Below, one piece after another: positions 1 to 64,000 of a DNA stretch of 64,000 bases (the stretch's first letter is position 1; every line of letters begins with the position of its first letter). The DNA is from Paraspadella gotoi (taxonomy: Eukaryota; Animalia; Chaetognatha), in NCBI GenBank assembly GCA_051294375.1, contig CM119271.1, positions 6,883,632 through 6,947,631 of the forward strand, given 5' to 3'. Under the pieces are notes generated by a model that was not told the DNA's origin, did no database searches, and was given only the letters and a program-made list of their open reading frames with translations. A program made the translations under genes and the position numbers.

Positions 1-361
1 GATCGCGCACCTCCTCGTTCCCTTTGGCGATATCCTCGCGCGGGGCATTGTACTTGCGTTGCCACTCGAACTTAACCTCTGCCTGGCCGAGGGCGGCGGC
101 CTCTTTGGCCTCTAAGTCCTGTTTCCGCGCCCCGGGCGGAGGTTCATACATGAAGGAGAGGCCAAGTTTAGCCTTTTCGTTACCGAGCAGCTGCTTGTTC
201 TGAAACAATTCCTGTTCACGCGCGTATTGTGACCGAAGATCCGCCTCTTTTTGCTCCCGCAGCTTCTTCTCCTCCTCTTTCATCCATATTCTCTTTTGGT
301 TGTCACGATTGGCAGGATGAAAATCCTTTTTCATCATAAAGTTCTCGAATCCCTTCCCCAT
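1..361 (-). CDS. CIR1: Corepressor interacting with RBPJ 1 (CIR1), 5' part; runs off window start
   Basis: Manual translation from ATG at 361: MGKGFENFMMKKDFHPANRDNQKRIWMKEEEK...KLGLSFMYEPPPG...KFEWQRKYNAPRE, matching the Cir_N domain and the CIR1 KFEWQR motif. Not in the ORF track. Confidence 0.9.
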   Translation of the reverse strand, partial: MGKGFENFMMKKDFHPANRDNQKRIWMKEEEKKLREQKEADLRSQYAREQELFQNKQLLGNEKAKLGLSFMYEPPPGARKQDLEAKEAAALGQAEVKFEWQRKYNAPREDIAKGNEEVRD

Positions 362-577
362 CTTGGCGGTTCGGGTTGCGTCTTTTTGAAAACGAATAAA
401 ACTTGCTAAATGAAAATAAAATGTCAATATCATGAGCAATTGCTTATATCAACATTGGTTACAGAATGCATATATGTTTATGCAAGCAAATGAAGAAAAA
501 ACTATCGGCTAAAAATCTAAATAACATTTTCTTTTCTACGACATGAAAATTGTCCACATCACGCAGAAGTCCGGCGG

Positions 578-1600
578 TCAATGGCCTCCAATCGGGGGTA
601 TCTCGCCTCCCCACTGAGCACAAAGGGTCACGTAGACGTATGCCTGGATGAGGCAGACGGCCAACTCAAGGCCCATGAACGCCGTTTGGGCGAGGAACAA
701 AATGGGACCTCCGATCATCCCACAATTCTCGATTCCCTCAGAACAAAGTGCCAGCAACACATGACCCGCCGTCATGTTGGCCCCGAGACGAACGGTCAGC
801 GTCAGAGGTCTAATCAACAGGGAAATGCTCTCGATCAGAACCATGGCAGGCATTAGAACGCCGGGGGTTCCCACAGGTACCAAGTGAGCGAGCATATCTT
901 TCGGCGTATGGGCCCATCCGTGGATGAGTTGGGCCGACCAAACGCAGACTGAAAGACAAGGAAGGACTGGAAGAATCAGGGCCACCGGCGCGGAAGTCAT
1001 TGGGACGATGTAAGGAATGAGACCGGCGAGATTGAGAATAGCTATGGAGAGCATCAGAGGCGGGAGAGGAGATAGGGCTAATTGCGTCTTTCTCTTGGCA
1101 TCGAATGCAGAATCCGTCCAGAGGTCCCAAATATTATCGCCGTAGCCTTTGACGACGGCATTGTAAGCGTGACCGTTGCCGCCCAAGAAGATAAAGCTGC
1201 TGTGCGGATGATTCTTGGGAAGTCGCCCAAAAAGGAGTTTCATCTTGTCTTTTGACTTTTCCTCGTAGCCGATCATAGGCTGAAGCTGATCTGGACCCGT
1301 CTGTATCATTAAAATCTTTGGCAAAAATATAACGCTGCCAACGGAAAGAGCGTAAAGGAGACCGGTGGTCCCAACTGGATCGAATCCCATGAAGATGGTC
1401 CTCCTCTGCCGGACAATGCAATTGAGCCCAAAGCGACTATCCCCTAGCAAAAATTTTCTGTTGGTAGCAAACCTTTCTAACTTTTGACTTAAATAGGACA
1501 ATGACCCATAAGCCTTTTGGCAAGTTCTAAACTGATAACTGTTAACGACGTTAAAAAGTCCGATTTTTCCCGCTAAAGCTCTGCCCGCAATGGTTGCCAT
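578..1600 (-). CDS. ATP6: Nuclear-encoded mitochondrial ATP synthase Fo subunit a (ATP6), copy A, with ~68-aa N-terminal presequence-like leader
   Basis: 340-aa intronless ORF in the standard code. Subunit a signature AHLVPVGTP..LMPAMVLIESISLLIRPLTLTVRLGANMTAGHVLL...LELAVCLIQAYVY with the essential Arg and Gln. IFMGFDP corresponds to the invertebrate ATP6 N-terminal LFSxFDP motif. Confidence 0.95.
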   Translation of the reverse strand: MATIAGRALAGKIGLFNVVNSYQFRTCQKAYGSLSYLSQKLERFATNRKFLLGDSRFGLNCIVRQRRTIFMGFDPVGTTGLLYALSVGSVIFLPKILMIQTGPDQLQPMIGYEEKSKDKMKLLFGRLPKNHPHSSFIFLGGNGHAYNAVVKGYGDNIWDLWTDSAFDAKRKTQLALSPLPPLMLSIAILNLAGLIPYIVPMTSAPVALILPVLPCLSVCVWSAQLIHGWAHTPKDMLAHLVPVGTPGVLMPAMVLIESISLLIRPLTLTVRLGANMTAGHVLLALCSEGIENCGMIGGPILFLAQTAFMGLELAVCLIQAYVYVTLCAQWGGEIPPIGGH

Positions 1601-1779
1601 TTTTCGAAAATCAATTAATTAAAAATCTGCAAATAAAAAGAAGACATTTTTATACAAACTCATACGATAATCTAAATTTGATATCATGATTAAAGTATTT
1701 TAAAAGCTTAACCAACACTTCATAAATGCTACAGTTGGGTACACTTCTTATATTTAAAAATAAAAGTTAGTGACTTTTT

Positions 1780-2790
1780 TTAGTGTCCACCCTCTGGGGG
1801 AATCTCTCCGCCCCATTGCGCGCAAAGGGTGACATAAACATAGGCTTGGATCATGCAAACGGCCAGCTCGAGTCCCATGAACGCCGTTTGCGCCACGAAG
1901 CCCAAAGCGCCGCCGATCATCCCGCCGTGCTCTATGCCCTCGGAGCAGAGAGCCAGAAGAACGTGACCGGCCGTCATATTCGCCCCGAGACGCACGGTCA
2001 GCGTCAAAGGGCGAATGAGTTGGGAGATGGTCTCGATGAGGACCATCGCGGGCATCAGAGGTCCCGGTGTGCCGACGGGGACCAAGTGGGCCAGCATGTC
2101 CTTGGGCGTCTGGCTCCATCCGTGAATGAGCTGCGAGGACCAGATACAGACGGAGAGACATGGCAGGACCGGAAGGATGAGGGCCACCGGTGCAGAGGTC
2201 ATAGGAACCATGTAGGGAATTAATCCCGCCAGATTAAGAACCATGATAGAGACCATCAGCGGAGGCAGAGGAGCCAGGGCCAGTTGGGTTTTCCTCTTGG
2301 CGTCAAAGGCGGACGCGTCCCAAAGATCCCAAATTCCTTTTCCATAACCATCGACCAAAGTGTTGTAGGCGTGACCGTTGCCGCCCATGAATATGAAGCT
2401 CCCGTGGGCGTGATTTTTCGGGAGTCGGCCGAATAAGAGGCGCTTGGTGGCCTCCTTCGGCGATTCGTCGTAACCGGAGAGGGGGTGAACCCTGTCAGGG
2501 CCGGTCTGAGCGGTCACCAATTTGGGCAGAAAGAGGACGCTTCCAACGGACAGAGCGTAGAGCATCCCGGTCGTTCCGACGGGGTCAAAACCCATGAAGA
2601 TGGAACGCTTTTGATCCAAAGTAAGCTCGTTCAAGAGTTTTCCGTTGACGTTGGTTTTCGAGTTGAGCTTCATTTGTCCCACGAAGCTCAGCGATGCGAA
2701 GGATTTCTCCAAAGTTTTCATTTGATACCCAGCGTTGAAGCCTTTCAGCAAAGATGGTTTTGCCAAAAGCATCCTCAATGTGGAAGCCAT
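1780..2790 (-). CDS. ATP6: Nuclear-encoded mitochondrial ATP synthase Fo subunit a (ATP6), copy B, with ~63-aa N-terminal presequence-like leader
   Basis: 336-aa intronless ORF and tandem paralog of 578..1600, with the same motifs (IETISQLIRPLTLTVRLGANMTAGH; LELAVCMIQAYVY). Confidence 0.95.
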   Translation of the reverse strand: MASTLRMLLAKPSLLKGFNAGYQMKTLEKSFASLSFVGQMKLNSKTNVNGKLLNELTLDQKRSIFMGFDPVGTTGMLYALSVGSVLFLPKLVTAQTGPDRVHPLSGYDESPKEATKRLLFGRLPKNHAHGSFIFMGGNGHAYNTLVDGYGKGIWDLWDASAFDAKRKTQLALAPLPPLMVSIMVLNLAGLIPYMVPMTSAPVALILPVLPCLSVCIWSSQLIHGWSQTPKDMLAHLVPVGTPGPLMPAMVLIETISQLIRPLTLTVRLGANMTAGHVLLALCSEGIEHGGMIGGALGFVAQTAFMGLELAVCMIQAYVYVTLCAQWGGEIPPEGGH

Positions 2791-3001
2791 TTTTATATAT
2801 TACGAAGAAGTGTTTGAATCTTATCTGAAAATTAGTAAAACAAAATAATAAAATCTGTAAATGAACTACTAAGTTTAATTAAGACTTAAGAAAATCAAAA
2901 ATATAAAAATGATTATTGAATAACTAAGATTAAAAGCAGAGTAAAACTAATGACCCCACACAAATGAATGGTTTTAAAGTCTAAACCAAACAAAAATAGT
3001 T

Positions 3002-3449
3002 TTATTTTTTAACATTATCACTGGAATATTCAGTGCACAATAAATATCCAAGACCTAAAAAACATGTGACCGGTGGAAGGAAAGAAAGCATTTCCATGCC
3101 AATGGAGTGTAGTGTATGACAAGCGCCAATCATGATTGTCATCAGTAAAAGTGATGCAATACGCTTAGTGGTAAGCGAACATTTCGTTAGTAATAAATAA
3201 CCACCGACAGCCTCAGCGACGCCGACACTAAAAGAAAATCTCAATTATCGATGGGTCTGATTTTGATTTTCTTCAATTACATCACCTGCGTAATAACAAG
3301 CAACTCGGTGGCTTCAATCCGAATGGAAAATGTTCCGCAAACACATCGAACTGTTCGCCCATGGGGGAATAAGGAATGACTTTTAAAGATCCAGCCAGTA
3401 CATAAACAGCCCCTAACGCAAATTCTAACGTCTTGTTGCTATTTACCAT
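3002..3449 (-). CDS. TMEM35/NACHO-like (DoxX-family) small membrane protein, 2 exons
   Basis: ATG at 3449 and a 58-nt GT-AG intron at 3228..3285 join MVNSNKTLEFALGAVYVLAGSLKV...FDVFAEHFP...LLRS to VGVAEAVGGYLLL...IASLLLMTIMIGACHTL. The G..E..GG.LL and MIGA..T pattern fits DoxX/TMEM35. Confidence 0.7.
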
Positions 3450-3655
3450 TCTGTGACAAACAATCAAATAAATTGAAAGATGACTCCAATGACGAAAATG
3501 CCAGTTAATATGAATGTTAAAAAAGTCGCTGGGGGGGTGTTTATTTTTAATTTAATTTCATTACCAAAGCTTCTGTAGTCTTTTATAGATCTTTCTGATC
3601 ACTTTTAAAGAGTTCAGTAGTTTTATCCGAAGGCATTAGTTGGTGTTTTTTTTTT

Positions 3656-3980
3656 TCACGCTACGGACCACGGGGGGACCATGGGTTGAGGGTTCTGAAG
3701 GTACGACATCACGACGGCGGAGATGGACAACATGAAGCTCGATAATAACTGTTTCGTATCTTCGGACCCCGAGAATTGGGCAAATCCAATGACGGAACAA
3801 AATATCGCGACCCACGCCGCCCACTTGACTTTCATCATGAGGCCGCATATACTGAAGATCATTCCCAACAAATTCATGTAGTCCGGAGTGGATCCTCCAT
3901 TGGACCGGAATCGGAAGGCGGGGGTTGGAAACGATGAATGTTACCGGGACGTCGGGGATCGTTTGATTATTGACGGACAT
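3656..3980 (-). CDS. WDR83OS: PAT complex subunit Asterix (WDR83OS); two apparent 1-nt frameshifts in the 5' part
   Basis: [28 protein letters not shown]...[32 protein letters not shown] is diagnostic. The N-terminus MSVNNQ / [24 protein letters not shown] / TPDYM is split over three frames. Confidence 0.85.
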
Positions 3981-4177
3981 TTTTTTTAATCTCTCTTCAA
4001 ATAATTAATGCTTTGTTAATACAATTAAATCTGTTAAAAAAAAAGGGAAAGTGATTAAGATTTAATCAAGATTAACTTCAATTTAAAAATAGCGGTCATT
4101 TGATTATTCTTAAACGTAACTTTAGATAATTACCAATCATTAATTACACAGCTTTTCCTCGTCAATTTTAAGAAAAT

Positions 4178-6707
4178 TATTTAGAGAATGACAAAGTTTT
4201 TTGTATGCAACGAATTTTATTTACTAGTTGAAACAGACATCGTTCGACTTGTTTTACCAAGTCTTCATTGCCAGCGTTTTTTTTTTTTTTTTTTTCAGAA
4301 AAAACGCCTGATAGAAGGACTTAGTAAAACAAGTCGAAACATGCGATCTCAACTATACACGCCGGCATCACGCATAAAACCGGGGTAAATCTTTTCGGCA
4401 ATCGAGTAACAAAAAGATCTTTCGAATCTTCTTCTACCGTTTTTTTCAATTTCAGATTTTCTTTTCAGGATTTCTTTTTTCTATTTTTTTCCTGTAGATT
4501 TTTTTTTTAAAAGAATTAATTACTAATTACTAATGGCTTTTTATTAAATAATCTATGGTTTCCGCATACAAATCGTGTCTTTTAGACAACGAAATCTGGA
4601 ACTTCAATAATTACCATATTTCTTGATCTCATTCGTTAGTACGAAGCTTTCTTCATTTAAAAAAACGTGTCTTCAAGTTATCTCCTTCTTATCACTTCGA
4701 ACTTCCCATGTAAATTCATGAGTTAAAAAACTACGGTAAGACATGATTTCTTCAATGCTTGTCAATCTAATCTCATTAACTGCTTAATTTAGAAAAAAGT
4801 ATGCTTGAATTTATGGTACAGATTGATTTAAAGAATCGAATTCCTTATAAGAATCCTCATGTTCTTTTAACTAACACAAAGATTTTAGGTAAGGACGCCA
4901 CATTAATCTGCATACAATTTTTTTTTTCTTTCATACGCTCTTTCCTGATAATTTTTCTTCACCTTCTTTTTTCTTCTCTTACTTTATATTTTCCTTCTTC
5001 CTCTTTCCTCCCTTACTTCTCACGCTGTCACTTACCATTTTTGCCCTACCTTTTTCGGTCACTCATGCACTTTCCTCACCTTTTCTCATTTTCATTCTTC
5101 CCTTTTTTCCCCTCTTTTTTCTTTCAATTTTCCCCTCCTTTCTTACCTTAATTGTTTCACTATTTCCCCATTTGCCTTCGTTTTTTGCCTCTCACCCTCT
5201 CTTTCATTCTCTCCCCTTCTCTTTATAGTTTTCCCTTTCGTCTTCAACTGTCACTACATTTACATTGAGCCAAATCAAAGAAATTCTTAATAAGCATTAT
5301 AAGAAAGAAAATGAATGTAGCGCTATGAATTTTTCTTTTTCAATTTTGCGTTGCCTAAAGCAAATTTAGGTAAATCGACAATTTTGCGAAAATTTTTCCG
5401 CAAAATCTCTGGTCGATTTTGCAGAAAAACAAGTCCTGATGCTTTCCAGTGGATTAAAAGGATGCGGTTTTTTTGATTAATCAAGGTCAGTATGTACCTC
5501 ATCTTTAAAACTAATAAAATGAGATTTGGAAAATATTCTCTTTATCAAAATAAATGCAAGTACAAAAAAGTCACAAATAAAAGACGTCTTTAAAAATTAT
5601 TTGTGGCTAAACCAGAAAAGTTTTTTTTTGATAATTTTATAGGTGTTAAAAGCTTATTCAATAGGCTACATTTTCTGTTAATTTCAACCAATTTGATGTA
5701 TTTTTGTTTTTAACAAATTATGATAAAGACTGGAAAACTCCAACTTTTTGACTTGATAACTGTTAAAATTTAATTTATAGCAACACTATAAATGATTTTA
5801 AGCTTAATAAATTACCCAGAGGTAAAGAAGTATAAGAAAGAACTGATTTCCAAAGTAAAAAATTTTTTCTCAACTTTCCTTGGCCATTCAAATCAGAAGT
5901 CGTAAGTAAAAAATGGACCAAAATGGCACATAATTTTTTTGGCTAAAAATTGCCAAAATGGTACTATTATCATTAGAAATGCGGTGGAGATGTTTTTAAC
6001 CAATCCTTTCGTTCGGCTATTTGTGTCTTGGTACAAAGTTAATAACATTGTAAGTAACAAACTGAACAATAGTGGAAAGAGTTCGTTTTTTTCCTAAATG
6101 CAACGTTTGCTTACGCGGAACCCTATACAAAATATCGAGAATGGTTTATTTCTTTAAACCTTTCATTCAAAATTCAAGTCATTGCTATGGTAAGAAAGAA
6201 AGAATAAGAGGAGGATGAAGCAGATGAGTAGGGTGAAAATCAGAGAGAGAGAGAGAGAGAAAAGAAGAGAGAGGTCGCGTGTTGATGCTGCCACAAGAGT
6301 TAGGCAATCTTTGCAGGTATAGTTGGCGCGGTCAAAACCAGAGTCATCAGAATATTCGGAGAATCTAAAATTTATGGTAAAAAAGCAGATAAATCAAAAA
6401 AAAAAGTAAAATCAGTTAAATTCTGTCAAGAAATTCTTTCAAGAAGACTGTTCTTCATTTGTGCGGGCCATACCGTGAGACATTTCCATGAATTTCAGTA
6501 ACGAGTTGAAGGTCTTTTCATCCTCTTGAATTCGCCGTATGCGAAAAAAAATTTGTCAGGGAAAATTAATAATACGAAAAAAGATAACTTAATTCGCGAA
6601 TTCCCAACTCGGTAAACGATAAAACTATTCTTTTTCGGTTTTACCCCGTTTTATGCGTGAGGCGCAATAAAATCGTTGCAAACAAAAACTTTGTCAATTC
6701 TCTAATT
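4178..6707. mobile_element. Decayed non-autonomous DNA transposon with imperfect terminal inverted repeats
   Basis: 4178..4221 (ttagagaatgacaaagttttttgtatgcaacgaattttatt) is the reverse complement of 6666..6707. 4368..4390 (tcacgcataaaaccggggtaaa) is the reverse complement of about 6639..6660. No transposase ORF inside. Confidence 0.65.
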
Positions 6708-6767
6708 ATAGTAACAACGAAAAAGAAAGGATTACTTCAATATAAGAAATTATTCAAACGTAATATT

Positions 6768-8490
6768 TTAATTTTTAAAAACTCCCACCACATCGCTACA
6801 TCCATTATCAAAAAAATTTAGACGAAAATGCCTGAAACTTCTCAAAGTCTCAACGACGAAAGTCTTCCATTCACCGCCCCGCCACGATCCGGGTTCGTTC
6901 CGCATAATCGTCACCCACTCGTCCTCTTCACTCAACTTTCCATCGAGACTGATTTTGGACGGGGCGTTGTCCACGTGACGAGTCGCTCTAATCTCAACGA
7001 AAAGTATTTTCTGTGGGGCGGTGAAAGGATCTAACTATCCACTCGTGAAAGGGCCGACCCTTCAACTTGGCGCTGATCCACTTGCTTCCTTCTTCGGCGG
7101 AGAAAGCGTTTTCCGGCCTTGTGTATTGACTAAGAAAGGAGCTGGCAAAAACACCGGAGTATCCTTCCTCCACGGCCCCGATCTCCTGACGAAACTGGAA
7201 AGGTATGAACTCCCTAGAATTGACGAGAGTGGTGGAAGATCAGTCATCCATGCGGAATCCCCTCCTGAATCGTAATCAATAAATCTCTTCGTCATCTGAG
7301 ACGTAAACAACGCGGTGGCGTCGGAGGTCTCAACAAAAGTCACGCCACTCAAACTGTGAATGCGATAGGCCGTTTCCAAGTCGACGCGTCTCCCACGGTT
7401 AAGAAATCAACGGTAGAGCCCCAAGTTTCCGACGAAGAGACACGTCGGTCTCTGAGTCAAAAGGCACACCGGTTAGATCACGAATAACAACGGCTTCGTC
7501 AAGAATTTCCAAATCCAAGGATTTAAATGCTCTGGTAACCTTCTCGCGCGTCAAATCAACGATTTTTTCGCGAGCATAGACCTTTGTGTCTAATTTTATC
7601 ACAGAGTCGATCCAACATACGTGTTTCCAGCACATCGCCTTTTCTGACACACAAAACATGTCTACGAAGCAGTCCATGCGGTTGGAGAACAGTCTTTGGA
7701 GATCCTCGTCCTGAGTTTTTTTGAATAACTTTTGCATACTCACCAGGAAATCGTCTTCGGCGTAAGAGAGCACATGCTGCACCGCTTTTACTAATTGATC
7801 CTGCTTTTCGAATCCTTTGGCTTGAGACAAAGTCGATGCGAAAAAGCGATGGAGTTGAACTTCCATTTCGAAGGCCGAGAGCAAAAGTCTCATGCGATCG
7901 GAATGGAACGTTCCTTTCCCAAAGGCGTTGTTCAATTCCATCTCCAGAAACTGAGCTATTTGGGGAAGCGCCTTTAATTTTCTCAAAAAATAAAAACATT
8001 CTTCGATCGTCGGAATAAACAAATTCCGGAATGACGTCTGCGATTGCTTATTCAGAAAGAGCATCACGACGGTGATCAATATCAATTCTATAGCTTCCGC
8101 TTTGTCTGTTGCTTTGGAGACGACACCGAGCGCAACGATGGCTTCTTTTTTGGCATTTTCCAATTCGTGAGTAGCGGACTCATCATTAATGTCGTGTCCA
8201 AGTCGAATTCTATAGCCAAAAAATAGTTGTTTTTTTTCAACGAAAATTATGATTACAATTTTGCTCAAAAAGGAAACTCATTTTGGTTATCACCTCGCCA
8301 GGTCAAAATGAATCTGAGCCGCTTTTAGCTCTTTCGCTCTCAAGGCGTCGACTCCTCGCTGCAAGGTCTCGAGTTGAGGTTGAAACTTGGAAGCCCACTC
8401 TTCCTTCAAAAGTTTAGACGCGAGCTTCGCAGTAGCGAAAGAGACGACGACAATTAAAGGTTTGGCGGCGACTTTGGCCGCTACTTCCAT
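6768..8490 (-). CDS. Uncharacterized protein: helical N-terminal region plus C-terminal F5/8 type C (discoidin/galactose-binding-like) domain; frame disrupted in the 3' half
   Basis: Exon 1 from 8490 (MEVAAK...) splices to the long ORF ending at 7399. Downstream frames give FASSFLSQYTRPENAFSAEEGSKWIS..PFHEWIVRSF / TAPQKILFVEIRATRHVDNAPSKISLDG...EWVTI...WKTF...RSFRHFRLNF, which resembles F5/8C. At least 3 frameshifts are needed to join them. Confidence 0.5.
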
Positions 8491-8616
8491 AAGACCCGTA
8501 GATCTCCATTTAGAAAAAAAAAGTTAATATTTTTAAAATAAATATCACAGAAAGTAGTCAGGCGAAAGGGAATGAAAATAAAGAAAACATAAATAATCGT
8601 TCTAAATTCATCGGTG

Positions 8617-9943
8617 TCACAAATCAAGGCACTGTAATTCTTGGGTCAAAATATGAACGTCTTCTTCAGCGGCGTCGACGTTCTCCCCACACACTTTCCG
8701 CTTGTTCCTTTCGCTCTGCTTGGCCTTTTTTAATTCCCGCTTCTCCCGCCGTTTCTGCTTGGTAGATTTAACTTTGGACCTTGCCAATTCCGGGCGGCTC
8801 ATTCGCGTCCTTGGGCGCGCCCCTTCCAGTTCGCCGAGGGGTTCAGAAACGCAGCGGGAGGAATCTTCATTGTCCATTCCATGATATTTTTCCTCGTCTT
8901 GCTTTTCCTCTTCGTCTTGCTTTTCCTCTTCGTCCTCCTTATCATCTTCGGCCAAAGCGCCCAACGCGAACATCTGCACAACAGCGCTGACATCATAGTT
9001 GTTTTCCGCCAAAAGACTCTCGACCCGAGTTCGATCGGCGATGCCGGTAGCGCCAACAACCTCAGCAACGAGCGCGTCCAACTCGTCGACGGGACACGCG
9101 CATGCTACAGCGTTCTCCTCTTCTGGCTTCGTGTTATGCAGAAACGAATTGTCTTCCTTACTTTGTGGCGAAACGGTATTTCCGCAAACAATCGACGCTG
9201 GATTATTGGAATGGTCGCCCAGCTTTCTGACCGAGTTATAATGTTCACCGTTGTGATAAGAAAGATGAATTTGACGAAACTTCCTGCCCTAATTTAAATA
9301 AAAAAACAAATTAATGCGAATAATTTCAATTTAAAAACTTATTTAGTAGGCTCACGTTTTCTTGATAATTCTCAGAAATCTGCCAGACTGGTTGCCCCGC
9401 CTGATGTATCGCGATGCCGATAGCTTGGCCTCGCGCCAGTGCGACCAACGCATCGTTGCCCGCAAAGGTTCCGGGCTTCCGTAAGTTGGCAAGATGACGG
9501 TCGAAAGTGAGTTCATCCTCGACGAAAGGTTCAAAGTCTGCCCGAAAGCGTTCCATGTAATCGGCGGTGGCATCCCGGTAGTGAAGATGATTCCGACTAT
9601 TCCCTAGCGCGTTTGATTAGTTTCGTGACAAAACGACCGCGGATGAAAATCATTTTTAAGCGAACTGAACTTACCCTCAAGCTGATCGCTGACGGCGCGA
9701 AAAAGACAATTACCATCACCTGGAATTTGGCGTATTTGAAGACCTAAATAACGCCTAATTATTTTTAAATTCAATTGAAATACCTAAGCAAAATACATAA
9801 ATGATTCCGAAACCTAAAAGCGCCAACTGATGCGATAGAGATGTTGTGTCGTCAGCGTCCTTTCGCTCGACCGCCTCCGCCGCAAGACGGCGAGCTTTCT
9901 TATGGTCCGCCTTTGTCTGACGTTCTTCCTTTTTTCTACCCAT
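8617..9943 (-). CDS. OTUD3: OTU domain deubiquitinase OTUD3, 4 exons
   Basis: [18 protein letters not shown] catalytic Cys motif, [35 protein letters not shown] His motif, UBA-like segment and basic C-terminal tail. Confidence 0.9.
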
Positions 9944-10574
9944 GTGTCTCTTCTATCACAATTAAGCGCTATTACCTTTTCATATAAAAATATAAAATTC
10001 AAACTATTTTGTGCCAAACGTTGCAAATAATATTAAGGATTTAATTATAAACCTAAAATCCGAACAACACTGCAAAGAACTGAAGATCTTTGACAAAAAA
10101 AAAATGAAAGGCAAGGTTTGCAGGAAAAAATTTAAAAAATGTAAGTCTACGAGGCACAACGTGACAACTCATAATTGGTAAAAAATAATACGAAGTACAT
10201 TTCGTAATGCTTCTACCGGTCAATTTACCTCAAAACCTTTTGCCACAAAACATAGTATTATTTATCAACTACAATTAAGACAAAAAGAACGTGTACTCAA
10301 ACTAAAAGTACGAGCTGAAAATTAAAAAAAAAATTTCATTCACACTAAGGCTGCTGCGACCCTGTAGGTTAAAAACAGTATCAAAAAATCTCTTGTTATT
10401 AAGTACAATTATGAAGGTTTTAAGAAACCTAATGAAAAGATCCTTGGTAATGAAATCCAACGGAAGTCATGAAAATTCATGGTCAGAAACAATCATTTCG
10501 TTAGATGATAGATAGTGAGATATGAAAATACGAAAATATACATGTATGCATGTATATTAAAATAATGCCGTATT

Positions 10575-13115
10575 TTAGACGCTTGTTTCGGAATTTAAGC
10601 GCAAAACAAAACGGTTTTTTTTGGGATCCACTACTTCCTCCATTAGACTGACGTGGGGAATTTTTTTCACCTGAAAAAAAAAAGTAATATCGGACTTTGA
10701 AATTTGCTAAATTTATTATTTAAATTTATGTTGTATACCTGACATAAAAGAGAAATGTCCGACTGCTTCAGTTGAAACATCACGCCGTCTTCAACGGTTC
10801 GAGAAAGAACGTGTTCACAAACGAGGATCCATTGTTCGGTCGGCATTACAGATTTGTCAGATTGATGAAGGACGGAAACCTCTTTAAAATATTTTTGCAA
10901 AAATGCCTAAAAAAAGACAAAAGCTGAACTGGATTGGACTGGATAATATTTTTTAGCTTAGTGATAAATACTTAATATATAATAGCCGATTCGGGAATTT
11001 CCTATTACAAGATACTAATGTAACTTAAATTCAGTACCTTTGGAGTCATATCATGTTGTATACAGGTAGCGAGGTGTCGAAGTACAGAGTCCATTGTATG
11101 CCAGGGTTGCTGCCGAGTAATGCGGAGAAACTTCTGCAAAGCTCGAGCCATGGAGGGAAAAATAGCCTAATACGATAAAAGTTACATTCGAATTAAAATT
11201 TCAAAAACAGAAAAGTTCATGCGAAGTTACCTGCGCCGCCTCATGAGGGTTCATTGGAATAGCGGGTCCTGAGTTTTCTCGTTGATTCATTCGGCAAATG
11301 TGCGTAAACGCGTCTTCCGCAGCCAAAATTAGTCGCGCCTTTCGCTTCCGAACGCGACGTTCGTACTCCATCTCCTCGTAAAATCGGTCGTTGTGGCCAC
11401 CTTTTTCAGACCTGATGAATCAGTAAAGATATAAAATCATCAAAGGGACTTGTTATGATTCCTTATTCATCACAGTCTTGGTACCTTCTAGAATTTATTG
11501 CGGTGATGGCGGCAGTTTGGGCAGAAAGGTCACTTTTGGCGTCCCCTTCCAAAGAGTAAACCTTAAATTTTGAAGCGTTGCCTGCGCTTTTCCCTTTGCC
11601 GCTACGCGAGCCGGGAATGTTTTCCAGGAAGGGATTGTATGTAGGAAATTCTTTGTAATATTGTTCCAGGCAATGAACGGCGGCCCGTTGGATGCTGTAA
11701 AGATAAACGGGCAAAATAACAGGAGTAAGACAACTTAGTAAATAAACGGATAATTTTTACTTTGCTTTTACTAATTTCATACAAAAATATTCTTGCCTGA
11801 ATTCTCCCATTGTTATCGAACGGGTCTCTCCGTCGGGCGACCTCGAGATCTTGACGATGTATTTGGTGGAAACGTGACGAAGTTCGAGCAGCACCACGGC
11901 GAGGTAATGGACAAAGAGGAGGGCGTCGACGAGGGACACGGCATAAGAAACGATCTTGTGATAGTCGTTGTAGCGCTCTTGCACGATACGGACGCCGTAA
12001 AAGAGCCAAAAGCTGAAAGTCAGAACGAAGACGAGAAAGAGGACCATCGCTCTGAGAGGCGGTTGGGGTTGGGGAAGGGGGAGTGAGTTAATAAAATAAT
12101 ACGGTCTCCTGATCGCAGCCAACTCGATAAAATTAAATGACATACAAAGTTATAAATAAAAGAATGAATTAAAAACCGTTCTCACCTAAACATAAAAACC
12201 CTGGGCAGCGTCGCCTTTGGGACCCTGAAAAAACAGGCCCAAGTTCCGAGCAACAAAATAAAAAGTTTGAAAGCCAATGAAATGAGGAGCCCCTCGCACT
12301 CCGGACGGCATTGCATGAGGTCATATTGAAGGGCTTCCCACTCATTCAGACTGGTCTTTCGGCAGAGCAAATCCGTGCCGCAGGACTGCAGCGTCGAGTT
12401 GAAGAAGCCCGGAATGACGTGAAGTTTCGGAATCAGCACCATGGCGACGGGAGAAATGAAGGCGAGCACTGAAACGACGGACACGCACGTGGGGGACACC
12501 CAGCGACCGCATTCGGATCCGATAAGGCGATCGGGGCGACGTATTTTCGAAAGATCCTCCATGCTGTAACCTTGGACGGAATGAGGAAATTGTTACGTAT
12601 TATTTTTTCTTTAAAATCTAAAAAAAAAAAAATCGGAAAACATATTCGTACCAGTATAGGCGCTGGTCGCGTCGGTGATGGCCGTCGCAGCGTCCCATCT
12701 GTCGTCGTCGTCGTTTTGCGGAATGACTTGCACCTCGATCCCGTGGTTTGCCCCGTAGGGACCTTGGCGTCTCCCCCCGTGACGCCGACCTTCGTCGGCT
12801 TCGTCGCCACTCGGGGCGTTTATGGTGACGGAGCGATCGTCGCGACTGCGACCGTCGCCGGAACGTGAACGACGCGTGTGGCGCTTGTGGTGGTGATCAC
12901 GATTTGGACTGTCATGGCCTCTAGAATGTCATTAATTGATAAGTACATAGCTCGTATAAAATTATTCTTTGAAATCGGAATTATTAATTTTAAATTAATA
13001 ATTATTATTACTTGTGATGCTTGCCCTCGCGGCTGTGGGAACGGTGACCCCTGTTCCTTCCTTCTGATCTGTCGGTTTGATCAGATCTAACTGATTCGTT
13101 TTCTAGATTTCGCAT
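10575..13115 (-). CDS. VANGL: Vang-like/Strabismus planar cell polarity protein, multi-exon
   Basis: N-terminal ENESVRSD and TTAITDATS Ser/Thr cluster, [57 protein letters not shown], and C-terminal PDZ-binding RLNSETSV* at 10575. Confidence 0.95.
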
Positions 13116-13700
13116 CCTTCCGTGTTTTTTTTGGTTTTTTTTTTTTGCTTTTTTTTTTTTTTGCTAAAAAAAACGAGTTAACCCAAAAATAAAATGGACC
13201 TCGATGTCATATTTAGCTCCTGAAATTAATGGTTATCTTTACACTCACGTATCCAATGACAAAAAATTGAATTGTACGTACGTCACCTAAATTATATATT
13301 AGAAACTAAATATTTTAGGTAACTTTTAAAAAAATTCATACAAAGGATTAGTTGGGATCAAACTCGATACCGAAAAAACTAAAAAAGTGAAGAACTTTCC
13401 CATATGAAAATCCAGAATGGAATTTGTTTAGACACGGAAGAAACGAGATCATGATTTCAAAAGGAAAAATAGTAAACAAAATTAGTACAAGATAATTATA
13501 ATGATCACCACATTATAGAGAAATAAGCATCACATTGTCGATTATTTTGTATGAAAAATCTATATGGGTAAGGGAAAAAATGACTTAGTAATTTGTGTAG
13601 TGTTTCGGCCAGCTTAGAATAGCGCCGCCAATTTTCTTGAGTACAAATTCGCAAGAACCGCATATACACCGTACAGAGTAGAGAGATTGTTCCTTCCATT

Positions 13701-14533
13701 TTATCCCATCTTTACTTTCGACGTTTGAATAATGCCAACTATCACTCCGAAGAGTCCGATGACCGAAGCAAAAATTTCCACGACGATCATTTTGACAAAC
13801 AAAGACGGATTCTAAAAACAAAAATTCAACGATAACCATTAAAGGATAATCTGTTTTCGTCATTTGGAAATGATTAGAGGGTGCAATTCCAAATACCTGG
13901 GCATCTGTGAGTGCAGCTCCTGAGCCGACAATTCCGACCGAAATGCCACAAACGAGATTGCAAAAACCGACTGTCAACCCACCTCCAAAAATAGCAAAGG
14001 CGGAAGCGTAATTCGTGAGGACCTCCTCGGGAGTTGCATTTTTCTGACTGAAAATTTATGACAAATATATACGAAAGATATTAAACAAATTAAAAATACA
14101 CCGAAACTTTACTCGAAATCTTTGATCATAGTGCCCATGACTATGGCCATAATGATTCCGTAGATAGCGACGGCTTCGCAGAAAATGATGCTGACCAGGT
14201 TCTTCGTTCTAATTCTTGGGGCTTTCACGCCTCCGCCCATAATGCTAGACCCCGTTGTGTATATTCCGGTGGCGGCGCCAATGACCGAGAGCGAGATAGC
14301 AAAGGCGATGCCCAGACACGCCCAGAAGTAAGGAGATACTTCGCGGAAAAACCAACTGATGTCGAACTAGTTAAAGGAATAGCTTTTAGTTTCAGGAAAA
14401 ACAATTCAGGGCTGTTACTTCTGTTTACTTGCACTCCACGTCCGCTAAGAATGTAATACAGCCCCACAAAGGACAACGCTACGATAGCAACGGTTGATAT
14501 GTATGCAGCGTGTCCGTACACACCGTAAGCCAT
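13701..14533 (-). CDS. ATP6V0B: V-ATPase 21 kDa proteolipid subunit c'', 4 exons
   Basis: [59 protein letters not shown]; [24 protein letters not shown]; [16 protein letters not shown]. Confidence 0.95.
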
Positions 14534-14626
14534 GGTTCTGAATACAGTTGGATTTTCTTCTAAGAATAATAGAAAATAAATACAACAAAAAGCACTTTAT
14601 TATCAAAACCAACAACGAATTAAAGT

Positions 14627-16250
14627 TCAACAATAATCAATTTGCTCAACGTCAGATTCCTCGTCCTTATCAACAAGGACCGCAAACTGCTCCTCTGTTT
14701 GTGCGGGCGAGGACGACGATGGCGGCCACTCCACGTCCACCTTCTCTACGTCCAGTTCGAGGATATCCACGTCCTTCGACATAATCTCCTTTAGGTTGGG
14801 CTGGGTACGTCCCAGGTCGCCATGCACGAACTCTTTGATGTAAGTTCCGGCATCGGTATCCAGATCCACACGAAAGTGACGTTCGTCAACGAGAGTGCCG
14901 TTGATTTTATGGACGCGACGGGGTCGGACGGCCAACGGTCGTCGGTGCAGAACTCTAAAACCAACAAAAGTTTTTTATATTTTCTTCTAAGTCCTCGAGA
15001 AATATATTTATATAACTGACAAATAACCTTATAGGAGTCTTTTGATAGATATCCAAATCTCGTATTTGTGACAACTTTTTCATATCCTCCTCAGTCAGTT
15101 CCGAAGCGGAGAAACAAAGAGCCGTATAATGTTTTGTCTTTTGGTTTTCGCTCTTTCTAAGGATAGCGGTCTGTCGTTCCGTCACTACCGCCAGCCGATC
15201 CACACGAATACTTTTCGAGGAGGCGTTAATGGCGTTCTCTGTTGCGTTGAGCTCGACCGACGAGAGAACAGTTCGTCGCGGATTGAGGCACTCGACGACG
15301 AAGGGTCGCCCGTCTCCCAGCATGAGCACGTCGATATCCTCGCGACCAGAGGAGGAAAACTTGTACTGGTCAGCGGGGACGAGCTCCTTGACCCTGTTCA
15401 CGATCAGTTCTTCAACCGAAGATTCCCTCAGACGTACACCATCGACGACCCACGGAGTCTGGGGCAGCTCGCGCGAAAATTTGTTGTACCGGCCCCCAAT
15501 GAAGAGAGGTTCCTGTTCCAGCGTCAAAGAGAAAACGAACGCGTCGGGCGCGGCCTCTAAACTCTGCGAAGGAGGAAATGGAAAGTGCGGCTCGAGAACT
15601 CGGCGGTTACGACTGGCGAAAAACCCGGAGACTGACTTTCTGCTGAATATTTGGCTTTTCATTTTTTTTGCACGTTTTTGCCGGTTCGACTTCATGACGA
15701 AAGTTTCCGGATCGAGAAGTTCGAGGGCGGCGAAAAAATCCGACTCCTCTGCAGCGGAGATCCCGACTTTGAGGTCAAACACGCCGTTCGTTCGATATGA
15801 CAATCCGAGTTTTTCCGGGAGTTCTTCAATCAACCTAGTCTTAAGCGCTTGTTTTGTTGACACAGAATGCTCCTCAAGGTCAGTAGGGGTCAGAGAGGGA
15901 AACTTGTCCCGGAGCCACATAGCGAGCAACGTCTGTCGGATCTCGATTGTCGGTACCGTCGGTACGGAGAGGACGAAATGGTCGGCGTCATAGTTGGCCT
16001 CCAAGAGCTTCATGCGGACATATTCTACTAGTTTTCGAAACTGACGGTCGCCCAGCAATCCAAGGCAGACGAAGCACTGGGAATCAGAGATTGGCGTTTC
16101 TTGAGCTGCTGAGCATGGGACCGGCTCCAAGCTTGCCTCGCCAATGAAATCCACGAATCCTTTGTAACGTCGCAGGCATCGTTGGCAGCATCCACTTTCC
16201 GAAAGGGCTTGCTGCAATTCGATCCGATCGAGTTTAGTTTTCCCTTCCAT
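14627..16250 (-). CDS. PUS10: tRNA pseudouridine synthase Pus10, 2 exons
   Basis: CCQRC and CFVCLGLL zinc motifs, GRYNKFSRELPQTPW, FSSSGREDIDVLMLGDGRPF (catalytic Asp), QKTPIRVLHRR, AGTYIKEFVHGDLGRTQP. Confidence 0.95.
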
Positions 16251-16352
16251 AACAAGTTTTTCTGTGTCTCAGAAAATAAAACTAACAAACATAAAAGTTG
16301 CAAGACGTAAGAGAGGCTTGAAAAGATGTTGGACCTGAAATTAGGAATTAAA

Positions 16353-16997
16353 TTAAGAAGGAACGAGCTGTTGAGGGGAAGACTGGGGCAAGTTCGACGT
16401 TTCGTTTTCATTCAAGCCGACAGGTTTTTGAAGCTGTAACTGTTGCATCTGTTGTTGAACGTTACTTTGTTGAGGCTTTGAAGTCGTCGGTGCAGAGCCA
16501 GGAGCCGTCGTCGAAACGGGTGTCGGTACAGAAGTCATTGAGGGAGCTAAAGGTCCGGCCGACGGGCTATCGGGACTGGCCACGGGGCTGCCGAGTTTCT
16601 GTCGGTTGATGTCGTTGATGACGCGATCGAATCGCGCCACTCGTTTTTGAGCACTCTTGGGCGTCTTTCCAGGAATTCGAACTCGTGATGGCGTAACTGG
16701 TCCAGCCCCGTTGTCGTCGGCGTCGAATTCATAACCGGAGGGAGACGTCACCTCTACATTGGAAGCGGCGACTGAAATCTTCTCGGCGTTGTCGACACCG
16801 ACGGCGGGTTTCGACTTTTTCCCCGTTTGTGGAACTCTTCGGCCCGGACACTTCCAGTCGAGAACCAGCTCCTCGCCGCGGGCCAACGCCTCGTAGTGGC
16901 TGACGATTTCTTCGGGCGAAGGTTCCCAAGCGCCGTTGGCACCGTATTTGTTTTCGTCGTCGGAACAATCGACGCACCAATCGGCAGATTCATCCAT
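16353..16997 (-). CDS. PAGR1: PAXIP1-associated glutamate-rich protein 1 (PA1)
   Basis: WCVDCSDDE, WEPSPEEIVSHYEAL...LVLDWKCPGRR, EFDADD and ARFDRVINDINRQK match PAGR1 family motifs. Confidence 0.85.
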   Translation of the reverse strand: MDESADWCVDCSDDENKYGANGAWEPSPEEIVSHYEALARGEELVLDWKCPGRRVPQTGKKSKPAVGVDNAEKISVAASNVEVTSPSGYEFDADDNGAGPVTPSRVRIPGKTPKSAQKRVARFDRVINDINRQKLGSPVASPDSPSAGPLAPSMTSVPTPVSTTAPGSAPTTSKPQQSNVQQQMQQLQLQKPVGLNENETSNLPQSSPQQLVPS

Positions 16998-17092
16998 CGT
17001 TTATATTCTTAAAACTGCGAGCAAAAACATCACTTAAATTTAACAATAGAAAAGAAACAACTGACACGACGGACTCGACGGATAAAAAAACT

Positions 17093-18749
17093 TTAGACGC
17101 TGGCGATTGGGACGTCGATATCTTCCAGAGTAACAGATCTCCAGGCACGTTTCTCCTGTTTCTTTTTTTTGTACTTGGTCTGTCCCTTCTTCTGTCTGAC
17201 TCCCGGAGCCAACAAGTTTCTTTTTTTGAAGTTGTCGTAGCGGTCTTCGAGAAGATTGCCCTCCGGAACGAGGGAGCGCAAATCGGAGACTAATTCATGA
17301 CTCAACTTGACTTCGACGTCCATTGGCTCATACTTGGTTTGACCTAAACGACGGGTTGTTTCCGCGCGTTTTGACGAGAGCGATTCCTTGAGGGAAAAAA
17401 GTGACAAAATTAAATAATAGGTTATTGTGGCGGTATATTTACACCGCCTCACGTCCACTATCCGTCAGCAAAATCCATTGGCTCAGAGGGGGAACACACC
17501 ATCCCAGGGGTAGTGTTCCATCCACAGTCCTGAGGGTCGGAAGCCCCCAAAGCCAACAGTTAGATGTCCCATCCCAATGGGCATCACAGGCAACCCGGCT
17601 GTTGCCATATTATTACCATTTACAAGTATCGAACCTTTTTTCGCATTCTTTCCAATCTCTCCCGCTCCAGCGCCCCGATCTCTTTCTTGATGGACTTCAA
17701 TCTGCCGAATTCCATCTCCCTCTGCTTGGCCGACTTCATTTTTTCCCTCTTCTGTCGAAGACTTTTCTGCTCCTTAGCTTTCCTCCTTTGCTGCTTGGTC
17801 TTGCGTTTGACGGTTTTCTTAGCCGTAGACTTTTCTCTTTGCTCCAAATTTTCGCACTCTGGTTCTTCGGGTGCGTCTCCGCCTTCCAATCCGCCGCTCA
17901 TTTCCTTTATCCAGTTGGCCTCCAGACCTTTGGCCTCCTCAGTACCGGGAAACTTTTCGTCCAGTTCCCGCTCGAGCTTTTTCTGAGCTTTTAGCTTGAC
18001 TTCCTCCACTCGGTTGGCAACGGACAAGTGATCAACGAAATCCTTAAGATCGGGATTGTAGGAAGCTCCCGGGTGAGGGACCGGGATGGCCGGGAGTTTT
18101 GAGGCGAGATTTTTCATGGCGTCGCGACTGTTTGGCGGGGCGACGCGGGTTTGCTGGAGGAAGGAATGAAAGGAATTATCAAAGTTCTAACACAGCAAAC
18201 TCGGAATTTCGCAAAACCAACCTTGGTGATGCTCTTGTGAAAAGCCAAAGGATCATCATCGTCTTCCTCCTCCTCGATCGCCCACAGATCCCTCTGGATT
18301 ACGGCCGCTCCTTCTTCCTCCCTCCTCGCAGCTTCCTTCTTTCGCTCATTGATGGCGTGTTGGCGTTGTCCGGCGCGCAGTCTCTTGATTAACCTCGGAT
18401 CGGTCTGGCGCCGCTTGACAAGCGGAAGACGTTTTCTCTTTTTCCCTTTTTCTCCGACCTGCGGGGTGTTGACGACGGGCACGCCGTCGTCTTGGCGCAA
18501 ATTAGCGAAGCATCTAAGCGGACGTTCGGCGGCGAGCTTCTTCCTGGATACGGTTAATCTGGTGAGGGAGACGGGAGGAGGCGCAGAGTCGATGAAAAAC
18601 AGCTGATCGTCTTTCTTATCGGCGACGATTCCACCGGTTCTTTCCTGACTCCTCTTGTCGTCGAGATATTCTTCGATGTCCGCGATGTCTGTGTGTTTCT
18701 TCCAGTTCTTTTTCAAATGTTTCACCACTTTTTTCTTCGTGGGAGGCAT
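17093..18749 (-). CDS. NOP53: Ribosome biogenesis protein NOP53 (GLTSCR2), 3 exons
   Basis: KKNWKKHTDIADIEEYLDD..ERTGG, LFFIDS (exosome-recruiting AIM-like motif), PHPGASYNP, RLGQTKYEP..VEVKL..EL...LRSLVPEGNLLEDRY. Confidence 0.92.
17423..17606 (-). ncRNA. Candidate structured intronic ncRNA (snoRNA-like) in the last NOP53 intron
   Basis: GC-rich block in the 248-nt intron 17387..17634 with several hairpins (ggcaac/gttgcc, ggaacac/gtgttcc, ttggct/agccaa, ggcggt/accgcc), a C-box-like tGTGATG, CTGA motifs and a terminal ACA. Confidence 0.4.
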
Positions 18750-18987
18750 TTTGAAAACTATGCAACGAAAAATCAACTATTAAATCTTTAAATATTTCGC
18801 TATAATTGGTCCGAGTCAAATTGTTAAGGCAGAGCATCGGAACTGTAGAATTCTCAATGAGCATTATTCCACAATTCGTCATGTTTTATTGAATACCTTT
18901 TAATTACAGAACACGTGAGCGAATAAAAACAAACCAGGCGAAGCTCAAACCGACGGTCATTTGTTACGACTCGTCGGGACTTTACCC

Positions 18988-19521
18988 TCATCCGCAGTCG
19001 TCTTCATTCTCGGGAGGTTTTTTCAAATTTCCCTTGGTATCGACGAAAGTCAAATTGTAAAATTCGCTCGAGTCGGGCTTATTCTGCAACCGTGGATCAA
19101 CCATTTGCGCACGAGGAAATTTTGAGTTATCGCGATAAACGGGAATTCTTTCTGGCGCGTTTTTCACTTCTAAATCTACCCTTTCTATTCGCCACCCTTT
19201 TCCGATGTCATCTCTACTCGACCATGAGTAAAGCTTGCCTTGGTTCTGTCCACCAGAGAGCGGGATTGTGAGACGTGCAGTGAACGGCGTGATAGCGACA
19301 CCGGGGCTAAAAATGTCCAAGGGGAGGTCCACAATCGGTTCGCCTAGCGCTCTTTTCGCGGGTTCAAAAGCGTGAAGCAACCTCATAGTAGTTCGGTAGT
19401 ATTCTGAAGTCCTTATTTTTTTCCGCTGGCTGTATCGAAGGAACGCCATTCCACCCAAACCCGTCCACGTTATAATCAATGACACTCCGGATAGTTTCAT
19501 TAAAGGCGAAAGGCGCTTCAT
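18988..19521 (-). CDS. COA1: Cytochrome c oxidase assembly factor 1 homolog
   Basis: Single TM segment followed by SEYY...L......ALGEPI...ARLTIPLSG...GKLYSWSSR....WRIERVDLE, the Coa1/Tim21-like pattern. Confidence 0.85.
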   Translation of the reverse strand: MKRLSPLMKLSGVSLIITWTGLGGMAFLRYSQRKKIRTSEYYRTTMRLLHAFEPAKRALGEPIVDLPLDIFSPGVAITPFTARLTIPLSGGQNQGKLYSWSSRDDIGKGWRIERVDLEVKNAPERIPVYRDNSKFPRAQMVDPRLQNKPDSSEFYNLTFVDTKGNLKKPPENEDDCG

Positions 19522-20230
19522 CTGAAATCACAACAAAAACAATAAAAAACGAAAGAAAAAAGGACAGAATGTATTTGACTATTTCTACATGAGGTATAAA
19601 TAGAAACTACATCATAATTTTCGTTTGCCATCAAAAGCCATTTGGCGTTTGCAAGTTCATGAAAAAATGATAAAAAAAAATATTGAAAACACGGAAGTCG
19701 AGATTAAATCTTTTTCTTATGATTTAAATTCTGGTGAATGACCGTTAAGATCGTACTACTCTGAAAGTGTTATAAGTTAAAGAAATTAGGTTATGAATTT
19801 TTTTTTTTTTAAAGTGTGTAACATCCAAAGCCATTCCGTCGATCATTCATTCTGAGCTGTTAAGTTACTGAAGGACACTTACATACGCAACAAGTAACAT
19901 TTCATTAAAACTAATGACGAAAACGTCCCGACAAAGCCACTGGCCTCAATCGGCGAAAAACATCCTTCATCTAAAAATTCATCAGCCCATGCATCGCAAT
20001 CTTGAGATCACCACGGCAGAATATCCTTCCTTTCATATCCAATAAAGCAATGGGACGCCAGATAAGAATATATTAATCCAAACAAAAAATCGATATATCC
20101 ATTTCACAATACCCAATATTATTGAATATAGTTATTTATATATATGGATAAGAGACCGGTGCGCAAAATGAAAAAGCAGATGAAGAAATGATATTCGATT
20201 TTTCTTTGACTTTGGCATGCGGACGTCGAT

Positions 20231-21417
20231 TTAAATGTCGTTGAAGACGAACTCGCGAATGCGTTTTGGCAGCGGCATTCGCGAAATGGCATTTTTAGTA
20301 AAGTTCTGGAGAATGACTTCGCGACAAGAATCCTGGAGAGAGGCGACGCCGTAATTGACTTGAATAATTTTCACCTTGAAAAACAGAATAAAAAAAATTA
20401 AATAAGAAATGAGCGCGACTTGGTTTGAAATCGGAATTTGACGTTACCTAAGAATCAAGGTTCTTAGTTTCTACTTGCCTGTTTGGTTGTCCCATAAACG
20501 TCGACAACCGCCCGAATGGGATCACGATGGTGGGGAATGTTGTTAACGCAGGGCCCTTGATCCTCGCCGTTGATGACGAAGTGCATCTCAGCCAGGTCGG
20601 TGGCCTTGTTAATCACGTAATAGACGCCGATGCGAGATCCGACGTCCGTAGGCAAAATGTTTTCGGAGGCGCCTTCCGCCGAGGCGTCAGAGGAGGACGA
20701 AGAAGATGAGGAGGAAGATGAAGGGAGGCTCTCGCCCTCGGAGTCAAGATTTTGACCGCCGTTGGCGCAGGAGCCCATGGAGTAAGACTTGCCGGTCCGG
20801 CCCAGTCTCGGACGCAGAATGCTCCGACGCACTACTCCGCGAGTAGTGCCGACATAATCACCGACGGCAGAAGAAACGGCGCAGCCGACGGATTGAGCAG
20901 TGGGCGATTGAAGTCCGAGCCGCGAGTTGGAGGCGGAGACGCCGGCGACCTGATCGGATAGGTGGATATGGTGCGGCTGTTGGCCATTGACGACCAAGGG
21001 GCCTTGGTTCGGCCCCCGACCGATGATACCCCCGCCTCCTCTGACCACGCCCTGATCGGGCGTCCCGTAGTCTTCGTAGACCCGATTGTGAGACTTGGTC
21101 ACGGCGAAGATCCAGCTTTTACCCATGTTCGCCAAATCGGGTAGCGCGTACTGCGGTAGTTCAAAGTGCGTGGCCGGGTCGTGCTGAGTCAGGCCCACAC
21201 GCAGGTATCCAGACCAACCGCGCTCGTTGCGCTCGATCTCGATGAGGAAGATTTCGCCTGGTCGAAGGGGTTTCTCAGAGAAGGTGATCGCGTGGGCGAA
21301 GGACAACTCTCGACAAGCGACGCAACGGTCGTCGTACAACCGTATGTTGTTGCCATGGTAACCGTGAAAACGCATCGTCGTCGTAGTCGTCGTCGTCGTC
21401 GAGGTCAAGGAAGACAT
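20231..21417 (-). CDS. NEURL2: Neuralized-like protein 2 (split NHR domain plus SOCS box), 2 coding exons
   Basis: [78 protein letters not shown]|VKIIQ, SOCS box SLQDSCR...[10 protein letters not shown]. Confidence 0.9.
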
Positions 21418-22043
21418 GCTGCCCCCGATGTCGCCTCCTCCGTGCCCCCCGCCACCACGACAAGGGGGCAGAGGGGCACCCGCGGGACACCCGAGGCAAA
21501 GGATGGTGACGGTGATCGCGGGTTTTTCCAGAGTTTTTTAAAACGACAAATCTTTTGCAGTTTACATTTGGAAAAAGGACGACGGTGATTGACTGAAGAA
21601 CATAACGAAAAAAAGCATCGTTTAATACCGTTGATAATCTCGTCTGATGAGAAACAGCGGTTCCTCATAACATCAACTAAACTGAGCTATCTAAGGCTTC
21701 GAAGAAGTCAAAAGGACCACAACCAAAACAGAAATTGGTTGCTGAAACGAAAAAGCTACAGGGTGTCGCCGAAGTACGATGAAAAATAGATCACAAAAAA
21801 ACTTATAATTTGAAGCAGTATTTTATAAAAAAATATTTTTAAAATACATTAATGTATTTAGTCCATTGCTTAAAAGTTTCAAAAGGATAAGAAGCTCAAG
21901 TTTCATAATGGACTGCAAGTACGTATTTTACGGCTAAAACCTTTTTTTCAATACAAACGAGTATTATCAAGTTGAATTATATTAAATTGTTTGTTCATGG
22001 CTTAATAGCGGAGACAATAAAATAAAATAATTTACAATATATA

Positions 22044-22586
22044 TACAGCCCTATCCAAAAAAATAGAGGACACCCAAAAACATTATAAAAATAAATAAAA
22101 TTCTTTTAAAATAAAAAATAATATAAATAAATAATATTTATTTATAAAAAATTTAAAAGTGACTACTAGGTTACAACTCTTCAGTACTCAAACAGAATAT
22201 CAAAACATAAAAAAATTATTTTTAACCTCTTTTATTTAAAATATTATAGCACTGAAATGACTGGACCGATATTCTTTTAAATTATATATATGGGATCCTT
22301 TTTCAAAAATCCTTATTTTTTAAAAAAATATAAATACAATACCCATAAATTAAGGTTAAAAAATATATTTGGTTTTTAAAAATAATTGTTTGTAATAACT
22401 AAAATGACAAATGTTTTTTTACGATTTGTCATTTGGGAGCTATAACTCCGATTTTATTTTAACTTTAACATATGGATTTCCCATTTCAAAATCTATATTT
22501 ATCATTTATAATTTTTTATAATATGTATATAAAACGAGCACAACTTAAGTTTGAAGAGTGTTCTCTTTTTTTTGCACAGGACTGTA
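22044..22586. mobile_element. Tc1/mariner-type MITE
   Basis: Starts TA-CAGCCCTATCCAAAAAAA and ends TTTTTTTGCACAGGACTG-TA (imperfect TIR with TA flanks). The same right end recurs at about 26995..27015. Confidence 0.6.
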
Positions 22587-22599
22587 CTTTATTAAATAA

Positions 22600-22694
22600 A
22601 ATTGGTACAACAAATATAAAAATTATCCATTCTTTTAATAAATAAGCTATCTTGCCCTTGACTTTGGACAGGCTTTGGTGGATTAAAGCCTCCA
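22600..22694 (-). repeat. Partial copy of dispersed repeat family X (also at 27412..27596 and 48383..48556)
   Basis: Reverse complement of tggaggccttaaaccaccaaagcctgtccaaagtcaggggcaagatagcttatttatta...ttgtaccaattt. Confidence 0.75.
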
Positions 22695-23461
22695 AATAAC
22701 ATTCGTCTCATATATTATGGTTAAACGGGAATGCTATAATTTAGCAGTCGTAACTTACGGCTTGCCGCGTTAGTCTAACAGCGGCGCGTGAGACACCCGA
22801 CAATTCTATCGTACGTAATTGTAATCACATCATCTCGGAAATAAAAAAATTTAGTAAACCGATGAAATTTTCATACTTCATATGATTAAGTTTTAATTTA
22901 AATACGCGTTATAATACAATCAATTGAACCTGGATAAATGACATGACTGTAAACTTAAAATCTTTCATTTCCAAGATGAGTTAGAAATGCGTTCAAAAAC
23001 ATAAGTAATTAACTCTACATGGTAGAGTTTTAGTAATTTTCTTCTAAAATCAAAGCATGAATACTTAAAAAGTAAATCTGATCGGCTCGTAATTCGGGGG
23101 GAACACGTTGGGTTTACAAATTGTTGCTGCACTAAATGGTTTATCGACTTGATCTGTATTTGGAAACTTGATTTTGACGAAAACTGAGATCTTAGTGCAA
23201 ATCGTATTTCATGCAAGAGATTCGTATTTTTCCACAAGGCGGTTTAATAAACACCAAAGTTGGTGAAAAAAACATGTTGGTCTTCGTAGGGTCGGTGATT
23301 ATTAAAGCGCTACAATGCTTAAATTCTTAAACGCCTTTAAATGTTTACGTCTACCAAAACAAAAAAGTTCTTCAAAGCTTTTTTCAAATCTAAGAACATA
23401 TGTCCAAACCTCGATAAGCAGACCGCGAAAAGGGAAATAAACCTAGAAAATTTGGACAAAA

Positions 23462-24803
23462 TTATGTGTTGGCCAGGACAATAGGCGCTTGGGATGCAAT
23501 GGATTCTTTCCCAAATTTCGAGCCAGCCCTGGTTAGAAACGCATTAACTTGTTGACGGACAACGTCGTCGAAAAATGCGTTTGCCATGTGAGAATGGATT
23601 GCGCTACGAAATTCAAATGCAACCTGGGTGGGGGAGGAGAAAAAAAGGGGAAAAAAGGCCTAATTTCTCTTTCCTCAAGTTATTTACTCAATTATCAAAC
23701 AAAAACCGCAATTTTATAAAAATTCATATCTCTTAAAGTTATTAAGGTAAAATATTGATTTTGGAATCAATAGATGATTAAGAATAGTGTGGAATTCTCA
23801 CCTGTAACCGTAAATCTGTTTTGGGAATTTTATGTTCTATTTTTGTTGTTTTTCAATTTACAAATAAATTTAAAATATTTTTTTTACTTTATTTTTCCCT
23901 GGTTAAAAGATTCAGATAATGAAAAAAAAAAAAAAAATTTTCAATATTTTCCTGAATAATAAATTTAAAAAATTTAAATAAATTTAAAAAATGAACTAAC
24001 TGTTTTGTGGTATAATATTGTTATATATATTATGAATACTACCCTAATTATAATACTATAGGTTTTCTTTGCCGTTTATCAACGGTTTGCTTTCGATTTC
24101 TATCGTCTTGACTCACCGCAAAGTCCAAAGTACATGTTCTTGGATTGGACGGGAGCCCAGGGCTGAATCTCCAACTACTGACTAGATGGTTAAACAGTTT
24201 TCCGTCCGTGCAAATCGCTTTGACTAGATGGGGACGCGCCAGCATCACTGTCGAAACATAGCATTCCGACATGGGCGGGAACCCAACTTCAAGTTTCGCC
24301 TTGATCTGATTGGGTTTTTTACCAATAACTTCGGAACGCGTACACCAAGGAACGAACTCCTTGTAGCACGCAACGTCCGACACAACGTCAAACATTTCGT
24401 CCATGGTGTAACCTAAGAGACGCCTTTCAGAGTATTCTTTTTTTTTGGAGGCGCTCCCTAGCTGAAAAAAGTGGCGGCTTTGGCCAGCCGATGCGAGCGG
24501 CGAAAATATCGGATGTGGCGTCGAGCAAGGGACGCCAAACCCTCCGCCGATGCCGTATAAGTCGTTCATCACGAACGCGTAAGAGTGAGGAACTGAACGT
24601 CCAAGCTCGCCGCCGCCATCGAGGAATCGTCGCGTTGGAAGCGCCGGGCGCGCGACTGAAACCTCCGAGTCATGGACACTGATTTTCGAAGAACTGCGAA
24701 GTTCGATGAGGCTGGAAAGCACACGTTTCGACTCGTTCAAGACGCATAAATTGAGGGTCAAAATCTTGCGTGCTCGGTGCAGTGAGTTATAAATTAAAAC
24801 CAT
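23462..24803 (-). CDS. COQ10: Coenzyme Q-binding protein COQ10 (START domain), 2 exons
   Basis: [51 protein letters not shown]|[32 protein letters not shown] at 24803 follows ttttacag; stop at 23462. Confidence 0.93.
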
Positions 24804-25115
24804 TCTGTAAAACGAAAAAACGGGTAAGATTTTAGGCAAAAACGGTCGAAAAGTTTTCAATATCCCGGGAGATCATGCTGGATCAAATATGAAGACATGA
24901 GAATGAGATTCGATAACATTTTTAACAATGCAACAAGAGAATCTCTAGAGGTAAATCGCGAGCAACTTCTCGTCTTAGTACAATCTCTGAGTAATCGAAA
25001 TAATTATTATAAACGAAAAAGTTTAAATACTAATAACGGTGTAAATCAGAAATCGAATGAAAATCCCCAAAGTCAAGCCTCTCCAAGGGCAAAACGTAGA
25101 ATATTTATGGAACAT

Positions 25116-27944
25116 CTAAACCTTTTTTCTGTCCGTCATCACCCGTATAATGCTTCCTAAACCCCCTTTAGTCACCGCCTTCTCATGCCACAACAGAAGA
25201 ACGGAGCAGTTTACATTCTCACAAGTGGGCATTTCGAAACCTCGATACAGGTATTTCATTAAAACGTCTATAGATTCTTTGTCAAGATTGTTGATGGCGT
25301 ACTCAATGTTCTCGGCCCCTTTGAAGAATGTCAACACTTCCATGACGCAACTATGACAAAAAAATTAATACACATTACGCAAAATTAAACAATAAAAAAT
25401 ATTTTTTCTTCTGATATTTTACAATACTTGAATTAGGGGTAGCCGCACTCAATGGGGTGAGTAAAAAATTTAGAGAGAGTACATGTTCAAATGAAAATTT
25501 ATACATTTTTAAGTATACTTTCAACGGACAAAACATTTCTAATATGGCTCTATACCCTCGTAATTAATTTTTTAATATTTATTTATAGATAGGAATGGCT
25601 AAAAATCTTTTTTTAATTTTTTAAATTTTAAGACCAGATTCGGATAGCTCAGAAAAAGTTGTCTGCACAAAGTATAATTCTTTTTTAAATATTTTTATAA
25701 TAAGTCAAAAATAAGAAAAAATATAAAAAATCATCATCTTTCAATAATTTTATCGGTTTTATTGAGAAAACGTAGTAATTTTTAAAAGCTATAATTATAT
25801 TTCTTGTTTAACTTTTTATTCTCTATCAGAATCCATCAAAAAATTTGAACATTTCAATTTTTTTTTTTAAATATAATTTTAATTAGGCTAGTACCCTCAG
25901 AAAAAAGCATTTTTGACAAAAAATATTTTAATACTATACTCTATGCTCATTAAGGCGTAATAAAATCTCTAAATTTAACTTTATTTGAAATTTTTCGATT
26001 TTATAAGGATAGTACTATATATAAATATAGCCTACTGCAAAAAATAAAAAACATAAAATTAATTTTTTTTACAAATTAATGTTAACTGATGGTATGTTGT
26101 TCATAATTGACTTTTAGAATTTTCGTATGTAACTTTCACTACGCCTTAATGCTCATGATAGATTATTTTAACGCTATATACATTAACATATAAATTTCAT
26201 CGGCTATGGCTACTTGAAGTAGATTAAAAATATAAAAAAATTACACTGGATATCTGGAAGGATAGCTGTATAACTTGATTGCCCCAGATCCTTAAATAAT
26301 AATATTAAAGTTATTAAAACTGATGAAAGACAGGTCTATGATTTTGAAGCTTTTATACGGATTTCAAATGGGAATTAAATGAAATGATCAAATACTACCA
26401 ATAGTCCAGCTTGCTGATTTTCTTAGTTATGTGCTTTATAACATGATAAAATTTTAAAAAAACAAATTTTAAAAATTTGAATAAAACCTTTTTGTTATAA
26501 GATATATTTTTAAGCTTTTTCACAACCACAATGACAGCCTTTTTCATTTTATAGTTTTTTGATTTAAAAAAAATCCGTGTAAATAAAAATCAATTTTCTT
26601 GTTTGGTTTTGGAACACTCGCATTTAAAAAATCATATCTCCTAAACTACTTGACCGATTGTAATAAAATTTAATTACAATGATTTTTTTTAAACAAATTT
26701 TATTTTTTTATATAATTTTTACATTGTGATTAAACTTTCTTTCATTGTGTTTTGAGATATTTGAAATTAAAGACGAAGTCTTGATACATCAACGATTTTA
26801 TTTTTATTGTTCAAACAAGTTTCGGCTTTCATTCAAACCTTCATCAGTGCTTTGATGCAGGCTTGAATGAAAACCGAAACTTGTCTGAACAATAAAAATA
26901 AAATCGTTGTATCAAGACTTCGTCTTTAATTTCAAATAATTTTTACAAAATGCTTTTATAGAGTGTCTGGAATTTAAAGTTATAAAATGGCGCGTTTTTT
27001 TTGCACAGGACTGTACATTAGAGTGGAGCACTCAAGAATAAAAAAATTATTTGAATGATCGAACAAGGATATTTAGATGTGAGATAGTATGATTAACTAG
27101 TACAAAAAATATTTTGTTCAAATTGTCTCGGGAACAGAATAGTAAAATATAATATAATCCTAATAATATCCTTATAAAATAATAAATTTTAAAAATAATT
27201 TTTTTAAACTTTTAGTAAAGATTCACATTCTTTTTTTTTTTAAAAATAAAAAAAAATTATTTTAAAATTTAACAATTTTATAAGGATATTACTATTATAC
27301 TAAAAATTTTTTTTTAAAATTTAAAATTTATTAATTAAGGGAGTGGTCTTTTCATACAATTGAAACATTCTTTGAAATATTTTCCACTTCATTGATAGGG
27401 AAGCCAGGTACTCTGGGAGTGAATAAACGGGACTGTGAGAGAGTCTTGATTGAAAGCTTGCAGGGACCTGCTATGTAATTATCTTGTAAGAGTGATGGAG
27501 GCCTTAAACCACCAAAGCCTGTCCAAAGTCAGGGGCAAGATAGCTTATTTATTAAATGAATGGATAATTTTTATATTGGTTGTACCAATTTCATATCCAT
27601 AGGCAGCAAAAAAAAAATGTTGAATCACTCAATATTTTCATCACTCCACCCTACTGTACATTTCGAAGGACTTGCCTAAAAGCCAAATCTTTGACAAGAG
27701 AATCTTTGCATCGGACAGGTGGATCTTTGAGGACGAGCTGCAAGGCTTCTAACGCTTGTCCCTTGGCCAATAGCAAATGGATATAATCCCTGAGGGATTC
27801 TGTCTTCACGAAGGCATCGTCGTCGAGAGAAGCGGCGGAGGAAATTTCAGTGGGTCCATCACCAACGTCTTCTAAGAAATTGTCGTCCGTGAACTGGTCG
27901 ACGTCGATACGACGAAATTTAGACGAATTAGTATTCTTCGCCAT
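25116..27944 (-). CDS. ARPC5: Arp2/3 complex subunit 5, 2 exons joined by a GC-AG intron
   Basis: MAKNTNSSKFRRIDVDQF...LKDPP and DVLMKYLYRGFE...LLLWHEKA..KGGLGSIIRVMTDRKKV. Intron 25351..27675. Confidence 0.95.
26758..26938. repeat. ~180-bp near-perfect palindrome whose arms carry minimal hammerhead-ribozyme-like motifs (Penelope-type terminus)
   Basis: Minus arm: CTGATGA-aggtttgaatgaaagcc-GAAAC-ttGTT...AATAAA. Plus arm: tTGATGcA-ggcttgaatgaaaacc-GAAAC-ttGTC...AATAAA. Confidence 0.7.
27412..27596 (+). repeat. Dispersed repeat family X, copy in the ARPC5 intron
   Basis: Near-identical to 48383..48556 (tctggga.tgaataaacg.gactgt.agagagtcttgattgaaagcttgcagggacctgctatgt...). Confidence 0.8.
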
Positions 27945-28022
27945 AGTTTGTTTATTTTTAATTAAACATGGCCTAAAAAAAAGGAACTGAAGCTCGACTA
28001 TACAGAAGAAAGAAAATACTCG

Positions 28023-28423
28023 TCAGCTGGGTTCGTCGGGGTTTGACATTTGACTCTGATATCTTTCGACGCTCGTCCACGGATCCTGAAGCATCGCGGG
28101 ATGAAAGTATTCTAGAATATAGTTTTGTCCGACAAAAGACCCGTTGCCTCTGCCGCGAAAATTTCCTCGGCCACGAAAACCGCGAAATCCGCCGGAACGG
28201 GGAGTATGAGGAGTACCCGTGTTTCCGAATCGCGGCGTGCTTTGCCAATTGTTAAAACTGACATAAAAATAACCAAATGTCAACCGACTGCGGACTCGTA
28301 AATTTTTGAAAAGTACCTGTTGGGTGAAGCACCATTGTTGCAGCTTCCCCTCCCTTGAAAGTTTTTCGGAGTAGAAAACTGAATAGGATTCGGTGAACGA
28401 GAAAAGTTTGGCGAATTAGACAT
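28023..28423 (-). CDS. MPLKIP: MPLKIP/TTDN1-like protein, 2 exons
   Basis: Low-complexity SP/TP/RG-rich N-terminus followed by EYFHPAMLQDPW (family motif YFxPSMLEDPW). Confidence 0.75.
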
Positions 28424-28889
28424 CACTTTTATCCGTCGTTATCAATAATTGACAAAACTGGAAATGGGCACGATGAACAAAAATAAAGTGTAATAAGAGA
28501 AACGGAACATGGCATGGTCGTTTGAAGTACAAATAAACAAAATGTAACAAAATATAAAACAAAAAACAAAAAAAAACCAAAAAAAAAAAAAAACCGCGCT
28601 TCTTAGCGCAAGACTACAAACAAGAATAATAAAAATAACCATTATAATGAGGTGAAATAAAAAATGAGATTACAATATAGGTTTCATGGCTTAATAATTT
28701 CAAAACTATATACCCCAGAATGCGTAACGTGAAAGTAACACGGGAAAAAAATCCTGAATAAGCCCGTGTTTCAGATAAAAAAAAAAACCTTTAAATAATT
28801 ACCTCTAGAATAAGCACTAAAAAATTTCAAATGAGCCTCAAAATAAGCACAATCGGAAATTGCAAAAGGAAAGTTAATCTCGTAAAACC

Positions 28890-31350
28890 TTAAAGAGTGA
28901 TGTCCGGAGCCGTTGGCCTCTTCTTCCTGTAAAAATCTTTCGCTTTTTCCTGAATTTGTTCGAGATTCGTAACTTCATACACTCCACCAGCAATTTTCTT
29001 AGTGCATTCCCCTTTTGTCTTGTCCAGCAGTTTTACTTCCGGTCGAACATTCAGAATGCTGCATTTGACCAGAACCTGAAAAAGCATTGTCACGAGCGTG
29101 TTAAAAGCTTGTAGTATTTTAAAAGCCAACATCTTAAGCCAAAACGATTTTCGCTCTCACCTGGACGTCGTTTGCACGCGGCCATTTCCAGAACCGTTGA
29201 GTGACCTTGAAGTTACGATCCTCCATGAACTTGATCTTTACCTTATCCCCTTTTTCGATGACATCGAGAGCTTTTCCGATGTACCACCCGTCCTCGAAAA
29301 GGCCAACAACCATGTCGCCCACGTTGGGCGGCCAATACCAGGCGGACTTGTTCGCAGCTCCAGCGTTTTCCTTGGAGCTCTGATTGGTGCCGGTTTTGCA
29401 CCGTCTGTTTTCGGAGATGCAAGAGAGCGTTTTTGACTCGCTTTTTTCTCGATTTGCCCTGGACATCGACAGAGGTTTGTTGCAGCACACAATACGATCG
29501 TCTTCCGCCTCTTTCTGTCGTTTCGTTTCTTTTTTCGGTTCCAAATCGTTTGAGGATTTAGTCTCGTCAGAAGGAACGTTTTCGCGTCTCCGAAGTGTTC
29601 TAATCTTTGTAGTGGCCGCCACGTCGAACTTAGTGGAAAGGTTGCAGCAGCTTTTCTTATCCCCGGCAGCGTAACGTCGCGACTTGGCGGACGAAGAAGA
29701 AGACTCGTCTTCAAAAAAATCCCGGTCCTCGGTTGACGAAGTCTCTTCCAACGAACACGATTCTATCCTCCCCACCAACTCCGTCAATTCGGGATTTATA
29801 GTTTGGCACAAAGACCTTCTCCGCTTTCTATTTTTAAATACGACCTGAGAAAATCGGGGGGACGGAGATTCTAGAGGATCATGAGTAGTCTCAGTCTTGA
29901 CGTGGCCGGCGATCCCTTCAAAACCAAACGGATTTCCTCTAGATACCGATGGACAGGGGCCAGTCACTCCCGTGGGAGAGAAACGAGAGGGACGAAGAAT
30001 TAGACGGCCCGAAGAGTCGCAGCTGTAGGCGAGGAGCATCTTCTGAATGTCCGAAGCAGGCTTCTTGCAATCGGCCGACTGTTCTTTATCGCATATTGGC
30101 GTGACTTCATTCTCGAGTGGAGGCTGGATCGTCTCGGCCGATTCACCCTCTTCCTCGAGAGACACGAACTCGACGAATTTTCTCGGAGTGGCCGGAGTTT
30201 TTGCCGAGTCCCTTTGCTTTCCGGCAATTCGTTTGCTGCGAATTCGCGTCACGCCTAAATCGTCGTCGTCGATCGCAAGTTCTTTTCTCGTCTCTTCGGT
30301 CGCTACTATCGAGATTTTCGAATCTGTGACCGGCGCGTCCGCTTCCTCTTCGGTTCCATCGGCCAGGTAGTCGATGACCTCTTTTAAAAAATCGCCTAAC
30401 CCTTGTGAGCTTCGAAAGTCGACACGTTCGTCGATAGTGGCCAAGTCTAAGCGCTTGCTGTCTAATTCGTCTTCCCCTCGAGTTGGCGACGACAGCGGTG
30501 AAGTGGACTCTGACGACAATCCTCCACGACGCTCCACTTCAGCTAAATCCGCGCTCTTGCGGCGCGATGTGGCGGCGTCGTTTTGACCATCGCTGCGAGC
30601 CCGTACTCGTTCTGGCGACAACAAGGAGAACCGGCGGCAGCGGTGGGATTCCGGAGAAATTTTCTTTGAGATCAAGGTAGCACGGTCGAACGCGGAAAGT
30701 CTTGAGAACTTTGTCCTGCCATTTAACGTCGTGAGCTTTTGTCCTTGGCAGGAAATGGCCTCAACGACGTCCTTGTCGAAAGAATCGAGTGGGAATGCGT
30801 TTAAGTCCAACTGCTTCAAAACTTCGACGTCCTTTTTCGCGTCGTCGTTTTCGTAGCGCGAGTGGCACGTAAACACGTGCTGTCTTATGTCGGACTCGTT
30901 GAAGCTTTCGTAGAAGCAATGGGGGCAAACGAAGTCGAAGGTGTCGCTCTGGAGCCAGGAAATGCGACGCCGCTTGCCAGAAAAAAAAACTTGGTCTTCG
31001 ACCGCGGCGTCGCCAACGCGGGACAAGAATTTCTTTCGAAGCCGGTTCCCATGAACGATAGATATATGGCGAATATAGACGCTGCGGAAGACGAAACCCT
31101 TGCCGCAACTCTTGCACGGTATGGGAACGTGATGGTCTCTGAGGTGGCGTAGGTAGAAAGGGCGGAATGTGAAGAGTCGATTGCATCTTAAACACAATTG
31201 ACGGGATTTGATACTTCTCAGCGTGGAATTCCTCGTCGAAAGCTCGATAGGCGAGGGTATAAAAGTGCTTTGCGCCATGAGAGGGAATTTATCGCCAGCC
31301 CCTTCATCCGAGGAACAGCCTATCGAACGTCGCTTGCGCCTTTTGTTCAT
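28890..31350 (-). CDS. C2H2 zinc-finger protein with C-terminal Tudor/SH3-like domain, 2 exons
   Basis: Three C2H2 fingers (CLRC..HLRDH, CKSC..HISIVH, CPHC..HVFTCH), a long low-complexity linker, then VGDMVVGLFEDGWYIGKALDV....VKIKFM...FWKWP. Spliced to the 28890..29075 exon. Confidence 0.75.
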
Positions 31351-31593
31351 TTCTTTTTACTATTGTGAAGTATGCATGGCAACAGCTAAAAAGAAATAAA
31401 TTCAGAAATTGTTACCGGTAAAAGTTATTTCATAATTATTCCAAAGATAGGGATTTAAAAAAAAATAAATATCAATTAAAAAGATGAAAATGACTAGTGA
31501 CAAGGCTACAGGCGAATCAAATTATTCCACCGGACAAAAGTAATAATAAACAAAAATATTGAATTATTTTGGAAAGAACGTCAGATACGTGAC

Positions 31594-33060
31594 CTAATCG
31601 TTCATTTCTGAAAACTTTTTAGCGTGAAGAAGACGACTTCTGAGTTTGCTAATGGGTTGATCCACCGATTGAGAAAGATCCTCTCCTGGTTTTGGAAGAT
31701 TGGAGGCAATGGTCGAGCGGCATGACTGAAACTTATGTAACATGTCCTCGTACTCGAAAGTCATTTGTACTTCAATTTCTTTCATCTGTTTCTCTACCAA
31801 AGCACCTATATATATAAAAAAAAATCATAATCTTGCAAACCAGAAAAACTAAAAAAAAAAAAAAACCGAATGCAAAATAATACCCTTACCAATTGGATGG
31901 ATTGAATTTGGATCAGTATTCGTTGGAATAGAGTAATTATTATATGGTTTTCCATTAAAAAACTCCAAAAGGGGCAATATATCCGGAATATTGACATTAT
32001 CCAGATTTGTACAATGCTCAATTTCTATCTCCCTGAGTGCGAGGGTTTTTAAGTGAGAAATTTGCTCTCCATCGATATCACAATGTGATAAATGAAGGAC
32101 GGTTAACGCGGGAAATATTTCAGAAAATTTTGTGAGCGAAGACAACTGGTTGTAAGACAAGTTAAGGACGTCAAGTTGAGTATATGTTGCTCCTAGCTTT
32201 TCCAACGAATCGTTGTTTATTCGGTTAAACGCGAGATCCAGAGAAACTAGGGAGGAACAATCTCGCAGTCCTGTCAGACTCTGGATTTTATTGTGTGAAC
32301 AATTAAGGTATATTATCTTTGCTAAGTTAGAAAGATTTGGCAAGTTCACGATATCGTTGGAACTGACGTTCAACTCCTCGAGACTGGATAACGACGATAA
32401 AGGAGCTATTTCAACCAAGTCGTTGTTGGAGAGGTCCAATATTTTAAGATTTTTAGACAAGTGAGAGACTTCCAATCGATCTATTGAACCAAGCCTGTTG
32501 TTGTCTAAACGTAATGATGTTAAATTGGTCAGATTCTTTAAACCGGATCCGACTCGTACGATTGCATTGAACTGCAGATGCAAGTCCCTCAAATCTTTTA
32601 GGCAGTCAAGATTTTCTATCACAGATATGTTGTTGTCATAGAGTTTCAGTTCACGCAATTGTTGATTTGAATCTAGATTTTCGATAATTTGGATATTATT
32701 CCCACTCAAATCTAAACGCTTCAGACGAGAGAATTTTTTCAAGTCGCATATTTTGTGAAGCTTAGAACCATGTAGGTCGATAACTGTAACCTTAAGACAA
32801 TCTGACTCTTTGCAGGATCGGAGAATATCTTCCGTCGAAACAATCCCAGGTGGTTCATCGGTCCAAGACGAGGCGTCGGCGTTGTTAGCGTCGGAAAAAT
32901 GATTCACCTTCTGCGTTATCAAACCTTCGATTGGTTTCAGTTTGGACGGTCTTGTCGAAGGGAAACTGATCGTGCCAGCAGAAGATCCTTGTAGGTTTGG
33001 GCTGTTACGACGAAAAGATTTATCTGTTTCTCGGGATTTAGAATGTTTGCTTGACGCCAT
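31594..33060 (-). CDS. SDS22-like leucine-rich repeat protein, 2 exons
   Basis: Repeated LxxLxLxxNxIxxIENL units and a coiled-coil-like last exon (31594..31805). Confidence 0.8.
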
Positions 33061-33180
33061 AGAATTGTCAATGTACAAACGAGAAGGGGAGATGAATCTG
33101 CTAAACCTGCCGAAAACAATATAAGAAACAAAAAATAAATAGGAAAAATAAGAGTTGCTTAATAGTTTTTAAAATTTGTA

Positions 33181-33828
33181 TCAGTCTTCTTCCAAGTTGA
33201 TGTTTTCGCCAAATTTCGCATACAATTGAACTTTAAGGGTTTTCAATGTGTCACCGACGGCTTCAATGTCCGATTCCAGGCGCACGATCTCCTCGTTTAC
33301 GAAGGTCTTGGCTTTCTCAAGCATGGCGGAAGTTATATCCATATTTTGAAACACGAAAATCTCGCCGACCTTAGTAATGAGATATTATAGCACCTACCAT
33401 CCTACAGTACAATTATTGCTACTACTACTAGCAGTCTAGCAGCCGTTGTAAGACAGCGAGTTTTATTTAGCCTATAAAACTCCATTAAAGATTTCCCCAG
33501 ACCTGCATAGGTATCATTTCAGCATCTTCATCATCCAACATCATAATCTCCGACTCGGCATCGTCCAGATTTTGAAGATCTTTCTTCTTTGCCTTTAATT
33601 CATCTTTCAGCTCCTAAAAAGATTCGATTTAGCTTTTTAAAGTCTCCAGATCTGTGCCTGTGGCCCTGCAGTGCGTCAATCTTACTGTAATTGACAATTT
33701 ATTTATTAGTAGTGAAAAATTGTCTCACAAACCTGCATCTTGTGATTTTTCTTTGCAAAGGTATTGATTTTAATTTGGTCTTCACGGCATATTTCTACCT
33801 CGGTATTCTTAGAAACGGCTGCAGCCAT
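33181..33828 (-). CDS. PFDN4: Prefoldin subunit 4, 3 exons
   Basis: Manual translation: EDQIKINTFAKKN|ELKDELKAKKKDLQNLDDA..EIMMLDDED...IPMQ|VGEIF...LKVQLYAKFGENINLEED*. Missing from the ORF track. Confidence 0.93.
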
Positions 33829-34116
33829 TATATAATTATTAAAGGCTAAAAATACAAATTTTCATAAATTAATAAACAAATTAATTTTTCAGTTTTTGGA
33901 ATTTAGCGTGTTTGACTCGTCTACAAAACGCAGAAATTCAATCGGCATCTAAAAATCATCAAATAAGTTTGGTTTTCATTCACAGATAAACAGTCTACAT
34001 CATGACGCATAAAAAGGTTTAAATAAAAAGTCAAATCTTCTTTTACTTCACACATTGATGTGGAGTTGAAGCCGAACGTCGAAAATAAGCGAAAGTGCTA
34101 AAAGAATTGTAACAAC

Positions 34117-34413
34117 TTATTTTTTCGAGACTTTAAATCGATATCCATAACGGTAATAACCATAATGCCCACCTATGAGCACTGTCGGTATCCGCCAACG
34201 AGCGTACCATGCTTTCTCGAACAGAAAACACAAAGTTGATGTTGATGGCAAGGACACCTTGCTAATTTCTTTCAACGCCCCAAAGACATATCCGCTATTG
34301 CATAAAATTAAAAACATTTTTACTGAAAATAAAATTTGAAATTTTCAGATATTCACCTACCTAGGTTTTATATGTATCCTGACGGGATAAAAACTTGAGA
34401 GTATAGCCAACAT
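34117..34413 (-). CDS. Possible small 2-exon ORF (~76 aa), unknown function
   Basis: ATG at 34413, strong donor AG|GTAGGT, 66-nt intron 34295..34360 and acceptor ttttatgcaatag keep the frame: MLAILSSFYPVRIHIKPSGYVFGALKEISK...IGGHYGYYRYGYRFKVSKK. No family recognised. Confidence 0.3.
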
Positions 34414-34865
34414 TTTGTTTCCAAAGGCTAGAGCTGTCCCATTAAGTGGTACGATTCAAATGTTGAGTTTAACATTTCCTTAGTTTCATTTCATTGAAGC
34501 CAATTGAAATCATTAGACAAGGTCATCTAAAACAAGTCATAACAACAGCAAAGGCTAGAATGAGATGTTTAGCTCATTTCGAGATCAAGGCTTTATAGGT
34601 TTAAAGCATTGACAATGTAAAGTTTAATAAAATTCTAAGAGTTAACATCCAGCATTATTAATTACGATATTAACATTTATCGATTTACCAATATCATATG
34701 TTTTAACAAATCCCTCAAAGAAGGACAAGTCCAGCTATATGAATTATCAATTACAGTATAGTACGTAATTTCTCGACTTTTTTCAATCTGTGGTAAGGCC
34801 CGGAGAACGCACTGAACATCATCAAATAATTTAAATTCAGTTCCCAGATGTCGACGAGTTTCACA

Positions 34866-37155
34866 TTATTTTTTTCCTGATGCAGCTGCAGCCATTGCGA
34901 GTTTCTTGGCTTTTACCATTTCTGCCAATTCCTTGTAGCGTTTCATACATTCTTTTTTAGATCGAGAGGGCACACATAAGGAAATCTTCTCCCACCTGAG
35001 TCGAAATATAAACAAAACTTAATTCAAGCTATGGCTTAGTAAACTTCTACATCTTTTAAAACCATCACCTCTCTGCGCCAACAGAAGCAGGATAAGTTTT
35101 CAAGGCTTGCTCAAGCAGTTGCTGTTCTTCCGCCGACCATGGATTAGGATTGTCTCCAGTGACTTCGTACCTGTATAAAAATAATTTTATGAACACGCTC
35201 AGTCGGCGATGCAATGGTGTCGAAGATACGAACCTTTGCGTTCCTGCTTGATTTTCAACCCTCTTCTCTTCTGAAGCCTTCTTGCTCTCGTTGCTTTTGG
35301 AACCAGCGGAAAATGTTTGAAAGGCGTTCTTGTTGGCTTCAGTTTTAAGGACCGCGTCCATTTTCTGCAAAGCCTTGGCCTTGTGAAGGACTTCTTTAGC
35401 GCTACGTAAAGACGAACCAGAATCGTGTTGAGCGATAAAAGAGGCGATAACGTCCCAGCGATTGGCAGTTCCAGCGGGAAACATGTTTACGCCCTTTACG
35501 AGCAACTGCGTTTCGTGCTCACTCCAGCCACGGTCGTCGCTGTTTGAGGAGGTCGACGCCGCGGCAGTGCTGGCGGCCCTCTATGTCAGAAAAAAAATAA
35601 TTTCTAGGATCGACATTCTAATTCGCTGTTAAGTAAGAAAACTGATCAAACAAACCTGCGCGGCCGTGATCCCTTCCAATTTTTCTCTTTCCAGCTTCTG
35701 TCCGACCTCCGCGAGTTTAGCGTTAAACGCGGCGGCCGGGTCGCCATCTCCGTTCAAATCGTCGTTAAGTTTCTTGAGGTCGTTCAAATCCAGAGTCTCC
35801 AATAATCTCTCTAACTCAGTCATGTTACCTAGCTTCTGCTGATCATCGTTCGCGTAATAGTCGTTGTCTTTAGCCATCGCACGAAGTTTATTTTTTTCCT
35901 TCTTTAGCGCCTTTTTGTACATCTCTTTTTCTTTTTTTTCCGCCTCGGCCTTCGCCCGCCTTTCGCCCTCTTCCTTTTCCCTCTTCAACCTGGCCTCCTC
36001 CTCGGCTTCTTTTCTTTTTCGCTCCTCCTCGTCAAACCTGGCCCTCCTCTCCGCCTTCTTCGCCTCCTTTTCCGCCTCCTTCCTTCTCTTCTCCTCCTCT
36101 TTGTATTTTTTGATCCGCGGGTCGTTCTCGTAGGCGGATTCGACGAGACGTCTCAGCCGTGTCATTTCCTCTTTCTTCTTCTCCTTCCGCTGCGACTTGT
36201 TCTGCAATTCTATCCAACGACGCTCCTCGCGGTTCTCTCCCTTTTCTTTCTCCTCTTCGTCGAGGTAAGAGAATTCTCGCCAAGAGTCGAATTCGAACCA
36301 AAAGCGGTAGAACCTGTCCACCTCGTCGAAGTTGGCTTCGGGTGCGCCCAGACGGGGAACGGGTTGTCGCGTCGACCAGCGGGCATTGCGATCGAAGGCA
36401 TCGCTGAAGACGCTAAAGAATTCTTCGCTTTCGGCGTTATATTTCTCCGGAATTTCATCGTCGAACTTGGGATCTACTGAGTCGTAGCTTCGACGCTTGG
36501 CGGGAACGCCTAGTACCTCGAAGGCGCGAGTAATGCACGTGAAGTAATCATTCTCTTCGTCTTTGACCGCGAGGCCTGCGTGACGACGCTTGTCTGGATG
36601 ATGCTTCAGAACCTTCCGTTTATAGGCGCGCTTGACGTCTTCTTCTGTCGCACGGAAACGTAAATTCTTTAGGCCTAAAACGGTGTAATGATCTTGATTT
36701 TTCCATTCCTTTGGATCGAGGGAGTGCAAGTAATCGAGGTCCTCGTCGTCCTGAGGGACTGAGTCGCTCTCGACGAGGCTCTCTTCAGAAGAACTAGAAA
36801 TGAACAATATCCCGTGAAAAAAAAATATTTCTGAAAAATTGCAAGATTACTCGTTTTACTTTATTATACTAAATTGGATTAAATTTAAAAATAATGTAAA
36901 AAATTAATATATTTTACTATATATTAGATTTAATTATATTAAGTTTTCAATTTATTATCATTTTTTTTAATAATTTTACCTCGAGGAAAGGAGTCCGGTT
37001 GAACCCGATGACAAAGTCTGTCGCTGCTTTTTCCTTAAGCAGTAAGTCTCGAACCATTTCCCGGCAGGTTCAAACTTGGCAGTAATCGGCGCACTGAGTT
37101 TTTTTAGGATAGCGGTGCCGTACTCGGGGCATCCGCCGTCAATTAACATTGTCAT
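34866..37155 (-). CDS. DNAJC2: DnaJ homolog subfamily C member 2 (MPP11/zuotin-related), multi-exon
   Basis: [22 protein letters not shown]-domain [24 protein letters not shown], two SANT domains ([16 protein letters not shown]; [17 protein letters not shown]). Confidence 0.96.
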
Positions 37156-40100
37156 CTGCCGAAATTTTAATTTATAAATAAAAAAAAATCATAAGAAAGA
37201 GAGTTTTACAAATTAAGGACAGACTAGACTTCGAAACAGCTTTCTCTGCTATCAATATGATGCAAGGAGAAAGGCGGACCAAGACTTGGTCAAAAATGTA
37301 GAATGAAATTTCAAGAGCAATGATTTTTAAATAAATTTCATCCTAAAGGAGAAGCGCGTGGCCCGTGTATTCTTTCAATAATTTCAATACCTGACAATGT
37401 CATAACTTTACCGAATTAACCCTAGCCTAGGTGTAGGAGAACTAAACCGAGCCATTCAATTATAATATTTTGATTTATTAGTGCTCTCTACCAGGTTTTT
37501 TAATTAAAATAAATCCAGAAATCTCAATGCAAATAGGCAAAATGCAGTTAGGAAAAAAAAGCAATTAATTTGTTTATCAAAAATGAACAAAATTGAAAGA
37601 AATCGCGAGTTTTCCTCGCCAAGAAAACTTGAATGAAGTAAAGAAAACTAACGATAACTGGGTTATACAGTTGAACGCAGACATTTTCAAAATCAGGCTT
37701 TCGGAGACACGAACAAGAGAATTTTCCGAATGTCCTTGTCAAAAAAACTTTGAAAATAAAACAGTATACAGTTGGAAAAAAATGGTAAAATGTGATAAAG
37801 TAAGAAATTGTAAAATGTTGGTGAGCCCACCTTTGGCAGAGGACCGGATCGGAGAGGACGAGGATAAACCCGGGGAAAAAGAATGAGACGAGGAAGAGAA
37901 ATAAATAGAGTTAAAGTTATCGGGAAGAAGAGAGTTTGGAGAGACATCTCTCTCTCTCTCTCTGACTCTGACTCTGTCTCCCTCTTTCTTTTTCTCTCTC
38001 TCGTCGTCTGGATCAACGAACCACTCCCGATTACCGAATCCCAAAGTCGACTCCCATCTGCAAATGGCGGCGTCCTACCTCGGCCAACAACTTACCTATT
38101 ACCGCTTGTCAATCGTCTATATAAAAAAACAAACGATATAATTCATTAACTGAGTCTATAAACAACGATCCATAGAAACGCGTATTATGGGTCACGACCA
38201 ATAAGTTGAATAACCTAATTTGTTTATAGCAAATTATTTTTCCTATTAATGTTATAATCTCTAATGGTTTATTTTTACTAATTTTTATTTCTAACATTCT
38301 GGTATTAGTAAAGAATGTCTTTTTTTTCTTTTTAGGTACCTAATTAGTACAACCAAAATAATTATTCAATGAACCACCTTTGCCTATGCCATAGGCTAGG
38401 CTATGGTGCGTTAAGCCTCCATCCATGCAGTATATATTTTTTGCATTTTTTCAATGTTGAAATTCTGTATGTTATCCTGGGTGGAGGAGGGGGTTCTTTC
38501 ACCTATGTATTGACAATTTAGATTTGGGTTACATGTTCCTTGTATAGATGGATAATTTAGTTAATTTTAGCCTGTAAGGTTACACGAATTCACTGAAACA
38601 TGCATTATCTATTTGTTTTCCAAATTAATAATTATATATGTTTTTTTCTTTCTTTTTTTTTTTTCTCTTCAACGCTGAAAATCTACTTTTTCATCAAGCT
38701 TTAATGCAATAATTGATTGAAATTTTTTATTTTAATTTTATTTTCTGATAATGAGTAAGTACTATCCTGAAAGTGATGTTCATGTAACTACTCTCCTCGT
38801 GTTTGGTCCCGCTAAAACGCTTCTTAGAGAATAGAGAATAACAATAAATAAGATTCCAAAATCCGCTCATCACCAGTTCGTCCGAATCGCTTTACTAGTA
38901 TTACATAGTTATATTCTTTTAAAAAAGTTTTTTTTAATTTTTTATTGAAAATTAGGATTAATAATGTTACCGAATAGAAGAACCATTGTACTGCAAAATC
39001 TTCAATGCAGGTAAATACATTTCTTAACTCATTTTCTTCCCAGAAACAATTTATAAACTGGCTTGCATGCTAATTAATTTTCTGTTCTGTAAAATATTTA
39101 GTGGAATCGGAATCAAAAAAAAATATTTTTTAGTGGGTTTAGTATTAATAAAATGTAAATTTAGTATTACTATTGAAAAAAAAAACCTAGTTGCTGACTG
39201 CTGGAGACTATTTTTTGAGGTTGGCGATGACTTTTGCTAAAAACAAAAATTGTTTTTATCAAAAATTTTTTTTTACTCTGTTTAAAAATTTGTTATTGAA
39301 ACCCTTCTTCACCTCAAATATGTGTCTCATTCAGTCATTGATGTTATTTACTGTAATCTTTATCTGCATGCAGCTTTATTCCTCTCTCAGATGAAATTGT
39401 ACGAAACTTCGCCACTTGATTAGTTTTTATACTTTTGTGATATTTTAAGAAATTTTGTCATGTAAAGGGCACCTTTACTTTGGTGTCGGAGGTCTCGGAA
39501 GAAAGTGTGGGAAAATATTTTTTTCTGACCACAAGCCTGAAATATTAAATACGTTTGTATGTTGTGCGAGAATATTGCTCCTTTCTACACCGGCGGAGAA
39601 CATTGCCTGCTGTAAAGAATTGAAGTACTTCGTCCAAGCGTTTTGACAGAAGCGACTCGAGGGGATAGTTTCTTGAAAATTCTCTTTTCTTGAAGACGGA
39701 CAATCGGATTTGAAAACATTGGATAGGTCTTTGAGATGCAAAAATTCGAGACATGATTGATTAATCAATTTAATGCGTTATTCTCCTCTTCTTAAAAACC
39801 TACACATTTAAGCTGTCTAGAAGACTAGCAATTACTTATTCTGGGTGAGGTATTCTGGTATCCTTATCAGACCACCATGCCAAATTGCTAATTAATAAAA
39901 GTAAATAAATGATAATGTTAAGAGCTTGGTATAGTGCTCAGATGATACCCCGTGAGCCAAATCAACTGATACAAAAGAAAAATTGATTACATGTTAACTA
40001 TACTGTATACACCAATAAATAAAATTTATGATATCATTAAATCAAAAAATCATTGATGTTTTTAAAATGTCCAAAACCTTAAAAAAAGGTTTAAAACTTT

Positions 40101-40337
40101 CTTTAAATGGTTTCCAAACAAGTAAAAAAAATTTTTCATGGTTTGAAAAAATTATTCTTCGAGCAAATAAATTTATCTAAAAGCACTTTTGGCTAAATTT
40201 TATTTTCGCTCAACGCGGTTTTGGCGGCTTTTGCAAAACCACTTAAAAATATTTATTTAAAAAAAAAAAATCACCTAATTACCTTAACCCTAAACCCTTT
40301 TAACTCTAACCACTAGAGCGTAGTGAAAGTTTCATAC

Positions 40338-40566
40338 TATGGTGGACTAAAATCCACCAACCGTTCATCAGCGGCCATTGGCGCCGGAGGCAAGTCATTC
40401 GCTTCCAAACCCAAAGGTCCGGGGTTCTTGCCCGGTGGTCGCCTAGCAGTTAAGAGGGACGGGGCGCTTAATCCGCCTGTAACACGGTGTTACAGCCTGA
40501 TCCAAAGCTCAGGGACTGCTTATATTGAACAGTTCTGTCACTAACACATAACAATAATAACTGTCT
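40338..40566 (+). mobile_element. tRNA-derived SINE-like repeat, copy 1
   Basis: tRNA-like head 40371..40442 (gcggcca...tggtcgc acceptor stem, A-box-like tggcgccggagg, B-box-like ggttcttgccc), then a shared body and an AC/AT-rich tail. Three copies in the window. Confidence 0.7.
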
Positions 40567-40756
40567 CATCATTGGTGAGGCCGACTTCCAAGCACAATAG
40601 CAACAACAACACTTTCAGGCAACATGCCTCAACCTGGCGATGCACTTTCCGCCAACAACACATCAGGCGACATGCCTCAACTTGGTGATGAACTTTCCAC
40701 CAACAAAAATTCACTGAACAGACACTACAGACTTCTCCTTACGGGAGGGGAGGATG

Positions 40757-40946
40757 TATGGTGGACTAAAATCCACCAACTTGCCGGAGGCAAGTCATTC
40801 GCCTCCCAAGGTCCGGGTTTCTAGCCGGTGGTCGCCTAGCAGTTGAGGGACGGGTCGCTTAACCCGCCTGTTACAGCCTGATCCGAAGCTCAGGGACTGC
40901 TTATATTGAACGGTTCTGTCACTAACACATAACAATAATAACTGTC
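40757..40946 (+). mobile_element. tRNA-derived SINE-like repeat, copy 2 (internal deletions)
   Basis: Direct repeat of 40338..40566. Confidence 0.7.
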
Positions 40947-42084
40947 TTTTCAATACGAAAATTCTAAATGTCAATTATGAACAACATACCATCAGTGAAC
41001 ATTAATTTGTAAAAAAAATTAATTTTATATTCTTCAATTTTTGCAGTAGACTATATTTATATATAGTACTATCCTTATAAAATCGAAAATTTTCAAATTA
41101 GACTTTTCTTAATTTTGATTGCAGATTTGAATTCCTTGTCAAAAGTTTATAAAAGAAAAAATAAATCATTTTTAAAAATTATTCCATTAATTGGGTTAAA
41201 AATTAAAAAAACTATATTTAAAATATAAAATTTTAATTTTTAGCATAAAATATAGGTTTTTTATATTTGATCAACTAAAAAAAAGTTAGATTTCTTTATA
41301 TCAACTTTTTATGATGAATCCAAATCTTAAAAAAAATCTTACAAAAAACTATTTTGAAATTTTAACATTTATTGGATTAGTACTAGTATAAATATGGCCT
41401 ACTGCGTAAATTTTAAAATTTATTATAAAATTTTTTTATACATAAATGTTCATTAGTATATTGTTGTTCGTTCCTCACTTTTAGAATTTTAATTAAAGTT
41501 AAATTTATAATTTTTACTACGCTTTACTAACCACCCCTAACCCATGAGGGCAAAAAATGGTCAAAATTTTTTTTCAAATTTTTTTTTTTTTTTGTTTTGA
41601 ACAGTTGCACAGACGTTTATTCTTCCACAAAAACGTATTTATTACCTCAAAAATATTCATTTACCATAATTTTTAGCTTCATGAACATCATAAGTTAGTC
41701 AGATTTAGAATAATTTGTGAAAATTGGAAGTAAAACGATGAACCATGCATCTTCAACCATGCTTAATTATTGCTAATTTATCAATTTTAGTTCTAAAATG
41801 TTTTTTTCTTATGTTTAAAACGTCAATGCACCTGATGCCACTAAAAATTTAAAAAAATGCAAAAAAATTTTTTTATTATTTTCTGGCCCCCCAGGGGTCC
41901 ACCCCCAGGGCCCTGTATCTCTTGTCAGGGGTTGAATATCAAAATTCGCCTCGATAGTTACATTTATATTGTCATTGTAATTCGATTGGGTAGTTTGGTG
42001 GGAACAGATTCTGGTCACAAAAAAGGGGTACCACATTTTATAATATGAAGCCTTTTGTATTTATCATTCATAATTTTTTATAAT

Positions 42085-42780
42085 ATGTACGACGCCGAGC
42101 TTGAGCACGTCAAAAGAGCCTTGGCGCTCAATAATTACCCTCTGTGGGCTTTCGAGAAGGCAAGGTATCGGCAGAAACCGGCTGAGGGTAGCGTCCAGCA
42201 GGGGGCTACCCAAGTAACTGCTGACGCTGATCCATCTTCTGCTCCCCAGGGGGATGGTTGGGATCTTGCTGCTGAAATGCCTACCGCGCCCACCACAGCG
42301 TAAATGGAAGATAAGCAGAAGCGTCCTTGGAACATGGGCCACTTGTCCCTCCCCTACCACCAGGGGATCACCGAGTCATTGGTGCGGGACTTCGGGTGCT
42401 AACAAAGCAGGGGATCTCCATCTCAGTGACGGCCCGCGGCTCCCTCCGTGAGCAATTGGTGAAACCGAAAGATAAAATCCCCAGACCAAAAACTTCAGGA
42501 GCCGTCTATTGGGTGGCCTGCGCAGAGGCGGGCAGCTAACCCTGTGCAGCAGCATATGTGGGCGAGACAGGTAAGTCTCTCTCGCATCGATTCCAGTAGC
42601 ACTTAAGACCCTACAGAGACGTACGTGGGTATATCATGTCCGCCATAGCCGAGCACGCAACTCTCAGTGGTCATCGATTCAGAGAGGAAGACTGTCTCTT
42701 GCTGTCCCATGACCCAAACTGGTTTTCAAGAGGTATTAGAGAGGCGATTTATATCAAAGCCCTCGAGCCCTCTTATCAAA
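42085..42780 (+). mobile_element. Decayed Penelope-like retroelement fragment (RT C-terminus plus GIY-YIG endonuclease)
   Basis: ELEHVKRALALNNYP; LSLPYHQGITESL; LVKPKDKIP..KTSGAVYWVAC....C.AAYVGETGKSLSHRF.*H; SAIAEHA...GH.F; R.IREAIYIK..EPS. Contains in-frame stops and frameshifts. Confidence 0.88.
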
Positions 42781-43079
42781 ACAGTGATGGAACGCCCCAC
42801 ACCACCACAACCGCACAATGACTCCCCCGTTCCTACTCAACGAGCCAGGCGGAGACCTTTGGTCAATCGATGGGCACCTGACACTCGCACACCTCCGAAT
42901 CTCCGCCAGCAAGTCTGAGGCCTCAGCGTCGTCCCAAACGACGGCTGCAGAAGGATGAAGAGGACTCCACCATCCCTGTCAATAAAATGTCAAGAGTCGA
43001 CACCCGCGGCTGTCCATCTTCTCTCTCTCTTTTTTCTCTTTTTTTTTTTCCTCACTCATGCACGCTTGTTTTATTTATG

Positions 43080-43167
43080 ATGAATGATATATCGCATCAA
43101 TAAATGATTATCATCGTATCAATAAACGATTATCATCGTATCAATGAATGATTATCATTGCATCAAT
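43080..43167. repeat. 22-bp minisatellite, about 4 copies
   Basis: Unit atcgtatcaataaatgattatc repeated with few substitutions. Confidence 0.8.
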
Positions 43168-45263
43168 CATTTGGTTATTGGCTGCCATAAGTTGGCTCAT
43201 TCCTTATTATCCTAACTTGTATTCAAACCTCTTCACACCATTGAATTAAGCTCTAGGCATTGCAGTGCTTTTCAAACCGGTTATTTCTATTGAGTAGTAC
43301 CAGTAATAACAAATCAATTTTTCATTTGCTTAAGCTATGACTTTTTTTAGTGATGCTGCACTTTACCTACTTATATTTTGCTTATAAAATTTTATTTGGA
43401 ATTATTAATAATTATTTTTCTTTTACGGCTACCTCTTTAATTTTATTTTATGGTTTTATAAGTTAATACTTATTCTTTAACTTTCTTTTTTATTTAAGAT
43501 TAAATTTGAAATTTAACGTTCATCAATTCAATCTCCTTAGTAATTTTAGGGCATGAAAAAATGTTTAATTAATATAGTTTTCTTTTATTTTTATATTTTG
43601 TATTTCTCTAAGGACTCATGTCAACCAGCTATATCTAAACTTTTAAAATGGGGAAAATACTCGATCTCGTCCATAGCGTTATCCCCTTTAATTCAATTAC
43701 GGCGACATGAATGAGAATAAAGCAATGTTTCTTCCTAAAACAATCCATCAGTTTGACATCCGTAATATAAGTGAACGCAGAGGCTGGTAATAAAACAATA
43801 ATTTGATAGAAGGAAACTCGGAAAACTGAGGACGGATTGACAAATTTTAAGGTCTTCGAGCTTCATTGTTTTCAACTTTTTTTTTGGCGAATCCTACGCC
43901 GACGAATTTTAATATTGAAAGTAGGAGCCTTTTCACTTTTTCGGCAAAATAAAGAGCCGATGAGAACCACATTGAGGACGAGGGGGAGATTTAATTAAAA
44001 GGAGATGAGTTTTTAGTAAAGTTTATGAGTTGAAAAACTAGGTGGAAATTACTTTTAACTAAAAGAATGAATTGACTTTTGAATTCAAGAACAACAGTTT
44101 CCTCTTCCTAAAAAAAAATTTTCGTTTCTAATTGTTTTCAATTTACCAATTCTTTCACTCTTCAACTTCACGGCTAAAGTTGGGGATGATGAAAGATTTA
44201 AGCATCGAATAGCCAGCGAAAACCAATTAGGATCGTTTTTCTACGCTTGACGTTACGATTCAAACGATTTTCTTTTCTTTCGACTTAGTTACACTCGCAT
44301 TTAGCTTTAATAACTCCTAGCGGCCGGTTTACCTGCGATTTAAATCGCGACTAATTTCGTTTCGTCCAATACGATTTTTTCTATCCGATATTTTTTTGAA
44401 TTTTTTGCTTCTGGGCTTGAAAAATGCGGGTCTTCACTGTGCGGGTACCCTATCTTTCTTTAATCGCTTATATATTTTATTCTTAACCTTTTTTTAAAAA
44501 ATCTTTCTTGAATTCTAAAAATTCGGTAGTTCGTAATTGTTTTATTAATTGGATTATCTATGTAAAAACTCATTTGATAAACTCCGTTTGACACCGAAGA
44601 ATCAAAAAAATTTGAATGGGAATGTAATTTAACTGGAAAAAAAAAGTTTTTTTCCGACTGGCAAAATCTTTGCAACTCCTGTCTTCCTGGTTGGACTTAA
44701 TGAGTTAATTGGACTTTAAACTCCACCCATCCTCTCGAATCAACGCCACTCGGTGTAGACACGCTTTGTGGAATCCGTTCAACACTCAGTGTATAATTTT
44801 GTTGACCGGGATTTCTGTCCGGTCATGCTCGTTCTTAATTTAAATTAGTTCTTTTTTTTTACTCACAGAAAAATGAAGATTTTTTCGAAACGGCAGCAAC
44901 GAATTTAACCGAAAAACCAATTAGACTGCATTATTTTTCAACCTCAGTTCGTCAATTAAGGGAATGCTTACTTTTGTTTACCGTAAAAAAACTGAAGGAA
45001 AATGATAACCGTCTCTGCTCCATCGTACATTTACGGCATCTTAGTTCATTCTACGAGAAAAACCTTCATTGCGTCTTCCTGTCACTAATGCCGGCAGTTT
45101 CTCGAGATTTTGGACATGCCAATAATTTTGCTTTAAAAAGTAAACAAACATTTCAAAGTTGAGGTGATATTAAAAAAAAAAGCTGAATATTCAAAATGAA
45201 ACGATAAATAACGCTTAACATTCCTTTTTACTTTAGTTTCATCGTTTGTGCCTTTTGTTGAAC

Positions 45264-48200
45264 ATGGGAGGACCGGAGGACAATCAAAATGTCAATTGTA
45301 TGGACAGCATTGTAAGGAGGTGCCGGTATTGTTGCACCAGGCAGGAGGAGATCGATCAGAGGGTATGGTAATTAATAATGTCCTTTAGGAAAGTGCATAG
45401 TTTATTTACATTGTTCCCATTTTTAATTTTATCCAGATTCAATCCGATCTGATCGATAGACGACTAAAAGCGGAAAAAAGGGAATTAAAACGGATGGTCA
45501 AGATCCTTCTTCTTGGCGCGGGTGAATCAGGGAAATCTACCTTCTTAAAGCAAATGCGAATCATTCACGGCTCGGATTACAAGGTTGGTTAGTAACCTGG
45601 TTACTGTAACTGTACCTAATAATAGCTCATTCTCATTGAAAAATTATCTGTCTATAATAAAGTTGATTACTAGAAAATTTTTGAAAAATGGTAATTGAAA
45701 TTGAAAAATTTTGAATTTCTGTGGTATTTAGTTCTTGCGATTTTTATTCAAAAGAAATTAAAATATCTATAAATATCTATCCAAACTTCTGTATCTTGTT
45801 TTAGGAAGGGGACCGGTTGGAGTATCGTGGAATTATATATCAAAATATTGTCAAAGGAATGAAAGTTCTCATCGATGCGAAGTCAAAATTGGGTGAGAAT
45901 CTTCTGTGAAAAAACGTGTTTATTATTAACGAGTTTTATTACTCTTAACCACTTATCATATATTTCCTGCAGATATTCCATGGGAAAAACCAGAAAATGC
46001 TAGTCATGCCAACATAGTTTTCAGTTATCATGCTGAAGTACCTTTGGACAATAACGTCTATTTACAGTACCTCCCTTCTATCAGAGAATTGTGGAGAGAC
46101 AAAGGTAATCTTATGATAGTTAAGTTTGATTTGGTCTTTTCATGCCAATAATATAAAAGAAAACAAATTATTTCTGGAAGTAACATAATATTTATTTTTA
46201 AAATAAGCACTGATCTTCAGAGACTTCTGTCTCCCTAAAGGTGCATAAAAGTTGTGAGAGTGAGGAGAATGGATTTTCAGCCAAATGGAAGAGTAGAAAC
46301 CTTACCTAAAACTGTTTTGTAAATTTTGTGTCTCATTTTGTTATGAACCTTTTAGGGAGACAGAAGTCTCTGAAGATCAGTGCTTATTTTAAAAATAAAT
46401 ATTATGTTACTTTCAGATATAATTTGTTTTCTTTTATATTATTGGCATGAAAAAACCAAATCAAACTATTAACTACTAAATCTTCTGCCAAAATCAAGAC
46501 TCTGAAACAAATAGTAATCTTATGATATTATTTTTTTGTTATGCATTACTATTTATAGTTCTGGAATAAATATTTTTTGGTCCGATCTTCAAAAGAAAAT
46601 AAACATATAAGCTTTTTAGATTTTGTATAATTAATCTTCCAGCGTATCTAATTTTTATTCGAAGTCTTGTAGCTACAACTTAGAGAGCAGGAATTAGTGT
46701 TTGTTTTATTTCTTAAAATTTTCATGGTATACATGTGTTAGAGCACTTTCTTAAAATAGACCAATAATACAATTACAAAAATTTTACCTTAAGGCATACG
46801 CGATGCCTTCGATCGTCGACGTGAATATCAACTGGGAGATTCTATCAAATATTTCCTTGATAACCTGGACAAAACGAATCGTCGGGACTACCTTCCTGAC
46901 CGCAGTGATATTCTCCATGCTCGCAAAGCGACAAAAGGCATCGTGGAAAACAAAATCGAGATTGACAGTAAGTTCTCTGGATATTTCAATATATTTTACA
47001 TTAACCCCTTTGCAAATCTAAGCTTTTTTTTTGTTACTGATCTATTTTTATAGCTATTCCATTTCTGTTTGTTGATGTTGGAGGACAAAGATCACAGAGA
47101 GAAAAATGGTTCCAATGCTTTGAAGGTGTTACTTCCATACTGTTCCTCACTTCGTCGTCTGAATTCGATCAAGTACTCTTAGAAGTAAGTAATATGATGC
47201 CAAAAAAAATTCTTGGTTGATGCTTAAAAATTTAATATTATTGACAGGATCGCCGGACTAATCGTTTGGTCGAGTCGCTCAATATATTTGAAGTCATTGT
47301 CAACAACAAAGCCTTCACAAGTGTTAGCATTATTCTTTTCCTTAACAAGTTCGATCTCTTGCAGGAAAAAATCAAAAGGTTTGTAATTTGTGTGCAACTC
47401 TATATATTAATATAATAATAATAATTACCACTCTAGTAAATTCTATTAAATTTTTTTAACATTAAATCTTCTCTGTCTGACTTAATGTACTGCATAGTCA
47501 TAGAACCCAATAGAAATGAGTAAGTTTGGAAAAAAGCGGATTTTTTTGGGGGTTAAATTAAGATTCGTACTTTTACGTTGTATTGGTATTTAGAACTTTC
47601 CCTAATTACGTATTGAGGATAAGAAAAGGAAGAAAAGTTAATTTAAAAAAAATAAAAAATTCCCTTAAACTTATGTAGCAATCTATAATTAATAACCCAG
47701 ATACTGGGTTTAATCTACCATGAACTTATTTGTTAACTAACTTTAATTATTGCCTAAGAATTTTTCATGGCAGTGCGTGATGCGTATGAAAAACTTCGTA
47801 CTATGAAAGTATGGTGGATTAAAACCCACCACCCTTTCATCAGCGGCCATTGGTGCCTACCAACCCAAAAATCCGGTGTTCTTGCCCGGTCGCCGCCTCG
47901 CAATTAATAGGGACAGGGCGCATAACCCGCCTGTGACACTGTGACAGCCTGATCCGAAGATCAGGGACTGCTTATATTGAACTAACTAACAACAATTATT
48001 TTTTTCTCTTCAAAAGACTGTATTTTATAGTTAACTTTTTCTCCCCCCCATTTTTTAAGGTCCAACATAAAGCATTGGTTTCCGAGTTTTGAAGGAAATC
48101 CAGAAAATATTGATGATGTTAAAAGCTTTTTGCTTTCACAATTTCATGGTCGGAAACGTGAAGACTCTCGGCTTCTTTTTCACCATTTTACAACTGGTAA

Positions 48201-48680
48201 TGACATACTTTATACACTAATTAATTTTCAGTCACCAAGAAAATATAGGACAGGTGATCACTGATCAATAATTACAAGTCTCTCACTGACTTGATACAAA
48301 ATTGGTACATTAAACTGAATAGAAATTATAAATAGTAGCATCAATCGTATTTTGAGAGTTCTATAATATAGGGAGTGCATATCTGGGAATGAATAAACGA
48401 GACTGTCAGAGAGTCTTGATTGAAAGCTTGCAGGGACCTGCTATGTCATTATCTTGCAAGAGTGATGGAGGCCTTAAACCACCAAAGTCTGGGGCAAGAG
48501 ATTGCTTATTTATTAAATGAATGGATAATTTTTATATTGGTTGTACCAATTTCATACTCTATATGTTCTATTTTTGTTTCTTTTTTTTTAGCAATTGACA
48601 CAGACAACATTCGGCGTGTGTTCACAGATGTAAAGGATACAATTCTGCATAGAAACATTCAAACCCTAATGTTACAATAA
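45264..48680 (+). CDS. Heterotrimeric G protein alpha subunit, G12/13 class, multi-exon
   Basis: [84 protein letters not shown]|[29 protein letters not shown]. The C-terminal LMLQ is G12/13-type. Confidence 0.93.
46105..46527. mobile_element. Foldback/MITE-like insertion with ~130-bp inverted arms, flanked by a 14-bp direct repeat
   Basis: Arms at about 46117..46248 and 46343..46474 are reverse complements. gtaatcttatgata occurs at 46105..46118 and 46514..46527. Confidence 0.75.
47810..47981 (+). mobile_element. tRNA-derived SINE-like repeat, copy 3 (in a G-alpha intron)
   Basis: Shares tatggtgga.taaaa.ccacc...catcagcggccattgg...acagcctgatccgaag.tcagggactgcttatattgaac with 40338..40566. Confidence 0.7.
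48383..48556 (+). repeat. Dispersed repeat family X, copy in the last G-alpha intron
   Basis: Near-identical to 27412..27596. Confidence 0.8.
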
Positions 48681-49923
48681 ATCCTGGGATCGAGCTTGCG
48701 GATATGAAGTTCGTAAAATTATCCCACATATTTGTCAGTTTCCCATTAAACGTGACTTTAATTTGACAAAAACGCGTCTGTAGATATTTCTCATCTTGAT
48801 GCTGTGGCCTTCAAATTTTACTCGTCAACATTGTGAAAGATGCATAATGTGATTGATTTTTTTTTAACTAGTCTGAGGAAAAGTAGAATGGAGTTAAAGA
48901 TGCTGATTTAATTTTTTATTAATTTCAGTAATCTTAGCTCATCTCATTAGTTATTCGGTAATAAATTTTTATTGGGATTGAGAATTAAGCAGTTGATTAT
49001 TAATACGTATTACCCTAGGATGTTTAAAATAGTCTAAACTATTTCTATACATATTTTTAAAAAAATTATTTTTGATTGTTAGACGTTGAGAAATATTATA
49101 CAAAACAATTTTAAGTAATTTTGTGCTTGTGGCCTTCCCAATAGACTATCTTAATTACACTTTGTGGTTTTTTCAAACTTGCAATACAAATTATCCTCAA
49201 TTCTGACGGACTATGATATAAATTTGACTAAAAACTGCATTTTTGTTATTGACTTTTTAAGAATAGTATCTTTTTTATTGTTAATGTTAGCCGTTTTTAC
49301 CAGATTATGTATTAGTACCGAGTTGACTACTACTTTTCAAAAGTACTAATCGATTGTTATATTATTATATTTGCTTTTTTTTTTTTAGATTATTTTACTT
49401 TGCTTTCGAATGAAGGCTTGAATTGCTTTAATAAGGAATGTAACGCGGACCATTAAACCAAATTTGCTTTTGTTGGAAATAGTGCATGCAAAACCCTCTT
49501 GCAAAAGCATTTTGAGATAGGATTTTAGCTTTATCTTCATCGTTAGGAATTTTAGTTGGATTAAATTTATTCGATTTTATGGGCGTTATTACCTATTTGC
49601 TGAACGTTCGGAGCATAAGCATAGTTTGGTCCTGCGTGTTACTTTATTACCCCTGAAGTTCAGTTTAAAAATAATTTAGATTTAAATTCCCAATTTATAT
49701 TTGAGTGAAACTATTTTATTTTATAGTTAATTTTATGTAAATATGTATTCGTGTTATTACCCTAATGCAAATTGGATGAATTAGTTTTTTTTAGCTGCTA
49801 TATATATATGGTTAACTGTATAGTAAATTTTTAAATGGTTTGTATTTCTAAATTTCATTGATCGCAAAATTTAAGTAGTTAAATATTCTGTTCTTTAGCT
49901 ATGCAAATTGATGAATAGATTTC

Positions 49924-50529
49924 TAACATCTGGCCCATAATTATTGAGACGGCTTCCGGGGCCTGTAGACGGCGTCCAGGACGCCGTAGAAAGCTCTTTT
50001 TTTTAAATAAAGCCTAGGATGTTTGTCTACCAAACTGAATTTTTTTTTTATCGGCCCGCGCGTTTTCAAGATGCAGTCAATTTCCTCTGAAGCGCGCCGT
50101 CAAGTCATTGCCAATTTTACCAAAATCATGAACAAGAAGGAACAGCATTTACTTTACAGTATTTTTTGAAGCTAAATGTTAGCCATCCATCTATATATCG
50201 CGTAATACAAAGGTAAAGTCTGGAGATACTCTCAAACACAAAAAAGGCGCAGGGCGGCCAAGAAAATCCTGGCAAGACAGTTGCGACCATCGTGAAAGGA
50301 ATGGAAAATAAAGTTGGGTTTTTTACGAGAAAGCTGGCGTCTCGATTTAAAGGTCCCTACGCCACATTTCACTAGAAAATCGTGACTTTTTTTGGTTCAA
50401 CTTGTTCGTCTGTATTTAGTTAACGTTATTAGTATTAAAAAATTATATTTTGTATTTATATTTACAATAAAATGTTATAAACTGTAACACATTCAATCTT
50501 TTGTCTCAATAATTATGGGCCAGATGTTA
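49924..50529. mobile_element. Non-autonomous Tc1/mariner element
   Basis: Perfect 27-bp inverted termini taacatctggcccataattattgagac / gtctcaataattatgggccagatgtta. Internal remnant KKGAGRPRK resembles the Tc1 GRPR linker. Confidence 0.85.
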
Positions 50530-52286
50530 AAACACTAAAAACTAAAATCCCTTAAGAGGGATAAGATAAAATTGGATAAAGGATGAAATTACCATAGTTG
50601 TTAAAAAATGTTAACTGTTCATTAGCTGTAAGCAATGATGAAAATTTGTCAATTACCCCCTGGTCTTGCACCCTTTTTTCAAATATTTTTAAAAGTTTAT
50701 TTACTGACGAAAAAAAAACCTCTTCTGGGTTTCTCGTGATCCAAAAAAAGTGTTGACATCTTTAACTGGATGTCGCTGTCGCTCAGAAAAATACTAGTTA
50801 ACCCTTGAAAAACGGGCGCTCTGTAACCGAGGTCTGCCACATTAATATGTATAATGTATATTCTTTAGATTTGGGAAGTCAGCGATTATTAAAATGTTTA
50901 AAATATTTGTTTTAAATTAAAAAAAAAGAGAAAGAGGCTAGAATTATAATAATAATTATAATAATTATAATAAATTTTCGTTGTCTGAAAACAAATTAAA
51001 ATTTGGCATTCCTGGAGATTAATACGTCATAGAGGTCTATGGGAAAACGAAAAACAATTTTTTTCTTAATAAATTAAGGGAAAAAGAAAAGGAAAAAAAC
51101 GGACCGGAATTCGGATTCTACCGGAGTCACGGATCCGATCTTATTTTTGGTTCCGCTTCCATCAGCGATGTTATTATATTAATATTTAAGTAATTTAATT
51201 AATAATTATTTTATAAGTAAAAAAGTTAAGGTTATAATAAATTGTGGTTAAGAATAAATTAAGATTAAATGTAAGTTCAGGTTAGGGGTAAGTAAAGGTT
51301 AAGGGTAAGTAAGAGTAAAAGGTAAATTAGGGTAAAGGGTAAATTAAGCTTAAGGGTAAATTAAGCTTAGGGATAAGTTAAGGTTTGGGATAAGTTAGGG
51401 TTTGGAAGGGTAAGGAAAGGGTTAAAGGTAAATTAATGATAAAGATAAATCCTAGTTTAAATATATGATAATTTAAATTATTTAAAACCAAAAATTTATT
51501 AGTATATACTTATAAACTTTTTCAAAAATATAAAAAAAGATAGGTTTTGGCTTTAATTTAAATCTTTATCAACGTGGAAAAATGATTTTTCTAAAATATT
51601 TATTATTAGTAAATTCTAATAAAATAAATATTAAATAATAAATAATTTTAATGCACAAAAAAATTAATAATATTTTAAAAAATAATGATAAATTTATAAT
51701 AAAATATATAATTTTGTTTTAATAATAAAAAAAATAATTTAATCCTATAAATTCAGCGTATTTAAGCTCGTTGTTGTCACGTCTTAATTTTTTTTTTCTA
51801 AAAAAACAAATTTTGTTTTTTCATCTTTTTACTATTCATTTTCTCATAAGCCTCCAGAACGTATTAAAATCTAGGATCGCCGGAAATTTAGATGATAAGT
51901 TCATCAGTTGGAAACCTCGGATATTAAAATATTTACAAAATTTTTTCCATCTTTTTTTTTCCATTTTTTCCATCTTTTCAGAAAGTTCTGCCAGCGCTCA
52001 CAAGAGGGATTCTATTCATTTATTGGACAAACTCGAAGGTTTGCTTCTCGGGTTGGAGTCAAGCGCCAATGAGGATGAGACAAACACCAGACTCGCTTGT
52101 ATTTCAGCCAATCAAAAATGTAAATTTTACTGCGTTTTACGTTGCAACAAAATCGTCGAGGATTGGTCTGAGAATGCACCATTCAGAAATATCTTCCAAG
52201 ATGGAGGTATTGGTTTTTAAGTATTGCCATGGTGTTCTGCTCTAGCATGGATCTTTCTTGTGACATTCTATGATACAGTATGACGT

Positions 52287-53246
52287 ATGGGTGATGCCAT
52301 ACGCAATAACAAAATGTCTCAATCATTAGTGAACAAACTGCTCAAACAAGCTTTAGCCACATTTTCTAATGCTCATAAAGGAGTAAACGCCTTAAAAGCT
52401 GATCCTAAGTTTGCTGAAAACTTATTGGAATTGATGAAATTGACAAATTCAATCAGAAAAGAGGATTTAAACTTTGACTTAAGCTTGGTGAGTCGGCTAT
52501 TAAACCATAACTCTATTGTTTATTTAACTGTTCCCATTCGTTTTCCTTTTTAGGTCAATCAGACTGGGCGTGCCCCCGTAACTTATATTCACATTTTTGA
52601 AAATAAAGCAGCATCTCTTGGAATTTTCATTCTTAAAAATTCATTTACACTGCCTTTACATGATCATCCATCTATGTTTGGTTTTATAAAAGTTATTCAT
52701 GGAAAGATTAGAGGTAAATAGAAAATTGATAATCGATGTGGATTTTGGTATCCGAGTTGTCAACGATTATATTTGTTTTCAGTGAAGGCCTATTCCGAAA
52801 TTCCTCAGGACAGCGTACAACCGGAGGTTGAAAATTCAGAGACAAATAAAAGAATCGTCCCTGTACGCTTATTAAACGAGTTTGAAGCGACAGAGGCATG
52901 TATTCCTGCTCTTTTGAATTCTATTTAACTTATTATCCAACTAGTTAAATAATTACTACTCTGGATCTGGAATCAGGACTCACAAGTGGCGTCATTGGAC
53001 CCGATCGAAGGGAACTTTCATAGCATCTCCTCCGTGGATGGTCCCGCCGCCTTCGTGGATTTACTTGCCCCTCCTTATGATTATGACCAAAAAACCCGAA
53101 TTTGCCGTTACTACAAGGAAGTTTTTAAATCGCCGGATGATTCTGGAACTAACAATGATAATGTCGGTTTTTTAACAGAGATTGATGAACCAGATGACTA
53201 CTATTGTGATGAAGCGAAATATCGAGGTCCAGATTTGATACCGTAA
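52287..53246 (+). CDS. ADO: 2-aminoethanethiol (cysteamine) dioxygenase, 4 exons
   Basis: APVTYIHIFEN...SLGIFIL....LPLHDHPSMFGFIKVIHG, NFHSI...GPAAFVDLLAPPYD...CRYY, C..AKYRGP. Start could be 52287 or 52314. Confidence 0.92.
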
Positions 53247-53966
53247 GAGTTTTCTCACTTCACCAGTGTTGTTATTTAGAGATTTTGTAATTTTTTTTAA
53301 CGAATTTATGATCGTTTTTAGATAGGTTGCAAATCACATAGTTGTCTTTTTATGTTGACCCAAAAATATTTAAAAATACGGGAAGTAAAACCCTATTGAG
53401 AATTATTTAGGTTATCTGGGAAAGATTAAAAGTTATTGAGGATGAAATCCCTACGGTTTCAGCAAGATTCCATGGCTTTAAAAATTATCGTATAGAAAAC
53501 AATTTTTTTTCTTCATCACAAATTTTGAATGCCTAACGTATGAATCATGTAGATTATTTTTCAAATCTTTAGTCACTAAAATACATCTCATTTATTAATA
53601 AATGATATGAAAAAAGTTTATCCATTTTTTTACAGAAAAAGAGCCACATTATTTCTTAATTTATTTTTTTATTTAATTTAACGTAGGTTAACATAATTTG
53701 ATAAACGTGCATGATTTGTTTGCTGTTAATGGCTTAGCCAATTCTGGAACGTTTAAGCTATTCATAGTTATTGTTTTGAACTCGTGGTACATATTTTATT
53801 TGTATGTATTTAATCATTCGCTTCGTCGCTATTTTCTGCCCCTTGGTTAGGGTTCTATTCTGAACCAACTGTTACACAATCAATGACAGAATTTGTATTA
53901 AATCCATAGCATTTAAAATATCGCGAAACCTCGTTTAAGTCTGGCTCTTTTGATGAAGCGAGTGCA

Positions 53967-56900
53967 ATGCGCGTGCTCAAGCCGGAGTGGGTGGGCAACG
54001 ATGAAAGGCCTATATTCTCCGTTGACATTCATCCCGATGGCTCGCGATTCGCCACTGGAGGCCAGGGCGATAATTGCGGAAAGGTGCATTTCTTTTTTCA
54101 CAATCTTGTAACATCCGTATTGTGTTAGAGCTACAAGGAGCGATGGTTTCATTACAGGTGGTCATCTGGAATATGGCGCCTATCCGCGAAGATAATGAAG
54201 AGAAAAACGATACAGTACCGAAATTACTGTGCCAAATGGAAGCTCATCAGAGTTGCGTGAATTGCGTCAAATGGTCTAACGATGGCAAATACCTGGCTTC
54301 AGGCAGCGACGACAAACACATCATGATCTGGCAAACGTCCCGTTACGGAGTTCCCTCCACCGTCTTCGGCTCCAGCGGTAAGACTGTCAACGTCGAGCAG
54401 TGGCGATGCGCCGCCACTCTGCGTGCCCACGATGGCGATATTCTCGACCTGGCCTGGTCGCCCAACGATGCCTGGCTAGCCTCTTGCAGTGTCGACAATC
54501 GTATCGTCATCTGGAACGCCCACAAGTTTCCCGAAGTGTTGTCCGTCATCAAGGGTCACTCCTCCCTCGTAAAGGGCGTGTGTTGGGATCCCGTCGGCAA
54601 GTACCTGGCATCCCAGTCTGACGACAAGACCCTCCGGATATGGCGGACGCATGACTGGAGCCAAGAGGCTTGCGTATCCGAGCCCTTTAAAACCACGTCT
54701 GGCACAACTCACATCCTTCGATTGCACTGGTCTCCGGACGGGCAGTACTTGGTCTCCGCTCATGCCATGAACAATTCGGGACCCTCGGCGCAAATTATCG
54801 AACGGGATGGTTGGAGGACTAATCGTGACTTTGTCGGGCACCGCAAGGCAATTACAGTCGCCAGGTATGACTTTTGATATTTGCCTTTTTATTTTCTCGT
54901 GTAGGATTAGGGATATTTGGGGTTAAAAGGGTTTTGGGTTAGGGTAATTAAATAAAAAAATTAAAAAATAAATTAATTTTTTAATAATTAAAAAAAAAAT
55001 AACTATTTTTAAGTGATTTTTTAAAAACGCTAAAACCCCGGTTAGCGAAAGTAAAATTTTATCCATTTTTGTTTGATTTTGATTGATATTAATTGATACG
55101 TAAACATGCTTAAATCGGGTTAATTTTACTTTCGCCGACCGGAGTTAGGGAGGGTTCAAGGGTGTTTAGGGTTAATAGTGTTTAGGGTTAAGATTATTAG
55201 GTAATAATTTTTTTTATTTTTTTTAAAATAAGTATTTTTAAGTAGTTTTTCAAAAGACGCCAAAACCCCGGTAGGCGAAAGTAAAATTTAGCCCTTAAAT
55301 CGACGTTTGTTTTTCGGGAGTTATGATATAGATTTTAGGGTTAAATTTTACTTTCGCCTTCCACGGTTTTGGCGGCTTTTGAAAAACTACTTAAAATATT
55401 TATTTTTTTTAAAAAAATGTTTTTAAATATTACTTAATTACCCTAAACCTAACCAACACTAACCCTAAACCACCTTTAACCCTAACCGCTCGTTAACCCC
55501 AGTCGGCGAAAGTAAAAGTAACCCGATTTTAGAATCATATCAATCCCAGAAATAAACTAAAGCAGGAAGCCCGAAAAAATTAAATAATTAAAAATTTAAA
55601 AGAATAAAACTATTGGATAAAAATCTGCATTTATATTTCCCAACGTAAATTTTTAAGAACACAATTTTCCAGATTCAACCCTTTTATCTTGACGAAAGCG
55701 ATGACGAAATCAAGCGGAAAGGAGAAAGCGGAAAAGGTGACTTGTTGCGCGATTGGAAGTCGCGATCGATCGCTTTCCGTGTGGCTCACTTGCCTCAAAA
55801 GACCGCTCATCGTTCTTCACGACCTCTTCACGAATTCCGTACTCGACGTTTCCTGGGGAAGGTAATACGTCATTTCATTACTGAACAAATAGAATTGTAG
55901 TCAAATTAAAAGTTTTTTTTTTACCTCTACGGCTTTATTTTTATTCGAGCAGATGCGGAACTGAGTTAATGGCGTGTTCGTGGGACGGAACCATTGCCTA
56001 CCTCAAATTCGATGCCGACGAGATCGGCGTTCCATTTAGCGCATCGGAGATGGCACATTTTTACCACAACGTCTACGGGAAAAGCCTGACTCCAAACAAT
56101 ATGAACGGCTTTCACAACGGAAACGCAAACGGGAACGACCCCAACGCCGTTGTTGAAGATCCCGAGATCCTTCGACTTCAACGTCAGCAAGAGTTACGAC
56201 TAAAGGAAGTCGCTGCTGCTGCTGTTGTCGCCTCTGAAAATCAGCACAGGTACAAACTAGAGACTAAATAAACGTGTTTTTATTAGTACTATTTTTTTTT
56301 AAGTCCCCTTTGCTTATTATTCTCGGAAAAAGCCGTGTTAAGTAGGATAATGAACTAATGTACGTTTTTTATATCCCGACATCATAACTGTATTTAGACT
56401 AAATTTAGACTAAATTTTAGTGGTTTAAATTTATTTTTATCAGCAACGGATTGCCCTCCGCGCCTAAGGGTCCTATTAACAAGCAGATTGAGACCCGAAC
56501 AAAGGAGGGCCGACGACGAATTACGCCGCTATTTCTCGCTCCGCAGCCGGACTTGGCCGACACGCCACTTCCCTTCAACTCTGCCAATATCACCTCGACT
56601 TCAATCAAGGTATCAATTATTTTTAATCTTTTAATCCGAGCTAAAAACTTTTTATCCAAATTTTTGTAATTATGATTATTATATATTAATGTATAATTGA
56701 TTATGTATAATAGGGTCAAAGCAAAATTGTTGTGGAACGGAAGGAAGACGGAAGCGGAAAAAGCAACGGCGACGCTCAATTCGCTGTGAAGACTCCACCA
56801 GGCACACCAACCTCGGGGGACGCCGATGTTAAGTCGGAAAAAGCGGAGGAAGCTTCCCCATGCTCTGTCAGTTTGCTCTCGCCTCCCTCGCCGAAACCGA

Positions 56901-58762
56901 TTGATCAAGATCGTGTCGCCGAGGCAGATAAACGTGATGCCGGTGACCCATCCGCAGCTCATTCCACTGCCGCAAAAAATTCCTCTGTGTCTTCTTCCTC
57001 GACTGTGATTCCCGCGGCGACGACGACCGACTCCACGCCCATCGCCGCCGCCGCCGTTCTCAGTAACTCGGTTCCCTCCTCAAAAAGTGTTCCTGTTGCC
57101 GGATATCGAACCGACGACGGAGCGCTGAACTCTACGCACAATCTTGAAATTCCAGTGGCAAAAGCAGCGTCGTTGAAACGAAAAAACGAAATTAGCACGT
57201 CCATCGCCCTCCCTGCGGCATCGGCCCCATCGACGGGTGCTCCAGAGAAAAAAAAGGCGAAAAAAGACGTAATGAGTCGCTTCAATCATTCGACCTCTGG
57301 CACAACTACTGAAGGCTTCGCTCCCCCATCTATCACTCCTGCGGCTCCTTCTCCCACATTACCGACTATATCCACCTCGGTTCCTAAACCCCTTGTCTCT
57401 CTCCCTCCGGTACCCCCTACCATTTCGAGGCCGCCCCCAACCCCCGTCTCCGCCGCGTCTCTATATGATCCTGCCCAGCCTCAAGCACCCCCCATCGCTC
57501 TACGAGCCACGCGGCATCCCGAGACAGCCGCTTTGCATCTTCCTCCTCCCGAAACACCGAAGGCGGCCGCGCTCGTTGTATCTGTGCCGCGTATCATCAT
57601 TCCGAATGCATTGTCGTCATCGTCGACTTCCTTTCTTTCAGTTGCCGTGGAAAACCATGTTCCTCTCGGCAGAAGTCACGTGCTTCACCGCCTACGCGTT
57701 CAGGTCGTCGAAGAAAATCCTGAAAAACCTCAATCATCTCTGTCCTCTTCCGCGGCGGCGCCCCTCGCAGTTTGGGAGCAATTTTTTGATCGACCAATAC
57801 TCCTAACCAACGCTTCCAGCGAATTCGTTTGCGTTGCCTGCGATGACTCCTCTCTTCACCTATTTTCCTCGGCCACCGGCACCCGTTTATTCCCCGCCAT
57901 CGTAATCGGTTCGAAGGCGTCCGTCCTTCGGGCGGCTGGCCCCTTCGTCATGGTTCTCACTGTGTCCGCGAAACTGTTTCTCTGGTGCACGAGGCCCTTG
58001 ACTTCCGTCATTCGCAACGCCGCCCTCAATCCGATTTTGAAGGGAGGCGAGACGATCTCGCTGGAAGGCTCCGTGCTTACCCACGACGGAGTGCCAATGC
58101 TGACTGTTTCCTCAGGCAAAACGTTTTCCTTTAGCGCGGCGATGGGGTGCTGGATTCAAGTCTCTGGCGGAGTGGAGGACCCGCTGTCGCAGTTGTCGGA
58201 TCATGCCTCCTTCGCCTATCACCCTGCCACTGCCATGCCGTCTAATGCGAACTGTTCAGATTCGCGTCCGTTGGCCCGGGCGCAACGCGCCGCTCGTCAT
58301 CGACCCTCTGGGACAGCGCGCCATATTTTTTCCTCCAACGTTGCCAAGGTCATCGCCGGAACGCCCCAGTCCGTCGCAGCGACCCTCAGTCATCTAGAAA
58401 ATCAGGTGCAGGCGGCGTTAGCGTTGCGATCGAAAGAAGAGTTTCGATTTTGGCTCGGTACCTACGTGCGATTCTTGGCCAAGGAGAGTTTTCACAGTAA
58501 AATCCGTGAAACGTTCGACATGTTACTTGGACCGATGCCTGGAGACTCGGCCGAGGACTCTGGTAGCAATAAAGCTGGGCGACTCAACGATTGGGATCCG
58601 GAAATTCTTGGCATATCTAAGCACAATTTATTGAGTGAATTGTTGCCGACCGTCGGATCTCAACTGTCCATGCAAAGACTCTACGCTGAATACAGGGAAC
58701 ATTTATTTCACTTGACTTCTGGAAAATCGATGCGCGAGACGTTGTTTTCGAAAAGACATTGA
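53967..58762 (+). CDS. HIRA: Histone chaperone HIRA, multi-exon
   Basis: MRVLKPEWV..DERPIFSVDIHPDGSRFATGGQG, WD40 repeats, SAHAMNNSGP, B-domain KQIETRTKEGRRRITP, C-terminal TLSHLENQV..ALALRS.EEFRFWL..Y. Confidence 0.97.
54905..55530. mobile_element. Non-autonomous element(s) with long inverted arms and degenerate TTAGGG/CCCTAA tracts in a HIRA intron
   Basis: About 55113..55293 and 55337..55530 are reverse complements, with repeated ttttactttcgcc / ggcgaaagtaaaa motifs. A related segment lies at about 40190..40315. Confidence 0.6.
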
Positions 58763-59463
58763 AAAGAATTCCTTTTAAAGTTAAACATTCTTCTCAAGTC
58801 TGTTTTCATTTACAGAACTTAAAAAAAGACGATATTGAAACAGGTCTTATGATTTTTGCCTCATTTTATTATGTTTATTAAAAGCCATATGTTTTAAAAA
58901 TCTTATGTGCCATGACAATTATTTTTCTCAAAATATTTTGGAAAGCATAGTTCAGTCATTTTTTTGGGCTTAAGTTTTTTAAATTCTACTCTAATTTTTA
59001 TGAGCACGGAACCTTCTACGAAAAGTTGATATTATTCGGTGAAGATTTCAATGATCCCTTGATTATAAATTGCTGTGGGACGAGAGGGGCTTAAAATAGG
59101 CATTCTTTCTAATTCTTGAAAATGAATGAAGTCTTAATAAAAAAATTTTCGTAGTTAAATATCCGTTATTCAGGGACTTATAGTTCTCAATTTTTTATAC
59201 CGCTATTCTACCATCTGTAAACCTCAAATGATTGACCAATTACATATTAATTTATTTTTAATTTTTTAATTAAAATATATGTGAACTTTGAACTAGATAT
59301 GTCCAGCAATGTGTCCGAAACATGGATAAGCACTATTCTACAGTCCTATTTTGTCTCCCTCTTTGGTCTCCAATCTACATTGTATTCATCAAAGATATTT
59401 GTTTAAAGATATTAATGCCCAATATTCATCTTTTCGTATTTGTTTTATTCTGTTATAGGTATC

Positions 59464-60454
59464 ATGGCGTTTTATTATCCATTAGAAAAAAGCTCATGGC
59501 TGGATTTTACCCTAGTTATTCCTTCAGGTAAATTAATGATTGTGAGCATCATTTAGGACTCGGTAAAATAGGTCTTTATCTGAATTAATTTTTCATTTCA
59601 CAATCTAGTTTCCGTGGGAAACGTAGGGCAGTTGGCGGCAGATCTGATCATTTCGTCTTTGTCAATGAAAAAAGTAGGGATCGTTTTTGACGAAAGCGTG
59701 ACACCTGTCATCGGCAACGATCCATTTCAAAGTTGTCTTTCGGATCGTATTGGCGCGTTGGCTCTAAAGTCAAAAGTTAGTATAAAGTAATACACTTTTT
59801 GTGAAGCATCTTTAAAAATTCGATCGTTTTTTTTTTTTCTTTCCAAAGGAACAAGCGACGACGCCGACTCTCATGACCTCCTGCGAAGTTTATGAATCCG
59901 AACCTCATCGACTTGTCGTGCTCCAACAACGCGCTCCACTAGTCCACGGTTTAACCTCTCGCTTCCTTCGCCTATTGATCGATTTCATCAAAACTCATCG
60001 GTTCTCCAACACGGTCGTTCTTTGCGGCACCCACGCACACGAGCGTCTCGATGCTCAAATTAGTGGGGATCAGGCTCGATTCGTCCGAACGTCGAGTTTC
60101 GACGAATCAACGTTGGGCGGCGTGATCGATCGTCTAGGGTGGACCGAGCTCGAGGCGCGTCCACCACGGCCCGACTTACGCGACAAGGACGTCAACCCTT
60201 ACCTGCCAGGCGGCGGCGTTGCGAAGCGACTTTACCGATTGTTTCAAAAGGAAGGATTGCCTGCCATAGTGCTGATGATATTTTGTGCCGAGGGAGACAA
60301 CATTCCCGAAGCTATCGCTTTGTCTGATCGCGTCGATGCTCTCCTATCGCTTTTTCCGGTCGACAATGAAGGAGACCGAAAATGGCGCATTCCCGCCAGT
60401 TGGTCGGCCTTGTTTGGCAATCGCTCCTCGGATTTGAATCTAGTTTTCGGGTGA
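59464..60454 (+). CDS. PSMG2: Proteasome assembly chaperone 2 (PAC2), 3 exons
   Basis: FTLVIPS|VSVGNVGQLAADLII, PVIGNDP, TSCEVY, LQQRAP, GGG, FCAEGDNIPEA, WRIPASWSALFG. Confidence 0.92.
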
Positions 60455-60545
60455 TTTTTTTTTTGTCAGTTTGTCAGTGTAAGTGCTGGATTTTTTTTTT
60501 CAGTCTTAACAAAATAATGATAAACTTAAGTGACATTTTGAGATT

Positions 60546-62938
60546 ATGACAAATCTTGAAATTATTGCCACCTTAGAGGAAGTGAGCGCCATCGTGGATG
60601 ACGTTGTGGATCGTCTTTCCGGAGATTCGGTCATAGTCCCGCTCCTAGGCTCGATAAAGGAAAAAATTATTTTTCTGACAAACTTGTTATCCTCCCTGAG
60701 TTCGAAAGTAGAAAATAAATTTGGGAGAGACGTCTCTCAAAACGGTAGCGGCTGCGACGACGTCGTAAAACCGAAATCAAGAGGTCGGTCGAGGAGAAAG
60801 AAAGGTAACGTAGATTACGAATGAAGCCTTATCGTTGTTGGGATTTCGTTGGTTCGATATTGTTGTTTAAATAATTTTAATTCATGTATTCAAACTATTC
60901 GTGTTTAACCCAGAATCCAAATCTGATTTACTATAATTTGAAACTAATCGGATTAAATCGTACTAGAATCGTCTTTGTTGTAATAAGACATACTTGTTTT
61001 AAAAATCCGTATTGTTTTTAAGTTTCCGCGGCGTCCGTACAACTGGTGGAGGGAAAGCGACAAAGAAAGAAGAGACGACTTGACGACTACTATTTAGAAT
61101 GGTCCCTGCCCACGAGTCCAGATCCGCCGGTTAAAAGTGTCGTCGAGCTTAGCAACCGCGACGCGGTATCGCTTCCCGACCCTGTAGCCGTCGCGGAGGA
61201 CTCTGTTCTGGACGCCTGTCTCGGGCACGGTGCGGACGACCGGGTCGTCTTCACCTGTGATCAGAACGAATGTGATTTACGTCTGGAGAGCGATTTGCTC
61301 GTCGACCAAGTCGCAGTCGTCGCCGCCGAGAAAGTCGACTTCTTCCGACGTTGCGCCGAACACCTTCGCGAGCGGCACGGGCGAATCGCTAGAAGCGTAT
61401 TTGTGCGATGCATCTACGACTCGTGCGAGTTTGTGGCGGGGGACAAGGCCGTTCTTAGAAATCATATCATTTCCGCGCACAAGCGAAGGAATTTTCGAGA
61501 GAAATGCGCCGATTGCAAAGTGGTTGTCTTGTCAAGGAGATTCGAAGAGGTGAGTGTTTAAAGAAAATATTAAATGGAAAATGGGGACATCTAAAGTTAC
61601 GCTTCTCGATTTTTTTTATAGCATCTTAAAAAATGCCCGAATTCGAATTTAAGTAGTAGAAGAAAAACTTTGTGTATCAAGTGTGGTAAAGAATTCAGCG
61701 GTCCTAACAACCTCAAGTGGCACGAAATGAAAATTCATGGAGCGCTAGTCGGTGATAAGTACGTTTTCTAATTTTAATTTTTTTAGGTACATGACTTTCC
61801 ATGACATATATCCGTTCTTTTCAATCATTATTAATGGGACACGCATTTCGAAATAGGACGAACATTTTGAAATGTGAATACGAACCCGAATGCGGTTTTT
61901 GGACGAATAATAAGAGCGAACACGCCAAGCACATGTACGGCAAACATAAAAAATTAATGGATGGGTTTACTCTGTTTAAGTGCTCAAAGGTAAAAACACC
62001 TCGATGCTCTATTTTTTTATTAAAAATATTTTTAATAATTAATCCTCACTTCTAGTGCGATTACAAGAGTGTGTCCCGATTCATTATCAGAAAGCACGAG
62101 TCGATTCACGAAACGGTTAAAGGAGATTATCTGTGTCAATGCGGAGCCATGTTAAAATCTGAAGCTTCGCTACGAATCCACATGAAGCAAATGCATTCAC
62201 GCAGTAAGGGTTAATTTGTTTGTTCTTGACCCACCAGAGAAACCTTCAATTCGTCTACTGGTAGGCGACCCAATATATTATAAATTCGAACCTTATTTCT
62301 CCACTAACAGGCGGCAAAAAACGCATTCCCTGCCTCCATTGCGGCCAAACCTTTTCGCGAGCTCAAACTGCCAAGGACCACGAAGTTCGAGAACACGCCC
62401 CGGGTGGAGGAAAAGGCAAGAAACCTTTTCGCTGTCCCTACTGCACCCACGAGTCCCATCTTTCTGGGAATTGTCTCAAAGTAAGTTGGAGCTTTTTTTT
62501 AACGATCCTTAAAATTCCTTATTAACTAATTAACTCGTTTTTGTCGCTTCTCAGCACGTGCGTCACATTCATCCGGGCAAGGAACTTTGTTACGTGGATT
62601 CGCGAAGCGGGGAACTATTGCTGAAAACAAAAGGCGGGCTTCTATTAAAACGAGTTTCGTCCATTGATCATACAACGATGGAAGGCGATGTCGAAGTCTT
62701 GCGGACAGGGGCCGACGTTGTGCCAGTTTGCGTCGATAATCTCCCTGAGGCGAGGGCGACTGACCAGGTTCAGCTCTCGACCAACCAAGAAGTGCCAACC
62801 GTAAATATCTCTGAAGAAAAAAGCGTGCCAAAATACGTTTACGCAGTCCCTGCATACCTGGAAAACAAAACTGTTGCCTATGTCATGGAAGCTCCTCCAG
62901 AGGCGCGTAACGTAGTGATCCTGGGCATCGGGCACTGA
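60546..62938 (+). CDS. Multi-exon C2H2 zinc-finger protein
   Basis: Series of C2H2 fingers across short exons (CDQNEC..HLRERH, CIYDSC..HIISAH, CIKC..HEMKIH, CEYEPEC..HMYGKH, CLHC, CPYC..HVRHIH). Stop at 62938. Confidence 0.75.
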
Positions 62939-63089
62939 TTCTTTCGATACAACATTTTCTATTTTTTCTTTTCAGCGCTTAAATTAAATACGATATTAAT
63001 TGTTTATTTTGCCCATTTTATACTGATTTTAATTCATCTACATTGACAATTTTGCTTTCAGAGCGTTTTTCTTAAATACGGTAGAAGTT

Positions 63090-63758
63090 ATGTCATTACA
63101 TCTACCGGATCAGAAGCCTTCCAGCCCTCTTTCCAGGGGTAAAGAGGCCAGTTTAACAGCTCAAATCAACAGAAAACAATCTTGGACACCGAAAGAGCAT
63201 TCACGGGGAAGCATTTGTCGTAAACGGGCTCGTAGCACGCCCCATCGAAACTATGATAACGCAGGAGAGTCCACCGACTCATTTCGTGCTAGAAAGTCTT
63301 CGCTGGATGTTCCAGATAGCTCCACCGATCCGGTTTTAATTCTTACGGAATTTTCTCCTAAAAGAAAATTTACCCGACCCAGTTCTGGTAGTAAGGTCAT
63401 TCGAAAAACTAATATATTGCGAGAATATCTATCTGAGAGTTCTCCGAGGTCGAGCAGCTATTCAGAAATGGGTGTAGTTGAAGTTAGCCATCAAATGAAT
63501 TCTAGATTCGATTCATCTCATAGAGACTTTTTGCGTTGGAATGGAGTGTCTGATACGAATTTTGGATCATATGACGTGTGGAGCTCATTACCCGAAGTTG
63601 GTTCTGACATAACATTGTTTAATTTCGAGCCGAAGAAATATTCTAAATTACTAAGTTTTTACGGCTTTGAAATAAAAAACAAATCTTATTTTGGAATATG
63701 TGAATGCCGTGTTAAATTGGTAGTAATCTATGATAATCTCATTAAATCTTTTTTTTAG
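63090..63758 (+). CDS. Uncharacterized Ser/Arg-rich protein, probably continuing beyond the window
   Basis: 222-aa ORF preceded by the acceptor tttgctttcag. A further acceptor-like tttctttag lies near 63978. No family recognised. Confidence 0.5.
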   Translation: MSLHLPDQKPSSPLSRGKEASLTAQINRKQSWTPKEHSRGSICRKRARSTPHRNYDNAGESTDSFRARKSSLDVPDSSTDPVLILTEFSPKRKFTRPSSGSKVIRKTNILREYLSESSPRSSSYSEMGVVEVSHQMNSRFDSSHRDFLRWNGVSDTNFGSYDVWSSLPEVGSDITLFNFEPKKYSKLLSFYGFEIKNKSYFGICECRVKLVVIYDNLIKSFF

Positions 63759-64000
63759 TTTTAGTTTTTTCCCACTATATGAAGTGTTCTTGCTAATAAT
63801 AATTTAAACATCAAGTCATAATCTAACTTAGTTGACTAGAGAGCTCAAAATAAAATGATTATAACTTATAAGTTTCGTGAAAATTTTTTGTCGCTTTCTT
63901 ATCACATACTTTAAAACTAACCTAATAATGTAATATCGCCTGTGGTCCTGTAGTAAAAAGTAATTTTGTTTCTTTAGGCGTAATTTTTCGAGTTTAGATG

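Follow-up and report, generated by a model that had tools for sequence, protein, structure and literature searches.

Two nuclear ATP6 genes with predicted mitochondrial leaders: a relocation of chaetognath ATP6 that is very likely functional

In this study, we found that a 64 kb stretch of DNA (the window, 64,000 nucleotides in full) carries two intact nuclear ATP6 genes, under purifying selection, of what is in all likelihood a chaetognath, and we hold with high confidence that they likely replace, by means of predicted leaders, the atp6 gene missing from chaetognath mitochondrial DNA. Nearly all animals keep ATP6 in mitochondrial DNA. It is very likely that ATP6 has been functionally relocated in chaetognaths, its import, cleavage and role in complex V being predicted.

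Results

Both genes are intronless, lie on the minus strand and encode precursors of ATP synthase subunit a. The first, atp6a (578..1600), encodes 340 aa with an a-type leader and ends in a TGA stop, and the second, atp6b (1780..2790), encodes 336 aa with a b-type leader and ends in a TAA stop, the spacer between the two ORFs being 179 bases. A previous sequence-only reading of this DNA had reported two complete subunit a ORFs and proposed a Pfam ATP-synt_A search as a check. Each ORF scores ~103 bits with ATP-synt_A (PF00119), well above the cut-off of 33.9, and ~145 bits with TIGR01131 (cut-off 102.6), so that both pass both curated cut-offs for the F-type ATP synthase subunit a (ATP6) family and the report is borne out. 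The essential arginine, aligned to human Arg159, is Arg271 in atp6a (codon 788..790, minus strand) and Arg267 in atp6b (codon 1990..1992, minus strand). In atp6b, Arg267, Asn271, His276, Glu308, and Gln315 align to human Arg159, Asn163, His168, Glu203, and Gln210, and these five residues, together with Glu253 (atp6b numbering), are invariant across 11 aligned rows; the proton half-channel residues and the essential Arg are present in both window copies.

The best match in a PDB sequence search was Artemia subunit a (E 1e-26), followed by mammals, yeast, a bacterial-type chain, and Polytomella (6f36_M), the last of the 12 matches. An AlphaFold2 model of the mature protein has a moderate mean pLDDT of 63, with core helices mostly at 77-90 and residues 28-79 and 91-104 below 50. 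The predicted fold contains a long helical hairpin (helices 180-225 and 227-264, mostly at pLDDT 77-90), and Foldseek searches with it ranked Artemia, ovine, and human subunit a first.

The two genes sit among spliced nuclear genes. Downstream lies CIR1 (1..407, minus strand), with a Cir_N match, an ATG at 361 and a predicted acceptor AG at 406-407, and upstream lie a TMEM35/DoxX-like gene (3002..3449, minus strand), with a GT-AG intron at 3228-3285, and Asterix (3656..4032, minus strand), with a Pfam match and an acceptor AG at 4031-4032. CIR1 and Asterix had been named as neighbours from the letters alone and were recovered under the same names, whereas the name of the TMEM35-like gene is weak, DoxX_2 being found at E 0.067, below the cut-off, in one of two exons. 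Further genes in the window are Strabismus, PUS10, NOP53, COA1, Neuralized, p16-Arc, zuotin/DNAJC2, and HIRA, and a Pfam family was matched in 16 of the 21 window stretches scanned. No tRNA was found within the 64 kb window, and an Rfam scan of it gave nothing at gathering score, in line with the earlier statement that mitochondrial tRNA and rRNA genes do not flank the two ORFs.

In sequencing run X1, a 7,722-base contig bridges CIR1, atp6a, atp6b, the spliced TMEM35-like gene, and Asterix. It follows positions 1-3227 with 0 differences, skips 3228-3285 (GT..AG, minus strand), and resumes to 3874. This run is not marked as a possible source of the window DNA and was guessed by a tool, though not recorded, to be RNA; low-depth short pieces from runs X10 and X11 were left out. 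The contig supports the join of the ATP6 genes to their neighbours, albeit a contig that spans several genes is no proof of a single transcript.

Each CDS has 5 TGG codons and zero internal TGA. The invertebrate mitochondrial code (table 5), which the donor mitochondrial DNA would have used here, reads AGR as Ser, ATA as Met, and TGA as Trp. Both frames are open under table 5 too, and an open standard-code frame was rejected as proof of the code, since table 5 is equally open. The standard code is used because, among four CDS, AGA/AGG positions align with CGN or Lys codons in other copies and ATA positions mostly with ATC/ATT, and because reading atp6a in table 5 turns the arginine of the conserved IRP into serine (ISP) and loses the stop. 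Thus the earlier claim of Trp as TGG, no internal TGA, and standard code holds, decided by codon alignment and not by openness. The two CDS have GC/GC3 of 0.51/0.57 and 0.56/0.69, and seven of the eight nuclear stretches measured lie at GC 0.50-0.55 and GC3 0.55-0.70, with only an LRR stretch lower (0.38/0.40), a composition that agrees with the likeness to neighbouring exons noted previously. The nuclear location and the standard code of both ATP6 genes are supported.

Between the mature parts of atp6a and atp6b, pN is 0.12 and pS 0.76, and all six pairs of the four CDS give mature pN of 0.08-0.12 versus pS of 0.63-0.88; the leaders change faster than the mature part (pN 0.35-0.53). Purifying selection on mature ATP6 is supported. 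The two window copies are 82.7% identical, with silent sites saturated, and atp6a is the more divergent (mature identity to relatives of 79-83%, compared with 84-88% for atp6b). Both leader types were found among the 54 long leaders of relatives, 51 a-type and 3 b-type, so the two types occur beyond this species. Two relatives, P0001 with an a-type and P0055 with a b-type leader, have mature parts that are 97.8% identical but share only 13 of 39 leader residues, a contrast that suggests an old duplication followed, in some lineages, by gene conversion.

In another run, X8, plus-strand poly(T) loose ends at 403 and 2829 correspond to poly(A) ends of minus-strand RNAs. The former lies at the CIR1 acceptor and delimits the atp6a 3' UTR (403..577, minus strand), and the latter is the poly(A) site of the gene upstream of atp6b; among the X8 loose ends listed, none marks a poly(A) end of atp6b itself. 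Contigs of X8 also end at the predicted trans-splice acceptor AG of atp6a (1627..1628, minus strand), with 18 non-genomic letters, and at that of atp6b (2825..2826, minus strand). Run X8 thus behaves like RNA, though it was tool-guessed as DNA and is not recorded as RNA. At the Asterix acceptor, the reverse complement of an X8 loose end matches the tail of the chaetognath spliced leader SL2.0 (Table 3 of PMC2481426) at 19 of 21 bases, and the last 16 bases of SL2.0 are absent from the window. Two loci of relatives, L001 and L002, were found among 53 candidate stretches in metagenome contigs: L002 starts with 25/25 bases of SL2.0 and encodes a relative 77% identical, and L001 starts with the last 7 bases of SL2.0. 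Processed nuclear mRNA is indicated by the atp6a poly(A) end at 403 together with SL2.0 on L002, and we infer that the atp6 RNAs of this species carry a spliced leader as well. At each of the two atp6 acceptors, the X8 contigs retain the AG, which is not explained by the known leaders, since these end in AAA. It is these spliced-leader matches, rather than the ATP6 motif, that make a chaetognath host very likely. For one chaetognath, PMC12460157 reports trans-splicing of nearly half of the genes and places 18% of them in operons, defined by gaps <250 bp; in the window, the corresponding gaps measure 179 and 216 bases. Five proteins of relatives from ENA assemblies (P0010, P0114, and P0299-P0301) all leave the family sequence at GSFLFM|V, and this shared departure point suggests, judging from the protein ends, a GT intron in relatives.

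The predicted presequence of atp6a (1397..1600, minus strand) has 68 aa, a net charge of +10, and the end QRRT before IFMGFDP, and that of atp6b (2602..2790, minus strand) has 63 aa, a net charge of +7, and the end QKRS before the same motif. The basic, acid-poor character ascribed to these extensions was confirmed: in all 11 sequences examined, the first 45 aa contain 0-1 acidic and 4-7 basic residues. Of 69 family proteins, all closely related, 68 have an Arg at -2 relative to IFMGFDP. Mitochondrial processing peptidase cleaves two residues after Arg, and so a cut after Arg-X is predicted to restore the ancestral N-terminus: in the alignment, IFMGFDP falls on LFSIFDP, with which mitochondrial ATP6 of protostomes begins, and FxxF[DE] occurs within the first 20 residues of 88 of 102 mitochondrial-type rows. 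By their composition and the Arg motif only, the leaders are predicted mitochondrial import presequences. A search for a leader donor with residues 1-72 of P0002, limited to shorter proteins, gave 4 matches from 5 candidates, all fragments of the same family, and no donor.

After helix 1, the family carries a hydrophilic insert of ~50 residues, which is kept across relatives and mostly at pLDDT <50. In atp6b, mature residues 28-104 (2290..2520, minus strand) are hydrophilic and include the ~50 residues that have no counterpart in mitochondrial ATP6; no Pfam match was found in the insert region 2311-2520. We compared 24 related family rows with 33 mitochondrial rows, kept from 102 by a rule of Arg <=6 and Met >=12 to avoid wrong-code translations, all 102 rows giving the same direction. 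The mature length is 273 in the family versus a mean of 219 aa, and whole-protein GRAVY is 0.59 versus 0.97. In the membrane core, with helix limits set by us and rows not structure-paired, the family has a mean insertion energy of 0.47 versus 0.35 +/- 0.05, LIVFM of 0.41 versus 0.50, Phe of 0.014 versus 0.073, Gly/Ala/Pro/Cys of 0.32 versus 0.16, and a slightly lower Kyte-Doolittle mean of 1.10 versus 1.20 +/- 0.15, where the means fall in helices 5 and 6 and not in 1 to 4. The gain of Gly/Ala/Pro and the loss of Phe may partly come from the move from AT-rich to GC-rich DNA. An aliphatic-to-threonine adaptation, that is, lower aliphatic content with more Thr, was not seen in the core against the 33 rows (Thr 0.053 versus 0.071; ALIVF 0.48 versus 0.48); helix 1, however, is richer in Thr (0.147 versus 0.040), and helices 5 and 6 slightly so.

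When 1.84 billion representatives were searched, 5 matches reached E <=1e-30, all of the same ATP6 family, followed mostly by proteins of ~220 aa. Five of the first ten later matches are named, and they are ATP6 proteins from a sea spider, two crustaceans, a chameleon, and a sea slug. The best named matches are arthropod ATP6 (Pallenopsis, Haploginglymus, Ligia, and Artemia), and full HMMER, PDB, and fold searches all put animal ATP6 first outside the family. In a tree of 56 hand-picked rows, without cnidarian, sponge, ctenophore, or rotifer rows and with the group labels of unnamed rows assigned from sequence, the family forms one clade (100/100) on a long stem (1.34), inside the bilaterian ATP6 group (99/96) and in an open protostome group (93/82). 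The phylogeny, which had been proposed as a check, gives no grouping with bacterial or non-metazoan subunit a: when the family is forced together with 7 rows of non-animal mitochondrial or alphaproteobacterial type, the placement is rejected (p-AU 0.003). Forcing it into the position of sister to the other bilaterian rows as a whole brings no rejection (p-AU 0.45). On this sequence evidence, membership of the family with bilaterian ATP6 is supported; of the bilaterian/protostome-type core claimed previously, the bilaterian part stands and the protostome part is weaker than claimed, the N-terminal FDP motif being a better clue to it than the tree.

Discussion

The previous proposal of a nuclear transfer across a genetic-code barrier finds support in the nuclear neighbours, the standard code, the purifying selection, and the animal mitochondrial origin of the two genes. 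In the scenario we favour, the gene would have moved once from the mitochondrial DNA of a chaetognath ancestor and been recoded from the invertebrate mitochondrial code, and an old tandem duplication would have given rise to the two leader types. The atp6 genes would be transcribed in an operon with CIR1, the TMEM35-like gene, and Asterix, and released by trans-splicing. The leader of 63-68 aa would take the precursor through TOM/TIM23, a transit that lower helix hydrophobicity and the hydrophilic insert may ease, and the matrix peptidase would cut after Arg-X to leave the mitochondrial-type N-terminus IFMGFDP. The mature protein would then insert in the inner membrane and work as subunit a against the c-ring.

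Several other explanations have to be weighed. NUMTs, dead or decaying nuclear copies of mitochondrial DNA, are common, and both CDS are intronless and open in table 5 too. However, standard-code usage, nuclear GC3, a pN far below pS, the leaders, the poly(A) end, the spliced leader of a relative, and the lack of flanking mitochondrial genes all speak against such copies, to which we give practically no credence; a NUMT pseudogene is refuted by selection and code usage. It is also extremely improbable that contamination, a symbiont, or some donor outside the animals (a bacterium, alga, fungus, or protist) accounts for the genes. The nearest Atlas clusters are plant and algal subunit a, all <0.9 and leads only, and a word-index search gave many bacterial matches after the family, but the HMMER, PDB, and fold searches, the rejection of a grouping with the seven non-animal rows at p-AU 0.003, and the X1 contig, which joins the genes to animal-type neighbours in a window that also holds Strabismus and Neuralized, all argue for an animal. 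The mitochondrial DNA of another animal, for example crustacean prey, would fit the arthropod names of the best matches and a tree that cannot place the family within Bilateria. Still, the family is not nested inside the arthropod-rich group, a long branch is expected to match slow-evolving rows best, and transfer from an organism's own organelle is the usual route, so that we regard a foreign animal source as very improbable, and the chaetognath's own mitochondrial DNA as the probable source.

Another question is the division of labour between the copies. It is possible, albeit somewhat unlikely, that only one copy is the general subunit a, while the other acts in a particular tissue or stage (e.g. 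sperm) or is drifting to a new role. The two leader types, found also in relatives, and the more divergent mature part of atp6a would be in keeping with this, whereas both copies keep every channel residue and lie in one gene cluster with UTR-sized spacers; contig depth cannot rank the expression of atp6a and atp6b. Such a division is compatible with the relocation described above.

The absence of atp6 from chaetognath mitochondrial DNA appears in PMC5470650, PMC5633667, PMC5856267, PMC5374615, PMC7194472, and PMC13121602, whose passages on it state loss only. The passage in PMC5374615 adds the caution that genes scored as missing may in some cases be present as highly derived variants, and that in PMC13121602, of March 2026, still lists chaetognaths only as 'lacking atp6'. 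Three nuclear transfers of ATP6, in ctenophores, chlorophytes, and apicomplexans, are listed in a preprint (bioRxiv 10.64898/2026.08.04.742770), whose main text, in the parts consulted and with supplements outside our scope, does not mention chaetognaths. The term 'atp6' is absent from the main text and three supplements of PMC12460157 (gene models being outside our scope), and nothing contrary stands in the pertinent passages of PMC7986045, PMC6942316, PMC11886574, PMC12249979, and PMC8303319. Within the titles and passages retrieved from open-access PubMed Central and bioRxiv, with the subscription literature, including the 2004 mitogenome reports, outside our scope, we found no description of a nuclear chaetognath atp6. 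We are fairly confident that such a gene is unreported so far, and this is probably a fourth case of ATP6 transfer, not reported before and the first among bilaterians. Events of this kind are known; what is new is the lineage in which it occurred, the code barrier that was crossed, the placement in an operon, the insert, and the fact that threonine apparently shows no overall gain.

These genes would account for the fate of chaetognath atp6, whose loss has been cited since 2004. If true, the relocation means that the mitochondrial-code barrier of bilaterians can be crossed even by a core OXPHOS gene with a highly hydrophobic product. Disease of MT-ATP6 takes the form of NARP/Leigh. The chaetognath genes likely provide a working model, made by nature, for the nuclear relocation of this disease gene, and offer a natural sequence closer to human ATP6 than the algal and apicomplexan versions, which is relevant to allotopic expression. 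They also allow the August 2026 claim of a convergence of all ATP6 transfers on threonine substitution to be tested independently, and chaetognath ATP6, judged by its composition, does not appear to follow this convergence overall. One may speculate further, in a scenario that we consider rather unlikely as a whole, that this fourth independent transfer, the first in Bilateria, achieved import without the threonine route by changing bulky residues to Gly/Ala/Cys/Pro, that the insert takes over the stator-bracing job of ATP8 (also lost from the mitochondrial DNA), that two old paralogues serve different cells, and that the mollusc-like P0205, with a leader of its own, marks a further bilaterian transfer.

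Among known systems, ctenophores (Mnemiopsis leidyi and Pleurobrachia) are alike in that, according to the available descriptions, their mitochondrial DNA lacks atp6, atp8, and most or all tRNAs, and a nuclear ATP6 carries a presequence. Unlike theirs, the chaetognath sequence is of bilaterian type, and we infer an independent transfer because of its FDP start and the host phylogeny, the ctenophore sequence itself standing outside the comparison. Two tandem copies in a trans-spliced gene cluster and ~50 inserted residues set the chaetognath genes further apart, as does the lack of overall threonine enrichment, which the 2026 preprint, in the part concerned, reports for Mnemiopsis. Chlamydomonad algae and apicomplexans share the presequence and the reduced helix hydrophobicity (bioRxiv 10.64898/2026.08.04.742770, relevant passages), whereas their sequence is distant, with Polytomella 6f36_M last among the PDB matches. 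In Oikopleura dioica nad3, as described in the relevant part of PMC11384887, one of the 13 mitochondrial DNA proteins of a bilaterian is likewise now nuclear with a targeting signal, most tRNAs having been lost; however, this is a different and much smaller subunit, and Oikopleura keeps atp6 in its mitochondrial DNA. Protostome mitochondrial ATP6 (Artemia, 9b0x chain N) shares the fold, the channel residues, and the FxxFDP start with the chaetognath proteins, whereas the latter are nuclear-encoded in the standard code, carry a leader, and are longer, with a lower GRAVY.

Results and Discussion

The cistrons of the putative atp6 operon are packed with nearly no spacer between them, since at both boundaries examined (403-407 and 2824-2829) the poly(A) site of the upstream gene lies about 5 bases or less from the next predicted trans-splice acceptor. 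At both atp6 acceptors (1627-1628 and 2825-2826), the AG is included in the contigs of X8, a sequencing run that behaves like RNA, and the Asterix junction differs. This could reflect, among other options, a type of leader whose last two bases are AG.

Around Asterix (3615-4153), the window differs from both X1, a second sequencing run, and X8 by several indels of 1 or 2 bases, among them two, at 3767 and 3778, that compensate for each other. The differences are either allelic or due to errors in the assembly of the window.

Further operons are probably represented by a dense run of genes, all on the minus strand, at 11600-19530, which includes Strabismus, a V-ATPase proteolipid-like gene, PUS10, a PAXIP1-associated gene, NOP53 and COA1. 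Two long ORFs, at 7399-8277 (292 aa stop to stop) and 29134-31356 (740 aa stop to stop), had no match in Pfam; inspection of the latter by eye revealed Cys/His zinc-finger-like motifs.

Within the ATP6 family, the mature parts of P0001 and P0055 (L001) are 97.8% identical, whereas their predicted N-terminal presequences are of different types (a and b, respectively). Because of this disparity, their comparison suggests gene conversion that left the leader untouched.

A second ATP6 with an N-terminal extension, P0205 (272 aa), was found as a singleton, on one Logan contig that is 1,098 bases long. On a long branch, it groups with ATP6 of molluscs and annelids (support 98/96), and its top named matches are gastropods. 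P0205 may represent a further nuclear transfer of ATP6, in a spiralian. Its extension, rich in Arg, Lys, Ser and Ala, differs from the chaetognath leader, and P0205 lacks the FDP motif at its start.
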